Virus record (IMG/VR): IMGVR_UViG_3300022188_000008
Coordinates: 1 to 64,000 of that record
Origin: a virus
Length of the DNA stretch: 64,000 bases
Strand: one strand, 5' to 3'
Shown: piece by piece, positions 1-64,000 of the stretch
Layout: each line of letters opens with the position of its first letter
Position numbering within the stretch: the first letter of the stretch is position 1
The notes under the pieces: model-generated
Database searches by the model: none
The model's input: only the letters and a program-made list of their open reading frames with translations
What the model was told of the DNA's origin: nothing
Program-made: the position numbers and the translations under genes

Positions 1-79
1 CATAAATCTACTACAATAATTCAAATCACTGAGAAGTTTAGAGTGCTTTGTAGTACAATTAAGTGGAAGCCTGTACAAC

Positions 80-436
80 TCAACCATTTTCTCTTCCCTC
101 CAGAATTTGATTAAAGATTATATCAATTAGCTCATAATTTCCTTTTTCTATAGCTTCTACTATTTCCTCATTTAAATCATAGCCATGAGAATCGTAAACT
201 ATGAATATTAGCTTTGTCTGTGCATCGTGATCTAAATCTTCCCACCATTTATATTTAGCTCTTAGATGCCTCCATATTTTTGTAATTTCTCTACTCAGTA
301 ATTCTTCAGCTATATCTCTATCTATTCCTGTTTTTGTTAGATTTAATCCATATCCAATATGTACTTCATATAGTTCTGTTAAATATGGATTTTTATGAAA
401 ATTATAATGTTTCTTTATGATTTCCCTAACATTCAC
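80..436 (-). CDS. T4-type (GH24-like) lysozyme homologue, probably catalytically degenerate
   Basis: N-terminus IIKKHYNFHKNPY...HIGYGLNL follows the phage lysozyme pattern LxxHEGxxxxPY...TIGYGxNL, but HEG is replaced by HYN. Confidence 0.55.
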   Translation of the reverse strand: MNVREIIKKHYNFHKNPYLTELYEVHIGYGLNLTKTGIDRDIAEELLSREITKIWRHLRAKYKWWEDLDHDAQTKLIFIVYDSHGYDLNEEIVEAIEKGNYELIDIIFNQILEGRENG

Positions 437-981
437 TAGTTCAGCCTCCTTTCAGATGTTATCCCTGAAATCATATCTAACATATATTTAAGTGATCTAT
501 CTGTTATTGTTACTTGGTTAATATGTATTCCTGATTTCTTTATTTGTTCTCTCCAAAATTTATCCCTCTTTTTATCTTTAGATGAGTAGTCCAATTCATA
601 ATAGATTTCTTTAATGCCTGCTGATGCTAGTAATTTGAAACACGAATAACAAGGAGAAACTGTGCAATAAATAGAAGCACCCTCTATACTTATTCCCATT
701 TTTGCAGCTTGGGCTACGGCATTAGCCTCTGCATGAACAGCTACGCAATAATCCATTTTGCTGTGTTCTTCAGCTTTCATATATCTTCTCATGCAGAAAG
801 GCTCTTTACCCATTAGTAGGCTTGTACAATGAGTTGCTTTAGGAATAGCTCCATTATAACCAGTAGCTAAGATTCTATTGTTTTTTACTATAACAGCCCC
901 AATTGGACGGGAATTGCATGTTGAACGAGTAGCAACTACTTTTGCTATTAGCATAAAATATTCATGCCAACTTGGTCTCAT
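436..981 (-). CDS. dCMP deaminase
   Basis: RSTC, GYNG, HAEANA and SPCYSC zinc-binding motifs. Confidence 0.93.
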   Translation of the reverse strand: MRPSWHEYFMLIAKVVATRSTCNSRPIGAVIVKNNRILATGYNGAIPKATHCTSLLMGKEPFCMRRYMKAEEHSKMDYCVAVHAEANAVAQAAKMGISIEGASIYCTVSPCYSCFKLLASAGIKEIYYELDYSSKDKKRDKFWREQIKKSGIHINQVTITDRSLKYMLDMISGITSERRLN

Positions 982-1280
982 TGTAATCTCCTGAATTTTA
1001 CAACTTTAGATATCTTCTTTTCCTCTATTACGTGCCTTAAGTTTTTCATGTACAATTTGTCTAAGATGTACTCTATTATTATCCATACCACACACAGTGA
1101 GACGGTTAATATGAAAGATACCGTGAACAATTTTGAGAGGCTGACAGAAAGTATCTCACATACCACGGTAATAGCTTTAGTAATAAAGCAACATCCTGTA
1201 AATGTCATGAAGAAAACAACTATAATTGTGAAAAATGCCATAGTTATCCCTTGAAATCTTTCTATGGTTTTTAAAGACAT
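978..1280 (-). CDS. Hypothetical membrane protein (2 TM segments)
   Basis: GGAGG RBS, two hydrophobic stretches, stop overlaps the next start. Confidence 0.65.
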   Translation of the reverse strand: MSLKTIERFQGITMAFFTIIVVFFMTFTGCCFITKAITVVCEILSVSLSKLFTVSFILTVSLCVVWIIIEYILDKLYMKNLRHVIEEKKISKVVKFRRLQ

Positions 1281-1306
1281 TTAACACACCTCCTACTTAT
1301 TACTAG

Positions 1307-1331
1307 AAAGGCGGGGTTAACCCCGCCTTTT
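1307..1331. terminator. Intrinsic terminator downstream of the Ro-like gene
   Basis: aaaggcgggg-ttaa-ccccgccttt hairpin flanked by A/T runs. Confidence 0.75.
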
Positions 1332-1332
1332 G

Positions 1333-2787
1333 TTAAGGTCTGTTTATCTCATATTTTTTGATGGCTTCTAACATGATCGTATAAGGCGTGAATTCCGAGG
1401 CACTAAATATAGCCTTCAGAATGGAAGTGCTGAAACCAGATACTAATGCTGTATTTTCAACCCTAACTGTTTCAGGAGACCCTGCATAACCAGCAGTGTT
1501 CCAGTAGATTATCTTAGGTCTTTTATACCCAGCTTTATCCCATCTCTTCAATGCTTTGTTTACTTCTGTCTGTACTTCTTTAGGGTTGAAGCATTCCTCG
1601 TCCCAGAAACCCCCTTGTGACAAACCTTCATGAAATTGCATATCTGAAATAATCAATAAACAAGTAGGCATTTGCTCACTAGTGAGATTGAAGAATTTTG
1701 CTGTTTTGAGTATCAAGTCAAGAGCTTTATCAATCCTAGTTCCACCTACTGCACCATCAAATATCTCTCTATTTCTTACTGCTTCTGAAAATTTCATTCC
1801 ATTCCAATCCTTAAAACTACCTTCAGAACAGAATGCAATGAATTTCTTATGGAAAGGATTATCTTCAGGAATCTTGGCAGAACAATATAATGCCATTCCT
1901 ATAGATACATCTACAGCTCTAATAGAGCCAGACACTTGAACACTCATAGAGTATGAAGTATCAGAAATTACGATAATACGCTCTTTGTTACCCTCAAGAT
2001 AATTAGGAAGAGCATCAAATTGGGCATCTGCTATCTCCGTATCTCCACTTCTTACAGTTCTTACACAATCATGGGGGAAAAGCGCAGATGCTTTGATTTC
2101 TACCTTTCCTTTTCTCAAGTCCTCTTTGAATTTCCTGAAGCCTTCCTCATCGTGTTTAGCAAAAGCATTTGTATATCTTGCCATTGCTACAGAAGGCACT
2201 TTAGGATATTCAATCTCTCTCCAGAGGTTAGAACACATTTTATACTCTACAATGTGTTGCTTTCTAATTCTAGAAAGCAATCTTCTCAATCCAGCTTCGT
2301 TAGTATTCAATGCTTTTTGAAGGGGTTTATAATGTCTTTTAGCCCATTTAGCCGCAAGAATATCTTTTTTCTTTATAGCATCTACCCAGAATCTTGCAGC
2401 CTCTTCCTCCAAGTCAGTACCAAATAAAGCCTTCAAATCATCCCATCTTCCATATTCAGGGATTAAATGTAAATTGGCTTCCACCCACTTGTAGTTTGGA
2501 AAATCAAAAGGTAGGCTAGGGTCATAAGTGGCTAACCAATTAATACATTCTCTGAATCCAGATCTATTTCCAGCCCCTCCCCTACAATCTCTCAGCCAGA
2601 AGAGTAGTTTCATGGACAGTTCTTCATCTACTACCCACATTTTCTGAAAGAGAGAAAGAGCTGATTCCTCTGATCCATAAAAAGACTCTCTTTTCTTAAA
2701 AAGAGAACCTGCTTTGGAGAAGAATTCTAAATGATGATTTAAAGAGAAAGGATACTGAGTTCCACCTTCGTGGGTTTTGGAAAACAC
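1333..2787 (-). CDS. Ro60/TROVE-like protein with C-terminal vWA domain (DUF2828-type)
   Basis: LFWLRDCRGGAGNR, IPEYGRWDDL, LAAKWA and YPKVPSVAM motifs; MIDAS-like SDTSYSM; IISDMQF and IIYWN...VSGFS; GTG start with GGAGG RBS. Confidence 0.85.
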   Translation of the reverse strand: MFSKTHEGGTQYPFSLNHHLEFFSKAGSLFKKRESFYGSEESALSLFQKMWVVDEELSMKLLFWLRDCRGGAGNRSGFRECINWLATYDPSLPFDFPNYKWVEANLHLIPEYGRWDDLKALFGTDLEEEAARFWVDAIKKKDILAAKWAKRHYKPLQKALNTNEAGLRRLLSRIRKQHIVEYKMCSNLWREIEYPKVPSVAMARYTNAFAKHDEEGFRKFKEDLRKGKVEIKASALFPHDCVRTVRSGDTEIADAQFDALPNYLEGNKERIIVISDTSYSMSVQVSGSIRAVDVSIGMALYCSAKIPEDNPFHKKFIAFCSEGSFKDWNGMKFSEAVRNREIFDGAVGGTRIDKALDLILKTAKFFNLTSEQMPTCLLIISDMQFHEGLSQGGFWDEECFNPKEVQTEVNKALKRWDKAGYKRPKIIYWNTAGYAGSPETVRVENTALVSGFSTSILKAIFSASEFTPYTIMLEAIKKYEINRP

Positions 2788-2824
2788 GGCGAGACCTCCT
2801 GTTTGTTAAAAAAGGTTGATAAAC

Positions 2825-2891
2825 AGGCTGGGTTGTAAGTCAGATCCAAAGTCTGATGCTATATAAGCGAGAAATTTGCTGTACCCAGCCT
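2825..2891 (-). ncRNA. Array unit 1: stem-UACAGCAAA RNA carrying a tRNA-Gln(UUG)-like anticodon stem-loop
   Basis: aggctgggt/acccagcct closing stem; internal ucaga-CUUUGGA-ucuga at 2840-2856. Confidence 0.7.
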
Positions 2892-2915
2892 TGGCCTTCA
2901 TTTTCATACAAAAAC

Positions 2916-2977
2916 AGGGAGGCATTTTCTGGTTAGCTTATGAGGCTAAGTTGCATATGTTTTGCTGTAGCCTCCCT
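2916..2977 (-). ncRNA. Array unit 2: stem-UACAGCAAA RNA carrying a tRNA-Met/Ile2(CAU)-like anticodon stem-loop
   Basis: agggaggc/gcctccct closing stem; internal uuagc-CUCAUAA-gcuaa at 2933-2949. Confidence 0.7.
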
Positions 2978-2987
2978 TATTGTTAAG

Positions 2988-3054
2988 AGCGGGAAGATGG
3001 AATCGAACCATCCTGTTTTTCGGGTAGAAAAACATCTGCCACCCAGTTCCCGCT
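2988..3054 (-). ncRNA. tRNA-like RNA with canonical acceptor and T arms and a reduced D arm
   Basis: gcgggaa/uucccgc acceptor stem; gaugg-UUCGAUU-ccauc T arm; uguuuuuc/gaaaaaca middle arm; no encoded CCA. Confidence 0.7.
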
Positions 3055-3059
3055 AATAC

Positions 3060-3130
3060 AGACTGGCAAATAAATACAGAAGTCGGACCTGCTAAAATCC
3101 AATTATATATGTTTTTGCTGAAGCCAGTCT
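3060..3130 (-). ncRNA. Array unit 3: stem-UUCAGCAAA RNA
   Basis: agactggc/gccagtct stem; internal hairpin uugga...uccga whose loop contains UUUAG. Confidence 0.65.
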
Positions 3131-3155
3131 TCTTTGTTAATAACTTTTAAATAAC

Positions 3156-3205
3156 AGGTTGGTATCAGAACCCTCGCATGGTATTTTGTTTGCTGCAACC
3201 AACCT
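3156..3205 (-). ncRNA. Array unit 4: stem-UGCAGCAAA RNA (short)
   Basis: aggttggt/accaacct stem; weak internal acc-AUGCGAG-ggu hairpin. Confidence 0.6.
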
Positions 3206-3212
3206 TGATATT

Positions 3213-3308
3213 TGAGTAGGCAAGCGGCTCTGCCAGGAGGTTTAGGATTGGTTAAATAAATATAATAAATAAATTTTCTACCAAGGCAGTTAAGAACTTA
3301 CCTACTCA
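3213..3308 (-). ncRNA. Leader structured RNA (Y-RNA-like long bulged stem)
   Basis: 12-bp ugaguagguaag/cuugccuacuca stem (the U-G pair forms only on the minus strand); internal cugcc/ggcag and uuggu/accaa stems; AU-rich loop. Confidence 0.55.
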
Positions 3309-3322
3309 TTAACTTGAACTAT

Positions 3323-3351
3323 AATATACTATGAATTTAAACTCATGTCAA
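3323..3351 (-). promoter_or_regulatory. sigma70-type promoter driving the RNA array and Ro-like gene
   Basis: TTGACA-17 nt-TATATT, with TAG preceding the -10 as in the other phage promoters. Confidence 0.75.
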
Positions 3352-3643
3352 CATAAAAATCAAAATAACCTGCTTTTTCCACACTAAACTTGATTTTATT
3401 GGTTGTTTCTGTAACTTTTAAACCATATACAGGTACTTGATCTCCTTCTTCGATAGGCTTAAATCTTGGTGAGTAACCTAGGTATATAATGCTATTTTTC
3501 ATGAAATCATGCCTAACGAGAATTGGTATGAACTGCAACCAAATAAATGCCCTTACTAAAGTTTTAAGGGTTTTTTCTGTTTTAAATATTTCTGAAGAAA
3601 AAACCAAGATTCCTCTTCTTCTGCAAAATTCTTCAGGATTCAT
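3329..3643 (-). CDS. Hypothetical protein (likely start MNPEEF, shorter than the track ORF)
   Basis: AAAGG upstream of the internal ATG; this start avoids overlap with the upstream gene. Confidence 0.55.
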   Translation of the reverse strand: MNPEEFCRRRGILVFSSEIFKTEKTLKTLVRAFIWLQFIPILVRHDFMKNSIIYLGYSPRFKPIEEGDQVPVYGLKVTETTNKIKFSVEKAGYFDFYVDMSLNS

Positions 3644-3654
3644 ATTATTACCTT

Positions 3655-4044
3655 TTATGCAGGAGGTATTCTTTCTTTTGGGATATAATTGAAAAATCTT
3701 GATTTGAAAAAAGAATTCACTTTTAATACATTTCTTGCTTGTTCTAATGTCCAAGTCTTAGGGAATGCATCATAGCTTTTTCTTATCTTATCGCTATGAT
3801 GCTTAGTTATATAAGCTCTAATAGTCCTCCCTACAGCTTTATTGATACCTATTCTTTTATCAAAAACATCCAAAGTACTACATATAGCCAAACCTATTGC
3901 TACACATCCATCTTTATATATCTCACATTGGGTTATATTACCAATAATTCTAATGTTTATATGATCTGGGTTGATTTCCTCTAGCTTCTTCTTTAGCTTC
4001 TTATTTATGTATTTGAAATTTTTATCCCTGATTTTAACAAACAT
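3655..4044 (-). CDS. Hypothetical protein, paralogue of 4048-4434
   Basis: Shared motif AICSxLDVFDxxxGxNKAxGR...DxPxxWT. Confidence 0.7.
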   Translation of the reverse strand: MFVKIRDKNFKYINKKLKKKLEEINPDHINIRIIGNITQCEIYKDGCVAIGLAICSTLDVFDKRIGINKAVGRTIRAYITKHHSDKIRKSYDAFPKTWTLEQARNVLKVNSFFKSRFFNYIPKERIPPA

Positions 4045-4047
4045 GAT

Positions 4048-4434
4048 TTAATATCCCATGTACACTTCTTCTTTATCTAATATCAAAGATTTATGACTGA
4101 AAGGATGGTTGATGACATTTATAACCTGTCTAACAGTCCATCCACTGGGGAAATCATAGAAATCCCTTCTAACCTTTTCAGAACATTCGCCCTTTTTATA
4201 TGCTTTTACTGCTCTTCCAGCAGCTTTGTTTTTACCCTCATATTCATCAAAAACATCTAATACGCTGCAAATTGCAGTTCCAACATAAGATTTATTATCT
4301 TTGTAAATAACAAATACTACATATCTTCCATCATAATTTATTCTACAGCGAATTTCATCAGGCTGGATCTTTTTGATTTCTTCTCTCAGATTCTTTCCTA
4401 ATCCTCGGAAACATGCTTTTCCTTTCAATAACAT
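4048..4434 (-). CDS. Hypothetical protein, paralogue of 3655-4044
   Basis: GGAGG RBS; shared motif as above. Confidence 0.7.
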   Translation of the reverse strand: MLLKGKACFRGLGKNLREEIKKIQPDEIRCRINYDGRYVVFVIYKDNKSYVGTAICSVLDVFDEYEGKNKAAGRAVKAYKKGECSEKVRRDFYDFPSGWTVRQVINVINHPFSHKSLILDKEEVYMGY

Positions 4435-4635
4435 TTTTATCCTCCTTGGTTTTCAATAATTGAATATATGTTGCCCAATCTATTTGTGGTTCAGTATTTA
4501 AGTTTATTAGTGGGAATTTCTCTTTTTTGTGAAAAAAAGAAAGGCATAAGAACAAAATAATCAAAATAATAGCAGGCAAAAACTGTTGAAAAATCATTAT
4601 AACCTCCTTTGTTTTAAATCTCTATCTTGATTTTG

Positions 4636-4664
4636 ATAATACTACAAATTTGATATTTTGTCAA
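4636..4664 (-). promoter_or_regulatory. sigma70-type phage promoter
   Basis: TTGACA-17-TATTAT. Confidence 0.7.
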
Positions 4665-4671
4665 CATGTTT

Positions 4672-6579
4672 TTAACTGAGGTAACTCCAACCATTCTCTT
4701 TTTTAACAATAAGTTTATTTTCAAATAATAAATCTTGCGAATGAGAGATTAATTCTATGGAATAATCGTTATTTTTAACTATTTCATTTAGCATATTCCT
4801 GATCTTTTCAGAACCTGCTGAATCAAGGGAAATATCTAATATCTCATCCATCCATAAGATATTATATGATACATCTAATAACTCTTCTACTATATGTTTT
4901 ATTGCGAGGATCTCTGCAAGTATTAGTCTTTGCTGCTCCCCTCCCGATAATTCTTCAAATTTTTTAGCTATACCATCATGTCTCATAACATAAATGGGTA
5001 TTTTTGTTATTTCTCCATCTTGGTTCTTTTCAGGTTGCATAACTACATTGAATGCCTGAAACTCCATTTCATTCAAAAATTTATTAATATGATATTCAAA
5101 TGTATCCATAAATGTTGTAATCAATTCATTAGGCAGTGCTATTCTAAACATTTGTTTGAGGATAGATAAATATTCCAACTTATCCTGTATTTTTTCTATG
5201 CTATTTTGCATTTCTTTTTCTTTATCTTCAGTAATCTTAATTTTGTTATTAAGCTCTTTTATTTCATGAAATAGCTTTTTGATCTCTGTTTTCTTCTCTT
5301 CTAATAGTTCTTTTCTGTCTTTAATCAAATCTAATTCTGTTTTTATTTTGACTTTTAAATAATTATAATCATCAAATTTAACTTTAAGATTAACAATCTC
5401 TGTCTCAGCAGCTTTTAGTTCATTTTCTTTTTGTTGAATAGCATCTTTATCTGAACTTATTATTTTGCATAATTTTTCATATTTTTCATTCATTTCAGCA
5501 GCATTAAGGATGATTTCAGACATTTTATTCTTGAGGTCTTTTAGCATTGTTTTCAGTTTATCTATGTGTTTTATTAATTTTTTAGATTTATGCTCTTTTA
5601 GATTAGTGAAGCATACAGGACATACTCCTTTAGAATATCTGCTGAGGTCTTTTGTTATATTATCTATTTCTTCACGAATATGTTCTAATTTATCTTCCTG
5701 CCTGTTTATCTCAAATTCCAATTTCATTTTATCATGTGTTTGTTCTTTAATATTTTTTTCTAGTTCTGCCATCTCTGCATATAATGCTTTAATTTTATCG
5801 TTATTTATGGCTTGTTTTAGTTTCTTCATTTCTATCTTAACAGCTTCTAATTTGTTATGAAGTTTCTTCTCTTCAGAAGCTAGCTTATCGAAATCAGCTT
5901 TCAATTCATTCTTAAGGATACTTAGCCTATCCTTCTTTCCATTAAGCGATTCTTGAAGCATAAATAGCGTATTAGCTACCACTTTCTTGTCTGTTTTTAA
6001 GGCTTCTGCCTGCTCTTCAAGGTCTTTTATCTCTTCTTTTACCTTGTCATAGCAAAATACCCTGAAGAACTTTATATCCTTGATAAACTCCTCGAAGAAC
6101 ATCTTTCGTTTAGATTCAGTCATTCTGAAGAGAGAAGCTCTTTCTAATTGAAAGATATTACAAAAGTGAAATAGCTTGAAATTTAAACCTAGTAAACTAT
6201 TAAGAAAATCTTGATTGACTTTATGAAAGCTAATATCTACTCCATTTTCAAATATCCTTAATTTGTTATGATATTCATCATGATTTCTATATCTAATGAT
6301 TTTATATGTTTTATTATCTCGTTGAAATTCTACTGATACTTCACAATTTTTCTTTAACTTATCATTCAGAACAGCATCCGCTTGTAGCTTCGGAAAGGTT
6401 TCTCCGTACAGACACCAACAAAAAGCAAGAAGGAGGTTGCTTTTACCACTTCCATTAGAACCCCCCTCATCTAAATTCATTCCAACTATTTGTTTGACAG
6501 TATTATGATTTAGATTAACATCTATGTTTTGCAAGCTCCTGAAATTCTTCGCTGTCAGCTTTGTGAAATTTATTCGCAT
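4672..6579 (-). CDS. SbcC/Rad50-like SMC ATPase (recombination nuclease subunit)
   Basis: Walker A NGSGKS, coiled coil with CPVC zinc hook, LSGGE signature, WMDE Walker B, ISH; likely start MRINF after GGAGG. Confidence 0.9.
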   Translation of the reverse strand: MRINFTKLTAKNFRSLQNIDVNLNHNTVKQIVGMNLDEGGSNGSGKSNLLLAFCWCLYGETFPKLQADAVLNDKLKKNCEVSVEFQRDNKTYKIIRYRNHDEYHNKLRIFENGVDISFHKVNQDFLNSLLGLNFKLFHFCNIFQLERASLFRMTESKRKMFFEEFIKDIKFFRVFCYDKVKEEIKDLEEQAEALKTDKKVVANTLFMLQESLNGKKDRLSILKNELKADFDKLASEEKKLHNKLEAVKIEMKKLKQAINNDKIKALYAEMAELEKNIKEQTHDKMKLEFEINRQEDKLEHIREEIDNITKDLSRYSKGVCPVCFTNLKEHKSKKLIKHIDKLKTMLKDLKNKMSEIILNAAEMNEKYEKLCKIISSDKDAIQQKENELKAAETEIVNLKVKFDDYNYLKVKIKTELDLIKDRKELLEEKKTEIKKLFHEIKELNNKIKITEDKEKEMQNSIEKIQDKLEYLSILKQMFRIALPNELITTFMDTFEYHINKFLNEMEFQAFNVVMQPEKNQDGEITKIPIYVMRHDGIAKKFEELSGGEQQRLILAEILAIKHIVEELLDVSYNILWMDEILDISLDSAGSEKIRNMLNEIVKNNDYSIELISHSQDLLFENKLIVKKENGWSYLS

Positions 6580-7303
6580 TTTTCCTCCAAGATTTAGTTT
6601 GATGAGGTCTGAATTCATCTAATAATGCCACTACAAATGGCAAATCAACTTTATATCTTATTAATTCAAATGGGTGTTCCCTAATAAATTTAGCAATTGC
6701 TATGGGTTTTATAATGTATCTTTGTTTACGTTTATAGCTGTAAAGTAATAATCCATCTTCTAACCATTTTTTTATTCTTTTCCTAGGTGGAAACCCTAAT
6801 ATTTCACGGGTTTCTTCTAAGGAATAATAATCTAATTTATAGCTATAACCATGCTTATTACAATAGTATTGTATTGTTCTCCAAGTTCTATCATAACCTT
6901 TATTTCTAAGCATTTTAGCTATAGTTTTTGCCGATTTAGAACCTGCATATCTCTCAATGATCTCTATCTCTTCAGGGCTTAGTTTCTTATTAGTACGGGT
7001 TGTTCTTTTGGTTACTCCTAATTTAGAAGCCCGCCGAGAAAGAGCAGACCGTCTAAAACCACGTAATAGTGGCTGTTTTTGCAGGTAATCTAGGGCTTGT
7101 GTAGGGTATTTGAAGTTGCAATATGCAAATCTTATGAGGTTATCTTGTTCTTCAGTCCAATTTATTTTAGGAGGGGCTGGCTTGTTTTTTCGATATTCGC
7201 TGGCACATTTTTTACTACAGAATATAGGGTATGCATCTCTTGCTGTTATAGGTACTTCTTTTTTTTCTCCACACTGCTTACAGACTATCCACATCCGACC
7301 CAT
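6515..7303 (-). CDS. Putative DNA-binding protein (N-terminal CxxC...FCSxxC zinc motif, Myb/HTH-like repeats)
   Basis: CKQC...FCSKKC, WTEEQDNLI and LSPEEIEII repeats. Confidence 0.55.
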   Translation of the reverse strand: MGRMWIVCKQCGEKKEVPITARDAYPIFCSKKCASEYRKNKPAPPKINWTEEQDNLIRFAYCNFKYPTQALDYLQKQPLLRGFRRSALSRRASKLGVTKRTTRTNKKLSPEEIEIIERYAGSKSAKTIAKMLRNKGYDRTWRTIQYYCNKHGYSYKLDYYSLEETREILGFPPRKRIKKWLEDGLLLYSYKRKQRYIIKPIAIAKFIREHPFELIRYKVDLPFVVALLDEFRPHQTKSWRKNANKFHKADSEEFQELAKHRC

Positions 7304-8315
7304 ACTCTTGCTCTACCTCTTTTATTATATTCATTCCATACTTATATAACAGCTTTTTATTGAGATAATCAGAATGAAATCCTTTCAATAGCCTGCGGAA
7401 TAGATTAGTCTTAGAGACCTTACTCTTCATAATTTTTTCATGATTTTTTATTACAGCTGTTTTCTCTCTAAATATATAAGTGGAATCAAAACCCTTTAAT
7501 TCAGCTTTTATCTCCTCATTTGAAGCCTTTGTAGATGCAGGAATTGTTAAATATAAGGTATTTATTTCATAATTTTTATGCGGTTTTATAGTATTTATTT
7601 TAGAGATATCCTCTATTTTTTCATATTGAACTTTATGTATATGAAGTGGATATGATTTTATTTTGCCTTCTTTTATTTGTATTATTCTATTTTCCCACTT
7701 TTCTTCCCCTTTCCTTGTAGGATATGGAACTCCAATATTTATGAATGTTTTATCCCCCTTTAATTTAAATTGCTCGGTTTTATGTATATGTCCATTTATT
7801 ATGATATTTGCTGGGAGAATAGCAGGGTTTATAGCTTCTTTATCAAAAGGAGAAGATAATTTGTTAGCTAAATGTGTTATCATAATTTCATAATGTTCGT
7901 TTTCATCAAAATTATGAATATCATAACCATAAGGTAAAAAACGCACATTTTTCATATATACTGAAGGATGAGTGATAACGTGGATATGAATATATCTAAA
8001 AATATCAAGAGGTGTGAAATCATAATTTTTTACCTTAACTCTATCATGGTTTCCACAGAGGATAAAGATATTCTTTATAGTATTCTTTAAAGTTTCAAAA
8101 TTTGTTGTAACTGTATCAAGAACAACAGCATCTATCGTTTCAGAAGTATCAATAATATCCCCTGTAAAAATAACAGTATCTTCATCTAGCTTTATAGCTA
8201 ATTTTGTTAATTTTTCAAAAAGCAATGTAAAGCATCTTAAGAACCTATCCTTAGAGATATGTTCTTCATCATAAATATAATTTCTTTTAGCGTGAAGATC
8301 TCCAACTATTAACAT
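7278..8315 (-). CDS. SbcD/Mre11-like metallophosphoesterase nuclease
   Basis: GDLH, GDIID, GNHD and GHIH motifs; close to the Rad50-like gene. Confidence 0.88.
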   Translation of the reverse strand: MLIVGDLHAKRNYIYDEEHISKDRFLRCFTLLFEKLTKLAIKLDEDTVIFTGDIIDTSETIDAVVLDTVTTNFETLKNTIKNIFILCGNHDRVKVKNYDFTPLDIFRYIHIHVITHPSVYMKNVRFLPYGYDIHNFDENEHYEIMITHLANKLSSPFDKEAINPAILPANIIINGHIHKTEQFKLKGDKTFINIGVPYPTRKGEEKWENRIIQIKEGKIKSYPLHIHKVQYEKIEDISKINTIKPHKNYEINTLYLTIPASTKASNEEIKAELKGFDSTYIFREKTAVIKNHEKIMKSKVSKTNLFRRLLKGFHSDYLNKKLLYKYGMNIIKEVEQEYGSDVDSL

Positions 8316-8597
8316 CTATTTCTTACCTTCTTTTATCAGACTTACAGCTTCTTTTAGTTCTTGTTCTAAATTTGTAATTTCACTTTCCATGTTTATTCTG
8401 GATATATCTAACTTAGAAGCAGCCTGAGCAAGAGTAGTTATGATTGTTATGAATTCTATAAGTTTGAATTCTATTGTTAATCCTCTATAACCCAGTATAA
8501 CAAGAACTTTATTATATTCTTTATTTATTAAAACAGTTACGTTGAAATCTTTAAATTCTTCTAGTATTTCATAATCTTTTAATTCTAATTCAGTCAT
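8316..8597 (-). CDS. Hypothetical protein
   Basis: AGGAG RBS; abuts neighbouring genes. Confidence 0.6.
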   Translation of the reverse strand: MTELELKDYEILEEFKDFNVTVLINKEYNKVLVILGYRGLTIEFKLIEFITIITTLAQAASKLDISRINMESEITNLEQELKEAVSLIKEGKK

Positions 8598-8608
8598 TTT
8601 ATACTCCT

Positions 8609-10885
8609 TTAAAGATTGAATTTTTTACATAATGCTATTAATTGTTTCTCATCTCCAGCTTTTATTTTGAACTTCTCACCTGTTTTCTTATCTTCATAAA
8701 CATATTCGAAGCTATTATCTACTATTTTATTGAATTTTTGTTTATTGGTAGGAATTAATATCCCTTCAAATGCTAAATATCTATCATAACCACCCCATTC
8801 TGGAACTCCTGTAGTAAAGAAAAAGGGGATAATTGTACGTGAGAAACTAGGACCTCGGCGTGTTTTATCTACAATAACTTCTAAATATACTCCTACTTGT
8901 TTATTACCTATTTTTATAGGTTTCTTGGCATCTAATGCTATTCCGCATGTTCTGAGATAATCAGGTGCAGTTCCACATGCTTTTGTTTTAGGATTGGTAA
9001 ACATTGCATTGGGATTAAATGTTACGTGGTTAGAAAATAATATCATTGTTTTTGAATCTATAACTAATAATTCCCTGAAAGCAGCATGGATGGCTTTTGC
9101 TTTTTTACCCATATCTTCGCCTTTTAAACCTTTTGGCATGAAAGCAGCCAGGGAATCAATAAGAACAACAATATGATAGTGCATATCAGGGTCTTTATCT
9201 CTTATTTTAGTTACTGTCTCCAGGATAAAATCCTTTGCTGCTTCGGGAGTAGGGATAGAAGCTGGTTTAGCTAATATGACTTTGTCAGTCTCTATGCCTA
9301 AGAATTCGGCTCTCTTTGTAGTATATGCTTTTTCCCTATCAAGAATAATCCCTATTGTTGGAGGATATTGTTTTTGGGCATTTGCAAGTGCTTTCTGCAA
9401 GAAAAAGGAATTATGAGATACAAAGCCATTGGCAAGATACTTGTGCTGTATTGGCATTTCTATATCAAGAACATCACTTTTATATTTCTGAATCTTATAC
9501 ACTTTATCGTGTGTTGTTTTAACATAACTTAAATCCTTATCCATATAAGGTAAGGCATATTGTACCATTAGTGCAAATTTAGAGGGATAATTTTTCTCAA
9601 CGAAATTTATATCTGTTAGATTTAGTAATTTTGCCATGTTTATTTTATCGAATTTAAGGCTTAATCTAGTCATCTGAAAAGGGGTAATGACATTTATATA
9701 TCTAAAATGTTTTTCTTCATCAGATGAAGTATAAAAACCCCTGCTTTGTATTCCTAAAGATTCTAAGTATAGTTTTATAAAATAAAGTATATAGAATGAA
9801 AAAGAAAACACAGAATATTTCTTCTTCTCCATTCTTCCATTTAAAGCCATAAATTCTATTATGAATCTTAAAATTTTCTTCTTAGGTGCTCTTAATATAG
9901 AAAAAGGTACAAAACGTGCCCCTGTTGGAAAATTCAATGTTAACCCTATATTCATAAGATAAGGAATTAATTGTTGTGTTAGATCTTCTATATCATATCT
10001 TTCCTCTTCAATATTTAGTATCCTAGCTATAAGAGTCTTACACACTCTACTTATATCAGCTTTATTCATTTGATTCAGGGTAAACTGCTGAGTAGGTAAT
10101 TGCTTTAAATACCCATCTTTATACTCATAAAAAGTCAAAATAAGAGCCATAAGGCTTATAAGATCGTTAGTTAACCTGGTAGGAAGAGCAGCAAGAACTG
10201 AATAATCCACAATAGCTTCATCGTCAACTATCTCATATTTTGGTAACTTTAGTGTTCCTTTACGTTCTGTCACATTAGGAAGAGAAATCTTAACATCGTC
10301 ATCTTTTGTTATATCTTTCAGTTCTTTATCTATAACTTTTCCATTTTTATCTATTACTTCTATTTTATGCTCAGGAGTGCCTGCTATTGTAAATCCATTA
10401 TAAGTTATGATTCTTATAACCTTTTCATTTTTCGCAAAGTATATCTTATCTACTTTCTCCGATTCCTGCTTTCCTTCTATAGGTATTTTCTTATCCAATT
10501 CCCACCAATAATTAGGAGGAAGAAAGTCTTTCATTTTTGTGAAATATCTGCCTGTAAGGAGATTATAGCCAGAAGGAGGGAAAATAATATCATCAATCAT
10601 TATGAAGCCATAATCAGGACTGAAGAGGTAAGTATCCGGTGTTACGCATTTCCCTGTTTGTGATAATCCAAAAAATTCATGAAGATGCCCAAAAGGCAAC
10701 CCCCCATAGAGCATCTTATCAATTGCCTTATTGCCTAATGTTAGTAAATCCCCTTCTGTTGATTCAGAAAATAATTCAATATCAGCTCCAAAATCTTTTC
10801 TAAGACTGGTAATTAATGTTTTTAGATTTATATCTTTCTTCTTTTTATCTTCTCCCATCATCTTACTCCAGATTAGGAATACCAA
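8609..10885 (-). CDS. RecA/UvsX-like recombinase interrupted by an intein
   Basis: GGLPFG, P-loop GLSQTGK[intein]S, DREKA, LIDSLAA; true start probably MMGED. Confidence 0.88.
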   Translation of the reverse strand: MVFLIWSKMMGEDKKKKDINLKTLITSLRKDFGADIELFSESTEGDLLTLGNKAIDKMLYGGLPFGHLHEFFGLSQTGKCVTPDTYLFSPDYGFIMIDDIIFPPSGYNLLTGRYFTKMKDFLPPNYWWELDKKIPIEGKQESEKVDKIYFAKNEKVIRIITYNGFTIAGTPEHKIEVIDKNGKVIDKELKDITKDDDVKISLPNVTERKGTLKLPKYEIVDDEAIVDYSVLAALPTRLTNDLISLMALILTFYEYKDGYLKQLPTQQFTLNQMNKADISRVCKTLIARILNIEEERYDIEDLTQQLIPYLMNIGLTLNFPTGARFVPFSILRAPKKKILRFIIEFMALNGRMEKKKYSVFSFSFYILYFIKLYLESLGIQSRGFYTSSDEEKHFRYINVITPFQMTRLSLKFDKINMAKLLNLTDINFVEKNYPSKFALMVQYALPYMDKDLSYVKTTHDKVYKIQKYKSDVLDIEMPIQHKYLANGFVSHNSFFLQKALANAQKQYPPTIGIILDREKAYTTKRAEFLGIETDKVILAKPASIPTPEAAKDFILETVTKIRDKDPDMHYHIVVLIDSLAAFMPKGLKGEDMGKKAKAIHAAFRELLVIDSKTMILFSNHVTFNPNAMFTNPKTKACGTAPDYLRTCGIALDAKKPIKIGNKQVGVYLEVIVDKTRRGPSFSRTIIPFFFTTGVPEWGGYDRYLAFEGILIPTNKQKFNKIVDNSFEYVYEDKKTGEKFKIKAGDEKQLIALCKKFNL
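9410..10648 (-). mobile_element. Intein (413 aa) in the RecA P-loop with a degenerate LAGLIDADG-like endonuclease
   Basis: Starts CVTPDT right after GK; block B GTPEHKI; ends YLANGFVSHN followed by Ser. Confidence 0.9.
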
Positions 10886-11759
10886 GAATATTCAGTATCT
10901 TCTCTAATTCATCACTAGAAATACCTTCAAACGTTATCTCTTTCTTTTTATTTCTCGCTATTCCTATCATATTCTCAAGTATTTTTACACCAACCCTGAA
11001 AGGAATGGTAAACCCAGCAGCATTCCTATACCCATCTCCAGTATATAGCCTGGCAATCTCTGATACATCAATAGACCCCAAAGATCTTAATTGGAAAACA
11101 ATAGAATCTTTTCTATCTACATACCATATCATTACTGCATCACATTTTTTTACCTTTAAAAGATAATCTGCAATATCAGCAATATGTGTACGAGTATTGA
11201 GTATAGCAATCTTTAATCCATTCTCTAAAGTCGTTATATATGCTCTTTCAGCGTTAAGCCTTATCATGTCCATATATTGGTCATAATTAGCTTCTCCAAT
11301 AAGAGTTAAATACTGAAAAGCAATACCTTCTGGATCAGAATAAAGTTCATCAAGTACGTGGTGCTCAGGAGTTTTACAATTCCTGAGTATGTGTTCTAGT
11401 TGAACACAAAATGCCTCACTTTCTCTGAATTTGCCTAATTTAAGCTCTTTATTAGCTATGTAAAGTACATACTTTGGTACATTAGTAGGATCTTTTAGTG
11501 CGTAAACAAGCCCAAGTGTAGATATAGAATTAGAAGTCGTAAATTTATGGCTTATTTGATCAGCATCAAGATCAGTTTCTATGTATTCCTGAGCACCTAA
11601 AATCACAATTTTATCGTGATTTTTTAAATCATAATCATTCAATGCAGGAGTTCTGAAGAAAGGAATGAATCTGACTTCCTCTTGATTGCATCTTATTTTG
11701 TAATAATGGTGTGCAGCAACTTTGCCATCTAATGTATTATTATAAAAAATGACATACAT
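10863..11759 (-). CDS. Degenerate DHH/DHHA1-family protein
   Basis: YNNTLDG, LRS...DVSEIARLYTGDGYRNAAGF; the DHH triad and GGGH are altered. Confidence 0.65.
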   Translation of the reverse strand: MYVIFYNNTLDGKVAAHHYYKIRCNQEEVRFIPFFRTPALNDYDLKNHDKIVILGAQEYIETDLDADQISHKFTTSNSISTLGLVYALKDPTNVPKYVLYIANKELKLGKFRESEAFCVQLEHILRNCKTPEHHVLDELYSDPEGIAFQYLTLIGEANYDQYMDMIRLNAERAYITTLENGLKIAILNTRTHIADIADYLLKVKKCDAVMIWYVDRKDSIVFQLRSLGSIDVSEIARLYTGDGYRNAAGFTIPFRVGVKILENMIGIARNKKKEITFEGISSDELEKILNILGIPNLE

Positions 11760-11762
11760 ATT

Positions 11763-12725
11763 CTAACTCCATTTCTCTTCTATGAGTATTTTATGAAGTT
11801 TTAATAGGATTCCAATGAGTTTAATATCTGCACCTGTATGATAGAATGGTTCTCCTAATTCTATCAGAAGCTCTCCTATATCTCCTGCTACTTGCCAATT
11901 GGAAGGATTCATTGCTACTTTTGACATATATCTTCCAATTATCATTCTTGCAAGTTCGGGGTCTTTCTTTAATTTTTCATGACATTTAGAAAGAGCTTCT
12001 TGGAATAATATGATTTTGGTAGAAACACCATTAATAGGTTTTTTCAGTAATACCCTAAGAAGCTCTATGAGTTCAATATCATCTTGAGCTAACTCATCAA
12101 TTACTTTTTTGACTTTTGAGAAATTGGAAATAAATGATTTGGCTTTATCAAGAGCAACAAGCATATCTCTTGGGTTACCCTCAAATCTTGATGCAAGATA
12201 TGTCAATGCTTTCTTTGCAGGTTTTATTTTCTCTCTTTTGCAAATAAATGTAAGGAAATCAATAGCATCATCTTTGGAAAGGTTTTTTACTTCAAAAGGC
12301 ATCAGCCTGCTTCTAAGAGTTTCAGGAAGTTTGAGATGCTCATTTGTACATAAAACAAAGAAGATACCCTCTTTGGGTTCTTCTATTTCTGTAAGTAACT
12401 CATCTACAGCTTTTGATGATAACCTGTGTGCTTCGTCTATAACAAAGACTTTATTATCTTTTGTCATAGATTTGTATTTAACGTGCAATAATAATTCTCT
12501 TATATCATCTACTCCTGACCCTGTAACATATTCTGTTTCAGCATCAAGATGATGTATTAAGATATTGGCTAGGGTAGTTTTTCCTGCTCCTCTTTTTCCA
12601 TAGAAAAGATATGCTCGGGGTATCTCATTAATAGGTCTTTTCAATAGTTCGGAAAGGCTTTCTTTTAAAGCCTGGTTTCCAAAAAATTCGTCAAGAGTTT
12701 TAGGTCTGTGTTTAACATGTAGCAT
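11763..12725 (-). CDS. Clamp-loader AAA+ subunit (DnaX/RFC-like)
   Basis: KHRPKTLDE, GKRGAGKTT, IDEAHRL, LRSRL. Confidence 0.85.
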   Translation of the reverse strand: MLHVKHRPKTLDEFFGNQALKESLSELLKRPINEIPRAYLFYGKRGAGKTTLANILIHHLDAETEYVTGSGVDDIRELLLHVKYKSMTKDNKVFVIDEAHRLSSKAVDELLTEIEEPKEGIFFVLCTNEHLKLPETLRSRLMPFEVKNLSKDDAIDFLTFICKREKIKPAKKALTYLASRFEGNPRDMLVALDKAKSFISNFSKVKKVIDELAQDDIELIELLRVLLKKPINGVSTKIILFQEALSKCHEKLKKDPELARMIIGRYMSKVAMNPSNWQVAGDIGELLIELGEPFYHTGADIKLIGILLKLHKILIEEKWS

Positions 12726-12744
12726 TTTTATCCCCTTTTTAAAT

Positions 12745-12768
12745 AGAGGGGGTAGATAACCCCCTCTA
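12745..12768. terminator. Intrinsic terminator-like hairpin
   Basis: tagagggg...cccctcta inverted repeat. Confidence 0.55.
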
Positions 12769-12902
12769 CATTACACTTGGTTAAACCTTTTTCCTGTATT
12801 ACTGGTCACGCTGTTAGTAAAATAAACCATAACCTACAAGAGCCAGCAAATAATGTGAAATCTACCCGATAACTATCACCTCCCTTCTATCAAAGAGGAA
12901 GG

Positions 12903-13727
12903 CTAAGCAAAGATATCTTCTTCCTCTTCGTTGCTCTCCTCATCAAAATCGGGGATCTCATCAAGCTCAGCCTGATCGAACGGTGCGCTATCATCTAATA
13001 AATCACCTGTATCAGAACTGGTATCCTCAAGAGATGCAAGAGTAACATCGTCCACATAATGAGTCCACACGATTCTAAGAGGAGGCTTAGAAGGAGCTTT
13101 AGGATTAGGTAAGAACCTGATCTTTAAGCTCTCATTTGGTTCAAGCATATCCTTTAATGATTTGATACCATCCAATTCTTCATTTTTCAGTTTATCAAAA
13201 ACACTATCAATATCAGGTACGTAATTGAGGATCTTCATATTAGGAAGTTTATGTGTTCCTTCAAGATCGGGAGTAGTTCTGTAAGATACCCAATCATCTT
13301 TGGTTTTTGGGGGAATCTTAGTAACATAGATTATTCTACCCTTCGCAGGATGAAATATATTCCCCCATAAACCTGTATTATACACCCCATCAAGAACCTC
13401 TTCAGCTACAGATACAGGAACATGAAGAATAAAAGGCTTTTTCTGAACACTAGGAATCCACACAGGGAAAAAACATTGTTTCTTAGCATAGATTCTTCGT
13501 GCTAATACCTCATCTTCCTTACTCCCAGAATTAAAAAGTTCTGCTGCTTTTTCACATATTTTACATTTTTGCTTGAAGTTTTTAAGAGGGCATACTTTTC
13601 CAAACTTCATACCCCCACCACTGAGACCCGAAAATGCTTGCTTACCAGCATTTAAATCAAGATCCCAAGGGTCTTTTTTACATAATACCATAGCCTGTTT
13701 AACATCGGATATTGTGATTCTATCCAT
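12903..13727 (-). CDS. Single-stranded DNA-binding protein (T4 gp32-like)
   Basis: CP...CKIC zinc motif, IFHPAKGR, very acidic C-terminal tail, recombination context. Confidence 0.65.
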   Translation of the reverse strand: MDRITISDVKQAMVLCKKDPWDLDLNAGKQAFSGLSGGGMKFGKVCPLKNFKQKCKICEKAAELFNSGSKEDEVLARRIYAKKQCFFPVWIPSVQKKPFILHVPVSVAEEVLDGVYNTGLWGNIFHPAKGRIIYVTKIPPKTKDDWVSYRTTPDLEGTHKLPNMKILNYVPDIDSVFDKLKNEELDGIKSLKDMLEPNESLKIRFLPNPKAPSKPPLRIVWTHYVDDVTLASLEDTSSDTGDLLDDSAPFDQAELDEIPDFDEESNEEEEDIFA

Positions 13728-13738
13728 TCTCTCCTCCT

Positions 13739-13972
13739 TTAATCCAATTCCTTAACTTTCATTTTATCTACTTTTAAAGCCATCTGCCTTGCCTTATGTA
13801 GCTCTTTTTTAACTTCTACAAACTTACTTCTCAGTTCCTTTGCATTCTTTAGTGTCCATTTGTTTCTAGCACGTACTGCTGCCAGAGATTTCAAATCATC
13901 AAGCATTTTAGGTAGCTTGTTTAACAAGTATCCTCTATACATTCTTTCCATTTTTTCCTCATTCATTTTCAT
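13739..13972 (-). CDS. Hypothetical protein
   Basis: Coupled start/stop; RBS. Confidence 0.55.
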   Translation of the reverse strand: MKMNEEKMERMYRGYLLNKLPKMLDDLKSLAAVRARNKWTLKNAKELRSKFVEVKKELHKARQMALKVDKMKVKELD

Positions 13973-14505
13973 CCTCCATATTTTTTGAAAAGTTTAACTA
14001 ATTTGCTCTTCATAAGTTTATGCCTATTTTGCATTACTTCCGAATCAGAAAAAGCTATTTTTTCCTGTAAACTCAATTTTTCTTCAATCTTTAATAGATA
14101 ATCAATTGCTCTTCCTCTTGAATCCATTATTGAATACATCCTACTTGCAAATCTTGCATCTGCTTCTGCTTCTCTTACTAGCTTATCCAAATTTGTATAT
14201 TCTTTATAGAGCGGAATCTTGGTTTTTTGTAGATCTTTTACTGCTGATGAAGCTATTGGTTTACCTATCTTCTCTGCATTTTTTACTATTTCATCTGTTA
14301 ATTTAGCAACTAGTTCATCTCTTTTTACAGCTAATTCTTTCGCCTTCTTTGTTAGCTCTCTTTCAATCATTGCCCATTGGGCTTTCTTGATAGGATTTAA
14401 TTTGGCTTCCTTAACCAAAGTTGCCATAGAAGAAGTATCTATGGAAACTTCAGTTATAAGGAATTTATTTTCATGTAGCAATTTTTTTATTTCAATATCT
14501 TTCAT
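13969..14505 (-). CDS. Helical protein, possibly a UvsY-like recombination mediator
   Basis: Coiled-coil character and position next to SSB; context only. Confidence 0.35.
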   Translation of the reverse strand: MKDIEIKKLLHENKFLITEVSIDTSSMATLVKEAKLNPIKKAQWAMIERELTKKAKELAVKRDELVAKLTDEIVKNAEKIGKPIASSAVKDLQKTKIPLYKEYTNLDKLVREAEADARFASRMYSIMDSRGRAIDYLLKIEEKLSLQEKIAFSDSEVMQNRHKLMKSKLVKLFKKYGG

Positions 14506-14514
14506 AACAATAAC

Positions 14515-14844
14515 CTATTTTTTAAACTGGTCAGGATGTTTAATATTTGCAATTTTATTAATTTCATTAATGTCAGGTATCTTTAAGCCTGAGACAGATT
14601 GTCGCCATGCTTTTTCCATTTCAGAAGGTGCTTCTGTAATGAAATAACCTCCTTCGGGTAGGACAAATTTACTACCAGAAGGTTTAACCATTCCCATAAA
14701 TGGAGATACCATATCAATTCTTATTTCTTTTGGATTCTGCGGATTAGGTGTGAACCTTATTAACAGCGGTTTCCATATGAAATTAGCCTTTTTCTCACCT
14801 ATAATATAGGTACTTCCAATTCTAACTAAGACAACTTTTTTCAT
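14515..14844 (-). CDS. Hypothetical protein (possible Sm-like fold)
   Basis: AGGAG RBS; beta-rich N-terminus VVLVRIG..IIGE, C-terminal SGLxIP. Confidence 0.5.
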   Translation of the reverse strand: MKKVVLVRIGSTYIIGEKKANFIWKPLLIRFTPNPQNPKEIRIDMVSPFMGMVKPSGSKFVLPEGGYFITEAPSEMEKAWRQSVSGLKIPDINEINKIANIKHPDQFKK

Positions 14845-14871
14845 AAATTTTCTCCTTTTTAAACGTTAATG

Positions 14872-14900
14872 ATAATACTATATTTTTTAATTATTGTCAA
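14872..14900 (-). promoter_or_regulatory. sigma70-type phage promoter
   Basis: TTGACA-17-TATTAT. Confidence 0.7.
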
Positions 14901-17371
14901 CAATATTTTTCCATAAATTGCTTATAATCTATCATATCGCCCCATTTATACCCTATTTTTATATCTATTGAAGGTCTGACATTCCATAATGCTTTCCTTA
15001 CTACTTTATTTTCTTGTGGGTACTTTACCATAGAATATGTTAGCATTTCGATTGCTTCCTCTATTGTAGCAAGGTGGTCATAGGTTTCTAATATAATACT
15101 ATCGTGAACATCAATTAATGGATAGATTGGTTCTGTCTCAGGATCATCTCTTTCGCACAAAGAATCTAATTTTATAAGCGCAAATAGTAATAAATCAGAT
15201 GAAAAAGATTGGATAACGGCATTAAATGCCTCTCTTTCAACCTCAGCATTAACATACTCAAATCTACGTCTTCTACCAAAAGGATTAGCTACAAATCCAT
15301 ATTTTCTTACATGGTCGATAGCATTATCTATTGCTTCCTTCACTTCAGGCATTCGTTCAAAATAGTCATTTATATACCTTTCTGCCTCTTCTACAGATAT
15401 ACCAAGTCTTATTGCCAATCCTTCCTTGGTCATACCATACAATACCCCAAAAGATATGCTTTTTGCTACTGTTCTTAGCTCTTTTGATACTTCGTTATAG
15501 GGTACTTTAAAAACTTCTGAAGCAACAAGAGTGTGAAAATCTTTCCTTTTATCATTACAGAATTCTCTCATTGCGGGGCATTTTGAATAAGCAGCAGCGC
15601 ATTTTATTTCAGAAGTATCATAATCCGCAGCAATTAATACCTTACCTTCCCTGGCAATGACTATGTTTTTTAATGTTTTATCCCTGCTAGGGATGTTCTG
15701 GATATTGAAATCTGATATTGAAATATCATCCTGAAAGAGCTTGGTTTTGGCCTTTTTTATATCTATTCCCTTGGTTCTACCTCCAGAACTCAATCTACCA
15801 GTAGCTGTACGGGTTAGATTATATGTTGGATAACCAATATCTCCTATTAATTTTGGAATTAATCCTGAGAGATAAGTAGATCTAGCTTTTTGTATCTTCC
15901 TTAATCGCAATAACAATTTAGCTATATCACATTCAAGATTATCAGCATAATATTCTAAAGTTCTAACATCCATTGCAGGAAGTTTTGTTTTCTTACTTTC
16001 AGAAATAACTGGGTATTTTTTGAATTCAATGAAAAATTCCCTTATATCTTTTGAAGAAGTTAATTTTATTGAACCATAATGTTTTCTGAATTCAATGAAA
16101 TCGGGTTTGCTTCTAATGTTTCTTTCTATTACTCGCTGTCTTTTAGCTAAAAAAGCATCTAATTTCTTCATATAAGGAACATCAAATCTGACCCCTCGTT
16201 GTTCTTTTCGATAAATAACCTTTAAAGCAGGAATCATAATGTTATTATGAAGCCATAATAATTTTTCTTTCCTCAATTTTTTATATAGTTTTTCAGCTAA
16301 TCTTAATTCTCCTACACAATCAGCAGCATTATATTCATATAGCTGCTTATCGTTCATGTGAAGGACATTACCTTCTGCATCTTTTTTATATTTTGCAAAT
16401 TCTGGAAGATAACGTCTGTATAGTTCGAGGAGATTATATCTTCTTTGATTTTCATTAAGAAGATACCCTGCTAGCATGGTATCGGTGAAAATCTTAGGCC
16501 ATTTGCAGTTATTTTTATAGCATAGAAATCCTGCATCGAAGCCTATATTTTGTCCTAATATCTTTGTTTCGGATTTGAAAAGTTTAACTATATACTCTTT
16601 AACCATTTCTGAGTATGGGAAAACATAGGCTTTTCTTTTATCTACAGCTATTCCAATGCATCTAACATCAATATGAGGTAATTTATAAGCAAGTCCATTT
16701 GTTTCGATATCGAGACATACATATTTCCTTGCCAGTATCTCTTCATTAAAGACCTTTTCAACCTCATCAGGCTTATCTACTACTACATATTCATAATTCA
16801 GTTTAATTTCAGTGCTCTTTCCTGTTATTTGTTTTTTCCCAGTAAGAACATGTTCGATATGATCTACTAATTTCTTAAACAAAATGGATGCAGTGCCTCC
16901 ATTTCTTTTTATATAGGAAGGATGATAGAAAGGATATACCTTTATTCCATGAAAATCATAAACAGTCCCTACACATCTTTTCATGGATTTTATGTTTTCT
17001 TTCAGCATTACAGATGCTGCTAATTTACCCAAGGTTATGATACCTTTTGACGGGGGATATTTGGCAATATCTGAATAGAGATGAATCCTAGAGCAATTCA
17101 TGCTTTCAGCGAATGTAGGAGTTCTTATCTTGCCATCCTTATCAAAAGGAGGGCATAAACAAGAATTGTTTATCCTGAACCTGAATTTTCTACCTATTGC
17201 TTTGCTGACAATACGTATAGCTGTACGGAGAAGTTGCCCTGATTCCCCTATAAAAGGTATACCCTCCTCAAACTCCTGAGTTCCAGGGGCCTCTCCAATG
17301 AAATAAATCTCAGGGTTTTTATCCCCGTTAGGATGAATCATTCTGCTATAAATTTTACAAGGACAGCCCAT
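14897..17371 (-). CDS. Family A DNA polymerase with N-terminal family-4 uracil-DNA glycosylase-like domain and 3'-5' exonuclease
   Basis: GEAPG...PFIGESG and YHPSY (UDG); LDIET, YNAAD (exo); TGRLSS, NIQNIP, ADYDTSE, RTVAKSISFGVLYG, VHDS (pol A). Confidence 0.93.
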   Translation of the reverse strand: MGCPCKIYSRMIHPNGDKNPEIYFIGEAPGTQEFEEGIPFIGESGQLLRTAIRIVSKAIGRKFRFRINNSCLCPPFDKDGKIRTPTFAESMNCSRIHLYSDIAKYPPSKGIITLGKLAASVMLKENIKSMKRCVGTVYDFHGIKVYPFYHPSYIKRNGGTASILFKKLVDHIEHVLTGKKQITGKSTEIKLNYEYVVVDKPDEVEKVFNEEILARKYVCLDIETNGLAYKLPHIDVRCIGIAVDKRKAYVFPYSEMVKEYIVKLFKSETKILGQNIGFDAGFLCYKNNCKWPKIFTDTMLAGYLLNENQRRYNLLELYRRYLPEFAKYKKDAEGNVLHMNDKQLYEYNAADCVGELRLAEKLYKKLRKEKLLWLHNNIMIPALKVIYRKEQRGVRFDVPYMKKLDAFLAKRQRVIERNIRSKPDFIEFRKHYGSIKLTSSKDIREFFIEFKKYPVISESKKTKLPAMDVRTLEYYADNLECDIAKLLLRLRKIQKARSTYLSGLIPKLIGDIGYPTYNLTRTATGRLSSGGRTKGIDIKKAKTKLFQDDISISDFNIQNIPSRDKTLKNIVIAREGKVLIAADYDTSEIKCAAAYSKCPAMREFCNDKRKDFHTLVASEVFKVPYNEVSKELRTVAKSISFGVLYGMTKEGLAIRLGISVEEAERYINDYFERMPEVKEAIDNAIDHVRKYGFVANPFGRRRRFEYVNAEVEREAFNAVIQSFSSDLLLFALIKLDSLCERDDPETEPIYPLIDVHDSIILETYDHLATIEEAIEMLTYSMVKYPQENKVVRKALWNVRPSIDIKIGYKWGDMIDYKQFMEKYC

Positions 17372-17379
17372 TTTATAAC

Positions 17380-18410
17380 CTATTTTATTATATCTTCAGT
17401 ATTATTAACATCTGCTTCTTTTGAGACTATAAATACTATATTTTTTTCTGAGGTCATAAAAGCATAAACTTTATCAGATTCTGAGACACAGTTAAGCTCT
17501 AATTTATAGATTAACTTAAATATCTTTGGGCTTATGCTTATATTTAGCTGCCCAGAAGTGACTTTTATTTTACGTTTAATATTCGCTGTAGGTGATTTCA
17601 GCATTATCACCCCATTAGGATATTTGCCTTTTATGTGTAGATTCTTCACCCAATATGAAGATTCGATATACTGCGATATCTGCCAGAATTTATCTATGCT
17701 TTCAAAATCAATACTTGCCTGTTTCTCTAACCCTTCTAAGAAATGCTTATAATCTATCTTATCATAAGTTAATTTCTTGCATACTATCTCACCTATTGGA
17801 TACTGAAGAAAGATAAACTCATCTGCAAACCCAATAAAATCAGGTTCTGTAGCAACAATAATATCTACAAGTACTCCAGGAATATCTTCTTTTATCTGAA
17901 CAGGTAGTCCAGCATTTACTGCCATCAAGGATATTGGAGAGAATGAGATAGCTTTACCTGTACTCAATTTCACAAAGTTTAAATCCTTGAACATACTGAG
18001 AGACCTTGCTACTTTCATGTTTTCTTTAAGGATATAAAGGACTTGCCTAAGATCACTACCTGTAATAGTTTGCTCTACTTCTTTAGTAATACTGTTTGCT
18101 ATATCCCTTCTTTCGTTCAGGGCTTCTTTGTAGTCATCGAAAGGCATAGATAAGTTAATTTTGAGATTAGATGATTTGCTTTTGATATGAAGTATATTGT
18201 TCTTTAATATAAAAGAAGGATTCTCTGATAGAAGAGGATATATAATGGAATTAAAAGTTTTATAATTCATATATACATCATCAGTTAATTGATATGATTT
18301 ATTGTCAGCAAATAAATCAAATTTCCCATATAAGACTCCTGAAGTACATTCTACACTTCCTTCAGAAGTAATTCTGATAGGATTAAGTTCAGGGTCTTTC
18401 TCATTCCTCA
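17380..18410 (-). CDS. Putative sliding clamp (beta-clamp-like)
   Basis: About 340-350 aa with alternating beta/alpha pattern (e.g. NILHIKSKSSNLKINL); adjacent to the polymerase; loader present. Start uncertain (18410 or 18444). Confidence 0.4.
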
Positions 18411-18763
18411 TCACTGCTGTTATTAATTTCTTTAACATCTCCACTCCTTCTTAACTTTTTATATATGTTCTCACATATTGCTTTTGTTTCATCATACAGC
18501 CTCATACTGTTATGCAGTCTATTATACATCTGCCTGTTTATCTCTCTCAGAATTTCTTCAGGTGTCAGTTTATCAACATCGACAAATATCTGAATGACAT
18601 AAGGAAGGTTCAGTATTCTGAAGTTGACATATGTAGTATCATTTTCTCTGACTAGAGATATTACATACAAATCTAATCCAGCATTCTTTAATCTTCCAAC
18701 TATATCCCCTAGTTCAAGTTTAGCTTCCTCTCCAAGCAAGTCAAATGGAATTACTCTAGACAT
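18401..18763 (-). CDS. Hypothetical protein
   Basis: GGAGG RBS immediately after a promoter. Confidence 0.65.
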   Translation of the reverse strand: MSRVIPFDLLGEEAKLELGDIVGRLKNAGLDLYVISLVRENDTTYVNFRILNLPYVIQIFVDVDKLTPEEILREINRQMYNRLHNSMRLYDETKAICENIYKKLRRSGDVKEINNSSDEE

Positions 18764-18785
18764 TTCTACCTCCTTCTAGCTTCAG

Positions 18786-18814
18786 ATAATACTAGATTTT
18801 AGAAAAAATGTCAA
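18786..18814 (-). promoter_or_regulatory. sigma70-type phage promoter
   Basis: TTGACA-17-TATTAT. Confidence 0.7.
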
Positions 18815-19041
18815 CACAAAAATATATCAAAACTAGTAATAATTGCATGTTTAGTAATATTAAACACATATAAATATATCTTCTCAAAAAAAATCATAAC
18901 AATTTCATAACACCACATAATACCCTATTTTTGCACTTTTTAAAATTTCATAACAAAAATTATGAAATTCGCCGCCAAAGGGGGATAATACATAAAAACA
19001 CACTAAAATGGGCTATTATTAGGCTATTTTGAGGTATTATT

Positions 19042-19173
19042 GTATCACTAGAAATCTCCTATCATACTGGCTGTTATGTATCACTGTAAGGCTGTTATGT
19101 ATCACTGTGAGGCTGTTATTAGGTGGCTAGTGGATATCATATCGGCTATCAGGTATCACTAGTGGCTATCACT
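19042..19173. repeat. Iteron-like direct repeats, candidate replication origin
   Basis: ggctgttatgtatcactgt at 19069 and 19090 (21-bp period), partial third copy at 19111; five TATCACT cores. Confidence 0.6.
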
Positions 19174-19329
19174 CCCCCTACAGTGGTGGGGTTCTACTAT
19201 AAAGTATTATAGTCAAAATAGATTCCCTAAAAATAGAGGTATTTATTGTAATGATTACAGCCACTTAATATGTAGATTTTCTGCCATTTTTATAACCACC
19301 TTAGAGCCTCTTATTTAGAGCTTGATTTT

Positions 19330-20454
19330 CTACTTTTTTAGATATTTCTTAATCGTTTTGTGATCTATTCCAGTCTTATTCTCTAACTCTGTTATTGATG
19401 GATTTTCTAGCTTTTTAAGCCAATATCTTAATTTTTCTTTATTTCTTTTTGTTTTTTTATCCCTGAAGTTTTTTAGATATTCTTTCTGATTACCCTTCTT
19501 TTTTGGCTTCATCTCGAAGTTAACAAGTGTATTCAAATACTCTCTTCTTGCGCTTACAGATATTGGTTTATATGCTTTTAGTGCTTTTTTGATTTCACTT
19601 TCTTTGATTGGGTCATTATAGAATTTCTTATTCCATACAGAAACTATGTATTTTAAGTCTTTTTCTAGCCGTTTTTTAGATATTCTACATTTCCAAGCAA
19701 CTATACAAAGTGCATATAATGACGTATATCTGCACCCTTTTACAGCTGTTTTTAATACTTTTGCCTTGAACCACTGATAGAACATTGGATGTGCATTAGG
19801 TGTAGTATGGATTCTCTTTTTCACAATTTTTTCATAATTTTTAACCTTTAGCACATCTTTGAGTTCTATCTCATCTCCAACTCGAAAAACTGTAGTCTTA
19901 GTCCCAAATTTTGTATAAGAACCTGGAACTCGATAATAATGCGTGAGTGGAAGAATATCTGTAGTAGGTAATTTCTCTTTTACACTCTTCAGAAATTTTC
20001 TATTCAGATTTTCTATACTGTCTGAGTATGCTTTTTCTTTTCTGAGTTTGAAGACTAAATGAATCCCATTACCGGAATTTACCAGATAAGTTGGGAAGAG
20101 ATTGCCTGAATTGATTAGCTGGATGATTTCATGGATGTCTCTTGAATCTATATTGTCTATGTCTGCTATCAAGCATCTGATTGCTCTCAGATTTTCTTTC
20201 TTGAATTCTCTGCCATCAAAGTCTTGATAGGAAACATAGACACCATCCTCATACCAAGCATAGTCTAAGACATCATAGATATCTCCTCTTTCAGGTCTTG
20301 ATAATTTAGGGATGAAGTAGTTGATTTCGGATTTGCCAAAGATTTCGGATAGATAATTGATGGGATCTAATTCGTGGAAGTGTCTTCCAAGAATTTTATT
20401 TTTTTCTAAAAATTTCTCTTGATTTTTTGTTTTGTCTTTGTTATAACAACCCAT
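19330..20454 (-). CDS. Plasmid-type replication initiator (AEP primase-like with PriCT-like helix and C-terminal HTH)
   Basis: IADID, PTYLVNSGNGIHL, YYRVPGS, GCRYTSLY, C-terminal SITELENKTGIDHKTIKKY. Confidence 0.75.
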   Translation of the reverse strand: MGCYNKDKTKNQEKFLEKNKILGRHFHELDPINYLSEIFGKSEINYFIPKLSRPERGDIYDVLDYAWYEDGVYVSYQDFDGREFKKENLRAIRCLIADIDNIDSRDIHEIIQLINSGNLFPTYLVNSGNGIHLVFKLRKEKAYSDSIENLNRKFLKSVKEKLPTTDILPLTHYYRVPGSYTKFGTKTTVFRVGDEIELKDVLKVKNYEKIVKKRIHTTPNAHPMFYQWFKAKVLKTAVKGCRYTSLYALCIVAWKCRISKKRLEKDLKYIVSVWNKKFYNDPIKESEIKKALKAYKPISVSARREYLNTLVNFEMKPKKKGNQKEYLKNFRDKKTKRNKEKLRYWLKKLENPSITELENKTGIDHKTIKKYLKK

Positions 20455-20521
20455 AGTTGGGTTACCTCCTTATCGAGGTTTTTTGCCCTCAACTTCCAGG
20501 TCTGTTGAGGGCATCTTTTTT
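20419..20521 (+). ncRNA. Counter-transcribed sRNA unit A (antisense to the rep RBS)
   Basis: TTGATT-17-TATAAC with extended TG; CCTCC; hairpin 20484-20513 plus T run. Confidence 0.55.
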
Positions 20522-20523
20522 AC

Positions 20524-20627
20524 TTGACTTATTATAGAATTCTTGATATATTTAATAGCGAAATCAGCAACCATACAGTTCACTTCCTTTCTAGCCCTCA
20601 ATTCCCAGTTGAGGGCTTTCTTTTTTT
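20524..20627 (+). ncRNA. Counter-transcribed sRNA unit B
   Basis: TTGACT-17-TATATT; anti-SD CTTCCTTT; hairpin 20593-20617 plus T run. Confidence 0.55.
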
Positions 20628-20691
20628 GTTGGCAAAGCAATGTTTCCATAACACATCCTCTCTTGTTTTTCAAGTTTTTTGGTTTTTAGGG

Positions 20692-20815
20692 TTGACATAC
20701 ATTGATTTCCTTGGTATAAGATAATCATTCCATGCTTTCACCTCCTTTTCCATTTCAACGCCTCCTTTCTTGCCATATTCCCCCTGTGAGGCAGCGGACA
20801 CAGGGGGAATTCTTT
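20692..20815 (+). ncRNA. Counter-transcribed sRNA unit C
   Basis: TTGACA-17-TATAAG; two CCTCC motifs; 12-bp hairpin 20777-20810 plus T-rich tail. Confidence 0.55.
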
Positions 20816-21002
20816 AATTTAAACCTAACAAGTCAGCCCCCTTAGTTGCTATTAGAGCCAACAGGTATGTGTATCCTTGTTTCGTTGGTATCTTTACTTG
20901 TAACCTACACTGCTTGCAGAAAATAAACACAACGTCCTCTTTCTCCATCCAGATTTTTCCGTTCAGGCATACATTGTTTCCACAGTTCTGACAGATTGCC
21001 AT
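20814..21002 (-). CDS. Small zinc-ribbon protein
   Basis: CQNC...CKQC; GGAGG RBS. Confidence 0.6.
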   Translation of the reverse strand: MAICQNCGNNVCLNGKIWMEKEDVVFIFCKQCRLQVKIPTKQGYTYLLALIATKGADLLGLN

Positions 21003-21042
21003 TAAATTCCCTCCTAATTGCTGTTTAAAGGCTCAATTTTGA

Positions 21043-21314
21043 CCTAAAATGGACTGACCTATATCTAACTATAGGTCGAATCGTTTTAACGCAAAATAGA
21101 GGGCTAATTAGCTTATTAGCCCCCTATTTCTTCGAAATCTGTAATCGACTCTGAGGAAGAATTTTTATTTCCTTATCCCTACCCGTGAAAATTTTATGCT
21201 CTAAATCCCCTTATTTTGGCTCACAAGCGCCTAAAATGGACTGACCTATACCCTAATATGGGTTGGGTCATTTTAAAGCGAAATAAAGCGATAAATAGGC
21301 TGTTAGCCCCCCTG
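21043..21314 (+). repeat. Two ~85-bp imperfect direct repeats, each with a long hairpin
   Basis: cctaaaatggactgacctata at 21043 and 21230, followed by complementary arms and ttagccccc. Confidence 0.7.
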
Positions 21315-21368
21315 TTTTTTGATAATTAGGATCCTTCCCAAGTCTCTACCTGAGACTTATTATCAATC

Positions 21369-21545
21369 TCAAGAGCTGCATGTTTGGTCTAAAATACAGT
21401 AACTACCTTGTGGCACAGTGGTTTTTGGCTGCTTAGGTTGGTCGTACCATTCCTCGTAAAGTTCTTTCAGAATGCCTTTCATTTCAGGATAATCTTTGTA
21501 CTTAATTAACATTCCTCTCACATATTCTTTCAATGAAATTCTCAT
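21369..21545 (-). CDS. Small hypothetical protein (58 aa, not in the ORF track)
   Basis: GGAGG RBS; MRISLKEYVRGMLIKYKDYPEMKGILKELYEEWYDQ... Confidence 0.55.
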   Translation of the reverse strand: MRISLKEYVRGMLIKYKDYPEMKGILKELYEEWYDQPKQPKTTVPQGSYCILDQTCSS

Positions 21546-21559
21546 GATAAAACCTCCTG

Positions 21560-23353
21560 CTATTTCTTTTTGTCATCATCTGTTGCCAACATGTTGGTAA
21601 GTATGATGGATATGTCTTTTTGTTTGTATTCATCTAAATCCAAATAATTATTATCGAGCTTCAATACGGTCATTCCACCTGCTGTATATCTACCAGCGTC
21701 TACTCCGAATACTAGGTTCTTAGAGAAAGAGCTATCTTCAAAGTTTTCAAAATCCTTTGTTTGATTTGTTCTTTCTCTAAATAAGCATATAATTGTATCA
21801 GAATCTGAAGCAAAAGCACCGCTCCATCCTATATCAAAGTAATCCATTATCTTAGTTGTTGATATCTTCTTAGGCTGTGCTATTTGAATTGTTATTAAAT
21901 CTAATTCATTTGTAAGGAGTTTCATATCTTTAACTACATCTTCTATAGCAGTGACCTTATCTTTAACATGACGTACCATATAATGTACATTATCAAAGAC
22001 AAAGAAGCCTATACCAAGCCTCTTCCATGCGTCTATCAATACTTCCTTTAATATCTTCATGTCTATCTTCTCATTAGCATAAGCAAGATATAAAGGATAA
22101 TCTTCCATTAATACATCGCATATCAAACACATTGCGTCACTTTTCACAAGCGCTTTGTGATGAATTTTGTACCTAGAAGTTAACAACCTTTGGATTAATT
22201 CAGAATCTTTCATTTCCAGGCAGAAAAATAGACTTGGTATTTTGTGCACTCTAGCAAAGTGATCTGCTATGTAGAGGGATGTAGTTGTCTTACCTACTTT
22301 TGGTGTTCCAGAAAGTGTAATTAATTGGCCTCTTTTGAAACCCCCATTTAATATCTTATTTACGGATTTCCAAGGTAAATCATAAATTTTATCATTATCC
22401 TCTTTATCTAACATGAAGTTGAATAACGATGTTTGGATATCTGTTACAAATTTAACGGGGATTTCTTGTGGTTTTTTTAATAATTTCTTAAATTGTTTTG
22501 CAGAATAATTATGAATATAATCTGCCACGTCCATTCCATCAGGAAGTTTTATATATTTACATCTTTCAACGCCTAATCTTTTTGATATTTTTAATAATCC
22601 TCTTTTCCCTGCTCTATCTTCGTCCATGCAGAGCAATATTCTTTCAAAAGGCTCAAAGAAATCAAACCAAGTATCTAGAAATGTATCAGCACCCCCTGTA
22701 AGCCCTATTACGTTTTTTAAACCTGCATCTGTGGCTATTATTGCGTCTTTTTCTCCTTCGGTTAAAATAACAAATTTAAGGTTTTTATTAACATTATCTA
22801 AATTAAAGAGGTCTGATTTGCCTCCATACTCTCTTTTGAATTCTTTCGCTTCTCCCCTCCAGCTCCTATATTTAACGTTAACGATTTCATTATATGTAAA
22901 AGTGGGAATTGTTACCCAATTTATTACTTTTTTATGCTTGTTTTTGTTTTTAGCTACACCTAGCTTGAATTTCTTTATTGTCTCTATGCTTATTTTCCAC
23001 CAATCCATTAATTCTTTTAACAATTTCTCATTTTTCATGAGATTTTTATGATATTGCATGATTTCTAACTGTCTTTTGAAAGGTATCTCGCTTTCAGGTT
23101 TCTTCTCTTTCTTTTTCAAACCTAATATTTTTACATCTTTTGTTACTCCTAGCTCTTTTTTTAATTTATATAAGTTTCCACTTTCTCCGCATTTCTTGCA
23201 ATCCCATAATCCTGTAGTGCTATTGATATAGAAATGCTTTTTATTATCGAAACACAATGGGCAGGTTTGGTAGATATACTGGGTCCCGCAACTACTAGTA
23301 GGAGCACCTAGTAATTCTATTATCTGATCCTGAATAGAGAACATGTATCCCAA
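21560..23353 (-). CDS. Primase-helicase (zinc finger, TOPRIM, DnaB-like SF4 helicase)
   Basis: CPLC...H...CKKC, TEGEKDA, MDEDRAG, GTPKVGKTT, FDNVH, IAQP. Confidence 0.92.
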   Translation of the reverse strand: MGYMFSIQDQIIELLGAPTSSCGTQYIYQTCPLCFDNKKHFYINSTTGLWDCKKCGESGNLYKLKKELGVTKDVKILGLKKKEKKPESEIPFKRQLEIMQYHKNLMKNEKLLKELMDWWKISIETIKKFKLGVAKNKNKHKKVINWVTIPTFTYNEIVNVKYRSWRGEAKEFKREYGGKSDLFNLDNVNKNLKFVILTEGEKDAIIATDAGLKNVIGLTGGADTFLDTWFDFFEPFERILLCMDEDRAGKRGLLKISKRLGVERCKYIKLPDGMDVADYIHNYSAKQFKKLLKKPQEIPVKFVTDIQTSLFNFMLDKEDNDKIYDLPWKSVNKILNGGFKRGQLITLSGTPKVGKTTTSLYIADHFARVHKIPSLFFCLEMKDSELIQRLLTSRYKIHHKALVKSDAMCLICDVLMEDYPLYLAYANEKIDMKILKEVLIDAWKRLGIGFFVFDNVHYMVRHVKDKVTAIEDVVKDMKLLTNELDLITIQIAQPKKISTTKIMDYFDIGWSGAFASDSDTIICLFRERTNQTKDFENFEDSSFSKNLVFGVDAGRYTAGGMTVLKLDNNYLDLDEYKQKDISIILTNMLATDDDKKK

Positions 23354-23375
23354 TCCCCTCTTCCTTTCTTATAAT

Positions 23376-24188
23376 CTATTTATTTAGTCTTGCTTTCAGG
23401 TAATCAATATGAAAAGAATAGGCGTGGAGAGACTTAGAAGAATAAGCTATTGAACCAGGCTGCACGTCATCAAGAAATGAAGCAATATATTGGTTCAATA
23501 AAGCTATACCGCCTATATTAGTAGGCCATCCTCCTACAGCATCCCAAGATCTGAAAGTTACGTCTGTTTGCAGATAATAATGGTTATCTTCTGCTTTAAT
23601 TATTTTAAAACCAATTCCTCTCAGGCATGGAGAAGTTAATCTTGAGGTTTCATCATCATAAGGTACTTCATAGCCTAGATTCAATTCTGAATAACCAATA
23701 TTGATATAGCAATGTTCATTACCATATCCATGTTTCTTGAAATGGTCTATAACCCATTCTACCATGTTTGGTATGGAAATAGCTTTGTTTAACAAAGTAT
23801 TTTCTATATCTCCATTAGGATAGTAAGACCTTGTTTCTTTTGTTTCGGGAGGCATTTGGATATTTCCACCTACTAGAAAAGTCCCATATTTATAATGTTC
23901 ATTCTTTTCTAATTCCCCTTTCATTAGGTAATTGAGGAAATATTCCTGTATTTCCTGCTCAGTGGTGGGTGCAGGTATTCCTAGATGAGGAGACACATAA
24001 GGGCATACAGGATTATGGGGATTCTGAATATACCCTGCTACATAGTCTAATGAATATCTCTCAGCTCCTTTATATGATCCAGCAGTTATTGTGTATTTTC
24101 TGCCCTTGGTATAGATTGCATAAAGTAAATCAAACCACGCATCATCTACAGAATAATTGGATAGGAATACAGGTTTAAATTTTCTCAT
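23376..24188 (-). CDS. Thymidylate synthase-family enzyme (divergent, dUMP-type)
   Basis: TSPCLR catalytic Cys, FRSWD, GWPTN (Asn specificity residue), SLHAY. Confidence 0.78.
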   Translation of the reverse strand: MRKFKPVFLSNYSVDDAWFDLLYAIYTKGRKYTITAGSYKGAERYSLDYVAGYIQNPHNPVCPYVSPHLGIPAPTTEQEIQEYFLNYLMKGELEKNEHYKYGTFLVGGNIQMPPETKETRSYYPNGDIENTLLNKAISIPNMVEWVIDHFKKHGYGNEHCYINIGYSELNLGYEVPYDDETSRLTSPCLRGIGFKIIKAEDNHYYLQTDVTFRSWDAVGGWPTNIGGIALLNQYIASFLDDVQPGSIAYSSKSLHAYSFHIDYLKARLNK

Positions 24189-24201
24189 CTTTTTCCTCCT
24201 G

Positions 24202-25479
24202 TTAAATATTAGTAGGGTTTATGTGAGGTATTTTATATTGTTTCATTAATGTTGTTACTACTTTATAATTAGTGTTTCTCAAGCCTTTAAGTTTTATATG
24301 TGGGATTAGATTCTTTTCTATCTCTTTTCTAGCTTTTCTATTAATGGCATGTATTTTGGTTTTAGATGTAGTTCTTTCTAAAAGGAAGAATACTTTTTCT
24401 TTTATATAATGATTGTATTTCTTTAATATGTTTCCTGTTTTTTGTTGGGATACTTTATCATAGATATAAGAGTTTACGCTTAATACTTCTTTGATAGAGT
24501 TGCAATCATATATATAAGCTATCTTGGATAAGAAGGGTTCTAATGAGGTTTTTCCTTTGAAGAGGATTTGATTCATGGCTAGGGTAAAGGCTTTCATAAG
24601 AAGTATGCAATATGAATAACTATATTTAACATCTATTGCTGTTCCAAACTTTCTAAGAGGAACAGTGACAGGTTTAAAGCCTAAGAAATAGACTATATCA
24701 TCAATTACGCTTTGTCTTCTGACGTATTTGTTAACATCTTTTTTATTTATCTTATCTCTGCATTCTTCCCATAAATCTAATAATACCTTTAAGGTATTAT
24801 CATTAGCATATTCAGGAGTATATTCATAATCTTGTATATAAATCTTCTTTAACTCTTCTTTATGGTTATGCAATAGAATACTGAATAATACTGCTTCTAC
24901 TATTGTGATGATTCTTCTTGTTACAGGTATTTCATTATGGGCTTTTTTTATGTGCATTAATAATGTTACTGTTTCCCATTCAAAATTCCCTTTTATAGGC
25001 TTAGTAGGTATATTGGTGAGGGTAGTTATTTTATTGCCTAAGAATGTTTCCTCGAATGCTGTATGTGCTAGGATTCTTATATTAGAATTATTCTTGATGA
25101 ATTTATTTCTTGCTATTAAATTGATTGTGCTTTCTTTTAGAAGTACTAGAGGCTTGATGTTTTTATCTAAAATTAGTCTCTCTGTTTTTGTTATTCCAAG
25201 ATTTCTCCTGGTTATTTGATTTCTTATCATGTCCAGATATTTATTTCCCAGGAGAACATTTATAGATGGTACAAAATTCCTCGATTTTTTGTGTACTTTA
25301 ATGATGTTATCTAGTGCCTTTTCAGCTAGGATAGTGGCTTCAATCTTGTGGTTCTCAGCTATTGTTTCTATTTTTGAACACCAGTTAGAGATAACTCCAT
25401 TAATATTCTTTCCAAAAGGTTTTCTATTGTATTCTGAGAGAAACTTCTCCATTAGTAAGCTATTGACGTAATTTTCCAT
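24202..25479 (-). CDS. Hypothetical protein
   Basis: 425-aa ORF with GGGGG RBS. Confidence 0.6.
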   Translation of the reverse strand: MENYVNSLLMEKFLSEYNRKPFGKNINGVISNWCSKIETIAENHKIEATILAEKALDNIIKVHKKSRNFVPSINVLLGNKYLDMIRNQITRRNLGITKTERLILDKNIKPLVLLKESTINLIARNKFIKNNSNIRILAHTAFEETFLGNKITTLTNIPTKPIKGNFEWETVTLLMHIKKAHNEIPVTRRIITIVEAVLFSILLHNHKEELKKIYIQDYEYTPEYANDNTLKVLLDLWEECRDKINKKDVNKYVRRQSVIDDIVYFLGFKPVTVPLRKFGTAIDVKYSYSYCILLMKAFTLAMNQILFKGKTSLEPFLSKIAYIYDCNSIKEVLSVNSYIYDKVSQQKTGNILKKYNHYIKEKVFFLLERTTSKTKIHAINRKARKEIEKNLIPHIKLKGLRNTNYKVVTTLMKQYKIPHINPTNI

Positions 25480-25500
25480 GTTAACCCCCTAGAATGGTGA

Positions 25501-25926
25501 TTATGCTTTGCTAATTAACTTAGCTACTTTTTTATCCATTTCTTTTTTCTTGATGCCCTTTCCTCCAAGGTAGGCTTTTTTTGCAAGGAAAATCTTAGTT
25601 TCCTCGAGGGCATCAATTATTTGGAGAGTCTCTTTATCTATCCCGCCTAGTTTTAGAATCTTATTTTTAACAGCTAATGTTGAAAGTATTCTTCTTAAAA
25701 AGAATGAAATCAATGTCTCTATGGTACAAAGGAATGATTTAGAGAGGGTTTGAAGGATTTCTAAATGTTCTTCTTCAATAATTAGTGTTGCATAAAGTTT
25801 TACAAAAGATTCATGTTTATCAGGCGGGATTAAATAAGAGCATGTTTTAAATGCTTTAGACCTATTTTCTAACTCATTTAAAACATGCTCTGTTATTTGT
25901 TCAATTAGTATCTTTTTAGCATCCAT
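25501..25926 (-). CDS. Hypothetical protein
   Basis: ORF colinear with neighbours. Confidence 0.55.
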   Translation of the reverse strand: MDAKKILIEQITEHVLNELENRSKAFKTCSYLIPPDKHESFVKLYATLIIEEEHLEILQTLSKSFLCTIETLISFFLRRILSTLAVKNKILKLGGIDKETLQIIDALEETKIFLAKKAYLGGKGIKKKEMDKKVAKLISKA

Positions 25927-25984
25927 TGACCCATAACAAACTTAAAGACCCCCAGCATATAGCTGAGGGTCTGGAAAGAGGGGG

Positions 25985-26542
25985 TTAGACCATAGAGACA
26001 ATTTTAGTTGCTTCTGCTGTGGTTACTAAATCTACCAGCTTATCCAAGAAATTATCCATAATCATATCTTTCTTGAGATTAGGGTTAGTATTTGCAAGTT
26101 CAACAAGGAATTTCACCTTGATTACCATGATGTCTTCCCGTTCCTTAATTAAGGAACGAATCTTATCCTCAAGATTACCATATTCAGGTTCTTTTTTCAA
26201 TTCTTCTTTTGGTTCTTCTTTTACAGGAATTGTCTTTGGTTTTGGTTCTGTTTTTGGCTTTGGCTTGGATTTAACCTTAGCCTTCTCTTTTGGTTTGGTT
26301 TTTGGCTTTGGTTTCGGTTTTGGTTCAGGTTCAGGTTCTGCCTCAGTTCCACTTTCATCGAAGTCTTCAAATTCTTCCTCCATGAGAGTTTCCTCACCCC
26401 AAAGCTCTTCTGCTTCTTCTGTTACCTGTTCTTGCTCTGCCCCCTCTTTTGGGGTGAAATCTGTGCAATCAAAGTTCTCTGGTACATCGTTCTCATCTGC
26501 CATACAATCATCAAATAATGCACAGTCTTTACAATAAGGCAT
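25985..26542 (-). CDS. Protein with N-terminal 4-Cys motif, acidic tract and PK-rich linker
   Basis: CKDCALFDDCMADENDVPENFDCTDF; EPEPEPKPKPKPK. Confidence 0.7.
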   Translation of the reverse strand: MPYCKDCALFDDCMADENDVPENFDCTDFTPKEGAEQEQVTEEAEELWGEETLMEEEFEDFDESGTEAEPEPEPKPKPKPKTKPKEKAKVKSKPKPKTEPKPKTIPVKEEPKEELKKEPEYGNLEDKIRSLIKEREDIMVIKVKFLVELANTNPNLKKDMIMDNFLDKLVDLVTTAEATKIVSMV

Positions 26543-26572
26543 AATTAATCCTCCTTTAAAGTATTTTGTTAA

Positions 26573-27067
26573 TTATTGAAGTGTGATAGCTGTTTCTTTG
26601 TTTTTCTCTTGGGCTTCTATATATGTTCCCTCATAAAGGGATAGAATCCTCATGAGAATAATTGCAAGTTCATCTACCTTGGCATCAAATTTAGTATAGT
26701 GTACATCTTCTTCTTTATCTTTTATCTGAAAATGTACTATCCCCCCCATTCTTGCATTGGCTTGGGCAATTTTGTCATTATCAATATAGATGCCCTTTAG
26801 GATAAACTTGGCTTCCTGAGAATCATTGAAATCAAATATTACGTTGTTTGTTAATACTGTTATTATTGCGCCATCAAATTCTATTAGGCTCTCTTTAATT
26901 TCTTGTACTTCTTTGATGATTTCTGTAAATTTTGTTCTTTCCTCACCATTAAGTTGTTTTGTGTCTACAATAAATGCAACTGTTTTATCGTCAATTTTTT
27001 CCAATCTTCCTTTAACATATGGAGTACCACTCCCGTAGAAACTTGTTGAAATGATTGATTCAAACAT
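26573..27067 (-). CDS. Hypothetical protein
   Basis: GGAGG RBS after a promoter. Confidence 0.65.
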   Translation of the reverse strand: MFESIISTSFYGSGTPYVKGRLEKIDDKTVAFIVDTKQLNGEERTKFTEIIKEVQEIKESLIEFDGAIITVLTNNVIFDFNDSQEAKFILKGIYIDNDKIAQANARMGGIVHFQIKDKEEDVHYTKFDAKVDELAIILMRILSLYEGTYIEAQEKNKETAITLQ

Positions 27068-27097
27068 ATTTTCCTCCTTTAGAATTTAGTGATTAAT

Positions 27098-27126
27098 ACT
27101 ATACTATAAATTTATTTATTTGTCAA
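27098..27126 (-). promoter_or_regulatory. sigma70-type phage promoter
   Basis: TTGACA-17-TATAGT. Confidence 0.65.
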
Positions 27127-27931
27127 TATCCTGTTGTTCTTCCACCTCCCTTCCATCTGCCCATTCAAAATCTATGCATCCCCATCTTTGAGGGGTATCA
27201 TCCTCATCTGCTTGGCATTGAGGAAACCATTTACACATGCTACACGTTGCCCCTGAAGGTATCTCTACAAACTCTTCTTCATCTTCTTCAGGCTCAAAAA
27301 TATCTTCATATGTTTCAGTTTTCTGAGTATAATAATCGGTATAGTTTCTAAATGTTTTTGAGTTTAAAGTGAGAAATTTCTTTATAGTCTTTTTATCTAA
27401 TTCTTTCCAGTATTTTAATTCTTGTCCTATGGTAAGGATATATTCAAGCTGACTTCGTGTTTCTACAGCTTTTTTACAATATATTTCTCTTAAATGTTTA
27501 ATTGCTTCTATTGGGTTTCTTGGTAATTCTTCTAATAAGATACCAATAATAGCTAGAACTGTTCCTGTTCGACCATGTCCTCCTGCGCAGTGTATTGCTA
27601 CTTTAAATTCTCTTTTCTGTTTATTAACTGTTGTCAACAGTAGTTCTACTAAGCTAATCCATAATCCAGTATCATAATCAGGGGCAGACATATCTCTAAT
27701 TGGTAAATGAAGGATGCTTGTTTTTGTAGATACTAATTTTTCTAACTCTTTAAAGATGCCTGTTCCTTTTATACTGTTAAAAGAAGGCTCTGATTCTAAG
27801 AGTCTGATTACAGCATCATATTTTTCATATCTTATTTCTTCATATGCCCCTGCAAATATTGTTAAATTACCTTTTTTAAAAACAGGCTTTCTATAATCAT
27901 GACATTTTCTCTTTGATACATAATCATACAT
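27116..27931 (-). CDS. Protein-tyrosine/dual-specificity phosphatase with C-terminal 4-Cys motif
   Basis: HCAGGHGRTG (CX5R), PIRDMSAP, AVETRSQ. Confidence 0.88.
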   Translation of the reverse strand: MYDYVSKRKCHDYRKPVFKKGNLTIFAGAYEEIRYEKYDAVIRLLESEPSFNSIKGTGIFKELEKLVSTKTSILHLPIRDMSAPDYDTGLWISLVELLLTTVNKQKREFKVAIHCAGGHGRTGTVLAIIGILLEELPRNPIEAIKHLREIYCKKAVETRSQLEYILTIGQELKYWKELDKKTIKKFLTLNSKTFRNYTDYYTQKTETYEDIFEPEEDEEEFVEIPSGATCSMCKWFPQCQADEDDTPQRWGCIDFEWADGREVEEQQDIDK

Positions 27932-27947
27932 TTTAATCTCCTTTTTG

Positions 27948-30026
27948 TTAAAAAACTGAGCTTATTGGTAATTTATCTGGATCTATATTTATTAGAGTAT
28001 TGAGGTTTTCCCCTATGTAATATGCTACCCCAGGTACTTCTTCTTTTATATATTCTAAGAATATTGTCTCCCCTTTATTAAATTCATTATACATTTTTAA
28101 TACTTTTCCAATAGGAATAAATTTGTTAAAAAAGACTGCATTATTATGATGTAATGCTTCTATTGTGTTTAATAGTGCTAGTATTGTGTTTATGTCTGTA
28201 GGGACACCTAGTACCTTTATTAGATTCTTAGTAGCTTCGGCTATCCTGCCCCATGCTTTACCACCATAACCTGGGGAAAAGCAAGCCAAGTTTTGTTTTA
28301 GTACTTTTTCAAAAGGAGTATCCTTGGCAAAATAATATTTTTCATAGTTATCAGATAACTTTGCAGTTCCTAATATTTTGATAATAGCTTTTGAAGGCTG
28401 TTTAAAAATAAACTCGATTGTATCCATTGTATCATATAGTACTTTCTTTCTAACTCCAGAATGTAGTATTTCAATGAGGGGATCATATATATTTTGCTGT
28501 TTATTTCCTGTTTTGTTTGTTACTCCATCATACATGATATTTATATATGGATTAGAGGTGGTCTTTAGATGCTTTAAAAACCCAAACATTTCTTTTCTCT
28601 TTATTTCTAGTGCGTGTCCCTCTGCTGCTAAAGACCAATGCCTTACTTCTCCTATACACGCTAAAACACCCCATACTACAAATCTAGTTATTGCCTCATT
28701 TAATACATTTTCTAGTTCGTTTTGTGGTATTCTATTCAATATAGCTAATTTGTACTTTGTTAATTCGGTAAGTGCATCAGTGCTTGAATATACATAAAGA
28801 GCTGATATTTTATCTCTTACTAATTTAGGGGTTATTTCTGTGCTCTTAGTTGTATTTGTATCAATACTTTCTTCTTCTATGTCTAATTTACCTTTATAGA
28901 TTTTACCGTCAATTAAAGTTATTTCTTTGTTTAATATTTTAGCTATGTCTTTTTTGGGTATTTTTATATATGCTTTTCCATACCCTTTTGCCAACACTAC
29001 TCCATGACAATGTAAAGAACCTGTAGAAAATGCAATTCCTACGCAGTTATCCCTCTTAACTGCGTTTATCCATTCTAAGGAAACCCCACTTTCTATGTAT
29101 TTTATATATTTTTTCTTCTTATAATCTGATTTTGTTATTTTTCCGTAACATACTCCTTCCCCCTCGGCTTCTAATATGGGCTGTTTATCTACTATTATTG
29201 TCTTATTCTTAGAAGCTAATTCCATGATGTTAGTAGAGGGAGTCAGTTTCATATCTTTTAATAATTCTAACCAGAATTTAGCTTCTGCTGGGGTTAATTT
29301 ATAATCTCTAGCCTGAAGAAAGAATAAACTCTTTTTTGTGAAATCTATTATGATTTCAAATTCTGGTGGATGATGAAATGTACTTAAATATTCTTGGAAT
29401 ATTTTTACTATAGGGACTTGGTAGAAGGCGCTGTCCTTATGAACAATACTTTCCATAAGGTCAATTATTATCATTACTCCATCTTCTTCGGATTTGCCTG
29501 AAACGATGTCATCCCCTACTCTCTTCTTGTATCTGAAAGTTAATTCAACTCTATTGTTTTTTATTTTTGGAAACACTACTCCTACAGCAACATCATTTTT
29601 TGGCAATACTGTTGCCATACATTGAATGATTGCTGCTGTTCCTTTCAAATCCTTTCTTACATCTTCAGGAACTCCTAGGAAAGATTCAAATACTTTTTTT
29701 ACTTCAGAATGTACATTATTACGCTTTACAAATAGAATAGTATCCATTAATCCAGGAAGGGATTTTGCAGCTCCTGACCTTACAGAGTATTTCCTACGTG
29801 GAAGAGTATTAAGATAGGATTCTATAGATTCTCTATGTAATTCCTTTTTTATAAGGTATTTTTCACATTCATGAATTGGAATGATTCTAAAGGGAGGTAC
29901 AGCTACTGGGTATTGTGTGTCAAGTTTGGATATTTTATTAGCCAACCATAAAAGGTAGAATCCTTTTCCGCCATAGAGTTCTTTAATATCTTTTACGGTA
30001 AAAGGTACTTGTTTAATATCAATCAT
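27948..30026 (-). CDS. PEP-utilising enzyme/PPDK-like protein (ATP-grasp, phospho-His swivel, novel C-terminal domain)
   Basis: GGKG, SVRSGAAKSLPGLMDTI, LFFLQAR, GSLHCHGVVLAK. Confidence 0.78.
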   Translation of the reverse strand: MIDIKQVPFTVKDIKELYGGKGFYLLWLANKISKLDTQYPVAVPPFRIIPIHECEKYLIKKELHRESIESYLNTLPRRKYSVRSGAAKSLPGLMDTILFVKRNNVHSEVKKVFESFLGVPEDVRKDLKGTAAIIQCMATVLPKNDVAVGVVFPKIKNNRVELTFRYKKRVGDDIVSGKSEEDGVMIIIDLMESIVHKDSAFYQVPIVKIFQEYLSTFHHPPEFEIIIDFTKKSLFFLQARDYKLTPAEAKFWLELLKDMKLTPSTNIMELASKNKTIIVDKQPILEAEGEGVCYGKITKSDYKKKKYIKYIESGVSLEWINAVKRDNCVGIAFSTGSLHCHGVVLAKGYGKAYIKIPKKDIAKILNKEITLIDGKIYKGKLDIEEESIDTNTTKSTEITPKLVRDKISALYVYSSTDALTELTKYKLAILNRIPQNELENVLNEAITRFVVWGVLACIGEVRHWSLAAEGHALEIKRKEMFGFLKHLKTTSNPYINIMYDGVTNKTGNKQQNIYDPLIEILHSGVRKKVLYDTMDTIEFIFKQPSKAIIKILGTAKLSDNYEKYYFAKDTPFEKVLKQNLACFSPGYGGKAWGRIAEATKNLIKVLGVPTDINTILALLNTIEALHHNNAVFFNKFIPIGKVLKMYNEFNKGETIFLEYIKEEVPGVAYYIGENLNTLINIDPDKLPISSVF

Positions 30027-30054
30027 TGTCTAACCCCCTAGTTAATTTTTCTAC

Positions 30055-30083
30055 ATAATACTACAAAATGTATATTTTGTCAA
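30055..30083 (-). promoter_or_regulatory. sigma70-type phage promoter
   Basis: TTGACA-17-TATTAT. Confidence 0.7.
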
Positions 30084-31765
30084 CGTTTAATAGTTTCAAC
30101 GATAGAATCTATTAATTGCTCTTTATTTTTTAGAGTCCCGAACAATATTTTTTCATCTATTGTGTCTTTTGTGTATACGTAGAAAATAAAGCATTTTTTC
30201 TCCTGAACTAATCTTATTACTCTATAAGCTGCTTGTTCATTAACTTTAGGTGAATAATCAGCTTCTGCAAATATCACAATATTGGCATTTTTGAAATCTA
30301 ATCCTAATCCCCCTGTTCTTAATTGTGCTATAATAGCATTTAATTCTCCTTTTTTAAATGCTGTTTCGTTTTCCTTTTTGACTTGGGAACTCTGCTCACC
30401 ATAAATTATACCTGTTTTTATGCCCATTTTTTCTAATTCTTCTTTTAATAGAAATCCCGTCTGAACAAAGTTGACTGCAACAACTACGTTATTTCCCTCA
30501 GCTACTGCTCTTTTTGTCAATGTACAAACATATTCTATTTTATTTGATTTCTCAGGCAATCTTACTACTTTTGATAATACTTTACCTTTTTCATCTTTTT
30601 TATTCAAGATTATGAAACCTGATGTAACTTGTCTTAATTTTCCAAGAATAGGAAGCCCTTTTGTTATATTATAACCTTTTAGCTTCTGTAGTTCATCAAC
30701 TATCCCCATTGCTGTGTCGTTATAGATTTCTCTATGTTTTGGATTCAACGATACAGGACAGTATTTTATAACCTTATTTCCCTTATATTCAGGGACTTCT
30801 TCGTGCTTAAACCTTATAGCCTGAGAATAGATTATTTTTTTGAAATAGCTTGATTTCTCAGGCATAAACCTCCAATTTATTGAATGTCTTGGCTTATAGA
30901 AGAAGTTCTTTCTGAACATGTAATAGGATAAATTAAAAGCATAAGGATTTATTATATAGTATTGACTCCATACTTCGTCAGGGTTGTTCATTAGTGGTGT
31001 CCCTGTAAGAACTAATTTAAATCGAACTTTATCAGCTAAGTATAACATTGCTTTTGTACGTTTAGCTCTGTAATTTTTTACTAATGTAGATTCATCCAGA
31101 ATTAGCATATCCACTGAATTCAATCTATCTAGTATCTTCAATATTTTTTCATAATTAACTATTACTACATTAGCAGTAATTGTGTTTAAATCCTTTTTTC
31201 TTATCTGAGATAGGTCATAAATAGGCAGTATTTTATTCTTTAATTCAGGGAAAAATTTCTCTATTTCTTTCTTCCACTGAGGGATTAATGTCTTAGGGGT
31301 TATTATCCATGTTCTTCTAACTCCTGAATGAAACATTCTGAATTTCATAACATTTATAGCGCAATATGTTTTTCCTAATCCCATTTTTATGAATAACCCT
31401 GCTGATGGGAAGATAGTTCCGAAATAAATTGTCAATATTTGATGCCTGTAATAATCTCCTAGTAATTCTATTTTAGATTCGAGCTTTTCTTTTAATTCTA
31501 ATACTTTATCTTCATCATGTATTAAGTTCTTTATAGCAGTTCCCCACATTTTTTGCTTTATAGAAGCAAGGTATTTCTCTTCTTTTGCTTGTAGTTCTTT
31601 AAATCTTGGTTCTCTGGGGAACTGCTCTCCGAGGTCAAAAAGATTTTGAGGTGTAAGGGGGATCTTATAGACCCCCTTTTCTATCACCTTAAAATTGATA
31701 TTCTTTATTCTTCTATCAGTTTTTACCCAAATCCAGTGTTTATTTCTTTTCAATATTTTTATCAT
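30080..31765 (-). CDS. SNF2-family helicase
   Basis: MGLGKT, LILDES, LTGTPLMN, GGLGLDF, QAAYRVIR. Confidence 0.9.
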   Translation of the reverse strand: MIKILKRNKHWIWVKTDRRIKNINFKVIEKGVYKIPLTPQNLFDLGEQFPREPRFKELQAKEEKYLASIKQKMWGTAIKNLIHDEDKVLELKEKLESKIELLGDYYRHQILTIYFGTIFPSAGLFIKMGLGKTYCAINVMKFRMFHSGVRRTWIITPKTLIPQWKKEIEKFFPELKNKILPIYDLSQIRKKDLNTITANVVIVNYEKILKILDRLNSVDMLILDESTLVKNYRAKRTKAMLYLADKVRFKLVLTGTPLMNNPDEVWSQYYIINPYAFNLSYYMFRKNFFYKPRHSINWRFMPEKSSYFKKIIYSQAIRFKHEEVPEYKGNKVIKYCPVSLNPKHREIYNDTAMGIVDELQKLKGYNITKGLPILGKLRQVTSGFIILNKKDEKGKVLSKVVRLPEKSNKIEYVCTLTKRAVAEGNNVVVAVNFVQTGFLLKEELEKMGIKTGIIYGEQSSQVKKENETAFKKGELNAIIAQLRTGGLGLDFKNANIVIFAEADYSPKVNEQAAYRVIRLVQEKKCFIFYVYTKDTIDEKILFGTLKNKEQLIDSIVETIKR

Positions 31766-31768
31766 GAT

Positions 31769-32125
31769 TTATTTCTTATTTTTCTTCCTCATGGTGATTC
31801 TTTTGCTCTCTTTTATATCACATTGAGCTTCGATGCCCGCCATAGTTTTCTTATCTAATAGCTTGGAGAGGGCAGTTTTATTAATGGACACTACTTTTAA
31901 GAATTTAGGCACGCTTTTTATTGCTTTCCAAACAATTGCGGGATTAAAGACTATCGTATGTACAGTTATGATTTCGATAGGATAATCCTTTTTATTGATA
32001 TATTTTTCATATTTGAGTAATTCCTCTTTATACTGCTTTTCATATTTAGCGTATTGCTCTTTTAATTTTTTTACCCTGAGGTATTCCCCTACCAGTTTGT
32101 CTACTTTTTTCTTTGAAATAGCCAT
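31769..32125 (-). CDS. Hypothetical basic protein
   Basis: Likely start MAISKK after GGAGG. Confidence 0.55.
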   Translation of the reverse strand: MAISKKKVDKLVGEYLRVKKLKEQYAKYEKQYKEELLKYEKYINKKDYPIEIITVHTIVFNPAIVWKAIKSVPKFLKVVSINKTALSKLLDKKTMAGIEAQCDIKESKRITMRKKNKK

Positions 32126-32469
32126 TATGTCCTCCTTATAATTCTGAGACAATTAGTAGCAAAAGGATAAAAAGCTAAGTTCCCTGAGATTAATATGGTA
32201 ATTTTTCCTTCTGGATCTTTTTCTATATAGATGCTACCTCCCCCATCCATTCTAACCTCGACTTTATTTTCCTTATTGAAGTGAAAGCTTTTCATTTTTG
32301 AATATACAACAATATCGGATTTCAGACTTTCATCTTGTTCAATTAATATATCAATCATCTTTCCTTGGGTTTTTACTAATTCTTCTAAATCTTTGATATA
32401 GCATTGTATCCATTTAGGTTGTTTCTTTAACTCTTGTTTCTGCTGTTCACTTTTTATCAGCATTTTCAT
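32125..32469 (-). CDS. Hypothetical protein, paralogue of the 32477 ORF
   Basis: Shared LKKQPKWxQ...LE...SDI...PxAxNxxRI pattern. Confidence 0.65.
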   Translation of the reverse strand: MKMLIKSEQQKQELKKQPKWIQCYIKDLEELVKTQGKMIDILIEQDESLKSDIVVYSKMKSFHFNKENKVEVRMDGGGSIYIEKDPEGKITILISGNLAFYPFATNCLRIIRRT

Positions 32470-32476
32470 CTCTCCT

Positions 32477-32806
32477 TTAATATTCTTCGCTTTTTACTCT
32501 TATAGAATTCCACGCTCTGGGCAATACCTTTATACAAGTACGGCCTTGTACCACTAGCCTTCGTTCCTTCTCAAAATAAACTTCTATTATTGATATTCCA
32601 TCTTTGAATTTTATTCTTACATTATTATTAAGATAAAACCCATTATTACCATCTGTTTGAACCCAAATATCAGATTCACGCTCTTTTTTATTTAAAATTC
32701 TTATTGTCTCTTTTGCTTTCTCCAATTCCTTTTCCAAATCCTCTACCAATTCTTGTACCCATTTTGGTTGTTTTTTTAATTTCTCTCTTTGTGAATTCGT
32801 TAGCAT
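32477..32806 (-). CDS. Hypothetical protein, paralogue of the 32125 ORF
   Basis: Likely start MLTNSQ after GGGAG; shared motif. Confidence 0.65.
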   Translation of the reverse strand: MLTNSQREKLKKQPKWVQELVEDLEKELEKAKETIRILNKKERESDIWVQTDGNNGFYLNNNVRIKFKDGISIIEVYFEKERRLVVQGRTCIKVLPRAWNSIRVKSEEY

Positions 32807-32819
32807 TTTATTCTCCCTT

Positions 32820-33062
32820 CTAAGCAATTTTAGCTTCTCTTTCAAAGGAACAAATCAGGTTTTTTAACCCATTTTTTGTTCCCCCTAGTGTTTCATATAC
32901 TTCAACTACATCAACTCTTCTCTCAGAATCGTGAGTTATCGCCACTTCTACGCCTATATTTGGGCTAAAAAGACGACACCTAATACCTGAGTCCTTTTTC
33001 CCTCTGAAATGCCCTTCTGTAGCACCAAACCCCTTATAAAACCCATGAAAGTATAATTTCAT
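32820..33062 (-). CDS. Hypothetical protein (likely start MKLYFH)
   Basis: GGAGG RBS before the internal ATG. Confidence 0.55.
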   Translation of the reverse strand: MKLYFHGFYKGFGATEGHFRGKKDSGIRCRLFSPNIGVEVAITHDSERRVDVVEVYETLGGTKNGLKNLICSFEREAKIA

Positions 33063-33249
33063 TGCATACCTCCTATATTTGTTTATCTTCGAAATAGAAA
33101 CATCCGCATCAATGTAAAAACAACAGTATTTATTACGACTGATGCAAGAAATACCCATAGACCTAAGAAGAAATATTTTGGTACTACGGTTGCTAAGAAA
33201 ATAAACCACCCAATAGTTATTAATATCATGATAATAGTAAATATCTTCA

Positions 33250-33477
33250 TTATTCCTCCTCTAAATTACCTGTACCTGTCCAATGCTCACAACCAGGAAT
33301 GTCTGGTAATTCCCAATTCTCTCCAATATAACCCATTAATGACAGTTTCCCGCATTCTGAGCACTCATAGACAGTATACCATTTGTCTTGCTCTGTTGGC
33401 TCTTCAAATTCTTTTCTTGCTTCTTCAGGATGTTCCTCCCAGAAATCCGATAATCTACCTCGATATTTCCAACCCAT
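33250..33477 (-). CDS. Small hypothetical protein with CxxC
   Basis: GGAGG RBS; YECSECG. Confidence 0.6.
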   Translation of the reverse strand: MGWKYRGRLSDFWEEHPEEARKEFEEPTEQDKWYTVYECSECGKLSLMGYIGENWELPDIPGCEHWTGTGNLEEE

Positions 33478-33496
33478 ATTTCATACCTCCTTTTCT

Positions 33497-33826
33497 TTAA
33501 AGTATTTCTTCCCACCACCAAGAATGGGGATTAATTTTACCGTTTCTTACACTAAATCCCATCCTGATTTTATGCTTTCCATCATCAGGGTTTATATGGG
33601 TTACTGTAAAATCATAATACCCATCTGAGGTGGGAATAAAATAGTCCTCGATTATGATATTGGCTATTTCCCATACGTAATCATGGTGATCTATAACTAA
33701 TTCCCCGTGGCCTACAATCCCAAATCCATAATCAAGATATTCTTCTTCTACCCTGCAATTGTTTTTAAACCATTCTTGCCAGAAATTATCATTTATTTTC
33801 TTGGCTGCCTCTCCCATGCTTTTCAC
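33497..33826 (-). CDS. Hypothetical protein
   Basis: GGGGG RBS downstream of a promoter. Confidence 0.6.
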   Translation of the reverse strand: MKSMGEAAKKINDNFWQEWFKNNCRVEEEYLDYGFGIVGHGELVIDHHDYVWEIANIIIEDYFIPTSDGYYDFTVTHINPDDGKHKIRMGFSVRNGKINPHSWWWEEIL

Positions 33827-33841
33827 CCCCTTTCAATTTCG

Positions 33842-33870
33842 ATAATACTATAAATTAACATACTTGTCAA
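33842..33870 (-). promoter_or_regulatory. sigma70-type phage promoter with adjacent palindromic operator (33871-33888)
   Basis: TTGACA-17-TATTAT; TTATAA-N6-TTATGA abuts the -35. Confidence 0.7.
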
Positions 33871-33902
33871 TTATAATAAAAATTATGAAAAAGTTATGAT
33901 TT

Positions 33903-34247
33903 TTATTTCACTAGAAACCTTCTAACTGCAAATACGTTTCCGTTACCATCTTTGATACAATCAAGTCCTGTATCAGGGGCTATTATGTCTTTTCTTCCTT
34001 TTATTTTGTTAAATAGAACCACAGAAACGATATATAAAGTGTTCTCTTTTGGTTCAGGTAAATTGATTATTTCTTTCAATCTTGGCCTACTGGTGGGGAT
34101 AAATCCCCCCTCGATTTCTATTGCCCAACCAGGTTCGAATTTTGTTAGTGCTCTGGCTACTTTTCCGCTGGGTGGAAATATAGCAATTATTTTATTATCC
34201 TCATTAATCACTCTTATCGGATGTGCTGTTAAATTCACAATTTTCAC
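33903..34247 (-). CDS. Conserved phage hypothetical protein (NLTxHxI...LPEPxxxxxYIVS family)
   Basis: Recognisable motif pattern; GGAGG RBS. Confidence 0.65.
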   Translation of the reverse strand: MKIVNLTAHPIRVINEDNKIIAIFPPSGKVARALTKFEPGWAIEIEGGFIPTSRPRLKEIINLPEPKENTLYIVSVVLFNKIKGRKDIIAPDTGLDCIKDGNGNVFAVRRFLVK

Positions 34248-34259
34248 TCTATCCCTCCT

Positions 34260-36115
34260 TCACTGAGATTCTTTTACTTTTTTGATAAATGTCTTCTCAA
34301 TAGGCACATAATAAACATAAGCCTCTTCTTTTTTACCATATGTAAATTCAACTTCCCCGCCTGAAGTTGGTTGAATGCCATAATCAATTATGCAAATCTC
34401 GTCACATTTATCGTCATCTTTTGTTGCAGATGTAATAATTCCACCCTCGATTGTTATATAAATCATGATTCAATCCTCCTTGCTATACATAAATGTATAA
34501 ATATATAGATGTTTTTCTGAGATGTTAGTAAGTTCATTTACTAATTCCTCGAAATTATCATTTGGGTGAACATACACATTAAAACTGTCATAGATGTTTG
34601 AAACAATTCTAGATTTAAACCCTTTCTCTTTTAACTCTGTATTGATTTGAAGAATTATTTCAGTAAAATTTGTTGTGCCCACGTTCTAATCCTCCTTTTT
34701 CTTTTTAATGCTGTTGAAATAGAGTTTTGATATACAATACATTGCAAGATCATCTGGTGTTATTTCTCTTCTAGGCTCTTTTAACCACTGTTCGCAATTT
34801 TTTAGTGCTTTTTCTAACCATCTCTCTTTATTATTTAATGTTCTTCTTTCCTTATGTCTTGTTCTATAAATATCCTCGATTCTATAATATTCTGTTTCTA
34901 ACATCTTATAAACACTATCTCTCCAAACATCATATTCCCTAAACACTTTATTAACAAAATCTTTGCATTTAGGATTATACATAATCATGATTCAATCCTC
35001 CTCGATTTCTGCCAGTATTGAAATTATCCTCGCTTTTCCTATTTCCTTAACCATTTTCTTTAAACCCTCTTTAATCCTATCTTCAGGCTTTGTATCCCTG
35101 AACATGCTAACTGTTTCACCCTCGGAGAATCTCTCATAAAAGATATAATCTCCCTCGATTTTTCTAAATATTAGATATTGTCTATTTTGATTTTTCCAGC
35201 TTCCCCCTGCTATTTCGATAGGAACATCAAGAGGAATGTTTTCTACAGGTAAATAAGGCTCTTTTCTTCTTTTTGAATCCCTTGTAAATCCATCTAAGAA
35301 AGACCTGTTAAACTTAAATTTAGGATGCAGTCCTGTTATTTCTGCAACCCACCAATTAACAGAAGTATTTATATACATGAAATCATGAAAATTAACGCAT
35401 TTATATCCATCTCTTTCTATTAGTTTCATTTTTTCCATGTTTAATAGCCTCCTTTTAATATCCTGGCCTTAGTTCATTAACAGCTTTTTTAGTTCCCGTC
35501 TCTGTTTCGATCCAACAAAGTACGGCGCCCCAGCGGTTAAAAATAGCTGGTTTCCCCTTCTTTTTGGTAGATTCCAAGACATAACCTTTAAATTCATGTT
35601 TTCCTGATCTACCAATAACTAATTCCCCGATTTGTGGCCTCCAACCTTTAGGTGCTTGGTAATTGATAAAACTTGCCATTTTAATAACCTCCTTTCTATT
35701 ATTTCTTAAGGGAATTGATGAAATCAGAAGCAAGTTGACTAAAGGCAATAGGTCTTAAGTTTTTTGCTCTTATCCGCTTTATCTCTCTTATTTTATTATG
35801 TATTTTCTTTTTCTGTTTTTTTACTTTTTCAGCAGCTTGATGAAGTGTTAAATTAGATTCTAAATTGTAATCTAATCCGAAAAGAAATCCCGCTTTTTCC
35901 ATATAACATATAAATTCTGGTAAGCTCATTATTTTATTGCCTAAATATACTTTTGTTTTCCCCTCTCCTGATATGTATAAATCTATTTCAATCCCTTCTT
36001 TTTCTAGTTTTATATCTGTCACTTTGTGAGATAATAGATAACTGTATTCATCTTTTGATAATTTTAAAGCAAAGCCCCCTCCATTATCCATTTTGAGAAC
36101 CAATTTCCTTTTCAT
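34260..36115 (-). CDS. Cluster of small early hypothetical ORFs (34260-34466, 34470-34682, 34686-34988, 34992-35438, 35455-35679, 35699-36115)
   Basis: Tightly packed minus-strand ORFs, each with a GGAGG RBS. Confidence 0.6.
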
Positions 36116-36353
36116 GATTTAATCCTCCTCTTTTATTTCTACATTAAAAATATAATCCCAATCCAGATTATCAGCGTACCAAACAATTGTCTCAGTAGTT
36201 CCAAATATATTTTTAACTTCCTCGATCTTTTTAACTGGTCTCCATCTCCCAAATTTAAATTTTGTTAACTGACAGGGTTTCTTTCTTGCGTGTAACATTT
36301 AATCCCCCTTTTATTTCGATTATAGAGAGGGCTTTTACCCCCTCAATTTATGA

Positions 36354-37070
36354 TTATCTCATCCAAGGATGCCTTTTATCACTATCAGGCAAGTTCTTTA
36401 TAAACTCCACTACATCTTTAGGGAGTTCAAAGAATACCCATCCAGAACCATATTTATATCCACAAACAGGGCAAGGCTTGTCTAATACCCCTTTTGGATG
36501 CTCTGAAGGGTAAACATGGCCTGAAATTGTTATTTCTTCCTTATCAATCTTATAAAAGTGTCTGTACTTTTCCGGTATTTTATCAAGATTAGGCCAGGTG
36601 AAATACCAGGGAAGATTTAATAATTCTTGTTCTTCCTTGGTTATCTCAGCTTTCCCTGTCTCTTTGAGGCTTTTTAATGCTTTTTCTTTGATTTTTCTAG
36701 TGAGAGTATATAACTCGGTAGTTCTGTTATATTCTCTCTTTACAATCTTTTCCTTGCCCCATCCAAGCTCCTTTTGATGTTCGCAACAAGGGTTCATATC
36801 GTTTAGATGCCAATTTTCCCATATATCTAGGAATTTCTTTAATTTTTCGGAATCCCATCCAGGGGCATACTCGATAATATATCTTCTTATTGTGTCATAA
36901 ATTTGCCCACAACTCCCCTTACAATCTCCGTTGCTAAGTGGGGCTTCTACCCCTGTAATGCTTAGCACAAGTCCTCTTTTTTTCTTCTCATATAACCTTA
37001 TTTCACAAAATACATCTCCTTTAAAGGTCTTGCCTACTCTTACAATCTTCTTGAATACTATTTTTTCCAT
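36354..37070 (-). CDS. Conserved phage hypothetical protein with Cys/His motifs
   Basis: SCGQI, WHLNDMNPCCEHQ, KPCPVCGYKYGSGW. Confidence 0.7.
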   Translation of the reverse strand: MEKIVFKKIVRVGKTFKGDVFCEIRLYEKKKRGLVLSITGVEAPLSNGDCKGSCGQIYDTIRRYIIEYAPGWDSEKLKKFLDIWENWHLNDMNPCCEHQKELGWGKEKIVKREYNRTTELYTLTRKIKEKALKSLKETGKAEITKEEQELLNLPWYFTWPNLDKIPEKYRHFYKIDKEEITISGHVYPSEHPKGVLDKPCPVCGYKYGSGWVFFELPKDVVEFIKNLPDSDKRHPWMR

Positions 37071-37122
37071 AAAAACCCCCTTATAATTTGATTAGAGAGG
37101 AGGCAGAAGCCCCCTCGATTTA

Positions 37123-39660
37123 TTATCTTTTTGTGACTACCAACATTGAGTTAGGCTCTTGGCCTGATTCAATGGTAAGCACAATTTTTCCCTCTTTAGT
37201 GACGTAACCCCGAATATAAGCGCCTATAGCAACCTTTCCCTCTTTTCGTTGCTTTATTACCATTTCAAAGCCCCCGTCTTTTTCCCTAGGGCCAAATGCT
37301 ATAGGATTCTTATATCCATCAATTTTAGCCTCGATCCAAAAATTTCTAACATTTCTTGGCATACTTTATCCTCCTTTTAATTTGATTAAAGAGAGGGCAA
37401 AAGCCCCTCGATTTATATTAATTATGCCTATAAACTACTATTTCATCCTTACTATTAAATCCCAATTCTTCCATTAAATGATTATTGATCTTTGCCGTCT
37501 TTTCATATCCGTCATAGTTTGCAAAGGTTTCTTCAGGGCAATCTTTATGCAAGTCTAACCATTCATTAAGGCTTTTAACTTGTGCTTGTCCAGGGCCTGC
37601 ATATTGTCCTAGACCCCACTTAATCAGGGTTTCTTCTCCTACAATACAAGCAAATTCTTGAGGGTCATCGTTTGCTAAATCTTCCCAGTATTCCCTTGCT
37701 TTTTCTCCAGCCTCTTTATAGCTTTCTGCGATATACCATTCAGTTCCGTCTTCGAGTTCTATTAAGGGTAAATACCCATAATTTTTAACATCTGTTACTT
37801 CTAAAACCTCTGTTTCACCTTCGATAAGTATTAACAGCTTTTCCATGATTTACCTCCTTTTCAGTTAATAAGTTCTAATTCTTTAAAATCTTTCCAGGGT
37901 CTTCTAATATCGAAGATTGGAAGATCATTTAAACCGTAATTGATAAGTGCTTTTCCCTCTTTTATCTCGTATACCACCCCCTTTTCCATAATGTACCTTT
38001 TGGGTTAGTAATGACCTTCACTTTATCACCTATTTTGAACATTTTATCCCCTTTTTAATTGATTATAGGCTTTTTAATATCGCTATCTAATACCCTGCAA
38101 AAAGGCGAATTAATCCAATTATCGCCTTTATTATATATTAACCACTGTCTCGGCCTGTACCCCATTAAAGGTATAAATTTTGAAGGCACTAGATATGCTA
38201 TAAATTCATAATTCCCCGCTTTAAATTCAATTGCAGTTTTAAAAGGTGAATATTCAGGTACATATCTATAGTTATTTATATCTCTGATAGCTTTTTCTAG
38301 TGGTTTTACTATTTTTGGACTATTTACAAAATCAGTATTCTTATAACCAAATGTCATTTTATCCCCCTCTTAAATGATATTAAATTCTTTAAGAATATGT
38401 TTCATTGCTGTTTCGATATTACTATCATTTAAGTATGTATATAATTCCCTAGTATCATAACGGCTTAAGATTAGCATATCCCAACATAACTTTTTTGGAC
38501 TTGGAGAAAACTTGTTTATAGCCTCTTTAAGTCTTTCTTTGGTTATTTTCTCAATTGTTTTTTGCATAGTTTGTTTTAATTCTTTGTAGTCTTTTTCTTT
38601 TATCTTTAATCTACCGTCCATATTAACCCCCTTATTTTTTGATATAATCTTTACATTTTGTTACAGGAAAATCACATGGTATATGTGCCTTGCATGGTAC
38701 AGGGCAATTGTAGTTTTTGCATGTACTGCAGAGGCATTTTTTGCATGTATTTTTCATAATATCCCCCTTTCTATCCATATATTGATATCTCAATTAATCT
38801 AGCTAGTTGAAACAGGTGAAAAAATACTTTGTTTATCTGCTCCCCAAATTCGTCTGATAGTAGATAAGTGAAGTTAAATAAGACCCCCGCTTTGTTCCGT
38901 ATCTCAAATATGAGGGCTTTATTTTCGATATTTCTGCTATGATAACAGGCTTTAATTGTTTCCCATATATCTATAATTTCGCTATAAAACCTTTTCTCTA
39001 ACTCATTACTTGAATCTATTTCTAGTTTTTCTATTTCTTTTTTGGTTTTTACAATCAAGCCGTAAATAGTCATTTTAAAGCCCCCTGTAATTTCGATTAT
39101 TCATCTTTATCTTTTTCTCTTACCCACAGGCTAAACTTAACCTGGAAACAATCAGCGTTGTTTATAAGCCATACATAATCAAATTTTTCCCCTGAATCGA
39201 TACACGAAAAACCTGCTTTTTTGATAAGGCTATAACCCCATGAAGGTACGGCTTTGTCTGTTCGGTTTTTACAAATATCTATCAATAAATTAGGGTTCTC
39301 CTCGATGCATTCACGGCAAATTAATTCTCCGCACTCGTCATCTATAATAAAATTTGCCTCCCAAAAAGCAGAATCTGGAACGGTAGAAACGATTTTTCCA
39401 CAGTGGGAACAAGTGGCAATTTCGTCAAGATAGGTAGGATAGATAAATTCTAACTCGTTATCTATATAATCATAGAGCTTATCAGGAAGGTTATTCCAAT
39501 TGGCGGCAATAACAATTTCTTTTCCAGGGAAATCATAATAATGTGCTTTCCCGAATTCATAGTAACCGGATTTTTCATAAATGTATTTTTGTATTCTTCC
39601 GGCAATTTTAAGCTCCTTTTCCAGTCTCTCATTAATTTCTTTTTCGACTCTCTCTTCCAT
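37123..39660 (-). CDS. Cluster of small early hypothetical ORFs (37123-37362, 37418-37846, 38055-38357, 38370-38621, 38771-39073, 39097-39660)
   Basis: Colinear ORFs with GGAGG/GGGG RBS, some separated by hairpins. Confidence 0.6.
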
Positions 39661-39695
39661 GTTTAATACCTCCTTTTCTCTGTTGTTTGATTGCT

Positions 39696-39724
39696 ATTAT
39701 ACTATAAATTTAATTTTTTGTCAA
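39696..39724 (-). promoter_or_regulatory. Consensus sigma70 promoter with upstream palindromic operator (39733-39750)
   Basis: TTGACA-17-TATAAT; TCATAA-N6-TTATGA. Confidence 0.8.
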
Positions 39725-39890
39725 TTATTTTTTCATAATAAAAATTATGAAATTCTGAAGCCCCGCATAAATTCGATATCAGACAACAATGGCCTCGATC
39801 TGAAAATGTTCATATCAGACAAGAATGGCCTCGATATATATTTCATAATTTTTATTATGAAAAAGAGGGCTAAAATGCCCTCGATTTTTT

Positions 39891-42770
39891 TCATAATAAT
39901 TCATAATAGCTAGCTTTAATCCTTTTTAACTCGATTCCGTAGGATTTAAGCCTTGTTATCATATAATCAAATCTAATGTTAGTTTTAAGCAATTCATGGC
40001 CACTTTCGTCTAATAATATAGCTTTTTTGGCGATTCCCTTGCCGGAATCACCAATAATAAAACCAACCTCAATCCATATATCCGGATCAATTCCTTTGAA
40101 TCCAGGAAATTTTTTATATTGATTATTAAGATATTTTTTCTCTTTTTCATAACTTTTATTATGAACCTCGATTTTTTCTATCTGCAGATCATTAAGAATA
40201 TTCTGACAGACAGAAATGACAAAATTGTCCTCAATTTTATGGCCATATACTTCCAGTAATTCGATTTTAGCCTTGATTTCTTGCATAATTTTATCCCTCC
40301 TTAAAATCAATATACGATTATATATCTTGGTATCGGATTGATACCTTTTACTTTTCCCATTGGTGAAATACTATAGCTTTTTGTTTTGGACTATAATAAG
40401 CTATTTTATTATTACTTCTATCAATCCACATTGCAGATCTGCAGGTATTATCATTATTATACTCTGTGAACTCACTGTAAACTTGTTTTCCTGTAGCTTT
40501 GCAATACTTTTCTACCATGTTTTTGGCTTGATTGTAGTCTTTTATACCAGTAAATGCTTGCATGATTTTATCCCTCCTTAAATTCGATATATGATTAATA
40601 ATCAAAAATATATCCAGGCATCTTAATGATACCTGGATATGATATATTTTATTTCTCTTTTTTTAGTCTTCTATAATATGCTAATTCAAAATTTGCTGTA
40701 TGAAAGATATCGTTCATTAGATACCTGGTTTTAAAGTCTAATAGTTCTAGCCTACTTCGATTCTTTCTTACAGGAAAAGTTAATGGATCAAGGCAATATC
40801 TTCTGATTTGTTTTCGGAATATACGCTTGCTATGCCTTATATATAGCTCATTTTCCAGTTCCTTAGCTAGATTATAGTATTCTGGCACTTTGTCGTTATC
40901 AGGCATAGCTTTTATAGCTTCATAACAATCATTGATAATATATTCCAGGCTATTATCATCTAATACTTTCTTGTAATATTCTACTTTTTCCATAACTTCA
41001 CCTCCTATTATTAATGTTTAATCAATTAATCTTAACTCACAAACCGGTATTAATCCGGTTCTTTGGCTATAATATTCCACATATAAGTTATCTATATCTC
41101 CATATATCTTAAAAGACTTATATCTTAAGTTTTTCTTAAGAAATCCCTCTTTTTTTAATGTTTTAATTATCTCTTTGTCGCTTGTATAATCATTAATAGT
41201 TATTGCCATATCTGTCTCAGAAACATTATTAACGTAGTATCCATGTTCGTCACGCCACAAATCATAAGTATAAATTTTATATGTTCTCCTCTTTAACATG
41301 ATTTACCCTCCTTAAATTCATAATAGTTAATAATTAAGCAATTCCTAATATTTCTTTGTTTCTCAATTCGGATTGCCTCATTAAATACCAAACTTGCTCC
41401 TTGGTGACTCCTAGTGTATTGTAATAACGATTGCTAGGAGAATACTCTGGACAAGATATATGCAATATATCCTTTTCCTTATCATAATGTATATTTTCCA
41501 AGCTAAAACTATTGTTTTTCCAGGCATTGAATAATCTCAAGGCAAGTTTACGATGTATTCTATTGGCAGGTACGTCAAAGATTAAACAAATCAATCTATG
41601 ATCTAGTTTAATGTGGTTTGGTCTTACTCTGTAACCGAAGCTGTTATAAATCCGTGTCCAGTATTTTCTGGACTGTATTTTTTGCAGATCTAACACGATA
41701 CGTTTACCTTGTCGAAAATTTGTGATTGTTAGAACTGGAATAGTGGAAAATTTATCTTTTATAGGTTTAATGTATACTATCTTTTTCATGCTTTATATCC
41801 TCCTATGTTTCGTAAATGGTTTGAATCATTAACAGTGTATAGTGTTTTTGTAATATTTACAGTAAATTAAATGCCAGGTTGAAAAACCCAACCTGGCAAA
41901 AAATGTTTATTCTTGTTCGGTAAACTCTTTAAGATTCAAGAGCTTACCAAGAAATACTAACTCGGTATCAGTTACCGAGTTAGCAAGATAGTTAATTCTA
42001 TGTTCTGTTAAATACTTTAATTTGTAAAGCGATGATCTTAATATTCTTTCCTTACTAATACCCTTCCTACGCTTCGGAAACATCCATATAGGTAAAAATA
42101 CTTCGATACGGTCATAGTATCCAATAAGTCTACTCTCTCCTCCTGTAGAGTACAATTTAATGTTTATTTCTTTTGGCATCCACTCTGTTAATTCTAGGAG
42201 TTTATCAGCTAAACATAGCTGATCTTGCAGATCTTTAATCTGCCACATTTTATTAGGATATGTTACATTCAGATGTATTACAGTGGCTTCTAGTTCTTTA
42301 TAGAATTCCTCTCTTGTCATGCTGCACCTCCTTATGGTTAATTAATAACTTCTACCACAAGCCGGTTAGGCTTATGGTATTGGCTTGTAAATTCATGGTA
42401 GATATTATTAAAGTCATCTACCACACTTTCCAGAGGCTTGCTATGTTCCTTAGCAAGCCTTTCAAGCTGGATTTCGATTGCCTCCAGCTTATCCCGTAAA
42501 TTTCTCAATTTTGCAAAGTATTCCACTGTCACCTCCTCTTTGCCGCTGTTATTAATCTGCCTGTACTAGTGCGGCTTAACTGGTACAGACAAAAAGAGGA
42601 CCACATTATACAGCGTGATCCTCTTTGATTATAGCTATTATTTCGTTTCCCATAGTATCCAGTTCCAAGATACTATTGGGAAACAAATAATCCAATACAT
42701 CCAAGTCATCAGAACAAGTTATAGTTGCTCTGATAATTTCATTATTTTCTGTTTGTAACAGATTAATCAT
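39891..42770 (-). CDS. Cluster of small early hypothetical ORFs (39891-40286, 40348-40563, 40649-40993, 41018-41299, 41334-41789, 41907-42320, 42338-42532, 42606-42770)
   Basis: Colinear ORFs with GGAGG RBS; some starts trimmed to the RBS-supported ATG. Confidence 0.6.
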
Positions 42771-42808
42771 TTCGTCACCTCCTATGTCAAATTTTACCAT
42801 TATATATA

Positions 42809-42825
42809 TGCACACACAATGCCAA
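42809..42825 (-). promoter_or_regulatory. sigma54 (-24/-12)-like promoter heading the early operon
   Basis: TTGGCATTGTGTGTGCA gives GG-N10-GC; lies about 25 nt upstream of a GGAGGTGA RBS. Confidence 0.55.
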
Positions 42826-43265
42826 TTTCATAATTTTTTCATAATTTTTTATTTCTTTAATGATATCGATAACTTAAATTCATATCATGAAAAGTGAAAT
42901 AATTTTATTGCACTTAATTGCTGTAGCATTTATGCAACACTACTAATCATGATTTTTTGTGTTTATTTAATGATAACAATACTTTAGCTTCATAGTATCA
43001 AAAAAACAACAATTGTTGTGTTTTTGCTACTATGTAATTTGTTTCCTATTATTTTCTTCGTTTTTCTCGTGTTTTCTCGTTTTTTGGTTATAAGTTATCA
43101 ATATCATTACATTAATCATTACTAGATTTCTGAAAGTGTACTAGGGAATTTTTTTGAGCATTTCTTGTTTTATTAATGATTACAGCAATTTACAAATACT
43201 TAAATATCGCCAATTATAGCTGATTACAGGCAAATAAATTTTTTATGTTTCATATTTACCACATA

Positions 43266-43477
43266 TGCAAATATTTTATTGCACTCAGAACCAGGTGCAA
43301 TTAATTTATTGCATATATCACGATGATGCTACTATCATAACTGCTATAAAATTATTGCAGTTATATTACATTCTGCAACAATATCATAATTATGATTATG
43401 ATATTATGCTTTTGTGCGTGATTTGACGCAGAATGCTGCAATAAAAGTATTGCAGTTAGTGCAATAAATTTATGGCA
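43266..43477. repeat. Cluster of TGCAAT-N6-ATTGCA palindromes
   Basis: Copies at 43266, 43296, 43342, 43437 and 43460 (also 42895), each with at most 1 mismatch. Confidence 0.7.
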
Positions 43478-43552
43478 GTTCTGAGTGTGGGAAAAAAGTA
43501 TGCCAAAATGCCAGGTTTTTTGATAAAAGTGGTGGGGGATGTGCGAGCTAGC

Positions 43553-43900
43553 TATACATAAAATTCATAACAAAAATTATGATAATTTTTTAATAGTTGT
43601 TATACATAAAATCCATAATTTTTGTTATGATAATTTTTTAACAGTTGTTATACATAAAATTCACAACAATAGTTATAAGTAAAATCCATAACAGAAATTA
43701 TGATGTTTTTCTAATAATTACTATGATAATTTTTTAATAATTACTATAATGTTTTTCTAATAATAGTTATAAAAATCATAATAGTTGTTATGATAATTTT
43801 TTAATAATAGCTATACATAAAATCCATAATAAAAGTTATGATAATTTTTAATAATAACTATAAGTAAAACTCATAACAAAAATCATAATAAAAATTATGA
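43553..43900. repeat. AT-rich tandem array (about 48-bp unit) built on (T/C)CATAA-N6-TTATGA palindromes
   Basis: tatacataaaat at 43553, 43601 and 43649; palindromes at 43565, 43613, 43686, 43776, 43824 and 43883. Confidence 0.75.
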
Positions 43901-44038
43901 TACTTTCTTTCTTCAGATATTAATTATATGTTAATTATAACATTATAGGGACGGGGGATTATTTTCCTTCTTCAGGAAAATTATAAAATGACATTAGGGG
44001 ACTTTTTATGAATTCCTCATTGTTTGTATATTTGAGGT

Positions 44039-45613
44039 TTAAGCATAAATATCCAAATGAATAGTTTTCGGGTATAAAGTACTTTGGTTAGATATTCCAT
44101 ATTCTTGCCTTACTGTATTTACAAGATCTATTACTGCATCTCTTAGATCTATATTTTCTGGATATTCTTTTGGATCTATTTCAGATATACTTCCATTGGG
44201 ATTCTTTCCTACTAATGCAAATGCACGTGGTTCATAATCTTTATAAGTTATTTGACAATCTGGGTCGCCAAACCTGCAAATTGCTCTACAGATATCATCA
44301 TCAACACTGCAATCGGGATCATATTCGGACAGCCAATCTATAAACCCAGTTCCATGAATGGTTTTTATTATGTATGCAGATACAGCTATTACAACAGCAT
44401 AATTGTCACTATAGATTGCTGCTATTGGAGACAATTCACCTGTTCCGGCTTCCTCTTTACTTCTATAAGCGCCATTAAATTGCCATCCTGATGCGGTAAT
44501 ATCTCCAACTATACACTGGCAAATATCAGATTTTTGAAAAATATCATAATCTTGTGGGTATCCTTCAGGATACCAAGATGAGATCTCCTCAAATACTCCC
44601 TCACCAATTACTTTATAATAACCAAGAGTTGCATTAGATTGGAAATTTTGGTCATAGGAATCCTCAGCTTGGCAATCGTGTTGTTGTTCAGTGTAGTTGT
44701 ATATTAAATATAAATTCAAATAAGTTCCGAAGAAATTAAAGGCTGTTTTTTCACGGTATGCATAGACATGAGCATTTATGTCTGCACAACAGTTATTAAA
44801 TTCCCCTCCTTCTTCAAAGTTACAACTTTCTCCAGAAGGCATCCATGTAGTTATATCTTGAGTACAATATTCTACAAAACGTGTAGACCCTGTTTGCAAC
44901 ATCTCACAAGGCATGAACCCAGCTTCATAAGGATACCACATACAAAAACTAATTCCACTCCAATAAGTACATTCGACACCTCCATAAGTACCTCTTTCAA
45001 ATATTAAATATTCTGGAGGACAAGTTTCAGGATGAGATCGAGATAAATATCTAATGGCATTGTCTGTAGTCTCTCGGTATCCTTCAGGGCACAACCCTAT
45101 CCTAGAAAGTCGTGATAAATAGTCGATTAAGATCGGGTCTTGGCTAGAGCAAGGAAAGGTTAGTTTTGGGATATCTACGTAATCATTCAATTCTAAATCC
45201 CATAATATAACATAACCATCTATATCTATCTTTAAGATTTCACCACATCTCTTTATTTTATCAGGAAATCCTACACAATAATACTCCCCATTTACAGCAT
45301 ATATCAATACTTTATCATTAACATGAAATGCTGATGCTGGATCTAAGTTCTCAGATTGGCAATTATATATAATCTTAGCACCTGATATCTCAGTTATAGG
45401 CTCTATATCTAAGTGTTCATATTTCTTGTGCTTCTCCAGCTTTCCATAATCAGTTTCATAGTTCCTAGGATAATAAGGTTCATCTAATACAACATCTACA
45501 GTCTTATTATCTCTATCTACTGATGTTATTGTTCCTTCTATAACATCATGCATCAGGACTGCTTCTGCAGGATCTAATTGTATTGTATAAGGATTTTCAG
45601 TGCTTTTTGGCAT
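44039..45613 (-). CDS. Orphan acidic Cys-rich protein, possibly virion tail/spike-related
   Basis: N-terminal GTITSVD..TVDV...AFHVNDKVLI...VGF resembles the OB-fold of spike/baseplate proteins; GAGG RBS. Confidence 0.5.
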   Translation of the reverse strand: MPKSTENPYTIQLDPAEAVLMHDVIEGTITSVDRDNKTVDVVLDEPYYPRNYETDYGKLEKHKKYEHLDIEPITEISGAKIIYNCQSENLDPASAFHVNDKVLIYAVNGEYYCVGFPDKIKRCGEILKIDIDGYVILWDLELNDYVDIPKLTFPCSSQDPILIDYLSRLSRIGLCPEGYRETTDNAIRYLSRSHPETCPPEYLIFERGTYGGVECTYWSGISFCMWYPYEAGFMPCEMLQTGSTRFVEYCTQDITTWMPSGESCNFEEGGEFNNCCADINAHVYAYREKTAFNFFGTYLNLYLIYNYTEQQHDCQAEDSYDQNFQSNATLGYYKVIGEGVFEEISSWYPEGYPQDYDIFQKSDICQCIVGDITASGWQFNGAYRSKEEAGTGELSPIAAIYSDNYAVVIAVSAYIIKTIHGTGFIDWLSEYDPDCSVDDDICRAICRFGDPDCQITYKDYEPRAFALVGKNPNGSISEIDPKEYPENIDLRDAVIDLVNTVRQEYGISNQSTLYPKTIHLDIYA

Positions 45614-45787
45614 ATTTCAGATACCTCTTTTTTAGGGAATAGTATTTTACTCTTAATGCTAAAGTCAAGTTAGGAGTTGAAAATGAGAATCTGATGAGGT
45701 ATAATAGAGAACATGAGTACGTTAGTAGTAAAAACAATTGCAGATGGGGTTGATACCTTTAATAAAAAAAGAGCTGCTACAGGTATC

Positions 45788-45928
45788 TGCAACAGCTCCT
45801 TGACAAAAAAAGGTAGAAAAACCCTGGGAGAAAGACTGGTGAGGTCAGTACCGGACCCAGTTCGCCCTTCCCAGGTCGTCTGCAATCATACTAACATCTC
45901 TTATATTAATTGTCAAGGAGTTTTTGCA
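45788..45928. other. Structured non-coding element bounded by a 19-bp inverted repeat, with an internal minus-strand promoter
   Basis: tgcaacagctccttgacaa / ttgtcaaggagtttttgca; TTGACA(45916)-17-TAGTAT; internal cctggga/tcccagg and actgg/ccagt stems. Confidence 0.5.
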
Positions 45929-46543
45929 CAGGGTGGATGCGGTACTGTTGCCAAATCAGGGGTTGACCGGAGTTGGAGGATTTCCTCTAAAAGGGCGCTC
46001 CTGGGTTGGAATAAACCCGATAAACAGCCTATACGACGGATAATGCAATCCTTCAATTATAATTATAAGAGTAGTACGGTTACTGCTGAGACCGAAACAG
46101 CAGGACAGAGCGCTTGGCCTTGCGATAATAGGCGGCTGATAAAGCGATACTCCTGTTTACCTGAAGTTTTCCTGCCTTTCTCTTCAGGGTTTGTCTTTTT
46201 GCTTCTGGAATCATCTCTTAGAGGTTGCATAAATGCAGCTTTTAAACAACTAAGAGATGTATACAATAAGAGTATAAATATAGATCATAATAAAATTATG
46301 ATTTATAAATTATGGGCATTGTCAATCGCTCTACTACTAACTACACAAAATGCCCATAAATGGATATACATCTACATTCTGTAGATGTATATGCTGACGC
46401 ATTCTATCTTATTGTATTATCCAGAGGTATAACGCCCGAAGTATACTCTTAGAATGAGGATACCTAATAATAGCCTATTATTAGGTATTTTATTATATTT
46501 GAGGGGTTGACAAAGTTCGAATTTATAGTATTAGGGATAATGA

Positions 46544-46572
46544 TTGACAAGCATATAGAAATATAGTACTAT
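46544..46572 (+). promoter_or_regulatory. Promoter of the rightward (late) operon
   Basis: TTGACA-17-TACTAT; a second TTGACA-16-TATTAG at 46507. Confidence 0.65.
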
Positions 46573-46601
46573 TATTTCATAATAAGAAATGAGGTAAAAT
46601 T

Positions 46602-47105
46602 ATGAATTTTGATGTTGATATATATAAAGAAGAGAAAAAAGATAAATCCCTTCCTCAAGTAGTAAGGTTGGGAAAAGTTAAATTAATGCTAGATAAAGGA
46701 CATTCTGTTGCAGAAATTGCTGAGAAATTAGGTATCAGCAAAACTACTGTATATAAAGATGTGCAGTTTTTAAAAAATATAGAAATAGGGGGTATTGATG
46801 AAGAAACGAAAAATTTAAGAAGAATAGAGATAGACGAAGAAATACTAAATCAAATAAAAATAGGTAAAGAGATTATTGAGCTTCATATGTATAAAAAACC
46901 CCATGTTGTAGGGGATATTATGAAAGTTATTTGCAATCTGTTAGAGCTAAGAATGAAATTATGGAAAATGGATGCTCAAACAGTATTATCTGCTTCAGAA
47001 ACAGTACTTGATGGTGAAGAATTATTGCCTGAAGATGTTAAAGATCAGATAGGGGATATGCTAGTAAAACACCTAAGCAAAAAAGAGGTGAAAATAAGTG
47101 TCTAA
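46602..47105 (+). CDS. HTH protein, putative terminase small subunit
   Basis: GHSVAEIAEKLGISKTTVYKD; first gene of the packaging operon. Confidence 0.55.
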   Translation: MNFDVDIYKEEKKDKSLPQVVRLGKVKLMLDKGHSVAEIAEKLGISKTTVYKDVQFLKNIEIGGIDEETKNLRRIEIDEEILNQIKIGKEIIELHMYKKPHVVGDIMKVICNLLELRMKLWKMDAQTVLSASETVLDGEELLPEDVKDQIGDMLVKHLSKKEVKISV

Positions 47106-47634
47106 AAAATACAATATTATCTATGTAGATCCTCCTTGGCCTATAAAACTAATATCAAGAAAGGTGAGACCAAAGCAACTTGATATGCCTTATAGTGTTA
47201 TGACATATGAAGACATATGCAACTTACCTGTGCAGAATATTTGTGACAAAAACGAATGCCATTTATTTCTATGGACAACTCATAAGTGGCTGCCTAAAGC
47301 ATTTTATGTGATGGAATGTTGGGGTTTTAAGTATAATTGCATAATAACTTGGGACAAAACATATGGTTTTACACCATTTAGTTTTATGTGGAGTACAGAG
47401 TTTTTGTTATATGGACAATTGAAAGGGAAATGGAAAAGGCCAAGAGGGGTAGGCAAATTCAAAACATGTTATCAGCATAAGCCAATAGGACACAGCATAA
47501 AACCTCATCTTTTCAGGCAGGTTATTGTAGGATTTTGTGGTGATTTGCCACGTATCGAGCTTTTTGCTCGACAGAAAACACTAGGATGGGATGTGTGGGG
47601 GAACGAGGTAGAATCAGATATAGAGCTAATATGA
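47098..47634 (+). CDS. MT-A70 family N6-adenine methyltransferase
   Basis: IYVDPPW, LFLWTT, WGFKY, HSIKP, RIELFARQ...GWDVWGNE. Confidence 0.92.
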   Translation: MSKKYNIIYVDPPWPIKLISRKVRPKQLDMPYSVMTYEDICNLPVQNICDKNECHLFLWTTHKWLPKAFYVMECWGFKYNCIITWDKTYGFTPFSFMWSTEFLLYGQLKGKWKRPRGVGKFKTCYQHKPIGHSIKPHLFRQVIVGFCGDLPRIELFARQKTLGWDVWGNEVESDIELI

Positions 47635-47652
47635 GGAAGGAGGTGAAAGTAA

Positions 47653-48387
47653 GTGTCTGATATATTCAAGGATATACAGGATAAATGCAGATATTTTAAT
47701 AACCTCGCAATTATTGATGCTTATATTCCTGAAGGAGAAGAGAAAAAGGAATATATTGTTATTTTATTGCATTTATTAAGCGAGAAATTACCTTCTTCAG
47801 AGCTTATGGCAATATGTGAGGATGCTAAAATAGGAGCTGGGTGTTTGTATAATAGTATATTTTTTGAACATTTTGAAGTATTAAAAGAGGAGATATTTGG
47901 CGATGGGAGTATACAAGATACCTTATGAAACATTAATAAAAGTTATAAACCCCGATATAAAACTAATAATAGATGCTATTCTTGAAAATAATGATAGTTT
48001 TGAGTTCAGTAGAGATCCAGTCACAAAGGATATTATTATAAGATGTAAAAATAAACCTAGGGATTCATCAATTTATGGCATTTGTTTTAAGGAGTTAAAG
48101 AGATATTCAGTATAAAGAAAAAAGATAAAATTATGAAAAATTATGAAAACAAACCTGAAGAGCTAAAAGACCTTGTTTTTTGTGAAGATTGTATGCATTT
48201 TCGTGTTAAACAAGATTATGTAGGTGCAGGGTTAGCCTATGAAACTGAAATATGTGAGGCAATTATAAAACTAAAACATAATCATAGAACATATTGGGAA
48301 GAATATGGAGACCCAAAGGAAATAAATAAGGATAATAAATGCCCATATTTTGAACCTAAAAAACATAAAAAATGGAGGTTTAAATAA
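47653..48387 (+). CDS. Three small hypothetical ORFs (47653-47928, 47903-48115, 48133-48387)
   Basis: Colinear ORFs with RBS; the last has Cys motifs. Confidence 0.55.
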
Positions 48388-49220
48388 TGTTAACTTTTTA
48401 CCATAATATTGATTTAGATGGAAAATGTTCAGGATATGTTGTTAAAAGAGCACATCCTGATTGTAATTTATATGGAATAGACTACGGAGATGACTTTCCT
48501 TGGGATATCGTTGAAAAACATAATACTATTGTTATGGTTGATTTCTCTCTTCAGCCATTTTCAGAAATGGAGAAATTAGCCAATAAATGCGAAAAACTTA
48601 TATGGATAGATCATCATAAATCAGCTATTGATGAATATTTGAAAACTACAATCACTACTGAGGGAATATTGAGGGATGGTATTGGTGCCTGTCAGCTCTG
48701 TTGGGAGTATTTCTTTCCTACAGAATCAGTTCCTTATTTTATTAAGCTATTAGCAGAATATGATGTCTGGTGGTTCAGGAATCCAGACACCCTTCCTTTT
48801 CAGTATGGTCTTAGGTTAGAAAATACCAACCCTTATAATTTACCTCTTTGGGAGTCTCTTTTTGAACGGCCTATAGTGAGAGAAGTTATAAAGAGAGGTG
48901 AAACAGTATTGAGGTATGAAGAAATAATAAATGAAAGATATGTAAAATCCAGAGGATTTGAATTGGAATGGGAAGGATTGAAGTTTATTTGTTGTAATAA
49001 AGGACTTACAAATTCAAAATTATTCGATTCTATCTGGGATACAACTAAATATGATGCGATGATGACTTTTTGCATGTTAGATCCAGAAAGAGGATGGACT
49101 GTATCTCTTTACTCAGATAAGTCTGATGTTGATGTTTCAAAGATAGCTAAAAAATATGGTGGTGGAGGACATAAAGGAGCAGCAGGTTTTCAATGCAAAA
49201 CTCTACCATTTGTACAATAA
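48387..49220 (+). CDS. DHH/DHHA1 phosphoesterase
   Basis: YHNIDLDG, MVDFS, WIDHH, GGGGHKGAAGF. Confidence 0.9.
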   Translation: MLTFYHNIDLDGKCSGYVVKRAHPDCNLYGIDYGDDFPWDIVEKHNTIVMVDFSLQPFSEMEKLANKCEKLIWIDHHKSAIDEYLKTTITTEGILRDGIGACQLCWEYFFPTESVPYFIKLLAEYDVWWFRNPDTLPFQYGLRLENTNPYNLPLWESLFERPIVREVIKRGETVLRYEEIINERYVKSRGFELEWEGLKFICCNKGLTNSKLFDSIWDTTKYDAMMTFCMLDPERGWTVSLYSDKSDVDVSKIAKKYGGGGHKGAAGFQCKTLPFVQ

Positions 49221-49230
49221 GAGGAAGTAT

Positions 49231-49788
49231 ATGGATATAGAACAAAAATATAAACTCCTAAAAAAACGATTCGGGGAGAAATATACAAACAGACTAATTA
49301 GAGCATATGAAGGCAAGGAAACTATAACTTCTATAGCTAAGGACTATAATAAATCCAGACAGGCTGTTTCAGCAGTTATAATACGTTATTTAGGATATAA
49401 AAAAAGAGCTAATTCTCTTACTAGAGAAGAAAGAATAAACAGATTCATAGATCAAAAATTAAAAGTTTACCCCTCTCTTTGGGAGCAACTGCTTCTGTTA
49501 AAAGATGTATTATTATCTATAGAAGAGGGAAAATTAAAAAAAGTAAAACAGGGAACAGCTTTTGTAGTTAAAGATAAGGAATTTCGTTTTAAATTTAGAT
49601 CCAGTTTGAAAAACTTCAATTGGTTATCTTTATGGGTTACAAAGCCTGAATTAGCAGATTATTACATTATTACTACTTTTAAAGGAATCGCAATTAAATT
49701 CCTTTCCTTTAGAAATACATCCATGAATGCCAAAGAATTTAGTATGAATAAAGAAAGAATAATTAGATTATTGTATGAGGTTAAATGA
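49231..49788 (+). CDS. HTH-containing hypothetical protein (likely start MDIEQ)
   Basis: TITSIAKDYNKSRQAVS; GAGG RBS. Confidence 0.55.
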   Translation: MDIEQKYKLLKKRFGEKYTNRLIRAYEGKETITSIAKDYNKSRQAVSAVIIRYLGYKKRANSLTREERINRFIDQKLKVYPSLWEQLLLLKDVLLSIEEGKLKKVKQGTAFVVKDKEFRFKFRSSLKNFNWLSLWVTKPELADYYIITTFKGIAIKFLSFRNTSMNAKEFSMNKERIIRLLYEVK

Positions 49789-50267
49789 CAGTAAAAAGAC
49801 GTAAAGACAAAACTAATTTACTTGATTGTTTTAAGTTAAAAACTTGGGATAAGAAGTATTATTATCATGTTTTTGTATGGAAAGATTTAAATAGCCTTAG
49901 AGCTAATTCTCTTGACTCAGAGGATGCTATTGCAGTTGTTAATCATGAACCTGAAATTTTTAGGATATACAAAGATAAGCCTGATGAGAAAATTATAAGA
50001 CCTAAGCTAGGAGAAGTACATATAACTATCGAATACTTTGATGAAGGTGTTGTTGCTCATGAATTACTTCATGCAATGTTTAATAGGATTAGAACTATAA
50101 ATAATCCTACATATAAGCAATTAGAGGAACAAGAATATATAAAAGTTGGTGATACAGATTATATGTGTGAAGAAATAATATGTTATGAATTCAGTGATTG
50201 GTTTATCAAGACTTATAGAAGGATTTTTGATTTGTGGAAAGAACATAAGGAGTATATAAATGATTAA
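49785..50267 (+). CDS. Putative zinc metallopeptidase-like protein
   Basis: VAHELLHA (HExxH) with a downstream EE. Confidence 0.5.
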   Translation: MTVKRRKDKTNLLDCFKLKTWDKKYYYHVFVWKDLNSLRANSLDSEDAIAVVNHEPEIFRIYKDKPDEKIIRPKLGEVHITIEYFDEGVVAHELLHAMFNRIRTINNPTYKQLEEQEYIKVGDTDYMCEEIICYEFSDWFIKTYRRIFDLWKEHKEYIND

Positions 50268-50796
50268 ACAACGTATTATTGTTTGTGGCATCGACCCTGG
50301 TTTTGATGGTGGTATTTCTGTAATATCTGAAACGCCAAGAAATAAACATAAAATAATTTATTCTTCTGTTATGCCTATTATCAAAGAGAAGAGCAGAAGG
50401 AAATTGGATTATCATAAATTAATTATGATTTTTAAAACATATTTACCAACTTTAACAGTTATAGAGAAAGCACAAACAATGCCTAAACAAGGTATAGCTT
50501 CTACAGGTAGATCTATGTATAATGCGGGGGTAATTCATGGTATTCTTTTAGGTCTTAGTCTTCCATTTATTAGAGTAAGACCACAAGAATGGAAAAAAGT
50601 TATGTTAAAAGGCACAAAGAAACAAAAAATAGATGCTATTGAAAAAGTTAGTTGCCTTTTTCCTGATTTATCATTAAAAAAATCCAAAAGAGCAAAAAAA
50701 CCACATGATGGGATTGCAGAGTCAGTCCTTATCGGGTTATATGGATTTACATGTTTAAATCAGGAAAGCCTAAATTATCACAACGAAAAATCCTAA
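50260..50796 (+). CDS. RuvC-like Holliday junction resolvase
   Basis: GIDPG, VIEK, VRPQEWKK, HDGIAES. Confidence 0.85.
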   Translation: MIKQRIIVCGIDPGFDGGISVISETPRNKHKIIYSSVMPIIKEKSRRKLDYHKLIMIFKTYLPTLTVIEKAQTMPKQGIASTGRSMYNAGVIHGILLGLSLPFIRVRPQEWKKVMLKGTKKQKIDAIEKVSCLFPDLSLKKSKRAKKPHDGIAESVLIGLYGFTCLNQESLNYHNEKS

Positions 50797-52304
50797 GAGA
50801 GGTATTCTCTTCAAGAATAGACTCTTTTGCAGCTACTATTTTACCTCATTATTTCACAATTCCTTTCTCACCTCTTCATTATTATCTTTTTAGTAACTTC
50901 AGAGATAGGATAGGAACAAATGCACGAGAGGCAATAGCTGCCCCTCGTGGATTTGGCAAATCCACTGTTACTACACTTGCATGGCCTTTATGGATTATAT
51001 GTGAGTCTGCACGAAGAAATAAAAATCTCTACCATTATATAGTTATCCTTTCAGACGTATTCTCTCAGGCTAGTGACTTCTTAGCAGATATAAAGAGGGA
51101 GTTGGAAACAAATGAAATGATCCAATACTTCTATCCTGAAGTATTTGGGAAAGGGCCTAAATGGAGGGATGAATTCATAATAACAAGAAATGATATTATG
51201 ATTCGTGCTCTTGGTTCTATGGGTAAAGTTAGAGGTAGAAGATTTAAACAACACCGTGTTGGCTTAGTAATAGCTGATGATCTAGAAAATAGGAATGCTA
51301 TTATATCAGAAACATATAGAGAACATATAACTGATTGGTTTTCTAAAGATGTATTAAAAACTGGCGGCCCTAATCGACCTGTAGATATATTTGTTGTTGG
51401 TACGATTTTACATCCTTTCAGTTTATTAAATAAACTTTTGACTACTCCAGAATTCTCTGCTTTTCATGGTAAGAAGTTCAAAGCTGTACTGTCTTTCGCT
51501 AAAAATCAAGACTTGTGGGATGAATGGAAAACCATCTATCAAAATAGATTTGATAAAAGGAGAGAGAAAAATGCGTATATTTTCTATAAAAAGCATGAGG
51601 CTGAAATGTTGTCGGGTGTTTCTCTCATGTGGCCTGAAGGTTCTTCATATTATGATTTAATGGTAGAGCTTATTGGAGAGGGCACTGCCTCCTTTTATTC
51701 TGAAAAACAGAACGAACCGTTTGACCCATCAACACTTCTCTTCCCTGAAAGTATATTTAGCTTTTATAATGAAGAAGATATTAAAGCTCTTATTGATGAT
51801 AGTGAGATATATATTTATTTAGATCCTACTGTTAATAAGAATAAGAAATCAGACTATTATGCCCTTATAGTATTAATGAGACATATAGATTCTGGGTATA
51901 TTTTTGTGCTTCATGCTGATGTTGAAAAGAAGCCCCCTTCTTATCAAAAAAGCGAATTAAAGAAGTATTCATTAAAATATTTAGATAAAATAAGGTATGT
52001 TGGAATAGAGTCTAATGGCTTTCAAGCATTGATTACTGAAGACTTCAAACGAGAATTAAGAGAAGAAGGCATATATGTTCCTATTACTGCTGTTCAGAAT
52101 AATTTATCTAAAAAAGCACGTATCTCTAAGTTAGAACCATTGATAAAAGATGGTACTATTCGCTTTAATAAGAATCATTTGACTTTATATACACAACTAC
52201 ATCTATATGGAATTGTAGGTAATGATGATGGCCCTGATGCTCTTGCAGGAGCAGTAGAATTGATAAATAAGAAAAGATTTAAGCTACTCACATACGGGGG
52301 ATAA
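50751..52304 (+). CDS. Terminase large subunit
   Basis: APRGFGKST, IADDLE, VGTILH, YLDP, SDY, DDGPDA. Confidence 0.92.
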   Translation: MFKSGKPKLSQRKILREVFSSRIDSFAATILPHYFTIPFSPLHYYLFSNFRDRIGTNAREAIAAPRGFGKSTVTTLAWPLWIICESARRNKNLYHYIVILSDVFSQASDFLADIKRELETNEMIQYFYPEVFGKGPKWRDEFIITRNDIMIRALGSMGKVRGRRFKQHRVGLVIADDLENRNAIISETYREHITDWFSKDVLKTGGPNRPVDIFVVGTILHPFSLLNKLLTTPEFSAFHGKKFKAVLSFAKNQDLWDEWKTIYQNRFDKRREKNAYIFYKKHEAEMLSGVSLMWPEGSSYYDLMVELIGEGTASFYSEKQNEPFDPSTLLFPESIFSFYNEEDIKALIDDSEIYIYLDPTVNKNKKSDYYALIVLMRHIDSGYIFVLHADVEKKPPSYQKSELKKYSLKYLDKIRYVGIESNGFQALITEDFKRELREEGIYVPITAVQNNLSKKARISKLEPLIKDGTIRFNKNHLTLYTQLHLYGIVGNDDGPDALAGAVELINKKRFKLLTYGG

Positions 52305-52309
52305 GGTCT

Positions 52310-53896
52310 GTGGCTATAACTGATAGGCAGCATCCTTTATATGAAGATCATAGTGAAGAATGGTTATTTTTTTTAGAAGCATATGAGGGAGGAAGTGAAT
52401 ATATAGGTAGTGATAACTTATTTACTCATCGCTTAGAATTAGATGATGATTTTGAGAATAGAAAGAAGAGGGCATATTATCTCAATTATTGTTCTGCAGT
52501 AATAGAAAGTTATACAAATTTCATATTTTCCAAGGAAATTATAAGACCCTCTAATGAGATATTTACACCTTTTTTGAGAAATGTAACAGGCTCTGGTGAT
52601 GATATTGATACTTTTATGCGAAAAGTATCTAATTATTCAGGAGCATGTGGATTTGTTTATGTTTTGTTTAATTTTCGTGATTTATCATTATTTCCTTCTT
52701 CAGAAGATAATAAAGTTCCCCTAAGTGTAGTAAAAGAGTATAATCTCTATCCTTATCTTACCATGCACACTCCTGCTGAAGTTGTAGATTTTTCTGTAGA
52801 TACACATGGTAATTTTGATTGGATACTTCTTGAAGAGGATATTTATGAAGATTCTGACCCTACAGTTGATAGGGAAATAGTTACTGTAAGAAATCTTATT
52901 ACACGTGATTATTGGGTGAAGTATGATAAGGAGACAGGAGAACAAATAGGGGAGAAGATAGATAATCCTTTTGGAATTGTGCCTGTTGTTCTAGTGAAAA
53001 ATATGGGGGAATCTTATGAAGGATTAAGTCTTTCTACTATTAAGGATATAGCCTATGTGAATAGAGCTATATTTAATTGGTGTTCAAATATTGATGAAAT
53101 GATAGAGAGGCAAACTTTCTCACAGTTAACCTGTCCTGATGATGGTTCTTTAGCAGAACAAGCTGAGGCTAAAAAACATACGGGTGAAGATCCATTAGTA
53201 AAAGTTGGGACTGCTGCTATTTTCACTTTTCCTGCAAATGCAGGCCATCCACCTAGATTTATTTCCCCAGATACTTCACAAATAGAAGTAATATGGGAAA
53301 TGGTGCTTTCTCATATAAAACAGATATACATTATGGCAGGTCTTGCAGGTACTGCTGTAGATGTTTCTGCTTCTTCAGGGAGAGCAAAACAACAACAATT
53401 CTATTCTATAGAAGCAAATTTAACAGCAAAAGCTGCTAATCTTGAAAAGGCAGAAACAGAAATTCTGAAGATGTATTATGAAATCATGACAGGTAAACCT
53501 GTTTCTGATGAATCTATTTATCAAGTTACTTATCCTCGTTCTTTTGATGTTCTTAATTTTGTAGATTATCTGAAATATACATTTGATGTTATTTCTAAGA
53601 ATATTTCTGAAAAACTAGTAAAATATTTAGCTAAAGAAGCAGCACTTAAATTACTGAAATCAGCACCTGATAAGATCAAAGAGGAGGTGATAGATGAGAT
53701 AGATAATAAAGATTCTGAAGAAATTGTGAAAAATGTGAGGGCTGGTAATGTAAAAATGACATTTGGACAAAGTGTTATAGGGTCATCAGATTATAAATCC
53801 CCCTCAGATAGAGCTTATAATGAAAAAGAGGAAGATTCTCTGAGTATAAAAAAAGATACTGGAGAGGGTAGACCTATTGTTAACAAACAAGAATGA
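52310..53896 (+). CDS. Portal protein
   Basis: Follows TerL; RKKRAYYLNY, GIVPVV, SGRAKQ; 528 aa. Confidence 0.8.
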   Translation: MAITDRQHPLYEDHSEEWLFFLEAYEGGSEYIGSDNLFTHRLELDDDFENRKKRAYYLNYCSAVIESYTNFIFSKEIIRPSNEIFTPFLRNVTGSGDDIDTFMRKVSNYSGACGFVYVLFNFRDLSLFPSSEDNKVPLSVVKEYNLYPYLTMHTPAEVVDFSVDTHGNFDWILLEEDIYEDSDPTVDREIVTVRNLITRDYWVKYDKETGEQIGEKIDNPFGIVPVVLVKNMGESYEGLSLSTIKDIAYVNRAIFNWCSNIDEMIERQTFSQLTCPDDGSLAEQAEAKKHTGEDPLVKVGTAAIFTFPANAGHPPRFISPDTSQIEVIWEMVLSHIKQIYIMAGLAGTAVDVSASSGRAKQQQFYSIEANLTAKAANLEKAETEILKMYYEIMTGKPVSDESIYQVTYPRSFDVLNFVDYLKYTFDVISKNISEKLVKYLAKEAALKLLKSAPDKIKEEVIDEIDNKDSEEIVKNVRAGNVKMTFGQSVIGSSDYKSPSDRAYNEKEEDSLSIKKDTGEGRPIVNKQE

Positions 53897-53912
53897 TATG
53901 GAGGAATAAGAT

Positions 53913-54797
53913 ATGCCGCCTGAATTAGATAAAGATGTAAACAAAGACCAAAACCTTGATGATGATAAGGACAAGGATAAAAATAAAGATAAGGACAAAA
54001 ATGGTGATGTTAAATTCTCTAAATCTTATATTGAGAGTATCATAAGAGATAGAGATAGAACTAAGAAACGTCTTAAAGAGCTTGAAGAGAAATTATCAAA
54101 ATATGAAGAAGTAGTAAAAACAGCTCCTCCTAAAGATAAAGTTGAAAAAATGAAGGAGGAACTGGAAGAGCTTAGAAAGTTTAGGGAAGAAATAAAGAAG
54201 AAACAACAAGAAGCAGAACTTAAAGATAAATCAGAATCCGAGAGACTTAAGATTCAGCTTCAATCTGTTAATGAAGAATATCAAGCTAAACTGAAAGAAT
54301 TAGAAGAAGAACTCAATACTACTAAGCAGACTTTTGAACAAAAACTTCAAGAGAAAGAACAACTTCTCAGTACTTTGTATGAGCAAGTTCTTGAAGGTAG
54401 AATCAGGAAAATAGCCATTGAAGAAAAGGCTTATTCTCCTGAACAGATAGTTCTTATGACTAAACACTTTTTTAAGAGAAATGAAGATGGTGAATATTAC
54501 GCCATTAATAAAAAAGGTAAAGAAGTCACTGTTGAGGAATTTGTATCCGACTTCCTTAAAGACCCAGCTAATTCCAATTTAGTGGCGGTTACCTTGCCTC
54601 CAGGGGATGGAGACAAAAATAAACGGAGACCACCAAAGAAGGAAACAGGGGATGATGACGAGATTGATGTCTCAAAAGCTACTCCTGCTGATTATGCTTC
54701 TGCCAGAATTGCTGGGATGGATATAAAGCAGTGGCTGAAGATCCAAAAGATAAAAAAAGAAGTACTTGAAATGAAAAAACAACAAACTGGAGGATAA
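53913..54797 (+). CDS. Capsid scaffolding protein
   Basis: Highly charged coiled coil between portal and capsid genes. Confidence 0.72.
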   Translation: MPPELDKDVNKDQNLDDDKDKDKNKDKDKNGDVKFSKSYIESIIRDRDRTKKRLKELEEKLSKYEEVVKTAPPKDKVEKMKEELEELRKFREEIKKKQQEAELKDKSESERLKIQLQSVNEEYQAKLKELEEELNTTKQTFEQKLQEKEQLLSTLYEQVLEGRIRKIAIEEKAYSPEQIVLMTKHFFKRNEDGEYYAINKKGKEVTVEEFVSDFLKDPANSNLVAVTLPPGDGDKNKRRPPKKETGDDDEIDVSKATPADYASARIAGMDIKQWLKIQKIKKEVLEMKKQQTGG

Positions 54798-54800
54798 ACT

Positions 54801-55184
54801 ATGAGTAAATACGTACAGGTTGGAACAAATGAAGCTGTAATTGAAGTTCCTGCTGCTAGTGGTTTGACACCTAGTGACAGGGGCGGGGCTTTTATAACTA
54901 TTATTGATGGTAAAGCTGTCCTAGCTACCGGAGACGTAGATATTTTTGGTTGGGCGGTTAGACCTGCTGGGGATATTTCTGAGGGTGATCCTATTCTTGT
55001 GGAGAGCGTCCTTGGTAAAACTTATAGAATGCCTAAAACTGGAAGTGGAACTCCTGCAATAGGATCTCGTTTTGGTCTTACAGTGTCTGCTGGTGTTCAG
55101 TATGTGGATACAGATGATACTACTTATGTCAAAGTAGAAGTAGTAGGAATTGATGGCGATGATCTTATTGTTAGAGTAATATAA
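54801..55184 (+). CDS. Capsid decoration/cement protein
   Basis: Small Gly-rich beta protein directly before the MCP. Confidence 0.55.
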   Translation: MSKYVQVGTNEAVIEVPAASGLTPSDRGGAFITIIDGKAVLATGDVDIFGWAVRPAGDISEGDPILVESVLGKTYRMPKTGSGTPAIGSRFGLTVSAGVQYVDTDDTTYVKVEVVGIDGDDLIVRVI

Positions 55185-55218
55185 CAGGTTTATGAGCTAA
55201 TAATTGGAGGTATAAGAT

Positions 55219-56190
55219 ATGAGTGTAACTAGAACTGATTTTACGGAAAAACTAAAGGTTAATGCCTATAGATGGTTTTGGGAGGCAGCTACCAGTAATT
55301 ATGACACTTGGACGGAGTTATTCGCAGAGGATACGGATTTTCCAGAAGATGCTTCATATACCATGACTACATCAGCCCTGGGATTGGGAGATCTTACGGA
55401 GAAGAAAGAAGGCGATAAGCTGGAATTTGATTCTCCTATGGAAGGGTATACAGTACTTGGTGCTCCTAAGACCTTTGGTAGGCAGATTTCGTTCTCCTTG
55501 GAACTCTATTCTGATACCCAGGTAGAAGGTCTTTTCAGAAAGACTGTAGCAAGCTGGAGAGATGCCTATGAGAGAACCAGGGATAAAACTTTTGCTAAAG
55601 TGTTTAATTATGGTGCTTTTACAGCAGGGCACACTATTTTCAATAACTCTATCCCTGGTGTAATTACTGATCCTTCAGGGGATTTTATTTATGATGGTAA
55701 GCCTCTGTTTGCTGCATCAGGTAATGAGCATGTATCCAAAAATGGTGGTACATATTTTAATTATCAGGCTCTTCCTCTTACAGCAGAGAACTTGAAAACT
55801 GTCTATACAGCTATGACTACTACAAATGCGAAAGATGAGAGGGATGAGGATATTGATATTATTCCTGATATTTTGCTTGTTCCGCCTGGATTGAAATTTA
55901 CTGCCGAGGAAATTCTTAAATCTACTTCTCTTGACTCTGCAAATCCTGGCGTAACTAATGTTCTCAGAGATATTGTGAGACCTGTTGTCTGGAGAAGGTT
56001 GACTGATTCTGATGGCTGGATTCTTATGCAGTCTAAGAAGGGAATTTATGTAATTAATAAACTTGATCCTGTGATTGATTTCTGGGTAGATCCTGAAACT
56101 AAAGATTACAGAGCTTCTATTATTTGTAGATTTGGTATCTACGTCCAGAATTGGAGATTTGTATACGGATGTAATCTTGCCCAGTCTTAA
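55219..56190 (+). CDS. Major capsid protein (HK97 fold, Mu gpT-like)
   Basis: DGKPLFAA..H, PDILLVPPGL, LTDSDGW, G..NWRFVYG. Confidence 0.85.
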   Translation: MSVTRTDFTEKLKVNAYRWFWEAATSNYDTWTELFAEDTDFPEDASYTMTTSALGLGDLTEKKEGDKLEFDSPMEGYTVLGAPKTFGRQISFSLELYSDTQVEGLFRKTVASWRDAYERTRDKTFAKVFNYGAFTAGHTIFNNSIPGVITDPSGDFIYDGKPLFAASGNEHVSKNGGTYFNYQALPLTAENLKTVYTAMTTTNAKDERDEDIDIIPDILLVPPGLKFTAEEILKSTSLDSANPGVTNVLRDIVRPVVWRRLTDSDGWILMQSKKGIYVINKLDPVIDFWVDPETKDYRASIICRFGIYVQNWRFVYGCNLAQS

Positions 56191-56200
56191 GATTTGAGTT

Positions 56201-56225
56201 AGGGGGCTAGAAGCCCCCTCTTTTT
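56201..56225 (+). terminator. Intrinsic terminator after the MCP
   Basis: agggggct-aga-agccccct followed by a T run. Confidence 0.75.
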
Positions 56226-56238
56226 AAAAGGAGGAATT

Positions 56239-56469
56239 ATGCCGAGACCTAAGAAAACTGTTAAGAAAATAGAAGATGTGAAAAATGTTGAACTTGATAA
56301 AGAAGCTCCTAAAGTTGCGGTTTCTAAGAAACCAGCTAAAAGGACTAAGTTGATATTGGATAGAACTAAGATAGAAGAAGTGGAAAAATACGTAAGAGAG
56401 GGGAAGAAAGTACACGTCAAAGGCAGAGGGGCTGAAAAGAAGTACATTGTGTTTCTTGAAGGAGATTAG
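56239..56469 (+). CDS. Small basic hypothetical protein
   Basis: GGAGG RBS. Confidence 0.6.
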   Translation: MPRPKKTVKKIEDVKNVELDKEAPKVAVSKKPAKRTKLILDRTKIEEVEKYVREGKKVHVKGRGAEKKYIVFLEGD

Positions 56470-56471
56470 CA

Positions 56472-56741
56472 ATGGCGATAAAAAGACGAAAGAAAAGAAC
56501 CACCAAGAAGAAGAAATGGATTCCTAAAAACATTAAAAAAGGCGCTCTCAAGAAACAACTTGGTTACAAAGAAAATCAGACTATTCCTACGTCTATCTTG
56601 AATAAAATCCTGAAAGCTAAGGTAGGAAGTAAGATTACTGTTAAGGGTAAGATTATAACAGTAACTGCCACTTTGAAAAGAAGAGCTAATCTTGCTCGTA
56701 ACTTCAGAAAAATGCGAAAACGAGGACGTAAAAGAAAATAA
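56472..56741 (+). CDS. Very basic small protein (possible DNA-condensing virion protein)
   Basis: K/R-rich; WIPKNIKKGALKKQLG...RRANLARNF. Confidence 0.6.
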   Translation: MAIKRRKKRTTKKKKWIPKNIKKGALKKQLGYKENQTIPTSILNKILKAKVGSKITVKGKIITVTATLKRRANLARNFRKMRKRGRKRK

Positions 56742-56758
56742 TTTTCGAGGATTGGTAG

Positions 56759-57757
56759 ATGAGCTTAAATACTTTACAAGGCACTATAGATGCAGAATCT
56801 TATATTTCTGTTTCAGAAGCTGATGCTCTTTTAGCAGCAGATACAACCTGGTTGGCCTATGATTCTTATATCAAAGAGAATGCTTTGCGATTGGCTACAC
56901 AATTGATTGATAGCGTCAATTTTTATGGCGAAAAGTTAATATCAGCTCAAGCTCTTGAATTCCCTCGTAACTATTTTGATTACATTACAATAACCCCTAC
57001 TTCTATCTTTCAGGGTACAGAAGCAACTATTACGGACACTGCTACTGCTGGAGATATGTCTATTTCTAAGACCCTTAATACCATTGTTAGGCAAGGTAGT
57101 GTTGAAATAACTGTCTACTTGTTGATAGATGGAACTTCAACTCAAGTTATTCTTAGGGATACAAGCTCATCTGCCAATCCTTTTTATAATCCTATTTATG
57201 TGTCCTCTTCTAGTCTCGATTATGATACAGGTGATCTTTTCATAACTTTTAATTATGAAATAGATGATTCTGAAAATTATACTATTTCATATCGTTATCA
57301 TGCTTCTATCCAATATGATAGTTTTACATCTTCTTCTGTATCAGAATCTTCTATAGATGAATACAAACAATATGAAGAGAACGCTGCTTTTATAATAATT
57401 GATGGAGTTAATGCGGGTATAGGTAAGAAAGTTGAGAAATTGGATATTTATAATGGTTTAATTATTACAGAGCCTTTTACAATAGATGTTGGAAGTGATG
57501 ACACTTTATATCTGATTCCTCAACTTCCTTATAATATACGTCTTACTACGGCTAAACAAGCAGTACATTTAGCTGCTAATTCTGTTACTCAGGATTTAAT
57601 AAAAAGACATGCTGGAATAATTCAGTATAAAATAGGTGATGTTTTTGCATCATATTCAAGTGATCCAATAACTCTAAAGAGTCTTTTTTGCCCTGATGCT
57701 TTTTATTACCTGAATGAATACATAGGTAAAAAAGTATTAGGTTTAGGTAGAGCATAA
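56759..57757 (+). CDS. Head-tail adaptor (DnaT-like N-terminus) with inserted beta domain
   Basis: AESYISVSEADA, ALRLATQLID, QALEFPR, YKIGD..SY. Confidence 0.7.
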   Translation: MSLNTLQGTIDAESYISVSEADALLAADTTWLAYDSYIKENALRLATQLIDSVNFYGEKLISAQALEFPRNYFDYITITPTSIFQGTEATITDTATAGDMSISKTLNTIVRQGSVEITVYLLIDGTSTQVILRDTSSSANPFYNPIYVSSSSLDYDTGDLFITFNYEIDDSENYTISYRYHASIQYDSFTSSSVSESSIDEYKQYEENAAFIIIDGVNAGIGKKVEKLDIYNGLIITEPFTIDVGSDDTLYLIPQLPYNIRLTTAKQAVHLAANSVTQDLIKRHAGIIQYKIGDVFASYSSDPITLKSLFCPDAFYYLNEYIGKKVLGLGRA

Positions 57758-58089
57758 TGCTAGAAGGTTATACTCCGCATACTGTAGATATTTATTCTTT
57801 TTCTCAAGATGGTTTCGGACAGGAAACCAAAACTGAAATCAAAACTGGTATAAAATGTCGTTTTGTTAGAGGAATCGAAGTTACAAGGGATTATATACCT
57901 GATTACAGATCTCAGGAAAATATAGTTTATAAAGCTGTTTGTTATATTCCATATTCAGAGATTTCTGATATATCTATAGATTATGGATATATTGTGAAGC
58001 ATAATGATACCGAATATAAAGTTATGGATATTTACGAGGGCACTGATTTTGGTGGTAATATAGATTTTCTCAAATTGGGATTAGTCTAA
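57757..58089 (+). CDS. Head closure (stopper) protein
   Basis: DGFGQ...IKCRF pattern and position. Confidence 0.6.
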   Translation: MLEGYTPHTVDIYSFSQDGFGQETKTEIKTGIKCRFVRGIEVTRDYIPDYRSQENIVYKAVCYIPYSEISDISIDYGYIVKHNDTEYKVMDIYEGTDFGGNIDFLKLGLV

Positions 58090-58838
58090 TGCCTGAATTA
58101 ATGGAGTTTGATGATAAATTTGAGAAAGAATTACAAAGAATAGGCTATACTTCTGCCCTTAGATTAGGTTTATATGAAATAAAAGGCAAATATATGGATT
58201 CAAAAAGAGGGCTTTTTGCTAATAAGCCTCTTCCCACATTCATAACAAAAGATTGGCAAATAGCTGGAGGTAAGATAAGAGCAGGTTTTGATATCCTTCT
58301 AAAAAAGATAATATCTGCTGTTACAGCTACCAGTGTTAAGATTGCTCTATCACGTATGTATAAAGTTATGAGGGATGTTTATGAAACTTCTATAAGCTAT
58401 GCTCCTTTTGATACAGGAACTTTAAGAAGTTCTGCTAAATTACGATTTAATAGCAAGGTAGTAGGTACTTGTAATGCTGATGGATTGGGTCATTTTACAA
58501 CTCAGTTTGCAGATATAGGTGGTTTTTTACAAACTGCACAAGCATATAAATTAAAAAGAAGTACATTTGCTATAACTTTTCATAGAGTAAAAGGTGAAAT
58601 TATAGAAGATTTTCCTAAGTCAGGTAGAAGACCTGAACAATTCGATATTGCTATGTTTTTACATGAAAGATTAGACTGGAATCCTAGATATGCTTCTTGG
58701 CCTGTAGGTCCCAAGTGGTTGGAAAGGGCGATGGTACAACATAGTGGTGATTTTAAATATATTCTAAGCAAGATTCTTCCAGAACTAAAGAAAGATAGCA
58801 ATATTATTTTCAGGAGATTTGACCAAAGAGTTAAATAA
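58089..58838 (+). CDS. Neck/tail completion protein (HK97 gp10-like)
   Basis: APFDTGTLRSS, FLHE, PKWLERA. Confidence 0.68.
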   Translation: MPELMEFDDKFEKELQRIGYTSALRLGLYEIKGKYMDSKRGLFANKPLPTFITKDWQIAGGKIRAGFDILLKKIISAVTATSVKIALSRMYKVMRDVYETSISYAPFDTGTLRSSAKLRFNSKVVGTCNADGLGHFTTQFADIGGFLQTAQAYKLKRSTFAITFHRVKGEIIEDFPKSGRRPEQFDIAMFLHERLDWNPRYASWPVGPKWLERAMVQHSGDFKYILSKILPELKKDSNIIFRRFDQRVK

Positions 58839-59279
58839 ATGGGCTTTGTTGAGGATTTAAGGACATTTTTTGAAGATATTCATAATATATCTGAAAATGA
58901 TATAGGTTCTAAATTCATATCTATTTGGGGAGAAGAATTAGTTTTAGGCACAAATCTGTTCTTTTTCTTCTTTCCAGAAACTCCTGATGATGTAATTATT
59001 ATAATGCCAAGATCGAGACCAAATAGGCTTAGAAATACACCTTGTTATAATCCAGCATTTGACTTTATAGTGCGTTCTATTGATAAATTAAAAGCATTTA
59101 AAACTGCTGAATTATTGACATTTATATTTGATAAAAGAGGTGGTATTTTATCGCCCAATTCTATGTCTTATATAGGTAGTGGTACTCCGACTGCTTACTA
59201 TTTAGATGAGAGAGGCAGGCAAACTTTTACTAATTATGTATGGTTTAATAGTATAATTTATAATGTTGAAGATTTATAA
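58839..59279 (+). CDS. Tail terminator/minor capsid-like protein
   Basis: PETPDD, FIVRS, DERGR; position. Confidence 0.58.
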   Translation: MGFVEDLRTFFEDIHNISENDIGSKFISIWGEELVLGTNLFFFFFPETPDDVIIIMPRSRPNRLRNTPCYNPAFDFIVRSIDKLKAFKTAELLTFIFDKRGGILSPNSMSYIGSGTPTAYYLDERGRQTFTNYVWFNSIIYNVEDL

Positions 59280-59322
59280 AATCATAATAATTCATAAATC
59301 TAAGTTTTTGAAAGGATGAATT

Positions 59323-59577
59323 ACGACAAAAATAAAGAGTGAGGCAGATTGGCAGGCTGAGGATGATGCGAGGGTACTAATAAATGCAGAAGCCATCAAG
59401 AGAGATAAAAAAAGGTTAAAAAGAGCTTTAAAAAAAGTAGATGAGCGTATTAAAGAAGAGCAACGAGTTTTACAATCAGCCAAACAAGTAAAAACAAAAA
59501 TTAAAACAACTACTAAGAAGAAACGTCCTAAAAGAAAGACCACTAAAAAGACTACACGAAGAAAGAAAAAATCATAA
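59323..59577 (+). CDS. Unannotated basic protein with a non-AUG (ACG/ATT) start
   Basis: Open frame TTKIKSEADWQAEDDARVLINAEAIKRDKKRL...KKKS; AAAGGA RBS; in-frame TGA immediately upstream. Confidence 0.55.
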   Translation, partial: TTKIKSEADWQAEDDARVLINAEAIKRDKKRLKRALKKVDERIKEEQRVLQSAKQVKTKIKTTTKKKRPKRKTTKKTTRRKKKS

Positions 59578-59658
59578 CGAAAAATTATGATTTCAAACTA
59601 TTGAATATATTAAACATATAGTCTCTTGGATTCAACAAACTAAACGGAGGTAATAAAT

Positions 59659-60519
59659 ATGGCTTCAAAAAATACAAATAACTATTCCCTTGGAATGCCT
59701 CTATTGTACTTTTATAGTACTTCAGGGGCTTCGGGATTGACTATTCTTGAGAATGCGTATGCAGGTACTGGTACTTATAATGCTAAGTATTACTACCTTG
59801 GCAATGCAGCGGATATGTCACTAACACTTGGTACAGATTCATTAGACCATTTTACAGTTACTGCTGGTAAAAAACAGAAAGATAAATCAATTATCATTGA
59901 GCAGACAATTAGTCTTTCTATGACTTTTGATGAGTTTGATGCTGATAATATGAGAAGGTTTTTCTATGGTGCTAATCAGACTAAGACTGTAGCAGACGAG
60001 GATTCTGGTATTGTCCCAGATGGTACTGAGACTCATTTTGAGTTTACTTTGGATAATATTCCAGTATCTCCTACTACAGTTACAGTGACTGCTACAATTA
60101 GTTCTTCGGATGTTGATATGACTGATGACGGTGGTGGGACTCTTTCCCCTGCAAGTGGTAGTAGTACTGGGACTATTGATTATGGTTCAGGTACTATAGT
60201 GTTAGATTATGAAAACCCACCTGATAATGGATCTAATATCACTGTGGATTATACCTGTATTGTAGGTATAACGGTATTCGATGAGAACGCAATTACTGCA
60301 GAAGGTGCTATGTTGATGGTATTCCCGACTACAGTTGGTAGGCAGTGGAAATATCATATTCCCAAATGTTCCATTAAGCCTTCAGGTGATCTTGGTTTTG
60401 GTGCTGAAGATTGGATGTCTGGTACTTTTGAGGTTGAAATTCTTAAAGATGAAACCTTTAGCCATACTTTTGATACTTCTGAAGTTGATTGCCCGTATGG
60501 CTACATTGATTTCTTTTAA
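59659..60519 (+). CDS. Major tail tube protein with inserted beta domain
   Basis: NYSLG, YLGNA..L, LSMTFDE, IPKCSIKPSGDL...W...FEVEIL. Confidence 0.78.
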   Translation: MASKNTNNYSLGMPLLYFYSTSGASGLTILENAYAGTGTYNAKYYYLGNAADMSLTLGTDSLDHFTVTAGKKQKDKSIIIEQTISLSMTFDEFDADNMRRFFYGANQTKTVADEDSGIVPDGTETHFEFTLDNIPVSPTTVTVTATISSSDVDMTDDGGGTLSPASGSSTGTIDYGSGTIVLDYENPPDNGSNITVDYTCIVGITVFDENAITAEGAMLMVFPTTVGRQWKYHIPKCSIKPSGDLGFGAEDWMSGTFEVEILKDETFSHTFDTSEVDCPYGYIDFF

Positions 60520-60527
60520 TAGTTAAT

Positions 60528-60552
60528 TTCGGGGGCTTTTAGCCCCTTTTTT
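60528..60552 (+). terminator. Intrinsic terminator
   Basis: ggggct-ttt-agcccc followed by a T run. Confidence 0.7.
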
Positions 60553-60576
60553 AAATAATATAATGAGGTGTAAAAT

Positions 60577-60978
60577 ATGTCTAAAAAGGAGAAAGTAACT
60601 GAAGCAGATAAAGAATTTTCTGAAGATATTAAAACACAATTAACAAGAGAAGTTGTAGTTGAGGATGTTAAGATAAAGCCTTACACTTTCGGTCAATTCA
60701 TAGAATTGACACCTATACTTGAAAGGATATATAAAGAGATTGAGGAAAAAGAACTTTTTAAAGATGGATTCCCTGAGAAATTAGAATTTAAAGGGGATTT
60801 CATTAAATTATATATGATAGCAGCAAAAGATATGATTAAACTCATATCTCTTGCTTGCCCAGAAGTTACTGATGATGAGATTAAAGAATGGCCTATAGAA
60901 AAAGGGATGCTAATATTAGCTACTATTTTCTACATTAATTTAGGCTTCCTAAAAAATATTTCAGCTCTCTTTACCTAA
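60577..60978 (+). CDS. Tail assembly chaperone (G)
   Basis: Lies between tail tube and tape measure genes; slippery site near its end. Confidence 0.72.
   Translation: MSKKEKVTEADKEFSEDIKTQLTREVVVEDVKIKPYTFGQFIELTPILERIYKEIEEKELFKDGFPEKLEFKGDFIKLYMIAAKDMIKLISLACPEVTDDEIKEWPIEKGMLILATIFYINLGFLKNISALFT
60951..60957 (+). other. -1 programmed frameshift site A AAA AAT
   Basis: The -1 frame is open from 60954 into the 61038-61394 ORF. Confidence 0.72.
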
Positions 60979-61394
60979 AAAAAGCACCTGGAGGTAAGAG
61001 AGAGCAATATACATTATTACTAACAGATATATTCCAGGTGCTGATATCAAACGGGCATTCCTACCATGATATTTTAAATACCTACTCTATTTCGCAAACC
61101 TATGCTTTTTATGATTCTATAATAAGGCACGAATCACGAAAAAAATATGATTTCTTTGCTACTTTAGCAACTACAATAGGTTCAGCGATATCATTACAAT
61201 TAGCATCTACAAGTAAAAAGGCTTTTAAGGAAGCTGCAAAAAGATGGGATAAATTAGTACGATTTTTTAATAAGCAGAGTATAGAGACAATAAAGAAGAA
61301 AGAGAAGAAAGAAGATAAAGCAAGGAAAGTGCTAAATCAATTATTATCTTTAGTTCCTGTAGTACCGGAGAGTAAGAAAAATGACGGTAGCTGA
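60954..61394 (+). CDS. Tail assembly chaperone (T portion of the GT fusion)
   Basis: Reached by the -1 frameshift; LISNGHS..I..Y...Q...F motif. Confidence 0.68.
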   Translation, partial: KYFSSLYLKKAPGGKREQYTLLLTDIFQVLISNGHSYHDILNTYSISQTYAFYDSIIRHESRKKYDFFATLATTIGSAISLQLASTSKKAFKEAAKRWDKLVRFFNKQSIETIKKKEKKEDKARKVLNQLLSLVPVVPESKKNDGS

Positions 61395-64000
61395 ACTCAT
61401 AGCAACATTAGCATTAGATTTTGAAGATCAGGCATCTGCAAAGGCTTCTAAAGCAGCTAGATCATTAGAAGCATCTCTGAGAGGCATAAATATAGAAGGC
61501 GCAATCAAAGGCGATCCTTTCAGTAGAACCTATAAGTATGTCAATGCTTTTAGGGATCAATTTAGAGTGTTATCTAAAGAACTGACGGCAGGTTTAGATC
61601 TTAAGATTAAAGGAAAGCAGCTCCCAGGCGTAAAAACCTTAATAAACAACATAGAAAAAATAGATAATAACTATGTAAGAGCAAAGACATCCTTAGATGT
61701 TTTTAACAATGCTATAAAAGAAGCTACCTCATTATATGCTGATTTTGGACAATCAGGAGTTATGTCTAGCGAGGAGATAGATGAGGCCCTAGGAAGATTG
61801 GCATATGATTTAAGAGAAGTAAAAGCTAACCTCTCTAGCGTCAGAATATCTCCAGAATTAAATAAAGAGATACGAGGATCTATTTTACCTGCTGTGGAAG
61901 AAATGATAAAAGCATTTGATAAAGGAGGGGTTTCTTCTAAAACGGCCTTTGAAAAAGCAGTAGAAGGTATAAAAGATTTTGATTTGATAAATAAAGTAGC
62001 TCTTACTGGTCTTCAGAAATTAATACAAGAGATTGATCTTCTTAATAAGAAAACTGAACAGTTTTATACAAAGAAGAATATAATGGCTACTCCTACTACA
62101 CAATTAGGAGGGGCTTATACTGATATTCTGTCAAAGTTAGGGAAAACCCGTTCTGAATTATCTCAATTATTAGGGCTATTAAGTTCTGAATTTGAATATG
62201 TTCCAAGAATGGCAGAAAGAGTTCGATCTCAAGTAGCTGCTCTTGCGAAATCAGGGTATGACCTGAGTAACATAGAGGTAAGAAATATTAAGAAAGTAGT
62301 ACAATATAGGGATATTGAACTACAATCTCTACAGGTAAAAGCCAATCTTTTAAGAGCAGGCTTAGTATCAGAACAAGAAGCAGTCAATATCATAAAACAG
62401 GCTTCAAATTATGCTCAGAAATATAATCTCGAATTAAAAGATGTATTAACTACCCTTAATATGTCTACAAAAGATTGGGCAACATTCTATATTGCTTCTC
62501 TTAAATCAGATGCTGCTGTTCAGAAGATACGTACTGAGTTGGATACAGTTAACTTGTTGTTGAGAGAGGCTTGGACTCTTGGGAAATCAATTAATAGCGA
62601 GGTATTGATAGCTCTTAGGAGAAGACAAAAAGAGTTGGAATTGGAAGCAAAACTGATTGAATTTGAAGATAAAAGAGTTTTTTCTGTAGCAGAAGTTGTT
62701 AAATATTACGATTTAATAGTAGAAAAAGTCCGTGCTTCTCTAGGTATTGATATAAGTAAGAATCTTAAGCAAGCTATTTTTACTATTGCTGAGATTAATA
62801 CACAATTAGAGAGCCAATATAATATAGAATCTAATATTGCAAAATTAAGAAAAATAATTGCTGATTCATATATTAAAGATTTTGATATTATTAAATTAAT
62901 AGAAACATCAGGACTGACGAGAGAGAAGATAGAAGAATCTATAGCTATTGCAAGAGAACAATCCATAAAATCATTACAACTTCAATATGAACTTGGAATA
63001 CTTAATGAATCTTCTCAAGCTAAGTTACGAGATGAGTTACTACAACAAACTGAACTTACAAGAGAGCAGCAGGTTTTATTGGGAAAATTAAATACTGAAC
63101 TAAGTATAGAGAAATCTGCATATTCCAACTTATTAGCAGAACAGGAAAGATTAAATAATCTCCTAAAAGCGCAGAAACAATATCTCAGTAATCTCAAAGT
63201 AACAAGTGGAAGTAGTGAGGATATAAAAGATGCCGAAAGAATCCTTTCATTAATTAAGGAGAGGAAACGAGTTGTAGATGAGACCCTTTCAGTTACTCAA
63301 CAATTAACTGATTTATCAGATAGGAATGTCAAAGATGTAGAAAGAGAAGTACGTTCACGAGTTGAGGCAGAAAAAGTACTACGCTCTATAACTAAAGAGA
63401 AGATAAACCAGCTCACTACAGATATAGAAAGTTTAAAATCAGTTTCTGAACTTAGAGCAAAAGAACAGCAGATATTAAATATCCTGAAAACAACTACTAA
63501 ATTTGTAACTGCTAATGGTAAACTTACAAAGGAATGGAGGGATAGAACTAAGAAATTAGAAGAAACTCTAGGCATAGTTAGGGAAAAACTAAGAAAGATC
63601 GAAGCAGAAACATCAAGAACTCAGAAAACAATATCTGGTGCAAGAAGTATTCTTTCTGGTTTTTTTAATATTAGATTAGTAGGCGTTTTTATGCTCTATC
63701 GTACTTTATGGGAATTACGTAGAGCTTTCTCAGATTTAGCTAAGTCAGCTATGGAAGTCGAAGACAAAATGAAGAAATTTGAAACAATAACTCTTGCTAC
63801 TACAGAGTCTGTTTCTTTAGCAACAGATACTGTAAAGGATCTATCTACTAAATATGCCTTAGCAGCTACAGATATTGCAGATGCACTTATTAAGATTGGA
63901 CAAGCTGGGTATACTGCTCAAGAATCTATTTCTTTGATAAGTTCTACATCGCAATTAGCTGTAGCTACAGGTTCAGAATTAGGGGATACTGTAAATCTTA
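61381..64000 (+). CDS. Tape measure protein (3' end beyond the window; absent from the ORF track)
   Basis: Long open helical frame from MTVAELIATL; TP901-like core near the end (GQAGYTAQE..., LAVATGSELG). Confidence 0.85.
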   Translation, partial: MTVAELIATLALDFEDQASAKASKAARSLEASLRGINIEGAIKGDPFSRTYKYVNAFRDQFRVLSKELTAGLDLKIKGKQLPGVKTLINNIEKIDNNYVRAKTSLDVFNNAIKEATSLYADFGQSGVMSSEEIDEALGRLAYDLREVKANLSSVRISPELNKEIRGSILPAVEEMIKAFDKGGVSSKTAFEKAVEGIKDFDLINKVALTGLQKLIQEIDLLNKKTEQFYTKKNIMATPTTQLGGAYTDILSKLGKTRSELSQLLGLLSSEFEYVPRMAERVRSQVAALAKSGYDLSNIEVRNIKKVVQYRDIELQSLQVKANLLRAGLVSEQEAVNIIKQASNYAQKYNLELKDVLTTLNMSTKDWATFYIASLKSDAAVQKIRTELDTVNLLLREAWTLGKSINSEVLIALRRRQKELELEAKLIEFEDKRVFSVAEVVKYYDLIVEKVRASLGIDISKNLKQAIFTIAEINTQLESQYNIESNIAKLRKIIADSYIKDFDIIKLIETSGLTREKIEESIAIAREQSIKSLQLQYELGILNESSQAKLRDELLQQTELTREQQVLLGKLNTELSIEKSAYSNLLAEQERLNNLLKAQKQYLSNLKVTSGSSEDIKDAERILSLIKERKRVVDETLSVTQQLTDLSDRNVKDVEREVRSRVEAEKVLRSITKEKINQLTTDIESLKSVSELRAKEQQILNILKTTTKFVTANGKLTKEWRDRTKKLEETLGIVREKLRKIEAETSRTQKTISGARSILSGFFNIRLVGVFMLYRTLWELRRAFSDLAKSAMEVEDKMKKFETITLATTESVSLATDTVKDLSTKYALAATDIADALIKIGQAGYTAQESISLISSTSQLAVATGSELGDTVNL

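What the first reader, a model, noticed from the sequence alone, without database searches (positions are those of the whole stretch)
2840..2949. Isolated anticodon stem-loops (Gln-UUG and Met/Ile2-CAU) embedded in non-tRNA scaffolds
On the minus strand, unit 1 holds ucaga-CUUUGGA-ucuga and unit 2 holds uuagc-CUCAUAA-gcuaa. Each has an exact 5-bp stem and 7-nt loop with C32, U33 and purine 37, the geometry of an anticodon arm, but no D, T or acceptor arms. Units 3 and 4 have weaker hairpins at the equivalent place (loops containing UUUAG and AUGCGAG). Met and Gln tRNAs are known targets of anticodon nucleases (VapC on tRNA-fMet; colicin E5 and D families act on other species). Inference: a panel of decoy substrates, each with a different anticodon.
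Basis: partly seen in the sequence, partly recalled or inferred. Interest (0 to 1): 0.85.

Follow-up and report, generated by a model that had tools for sequence, protein, structure and literature searches.

The report
Anticodon-arm mimics on phage Ro60-partner RNAs
Two small hairpins built like tRNA anticodon arms are real; they are the variable part of small RNAs that most likely dock onto a phage's Ro60-like ring protein, in an RNA family I found in no paper or catalogue I could search, and what they do is still untested.

Summary
On the minus strand, 2856..2840 is UCAGA-CUUUGGA-UCUGA and 2949..2933 is UUAGC-CUCAUAA-GCUAA. Each is an exact 5-bp stem with a 7-nt loop carrying C32, U33 and R37.

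Both lie inside two of four 50-71-nt units that share one handle: A-AGR stem, U-N-CAGCAA, variable cargo, stem, YCU-GUU. A single promoter reads the units together with a DUF2828/DUF7788 gene whose model folds like Ro60. The record is a 95-kb phage from hydrothermal-vent metagenomes.

Across 85 related loci the handle lies only on the gene's strand. Among hairpins chosen by geometry alone, loops read C/U-U-NNN-A/G-A far above shuffled controls, with 19 different triplets. In longer relatives the same position is the anticodon arm of a whole tRNA body, either with the handle replacing the acceptor stem or circularly permuted.

So these are tRNA-derived anticodon-arm mimics on Y-RNA-like partner RNAs. 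The "anticodon-nuclease decoy panel" idea is plausible but untested.

The handle also matches the conserved features of dictyostelid Class I RNAs. Earlier reports of this scan found the same RNA family on other DNA; I found no published description.

The parts
3323..3351 (-). Sigma-70-like promoter TTGACA-17-TATATT that would drive the array and the gene
   Evidence: 11 of 12 consensus matches, the best site in 1200-3800. It is conserved in L001. Consensus match only.
3213..3308 (-). Structured leader element with a 13-bp closing stem and no CAGCAA handle
   Evidence: MFE -29.5 kcal/mol, z = -4.6. The stem is kept in L001 through G-U/G-C changes. Variant contigs of run X6 lack it: 116 nt are replaced by 12 nt.
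3156..3205 (-). Unit 4: handle RNA. Its cargo is a 3-bp hairpin with the 7-nt loop AUGCGAG (3170-3182).
   Evidence: There is a compensatory A-U to G-C change in L001.
3060..3130 (-). Unit 3: handle RNA. Its cargo is a G-U-rich hairpin with a UAGC tetraloop, not anticodon-like.
   Evidence: In L001 the whole unit is swapped for one with a T-arm-like hairpin, GAGG-UUCGAUC-CCUC.
2988..3054 (-). tRNA-like element without a D arm or a handle: 7-bp acceptor stem, perfect T arm, loop CUACCCG
   Evidence: ARAGORN calls tRNA-Gly(ACC). Rfam gives only a weak tRNA-Sec match, 23.5 bits. Fold z = -3.1. Nearly identical in L001.
2916..2977 (-). Unit 2: handle RNA
   Evidence: fold z = -3.2.
2933..2949 (-). 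Unit 2 anticodon-arm mimic UUAGC-CUCAUAA-GCUAA (triplet CAU)
   Evidence: It is identical in L001 and unchanged in the roughly 93%-similar contigs of run X6. It matches 15 of 17 positions of a real phage tRNA-Met arm. The exact 17-mer occurs in 13 bacterial tRNA-Met(CAU) genes.
2825..2891 (-). Unit 1: handle RNA
   Evidence: fold z = -2.5.
2840..2856 (-). Unit 1 anticodon-arm mimic UCAGA-CUUUGGA-UCUGA (triplet UUG, G37)
   Evidence: In L001 the triplet is UUC and the stem has shifted by one pair.
2858..2868 (-). Unit 1 vestigial D-arm-like hairpin GCU-UAUAU-AGC, one base before the anticodon-arm mimic
   Evidence: it aligns with the D arms of tRNA-bodied units L071 1396-1485 and L054 1512-1609. 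Inference from the alignment.
2795..2800 (-). Ribosome-binding site AGGAGG, 7 nt before the GTG start
   Evidence: L001 has ATG at the same place.
1333..2787 (-). Ro60-fold gene (484 aa; Pfam DUF2828 + DUF7788; phrog_850 'RNA-binding protein')
   Evidence: AlphaFold2 model with mean pLDDT 88. The 12 best Foldseek matches are all Ro60/TROVE entries, E 1e-9 to 6e-6.
1307..1330 (-). GC-rich hairpin right after the stop codon; possible weak terminator or stabiliser
   Evidence: sequence; alignment. It is followed by UUUCU and then the next gene's RBS. The terminator scan did not list it.

Best explanation
The two hairpins are tRNA-derived anticodon-arm mimics. Each is the variable cargo of a small RNA of about 60 nt.

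The ends of each RNA pair into a conserved handle: 5' A-AGR...stem, then U-N-CAGCAA; 3' stem...YCU-GUU. Four such RNAs and one D-armless tRNA-like element are transcribed from one promoter together with a Ro60-fold (DUF2828/DUF7788) gene of a 95-kb phage.

Inferred steps:
1. The transcript is cut into single RNAs, perhaps helped by the tRNA-like element as an RNase P/Z signal.
2. The handle docks on the Ro60-like ring. This would parallel the way the terminal stem and the GGUCCGA or GNCGAA motif of Y RNAs dock on Ro60.
3. The anticodon arm stays exposed.
4. The exposed loop is offered to host proteins that read anticodon loops, and it holds them. This makes it a protein-mounted decoy or sponge. 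tRNA-cleaving defence nucleases are the most attractive target.

Odds: about 0.85 for 'anticodon-arm mimic on partner RNAs of the Ro60-like protein'; about 0.35 for the decoy or sponge function.
For: Shown:
- The hairpins are exact.
- The handle is shared by four units here and by no other convincing site in the 95-kb record.
- In 85 loci fetched by the protein alone, 67 carry 128 handle units on the gene's strand within 2.5 kb and none on the other strand.
- The protein model matches Ro60 over its full length: 1yvr E 1.3e-9, TM 0.6. It also matches Thermus phage phiLo Ro60, 9l5y.
- Infernal aligns CAGCAA of a relative onto the GCGAA motif of YrlA.

Anticodon-arm nature:
- 35 of 105 non-redundant units hold a Y-U-NNN-R-N 7-nt loop on a stem of at least 4 bp. 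Shuffles give 3.5 +/- 1.8. Strict CU-NNN-AA gives 31 against 0.5.
- 28 of 82 cluster representatives hold one, against 3.5 in shuffles.
- 22 of 26 such hairpins in short units have exactly 5 bp.
- With geometry-only selection, U33 is 75%, R37 94% and A38 90%, and the middle is mixed.
- 320 real tRNAs of the same loci read CU-NNN-AA in 48% and UU-NNN-AA in 26%.
- The same loops sit on different, compensated stems, and there are 19 triplets.

Descent from tRNA:
- Un-permuting long units gives ARAGORN tRNA calls whose anticodon is the hairpin after CAGCAA: Thr-UGU 523, Ile-UAU 721 and Ser-UGA 95 rotations. Ten shuffles of each gave none.
- Unit 1 aligns with tRNA-bodied units that have the handle in place of the acceptor stem.

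Indirect evidence for the function:
- The record has no true tRNA gene, no RtcB and no Rnl2-type ligase, so the arms are unlikely to serve phage tRNAs.
- Cargo turns over quickly between 92%-identical arrays.
- The Ro60-like gp130 of Bas63 is reported to counter the Ppl defence (10.1101/2024.10.10.617714).
- tRNA anticodon cleavage is a common defence that phages counter with tRNAs (PMC10264068, PMC11555353; abstracts).
Against: - No RNA data show that the units are made, cut out or bound.
- Binding of the handle to the protein is inferred from linkage and analogy only.
- About 57% of short units in the family lack an anticodon-like hairpin: they carry tetraloops, other loops or no hairpin. 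The arm is therefore optional cargo, not a requirement of the system.
- In the closest relative, unit 1 loses the loop-closing pair (A.A) and changes its triplet.
- Some triplets in the family (ACA, AAU, AUC) are not natural bacterial anticodons. This fits a specific-tRNA decoy poorly.
- The exact unit 2 arm occurs in only 13 tRNA-Met genes among 185,579 species genomes, none an obvious vent host. Mimicry of a particular host tRNA is therefore not shown.
- The one defence reported to be countered by a relative (Ppl) is described as a putative phosphodiesterase acting on DNA, not as an anticodon nuclease.
Confidence: 0.45

Rival explanations
1. Adapter or tether rather than decoy. The handle RNA bridges the Ro60-like ring to a tRNA-binding enzyme or to a ribonuclease, as Y RNA tethers Ro60 to PNPase. 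The complex would then act on tRNAs or other structured RNAs (surveillance, decay or repair), and the anticodon arm would be the docking site for the partner.
For: - Deinococcus Y RNA tethers Ro60 to PNPase (abstract of PMC4201824).
- Thermus phage phiLo Ro60, its two upstream Y-like RNAs and host PNPase form a ternary complex (PMC12135203).
- The Ro-like genes of most relatives sit inside phage tRNA clusters.
- TROVE proteins are discussed as RNA-repair platforms with a tRNA-like partner (PMC7824862).
Against: - This phage has no true tRNA genes, no RtcB and no Rnl2-type ligase in an 86%-complete record.
- A single fixed partner would not need 19 different triplets.
- Nothing identifies a partner enzyme.
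Confidence: 0.25
2. Vestige. The hairpins are leftovers of the tRNA bodies from which these RNAs descend. They are kept only because a stable hairpin helps the RNA fold or survive, and the triplet and loop identity have no function of their own.
For: - Many units have other cargo or none.
- Unit 3 is swapped wholesale, and unit 1 changes register and triplet between close relatives.
- Some triplets are not natural anticodons.
Against: - C32, U33, R37 and A38 and the exact 5-bp stem are kept across units whose proteins are only 30-60% identical, while the stems co-vary. This argues for selection on loop geometry.
- A tetraloop would stabilise a hairpin better than a 7-nt loop.
- The unit 2 arm is invariant in three diverged arrays, while the flanking cargo varies.
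Confidence: 0.18
3. Loop-loop pairing. Each arm pairs through its triplet with the complementary anticodon of a tRNA, or with a codon in an mRNA, and so brings that RNA to the Ro60-like ring.
For: - Anticodon-anticodon complexes between complementary tRNAs are stable (established knowledge, from memory).
- Triplets differ within an array.
Against: - Most triplets end in U36 (CAU, UGU, GUU, UCU, UUU).
- Their perfect partners would need A34. Bacterial tRNAs lack A34 except in tRNA-Arg ACG (established knowledge, from memory).
- No complementary loops occur within the array.
Confidence: 0.07
4. Chance hairpins in AT-rich intergenic DNA, with no relation to tRNA.
For: Short hairpins are common in AT-rich spacers.
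Against: - The chance rate is about 0.03 per unit.
- Family-wide enrichment is 8- to 60-fold.
- The hairpin is homologous in position to the anticodon arm of whole tRNA bodies.
Confidence: 0.02

Closest known systems
Bacterial and phage Y RNAs of the YrlA/YrlB type with Ro60 (Rsr) (Chen et al. 2014, PMC4201824; Rfam RF02553)
   Same: - Small RNAs lie next to a Ro60-fold gene on the same strand.
- The 5' and 3' ends pair into a terminal stem.
- A short conserved purine-rich motif lies beside the 5' strand. Infernal aligns CAGCAA on YrlA's GCGAA.
- The rest is tRNA-derived.
- Long relatives get sub-threshold YrlA matches, 31-38 bits, E 7e-5 to 8e-3.
   Different: - The motif is CAGCAA, not GNCGAA.
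- The protein matches Pfam DUF2828/DUF7788, not TROVE.
- In the YrlA model the anticodon stem is opened and runs on into the Ro-binding stem, so there is no anticodon loop (structure line). Here the anticodon arm is kept whole, and in the window's units it is the only tRNA part left.
- No window unit reaches any Rfam score.
Thermus phage phiLo Ro60 with Yrl1 and Yrl2 (PMC12135203; PDB 9KOP, 9L5Y)
   Same: - A phage Ro60-fold protein with several Y-like RNA genes directly upstream.
- RNA binding is shown there by experiment.
- The structure is among the fold matches of the window's protein.
   Different: - The phiLo RNAs carry the CGAA motif and a stem-bulge-stem shape.
- No anticodon-arm cargo is described for them.
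Dictyostelid Class I RNAs (Kjellin et al. 2021, PMC7919456; Rfam RF01414)
   Same: - Length of 42-65 nt.
- A short terminal stem.
- Conserved start AAG and end CUGU.
- An 11-nt motif next to the 5' stem. The Rfam RF01414 consensus reads CCUUACAGCAA there.
- A variable remainder.
- The phage consensus is (A/U)AGR...U-N-G-N-U-(U/A)-CAGCAA ... YCU-GUU.
- RF01414 matches whole phage units end to end: L029 1751-1805 at 31.6 bits and L038 904-959 at 23.3 bits.
   Different: - They are eukaryotic, expressed from their own DUSE promoters, and reported as unique to Dictyostelia.
- The known binder is an RRM protein, Rnp1A/CIBP.
- No link to a Ro60-like protein is reported.
- Scores are below the Rfam threshold of 41.5, and the window's own units give no RF01414 match.
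- I could not test whether dictyostelids have a DUF2828 protein.
Phage tRNAs that counter tRNA-targeting defences (PMC10264068; PMC11555353)
   Same: Phage-encoded RNAs with anticodon arms are used in conflicts over tRNA cleavage (abstracts).
   Different: - Those are complete, decoding tRNAs that replace cleaved host tRNAs or resist cleavage.
- The window's units cannot be charged or decode. They could act only by binding.

Membership tests
tRNA anticodon arm (geometry and descent) | 5-bp stem closing a 7-nt loop | tested here: met
   Units 1 and 2 are exact. 22 of 26 such hairpins in short family units have exactly 5 bp.
tRNA anticodon arm (geometry and descent) | Y32, U33, purine 37 (A38 common) with a free middle triplet | tested here: met
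   Loops are CUUUGGA and CUCAUAA. With geometry-only selection the family shows C/U 80%, U 75%, R 94% and A 90% at loop positions 1, 2, 6 and 7. Real tRNAs of the same loci read CU-NNN-AA in 48%.
tRNA anticodon arm (geometry and descent) | Sits where the anticodon arm of a tRNA body sits in homologues | tested here: met
   Un-permuted long units are called as tRNAs with the matching anticodon, and shuffles give no call. Unit 1 aligns with tRNA-bodied units.
tRNA anticodon arm (geometry and descent) | Recognised as tRNA by cellular enzymes (modifications at positions 34 and 37, U-turn fold) | not testable with these tools
   Needs modification mapping or a structure.
Y RNA / YrlA (Rfam RF02553) | Encoded beside a Ro60 orthologue, on the same strand | tested here: met
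   The units end 38 nt before the start codon of a Ro60-fold gene. 128 units lie on the gene strand in 85 loci and none on the other strand.
Y RNA / YrlA (Rfam RF02553) | Conserved GNCGAA(N)G motif near the 5' end | tested here: not met
   The motif here is U-N-CAGCAA. Infernal aligns it on GCGAA in a relative.
Y RNA / YrlA (Rfam RF02553) | tRNA-like domain with T arm, closed acceptor stem and D arm | tested here: not met
   The window's four units lack these arms. Long relatives have them.
Y RNA / YrlA (Rfam RF02553) | Score at or above the Rfam gathering threshold (69 bits) | tested here: not met
   There is no match in the window at E up to 10. Relatives score 31-38 bits.
Y RNA / YrlA (Rfam RF02553) | Bound by the Ro60 protein | not testable with these tools
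   Needs pull-down or gel shift.
Ro60 (TROVE + vWA ring) for the neighbouring protein | HEAT-repeat ring plus vWA domain fold | tested here: met
   The model has pLDDT 88 and pTM 0.89. The 12 top Foldseek matches are Ro60/TROVE entries over the full length.
Ro60 (TROVE + vWA ring) for the neighbouring protein | Sequence membership in Pfam TROVE, or similarity to a solved Ro60 | tested here: not met
   Pfam gives only DUF2828 and DUF7788. A profile search of PDB sequences finds no Ro60.
Dictyostelid Class I RNA (Rfam RF01414) | Start AAG, short terminal stem, end CUGU | tested here: met
   Window units read caAGG, gaAGA, taAGG and caAGG at the start and CCUGUU or UCUGUA at the end. Family consensus; published features.
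Dictyostelid Class I RNA (Rfam RF01414) | 11-nt motif next to the 5' stem (CCUUACAGCAA in the Rfam RF01414 consensus) | tested here: inconclusive
   The window units have UUGCAGCAA, CUUCAGCAA, CUACAGCAA and GUACAGCAA. The CAGCAA core is the same and the upstream part matches only partly.
Dictyostelid Class I RNA (Rfam RF01414) | Score at or above the Rfam gathering threshold (41.5 bits) | tested here: not met
   There is no match in the window. The best relatives score 31.6 and 23.3 bits.
   Needs cleavage or competition assays and phage genetics.
   The host is unknown. The unit 2 17-mer is found in 13 tRNA-Met(CAU) genes of scattered taxa among 185,579 genomes. Unit 1 was not searched.

The most novel reading that the evidence does not exclude
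The Ro60-like ring with its CAGCAA-handle RNAs is a programmable phage counter-defence. Each cargo anticodon arm, held on the ring, captures or inhibits a host effector that reads that anticodon loop (an anticodon nuclease or other tRNA-targeting immunity protein). Arrays evolve by swapping cargo cassettes. In addition, the same handle in dictyostelid Class I RNAs would mean that those orphan RNAs are eukaryotic relatives of this ribonucleoprotein.
Probability: 0.25. Interest if true: 0.9.

Novelty: new variant of a known kind. Interest (0 to 1): 0.68.

Why it matters
Ro60 and its Y RNAs are known from animals, bacteria and a few phages. What the tRNA-like part of bacterial Y RNAs is for remains open.

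Here the tRNA-like part is reduced to its anticodon arm alone. The canonical loop frame is kept while the triplet varies. This points to the anticodon loop as the working surface and makes the question directly testable.

The protein family is very common in cultured phages: 692 GenBank phage records carry it. These include Felixounavirus, where I found four unannotated units among the tRNA genes, and where a relative's Ro60-like protein is reported to counter a defence system. Laboratory models therefore exist.

The match of the handle to dictyostelid Class I RNAs, published as unique to social amoebae, offers a lead on their unknown function.

Tried and rejected
- **Rfam, window.** Scans at permissive E-values found no family for the four units.
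- **DNA similarity.** A search of the locus against GenBank phages found nothing.
- **Solved structures by sequence.** A profile search of PDB sequences found no Ro60; only the fold search did.
- **Expression.** No RNA holder was listed among public runs. All 24 holders are DNA contigs, mostly hydrothermal-vent metagenomes. Laid contigs gave natural variants only.
- **Host tRNA identity.** An exact search for the unit 2 arm in 185,579 species genomes gave 46 sites. 13 were called tRNA-Met(CAU), in scattered taxa. About three more look like tRNA by eye but ARAGORN missed them. The rest lie outside tRNA genes. No host was indicated.
- **RNA repair.** No RtcB or Rnl2-type ligase is in the record. 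The record is 86% complete, so this is weak. I did not search for T4 Rnl1-type ligase or polynucleotide kinase.
- **ESM Atlas.** It returned only DUF2828/DUF7788 phage clusters.
- **Dictyostelium.** I could not test whether it encodes a DUF2828 protein. The tools give no eukaryotic genomes or organism names for protein hits, and two literature searches gave nothing.
- **Loop-loop pairing.** Considered as a general mechanism and rejected, because most complementary triplets would need A34.
- **Not done.** I built no covariance model of the handle; a pattern scan with a strand control served instead. I ran no complex prediction, because the tool takes no RNA chain.

Full report
**The sequence.** Read on the minus strand, the stretch from 3351 to 1333 is one compact block, in this order:
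- a strong sigma-70-like promoter, TTGACA-17-TATATT, at 3351..3323 (11 of 12 matches);
- a structured leader at 3308..3213 (fold z = -4.6);
- unit 4 (3205..3156) and unit 3 (3130..3060);
- a D-armless tRNA-like element (3054..2988), which ARAGORN calls tRNA-Gly(ACC) and Rfam matches only weakly;
- unit 2 (2977..2916) and unit 1 (2891..2825);
- an AGGAGG ribosome-binding site and the GTG start (2787) of a 484-aa ORF.

The two hairpins of the finding are exactly as described. Unit 1 has UCAGA-CUUUGGA-UCUGA at 2856..2840. Unit 2 has UUAGC-CUCAUAA-GCUAA at 2949..2933.

**The scaffold is a conserved handle.** All four units share these features:
- a 5' A-AGR that opens a 7-9-bp stem;
- 1-2 bases, then CAGCAA;
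- variable cargo;
- the 3' strand of the stem ending YCU, followed by GU(U).

A pattern scan for this handle finds only these four convincing sites in the whole 95,305-bp record. The record is a 34% GC phage with no true tRNA gene. It comes from hydrothermal-vent metagenomes.

**The neighbouring protein.**
- Pfam gives DUF2828 + DUF7788, and PHROGs gives "RNA-binding protein".
- A profile search of PDB sequences finds no Ro60.
- An AlphaFold2 model (mean pLDDT 88) has Ro60/TROVE entries as its 12 best Foldseek matches, over the full length. They are Xenopus and human Ro60, Deinococcus Rsr, and the Ro60/TROVE structures 9L5Y and 9KOP of Thermus phage phiLo (9KOP assigned to phiLo).
- tblastn finds the family in 692 GenBank phage records, including mycobacteriophage genes annotated "Ro-like RNA binding protein".

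**Linkage of handle and gene.**
- I fetched 85 viral loci by the protein alone.
- 67 of them carry 128 handle units within 2.5 kb on the gene's strand, and none on the opposite strand.
- Units lie both upstream and downstream of the gene, often between true tRNA genes.
- The same holds for cultured phages. Felixounavirus VpaE1 has four unannotated units among its tRNA genes, and Cronobacter phage S13 has one.

- Of 105 non-redundant units, 35 hold a stem of at least 4 bp closing a 7-nt Y-U-NNN-R-N loop that is not a T loop. Shuffled cargo gives 3.5 +/- 1.8. For strict CU-NNN-AA the count is 31 against 0.5.
- With one representative per sequence cluster, the count is 28 of 82 against 3.5.
- In units of 70 nt or less, 26 of 60 have such a hairpin, and 22 of the 26 have exactly five pairs.
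- I also selected hairpins by geometry only (at least 5 bp, 7-nt loop). Short units hold 32 distinct ones where shuffles give 4.5.
- In those 32, loop position 1 is C in 59% or U in 21%, and position 2 is U in 75% against a background of 27%.
- Position 6 is a purine in 94% and position 7 is A in 90%. The three middle positions are mixed.
- The 320 real tRNAs in the same loci read CU-NNN-AA in 48% and UU-NNN-AA in 26%.
- There are 19 different triplets, and the same loop recurs on different, compensated stems. CUCAUAA sits on UUAGC/GCUAA, AACAA/UUGUU and ACAGA/UCUGU. CUUGUAA sits on four different stems.

**Descent from tRNA.** Long units of the family contain T arms, closed acceptor stems and D arms, and draw sub-threshold YrlA matches.
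- When their cargo is un-permuted, ARAGORN calls a tRNA whose anticodon is the triplet of the hairpin that follows CAGCAA.
- The counts are Thr-UGU in 523 rotations (L081), Ile-UAU in 721 (L036) and Ser-UGA in 95 (L010). Ten shuffles of each give no call.
- A second architecture has the handle in place of the acceptor stem (L071, L054). Unit 1 of the window aligns with these and looks like such an RNA that has lost its T arm. It keeps a 3-bp D-like hairpin one base before the anticodon arm.
- The window's units are therefore minimal members in which the anticodon arm is what remains.

**Variation among close relatives.** The array of L001 (protein 90% identical) is 92% identical in DNA.
- The unit 2 arm is unchanged. 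It is also unchanged in the roughly 93%-similar contigs of another vent sample.
- The 3-bp stem of unit 4 keeps pairing through an A-U to G-C double change.
- The triplet of unit 1 changes from UUG to UUC, and its stem shifts by one pair.
- Unit 3 is replaced as a whole cassette by a unit with a T-arm-like hairpin.
- Cargo therefore turns over much faster than the handle.

**Function.** Nothing computed here shows a function. My preferred reading has these steps:
1. The handle docks on the Ro60-like ring. This follows the analogy of Y RNAs, whose terminal stem and GGUCCGA or GNCGAA motif bind Ro60 (PMC4201824). It also follows phage phiLo Ro60, which binds two upstream Y-like RNAs in experiments (PMC12135203).
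2. The exposed anticodon arm engages a host factor that reads anticodon loops.
3. The factor is held there, so the RNA acts as a decoy or sponge.

Evidence that favours a host target:
- This phage has no true tRNA gene (only the D-armless tRNA-like element) and no RtcB or Rnl2-type ligase.
- The loops are canonical.
- The cargo turns over quickly.

Evidence that favours a role in conflict:
- The Ro60-like gp130 of Bas63 is reported to counter the Ppl defence (preprint).
- Anticodon cleavage is a common defence that phages counter with tRNAs.

Evidence against a strict "decoy of one tRNA each" reading:
- More than half of the short units have no such arm.
- Some triplets are not natural anticodons.
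- No host tRNA match could be shown.

A tether or adapter role, and a purely vestigial hairpin, remain live rivals.

**Comparison with the known.** This works like a Y RNA with a tRNA mimic, but it fails several membership tests for YrlA:
- the motif differs;
- the window's units have no T or D arm;
- there is no Rfam score.

It also keeps the anticodon loop, which the YrlA model lacks.

Separately, the handle reproduces the conserved features published for dictyostelid Class I RNAs: the AAG start, short stem, 11-nt motif (CCUUACAGCAA in the Rfam consensus), CUGU end and 42-65 nt length. Rfam's Class I model matches whole phage units below threshold, at 31.6 and 23.3 bits. The paper reports those RNAs as unique to Dictyostelia. 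I could not test whether dictyostelids have the protein.

**Earlier notes of this scan.** I consulted them only after forming this reading. They describe the same handle RNA family beside DUF2828 genes in many other genomes, including arrays of anticodon-arm mimics and the Class I resemblance. They agree with what I tested here. I found no published description of the RNAs.

Noticed in passing
window 2988-3054 (-): D-armless tRNA-like element in the middle of the array: 7-bp acceptor stem, perfect T arm, loop CUACCCG with C at position 37, no CCA. It is almost identical in L001. It could be an RNase P/Z processing signal for the polycistronic transcript, or a fifth mimic without a handle.
   Followed up: partly
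window 3213-3308 (-): Structured leader (13-bp closing stem, z = -4.6) between the promoter and unit 4. It is kept in L001 with pair-preserving changes. In variant contigs of run X6 it is missing, with 116 nt replaced by 12 nt, so it behaves as an optional cassette.
   Followed up: partly
L029 1751-1805; L038 904-959: Rfam's Dictyostelium Class I RNA model (RF01414) matches whole phage handle units end to end, below threshold (31.6 and 23.3 bits). The published Class I hallmarks equal the phage handle: AAG start, 11-nt motif (CCUUACAGCAA in the Rfam consensus), CUGU end.
   Followed up: partly
L086 4716-5492 (Escherichia phage vB_EcoM-VpaE1, NC_027337.1): Four unannotated CAGCAA-handle units lie between annotated tRNA genes just downstream of the Ro60-like gene of a Felixounavirus. 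One carries a tRNA-like body. This genus includes Bas63, whose Ro60-like gp130 is reported to counter the Ppl defence.
   Followed up: partly
L087 4857-5249 (Cronobacter phage S13, NC_028773.1): Two over-long 'tRNA' annotations (121 and 113 nt, one labelled tRNA-OTHER) lie downstream of the Ro60-like gene. A handle unit with a tRNA-like body follows at 5115-5249. The long 'tRNAs' carry a shared insert near the anticodon region.
   Followed up: no
L088 about 2935-2950 (Vibrio phage ValKK3): The words UUACAGCAAU lie about 20 nt before the start codon of the Ro60-like gene, with no obvious closing stem. This could be chance or a binding site in the gene's own leader.
   Followed up: no
L011 915-995: A strong Rfam tmRNA match (68.8 bits, E 9e-25) spans only 81 nt inside a phage tRNA cluster next to a Ro60-like gene. 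It may be a tRNA-like fragment of tmRNA or a miniature form.
   Followed up: no
window 1307-1330 (-): A GC-rich hairpin, AAAGGCGGGG-UUAA-CCCCGCCUUU, lies directly after the Ro60-like gene's stop codon. A weak U run follows, and then the RBS of the next ORF (978-1280). Transcription may read on into that gene and the dCMP deaminase gene.
   Followed up: no

What the first reader, a model, noticed from the sequence alone, without database searches (positions are those of the whole stretch)
2988..3054. Shrunken tRNA-like cloverleaf inside the array
It has a 7-bp acceptor stem and a perfect T arm (GAUGG-UUCGAUU-CCAUC). The D region is only 11 nt (cuggguggcag, keeping GG), the middle arm is 8 bp with a 5-nt loop, the variable region is one base, and no CCA is encoded. 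It is unlikely to decode. It resembles the YrlA tRNA-like module, or an RNase P/RNase Z processing signal that would cut the array into units.
Basis: partly seen in the sequence, partly recalled or inferred. Interest (0 to 1): 0.7.

Follow-up and report, generated by a model that had tools for sequence, protein, structure and literature searches.

The report
Miniature glycine tRNA in phage operon
A strongly conserved 67-base shrunken glycine tRNA sits among four small "handle" RNAs in front of a phage gene for a Ro60-like RNA-binding protein; it keeps every mark by which bacteria recognise glycine tRNA, so it is a working tRNA stand-in and not a decayed gene, but whether it still reads codons is untested.

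Summary
Window 3054-2988 (minus strand) folds into a shrunken cloverleaf. It has a 7-bp acceptor (8 pairs are possible), a 3-bp/5-nt mini D hairpin with no linker, a 7-bp anticodon stem with a 7-nt loop (anticodon ACC), a 1-nt variable region, a canonical T arm and no CCA.

ARAGORN calls it tRNA-Gly(ACC). The Rfam tRNA model does not reach its threshold. It is the only tRNA-like call in this 95-kb phage record.

It is not a YrlA module. It has no handle, its acceptor end is open, and no YrlA match appeared. It cannot cut the whole array into units, because it sits at only one junction and related arrays have none.

It is a miniaturised descendant of phage-type tRNA-Gly(ACC). It keeps G1-C72, C2-G71, G3-C70, U73, C35 and C36. 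It diverges 3% where neighbouring third codon positions diverge 26%. A diverged paralogue elsewhere in the genome shares the same marks.

My best reading (0.4) is a processed tRNA-Gly stand-in acting with the Ro60-like/handle-RNA programme. A true decoder is the main rival (0.3).

This scan has noted the protein-plus-handle-RNA array many times on other DNA. A look-up by sequence returned only this window for the mini-tRNA. Expression could not be tested.

The parts
2988..3054 (-). Mini-tRNA (the finding). A(-1) is 3054, G1 is 3053 and the U73 discriminator is 2988. It spans 66 nt from G1 to U73.
   Evidence: ARAGORN tRNA-Gly(acc) at 2987-3053; own covariance model R1, 100.6 bits; conserved in L009, L010 and L011
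3047..3053 (-). Acceptor 5' strand. It pairs with 2989-2995. The stem and discriminator are the same as in E. coli glyV.
3036..3046 (-). Mini D hairpin: 3 bp and a 5-nt loop ending in UGG. It directly abuts the acceptor, with no positions 8-9.
   Evidence: The loop varies (GGUGG, GAUGG, AUUGG) while the stem and GG are kept.
3014..3034 (-). Anticodon arm: 7-bp stem and 7-nt loop at 3027-3021, with U33, anticodon ACC at 3025-3023 and C37.
   Evidence: L010 and L011 change one G-C to G-U; L009 has A37.
2996..3012 (-). T arm: 5 bp and a canonical 7-nt loop. A single G (3013) serves as the variable region.
3323..3351 (-). Sigma-70-like promoter (11 of 12 matches) that would drive the whole array and the gene
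3214..3307 (-). Long leader hairpin without a handle motif. It is absent from L009.
3156..3205 (-). Handle RNA unit A
3060..3130 (-). Handle RNA unit B. Its 3' CUGU lies a few bases before the mini-tRNA. Its interior is a T-arm look-alike in L009, L010 and L011.
2916..2977 (-). Handle RNA unit C. It starts about 10 nt after the mini-tRNA. Its interior is an anticodon-arm look-alike (CAU).
2825..2891 (-). Handle RNA unit D. Its interior is an anticodon-arm look-alike (UUG).
1333..2787 (-). Ro60-like protein gene (DUF2828 + DUF7788, phrog_850), preceded by AGGAGG
   Evidence: AlphaFold model pLDDT 82.8; the top 13 Foldseek matches are all Ro60 structures

Best explanation
The element is a miniaturised descendant of the phage-type glycine tRNA with anticodon ACC. 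It is kept by selection as a tRNA-Gly stand-in rather than as an efficient decoder.

It is transcribed from the promoter at 3351-3323 as part of one precursor. The order is leader hairpin, handle RNAs A and B, mini-tRNA, handle RNAs C and D, then the mRNA of the Ro60-like protein.

Its acceptor/T-arm helix, canonical T loop and GG-bearing D loop should let host RNase P cut at G1. Host 3' enzymes plus the CCA-adding enzyme should finish the 3' end. That cut also trims the 3' side of unit B and opens the precursor ahead of unit C.

The released 66-nt RNA (69 nt with CCA) folds into a compact L. The 7-bp anticodon stem makes up for the 3-bp D stem. It presents the full bacterial glycine identity set, so it should be bound, and probably charged, by glycyl-tRNA synthetase or by other host factors that single out tRNA-Gly.

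I propose that it acts with the neighbouring handle RNAs, which display loose tRNA parts, and with the Ro60-like protein. Its role would be as a decoy, or as a protected substitute, in the contest over host tRNAs.

Shown: the fold, the conservation, the identity set, the paralogue and the operon context. Inferred: the processing, the charging and the decoy role.
For: 1. Glycine identity. G1-C72, C2-G71, G3-C70, U73, C35 and C36 are all present. The acceptor stem plus discriminator are identical to E. coli glyV. These are the bacterial determinants, and U73 with G71 is specific to tRNA-Gly (PMC9976931).

2. The ACC anticodon is not an oddity in phages. The related contig L057 has a canonical tRNA-Gly(ACC) scoring 69.9 bits. 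One D-arm/loop pattern found 64 viral contigs, with 43 ARAGORN tRNA-Gly(acc) calls and 19 distinct sequences.

3. Purifying selection. There are 2 differences in 67 bases against L010 and L011. Third codon positions of the adjacent gene differ by 26-27% and the spacers by 19-24%. The binomial P is 5e-7.

4. The cloverleaf is the conserved fold. It is the minimum-energy fold in L009 and L010. The substitutions fall in the D loop, at position 37, or change G-C to G-U. They break the alternative fold that RNAfold prefers for the window copy.

5. A paralogue exists in the same genome (L061 4759-4823; R1 31.5 bits, E 2e-7; also kept in G001). It has the same architecture. It shares only A(-1), the first five acceptor pairs, U73, ACC and part of the T stem. 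Its other helices differ by compensatory changes.

6. That paralogue has an 8-nt loop without U33 and a non-canonical T loop. This points to recognition as tRNA-Gly, not to decoding.

7. C37 is the ancestral state in this clade.

8. The neighbouring units display anticodon-arm and T-arm look-alikes. The adjacent protein models as Ro60.

9. Neither this record nor the complete relative G001 has any canonical tRNA.
Against:
- Only three distinct sequences of the element are known, with a single one-sided stem change among them. Structural support therefore rests mostly on the paralogue.
- The phage record has no RtcB, Rnl2-type RNA ligase or CCA-adding enzyme gene that would tie it to RNA repair.
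- A decoy role has no direct evidence.
- U33, the 7-nt loop, the canonical T loop and A37 in L009 are just what a decoder would keep.
- The possible A(-1)-U73 pair could shift the RNase P cut.
Confidence: 0.4

Rival explanations
1. It is a true, if compact, decoding tRNA-Gly. It is processed, CCA-tailed, charged by GlyRS, carried by EF-Tu, and reads GGU, with A34 perhaps reading other GGN codons more weakly. It would be the phage's only tRNA.
For: - The identity set is complete, U33 is present and the loop is 7 nt.
- The T loop is canonical and the D loop keeps GG.
- ACC is the usual anticodon of many canonical phage tRNA-Gly genes.
- The anticodon arm is almost invariant.
- GGT makes up 31% of glycine codons.
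- 29 of the 54 tRNA calls in related loci, the three copies of this element among them, lack an encoded CCA, so its absence says nothing.
- Compact-core tRNAs exist: D-armless mitochondrial tRNA-Ser is active, and tRNA-Pyl is similar (PMC4394434). That tRNA-Pyl works on bacterial ribosomes is from my own knowledge.
- Expanded wobble rules suggest unmodified A34 pairs best with U and modestly with C (PMC11066159 abstract).
Against: - A pyrimidine at position 37 in three of four copies.
- No positions 8-9, a 1-nt variable region and a 3-bp D stem.
- It fails the Rfam tRNA model.
- I know of no truncated-core decoder outside organelles.
- A phage cannot co-evolve the host ribosome, so shrinkage under selection for decoding is hard to explain.
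- The paralogue lacks U33 and a canonical T loop yet keeps the same identity marks.
Confidence: 0.3
2. It is only a processing signal, like a t-element. The tRNA shape recruits RNase P and RNase Z to cut the precursor, and the released RNA has no further role.
For: - In related phages canonical tRNAs abut handle units at 2-25 nt in 11 cases.
- Unit B ends a few bases before G1 and unit C starts about 10 nt after U73.
- The paralogue lies between two protein genes, with its CCA running into the next ribosome-binding site.
- t-elements do this in plant mitochondria (PMC1920247).
Against: - RNase P and RNase Z need only the acceptor/T-arm part. Here the anticodon arm, ACC and the whole glycine identity set are conserved, and they are shared with a paralogue whose other helices have all changed.
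- Three other junctions in this array have no such signal.
- Related arrays of 4-6 units have no tRNA between units.
Confidence: 0.15
3. It is the tRNA-like module of a Y RNA (YrlA design), or a direct ligand of the Ro60-like protein, supplied in trans.
For: - It lies in the array ahead of a gene with a Ro60-like fold.
- Other members of this array family do carry YrlA-style permuted tRNA modules inside the handle RNA, for example L005 4618-4755.
- YrlA modules mimic the T arm, D arm and acceptor (PMC4201824).
Against: - The element has no handle motif (U-W-CAGCAA, or the GNCGAA of YrlA).
- It has open 5' and 3' ends and its own anticodon arm.
- There was no YrlA or Y_RNA match at E up to 10.
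- 87 distinct handle units share the motif that presumably binds the protein; this RNA lacks it.
Confidence: 0.07
4. It is a decaying tRNA pseudogene with no function.
For: The core is truncated, it fails the Rfam tRNA model, and it is confined to a narrow clade.
Against: It is the slowest-evolving element in the array: 3% divergence against about 26% at third codon positions. All helices are intact, and the paralogue shows compensatory changes.
Confidence: 0.03

Closest known systems
Canonical bacterial and phage tRNA-Gly (E. coli glyV; phage tRNA-Gly(ACC) such as L057 2419-2491)
   Same: The acceptor stem and U73 are identical to glyV. C35 and C36 are present. The ACC anticodon matches many phage tRNA-Gly genes. 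The T arm is canonical and the D loop keeps GG.
   Different: No positions 8-9. The D arm is 3 bp with a 5-nt loop instead of 4 bp with 8-9 nt. The anticodon stem is 7 bp instead of 5. The variable region is 1 nt instead of 4-5. Position 37 is C. It scores below the Rfam tRNA threshold.
Truncated-core tRNAs: mammalian mitochondrial D-armless tRNA-Ser and archaeal tRNA-Pyl (PMC4394434)
   Same: The connector between the acceptor and the anticodon stem is short (12 nt, within the 5-12 nt of the D-armless class). The D loop is tiny, the variable region is short and the anticodon stem is lengthened (the tRNA-Pyl details are from my own knowledge).
   Different: Those are organellar or archaeal decoders with a dedicated or adapted partner machinery. 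This one is in a bacteriophage. It keeps a canonical T loop and GG, has glycine identity, and its function is untested.
YrlA/YrlB Y RNAs of bacteria and phages bound by Ro60 (Rfam RF02553; PMC4201824; phage phiLo Yrl1 and Yrl2, PMC12135203)
   Same: It is encoded just upstream of a gene with a Ro60-type fold, together with several small stem-closed RNAs. It mimics tRNA. M. smegmatis YrlA is cut by RNase P and receives CCA.
   Different: In YrlA the tRNA-like module lies inside the Y RNA, with a closed acceptor and no anticodon arm, and the handle carries GNCGAA. Here the element stands alone and has no handle. The protein is DUF2828, which gave no significant sequence match to any solved structure, Ro60 included.
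Handle RNAs next to DUF2828 genes, and Dictyostelium Class I RNAs (Rfam RF01414; PMC7919456)
   Same: The four neighbours (units A-D) have the stem + U-W-CAGCAA ... stem + CUG design. Units of Aeromonas phage 4_4572 give sub-threshold RF01414 matches.
   Different: The mini-tRNA itself lacks the motif and the design. It is a neighbour of this family, not a member.
t-elements of plant mitochondrial mRNAs (PMC1920247)
   Same: A tRNA-shaped element inside a polycistronic transcript, at the ends of other RNAs. It would be cut by RNase P and RNase Z.
   Different: Here a full amino-acid identity set and the anticodon are conserved, well beyond the acceptor/T-arm part that I take RNase P and RNase Z to need (my own knowledge).

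Membership tests
Canonical tRNA (Rfam RF00005) | 7-bp acceptor stem with an unpaired discriminator | tested here: met
   G3053-A3047 pairs with U2995-C2989 and U2988 is the discriminator. An eighth pair, A3054-U2988, is possible.
Canonical tRNA (Rfam RF00005) | T arm of 5 bp with a 7-nt UUCRANY-type loop | tested here: met
   3012-2996, loop UUCGAUU
Canonical tRNA (Rfam RF00005) | Positions 8-9, then a D arm of 3-4 bp with a 7-11-nt loop | tested here: not met
   There is no linker. The stem is 3 bp and the loop 5 nt, although GG is kept.
Canonical tRNA (Rfam RF00005) | Anticodon arm of 5 bp, a 7-nt loop with U33 and a purine at 37; variable region of 4 nt or more | tested here: not met
   The stem is 7 bp. 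The loop is 7 nt with U33, but C37 in three of four copies (A37 in L009). The variable region is 1 nt.
Canonical tRNA (Rfam RF00005) | Score at or above the family's gathering threshold (29 bits) | tested here: not met
   No match at gathering threshold. The best clan match is tRNA-Sec at 23.5 bits. RF00005 finds nothing in the whole record. ARAGORN does call it.
Bacterial tRNA-Gly (identity set for GlyRS) | U73, G1-C72, C2-G71, C35, C36 (PMC9976931) | tested here: met
   All are present and invariant in the window, L009, L010 and L011. They are shared by the paralogue.
Bacterial tRNA-Gly (identity set for GlyRS) | Actual charging with glycine | not testable with these tools
   Needs an aminoacylation assay
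YrlA (Rfam RF02553) | 5' and 3' ends form a stem whose 5' strand carries GNCGAA(N0-1)G; the tRNA-like module lies inside, with a closed acceptor | tested here: not met
   No such motif or topology in 3054-2988. No YrlA or Y_RNA match at E up to 10.
YrlA (Rfam RF02553) | Encoded next to a Ro60 orthologue | tested here: inconclusive
   The neighbour is DUF2828. Its model matches Ro60 structures (E about 1e-6, TM 0.5-0.58), but it has no sequence-level match to Ro60.
DUF2828-associated handle RNA (Class I-like) | 7-9-bp closing stem, U-W-CAGCAA after the 5' arm, CUG at the 3' arm | tested here: not met
   Met by units A-D and by 87 distinct units in relatives. The mini-tRNA has none of these features.
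t-element / tRNA punctuation | RNA ends of neighbouring transcripts map to the edges of the tRNA-like structure | not testable with these tools
Only adjacency is shown.

The most novel reading that the evidence does not exclude
A bacteriophage encodes a miniaturised tRNA with a mitochondrial-style truncated core. It is charged with glycine and works on ordinary bacterial ribosomes, as the phage's sole tRNA. As far as I know this would be the first truncated-core decoder found outside organelles, and a natural minimal tRNA scaffold.
Probability: 0.3. Interest if true: 0.85.

Novelty: new variant of a known kind. Interest (0 to 1): 0.55.

Why it matters
To my knowledge, tRNAs with a truncated core are known almost only from animal mitochondria, where the translation machinery co-evolved with them. 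A selected, shrunken tRNA-Gly in a phage shows one of two things. Either bacterial tRNA enzymes tolerate far smaller cores than assumed, which is useful for minimal or orthogonal tRNA design. Or phages build whole-tRNA decoys alongside the tRNA-part decoys carried by the handle RNAs of the Ro60-like system.

It also gives a simple handle on that still undescribed RNA-protein system. One operon holds the protein, four handle RNAs and a complete mini-tRNA, and all of them can be expressed and assayed together.

Tried and rejected
1. Alternative minimum-energy fold of the window copy, with the D region pairing with the anticodon loop (-27.0 against -21.5 kcal/mol). Rejected: the substitutions in L009 and L010 break it, and the cloverleaf is the minimum-energy fold there.

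2. A 17-nt complementarity between the mini-tRNA and the handle of unit C (I4). Rejected: unit C differs in L009 and L010 while the mini-tRNA does not, so the pairing is not conserved.

3. tRNA-Sec. The 23.5-bit match only reflects the long acceptor helix, and there is no long variable arm.

4. YrlA or Y_RNA: no match.

5. More homologues.
   - My first DNA pattern had one base too many and found nothing.
   - The corrected patterns found only the known relative and one chance match in a coding region, L008.
   - Model R1 found no other mini-tRNA in 55 sources.

6. RNA-repair or CCA-adding genes in the phage record: none found.

7. Pfam on the ORF next to the paralogue: no match.

8. blastn of the element against E. 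coli genomes and of the array against phage records: no match.

10. Integration-site remnant: not favoured, because the element has both acceptor strands. I did not search for an integrase.

Full report
WHAT IS THERE

On the minus strand, window 3054-2988 reads as a compact cloverleaf. In the tRNA register that ARAGORN uses (tRNA-Gly, anticodon ACC, 2987-3053), the parts are:
- Acceptor: G3053-A3047 pairs with U2995-C2989, and U2988 is the discriminator.
- Mini D hairpin: it follows the acceptor with no linker. It has 3 bp and a 5-nt loop ending in UGG (3046-3036).
- One A (3035).
- Anticodon arm: a 7-bp stem and a 7-nt loop with U33, ACC and C37 (3034-3014).
- One G (3013).
- T arm: a textbook 5-bp stem and 7-nt loop (3012-2996).
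- No CCA follows.

Two refinements apply. Eight contiguous acceptor pairs are possible because A3054 can pair with U2988. The '8 bp/5-nt loop' version of the middle arm is only what energy minimisation does to any anticodon loop; it does the same to a canonical tRNA.

IS IT AN ORDINARY tRNA?

No.
- Rfam finds nothing at gathering thresholds in the whole window.
- In the permissive mode the best match in the tRNA clan is tRNA-Sec, at 23.5 bits against a cut-off of 47.
- The tRNA model RF00005 finds nothing in the 95,305-base virus record that holds the window.
- ARAGORN finds only this one element.
- The complete genome of the closest relative (G001, 96,320 bases with terminal repeats) also has no canonical tRNA.

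CONTEXT

The element lies in the 540-base gap between two minus-strand genes.

The downstream gene (1333-2787) is DUF2828 + DUF7788, phrog_850 'RNA-binding protein'.
- A profile of it gives no significant sequence match to any solved structure.
- An AlphaFold model built on 31 relatives (pLDDT 82.8) has Ro60 structures as its 13 best Foldseek matches over its whole length. These include the Ro60 of Thermus phage phiLo, Xenopus and human Ro60, and Deinococcus Rsr (E about 1e-6, TM 0.5-0.58).

The gap also holds:
- A promoter with 11 of 12 consensus matches (3351-3323).
- A long leader hairpin (3307-3214).
- Four 'handle' RNAs (units A-D). Each has a 7-9-bp closing stem of its own sequence, U-W-CAGCAA after the 5' arm, a variable interior, and CUG at the 3' arm.

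The handle design recurs widely:
- Next to DUF2828 genes in three IMG/VR relatives.
- In Aeromonas phage 4_4572 and Cronobacter phage S13.
- In 50 metagenome loci. There a simple detector finds 110 units on the gene's strand, against 9 on the other strand and 5 in shuffled sequence.
- Among 87 distinct units, every stem position shows four to six pair types, while U(-2) and CAGCA(A) are near-invariant.

Units of the Aeromonas phage give sub-threshold matches to Dictyostelium Class I RNA (RF01414). That family has the same design and is thought to be unique to dictyostelids (PMC7919456).

This scan has noted the protein-plus-handle-RNA pairing many times on other DNA. I re-tested its main points here. 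The mini-tRNA itself was not found elsewhere by sequence look-up.

RELATIVES OF THE ELEMENT

It occurs in only a narrow clade:
- The IMG/VR relative (L001 = L007 = L010).
- Two metagenome contigs, L009 and L011, whose DUF2828 proteins are 96% and 90% identical.
- A covariance model of the element (R1) finds no further copy in 55 sources.

Among the four copies only four columns vary. Two are in the D loop, one is position 37 (C, or A in L009), and one is a G-C to G-U change in the anticodon stem.

Against L010 and L011 the element differs at 2 of 67 positions. Third codon positions of the adjacent gene differ by 26-27% and the spacers by 19-24%. The chance of so few changes at the neutral rate is about 5e-7. 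It is the slowest-evolving element of the array.

For the window copy, RNAfold prefers an alternative fold in which the D region pairs with the anticodon loop. The substitutions in L009 and L010 break that fold, and there the shrunken cloverleaf is the minimum-energy fold.

WHAT IT DERIVES FROM

- The acceptor stem and discriminator are identical to E. coli glyV.
- With C35 and C36, the element carries the whole bacterial glycine identity set. The combination U73 + G71 is specific to tRNA-Gly (PMC9976931).
- The ACC anticodon looked suspect, because A34 tRNA genes are very rare in cells (PMC11066159). In phages it is common. The related contig L057 has a canonical tRNA-Gly(ACC) scoring 69.9 bits.
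- One D-arm/anticodon-loop pattern finds 64 viral contigs. They hold 43 ARAGORN tRNA-Gly(acc) calls and 19 distinct sequences, often beside tRNA-Gly(UCC). The GCC version is more frequent (at least 120 contigs).

The element is therefore a shrunken descendant of a normal phage tRNA type.

A PARALOGUE

Following a first-stage note on the same genome, model R1 finds a second element outside the window. It lies at genome 84759-84823 (L061 4759-4823, 31.5 bits, E 2e-7). It is kept in G001 with one loop change.

It has the same architecture: a mini D hairpin, a 6-bp middle stem, a 1-nt variable region and a 5-bp T stem. It is followed by an encoded CCA.

It shares with the window element only A(-1), the first five acceptor pairs, U73, ACC in the loop, and part of the T stem. 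The last acceptor pairs, the middle stem and two T-stem pairs differ by changes on both sides.

So what selection has held constant across the two copies is the glycine identity set. What it has allowed to drift is everything else, as long as pairing is kept.

The paralogue has an 8-nt loop without U33 and a non-canonical T loop. That makes decoding unlikely for it.

HOW IT MOST LIKELY WORKS

The element is co-transcribed with the handle RNAs and the Ro60-like mRNA.

In related phages canonical tRNAs directly abut handle units, at 2-25 nt in 11 cases. tRNA processing and handle-RNA maturation are therefore physically coupled in this family. RNase P and 3' processing at the mini-tRNA would shape the 3' side of unit B and open the precursor before unit C.

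This cannot be the whole story, for three reasons:
- The other three junctions here have no such element.
- Related arrays of 4-6 units contain no tRNA at all.
- A cleavage signal needs neither an anticodon arm nor a glycine identity set.

The 7-bp anticodon stem added to the 3-bp D stem gives roughly the same stacked length as 5 + 4 in a normal tRNA, and the GG/T-loop elbow is kept. The same kind of compensation is seen in truncated mitochondrial tRNAs and in tRNA-Pyl (PMC4394434). A compact L that spans acceptor end to anticodon is thus plausible. That span is what GlyRS reads.

I weigh two readings:
- A tRNA-Gly stand-in that is processed and bound or charged but is not an efficient decoder (0.4). 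Favouring it: C37, the missing core, the paralogue's features, and the theme of tRNA-part mimics in the neighbouring units.
- A genuine compact decoder (0.3). Favouring it: U33, the 7-nt loop, the canonical T loop, A37 in L009, and the fact that it is the phage's only tRNA.

A pure processing signal (0.15), a YrlA-type ligand (0.07) and a dead pseudogene (0.03) fit less well.

The lack of an encoded CCA is uninformative, because more than half of the tRNA calls in related loci lack it. The phage record has no RtcB, Rnl2-type ligase or CCA-adding enzyme gene.

LIMITS

- There are no RNA data.
- Only three distinct sequences and one paralogue are known.
- The host is unknown. DUF2828 relatives at 61-65% identity occur in a Fervidobacterium chromosome and an Atribacteria bin.
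- The decoy idea is inference from context.

Noticed in passing
L061 4759-4823 (genome 84759-84823, + strand, outside the window); L063 1504-1568 (-) in the relative G001: A second shrunken tRNA-Gly-like element. It has the same first five acceptor pairs and the same U73, ACC in an 8-nt loop, a non-canonical T loop, and an encoded CCA that runs into the next gene's ribosome-binding site. Its 5' part is duplicated upstream of a 135-aa ORF (L061 4340-4747, no Pfam match), so the ORF looks like a cassette inserted at the tRNA-like gene.
   Followed up: partly
L075-L138 (IMG/VR contigs); L057 2419-2491: Canonical tRNA-Gly genes with anticodon ACC (A34) are common in phage tRNA clusters. I counted 43 ARAGORN calls and 19 distinct sequences in 64 contigs, often beside tRNA-Gly(UCC). 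Yet A34 tRNA genes are reported to be very rare in cellular genomes.
   Followed up: partly
window 2825-2891, 2916-2977, 3060-3130, 3156-3205 (-); L006 2083-2460: The handle RNAs next to DUF2828 genes share the stem + U-W-CAGCAA ... stem + CUG(U) design of Dictyostelium Class I RNAs. Sub-threshold RF01414 matches reach 29.6 bits in Aeromonas phage 4_4572. The 2021 study reports Class I RNAs as unique to dictyostelids.
   Followed up: partly
window 2840-2949 (-); L009 103-174; L010 2166-2227: The unit interiors look like loose tRNA parts. Unit C holds a 5-bp/7-nt hairpin with loop CUCAUAA, and unit D one with CUUUGGA. Unit B holds a T-arm look-alike. It is clean in L009, L010 and L011 and degenerate in the window.
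   Followed up: partly
L005 4357-4477, 4487-4599, 4618-4755 (Cronobacter phage S13): Two annotated 'tRNAs' of 121 and 113 nt carry an insert of about 50 nt in the anticodon arm. The insert has a handle-like UUCAGCA motif. A third unit is a handle RNA enclosing a permuted tRNA module (T arm, closed acceptor, D arm), which is the YrlA layout.
   Followed up: no
window 3214-3307 (-): A long leader hairpin lies between the promoter and unit A. It is present in L010 and L011 but absent from L009, where the promoter is followed almost directly by unit A.
   Followed up: no
L061 8320-8455 (genome 88320-88455, +): A match to EGFOA RNA (RF02955) at 44.7 bits, above its gathering score of 37.7. This is probably the GC-rich structured RNA that a first-stage note flagged in the other window of this genome.
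   Followed up: no
window 8609-10885 (-): A UvsX/RecA-like recombinase gene interrupted by an intein (Pfam RecA + Intein_splicing).
   Followed up: no
L068 (Fervidobacterium thailandense chromosome 594948-601330); L067 (Atribacteria MAG): DUF2828 genes 61-63% identical to the window's, with handle units beside them. In L067 canonical tRNAs are beside them too. These may be prophages and could hint at the host range of this phage group.
   Followed up: no
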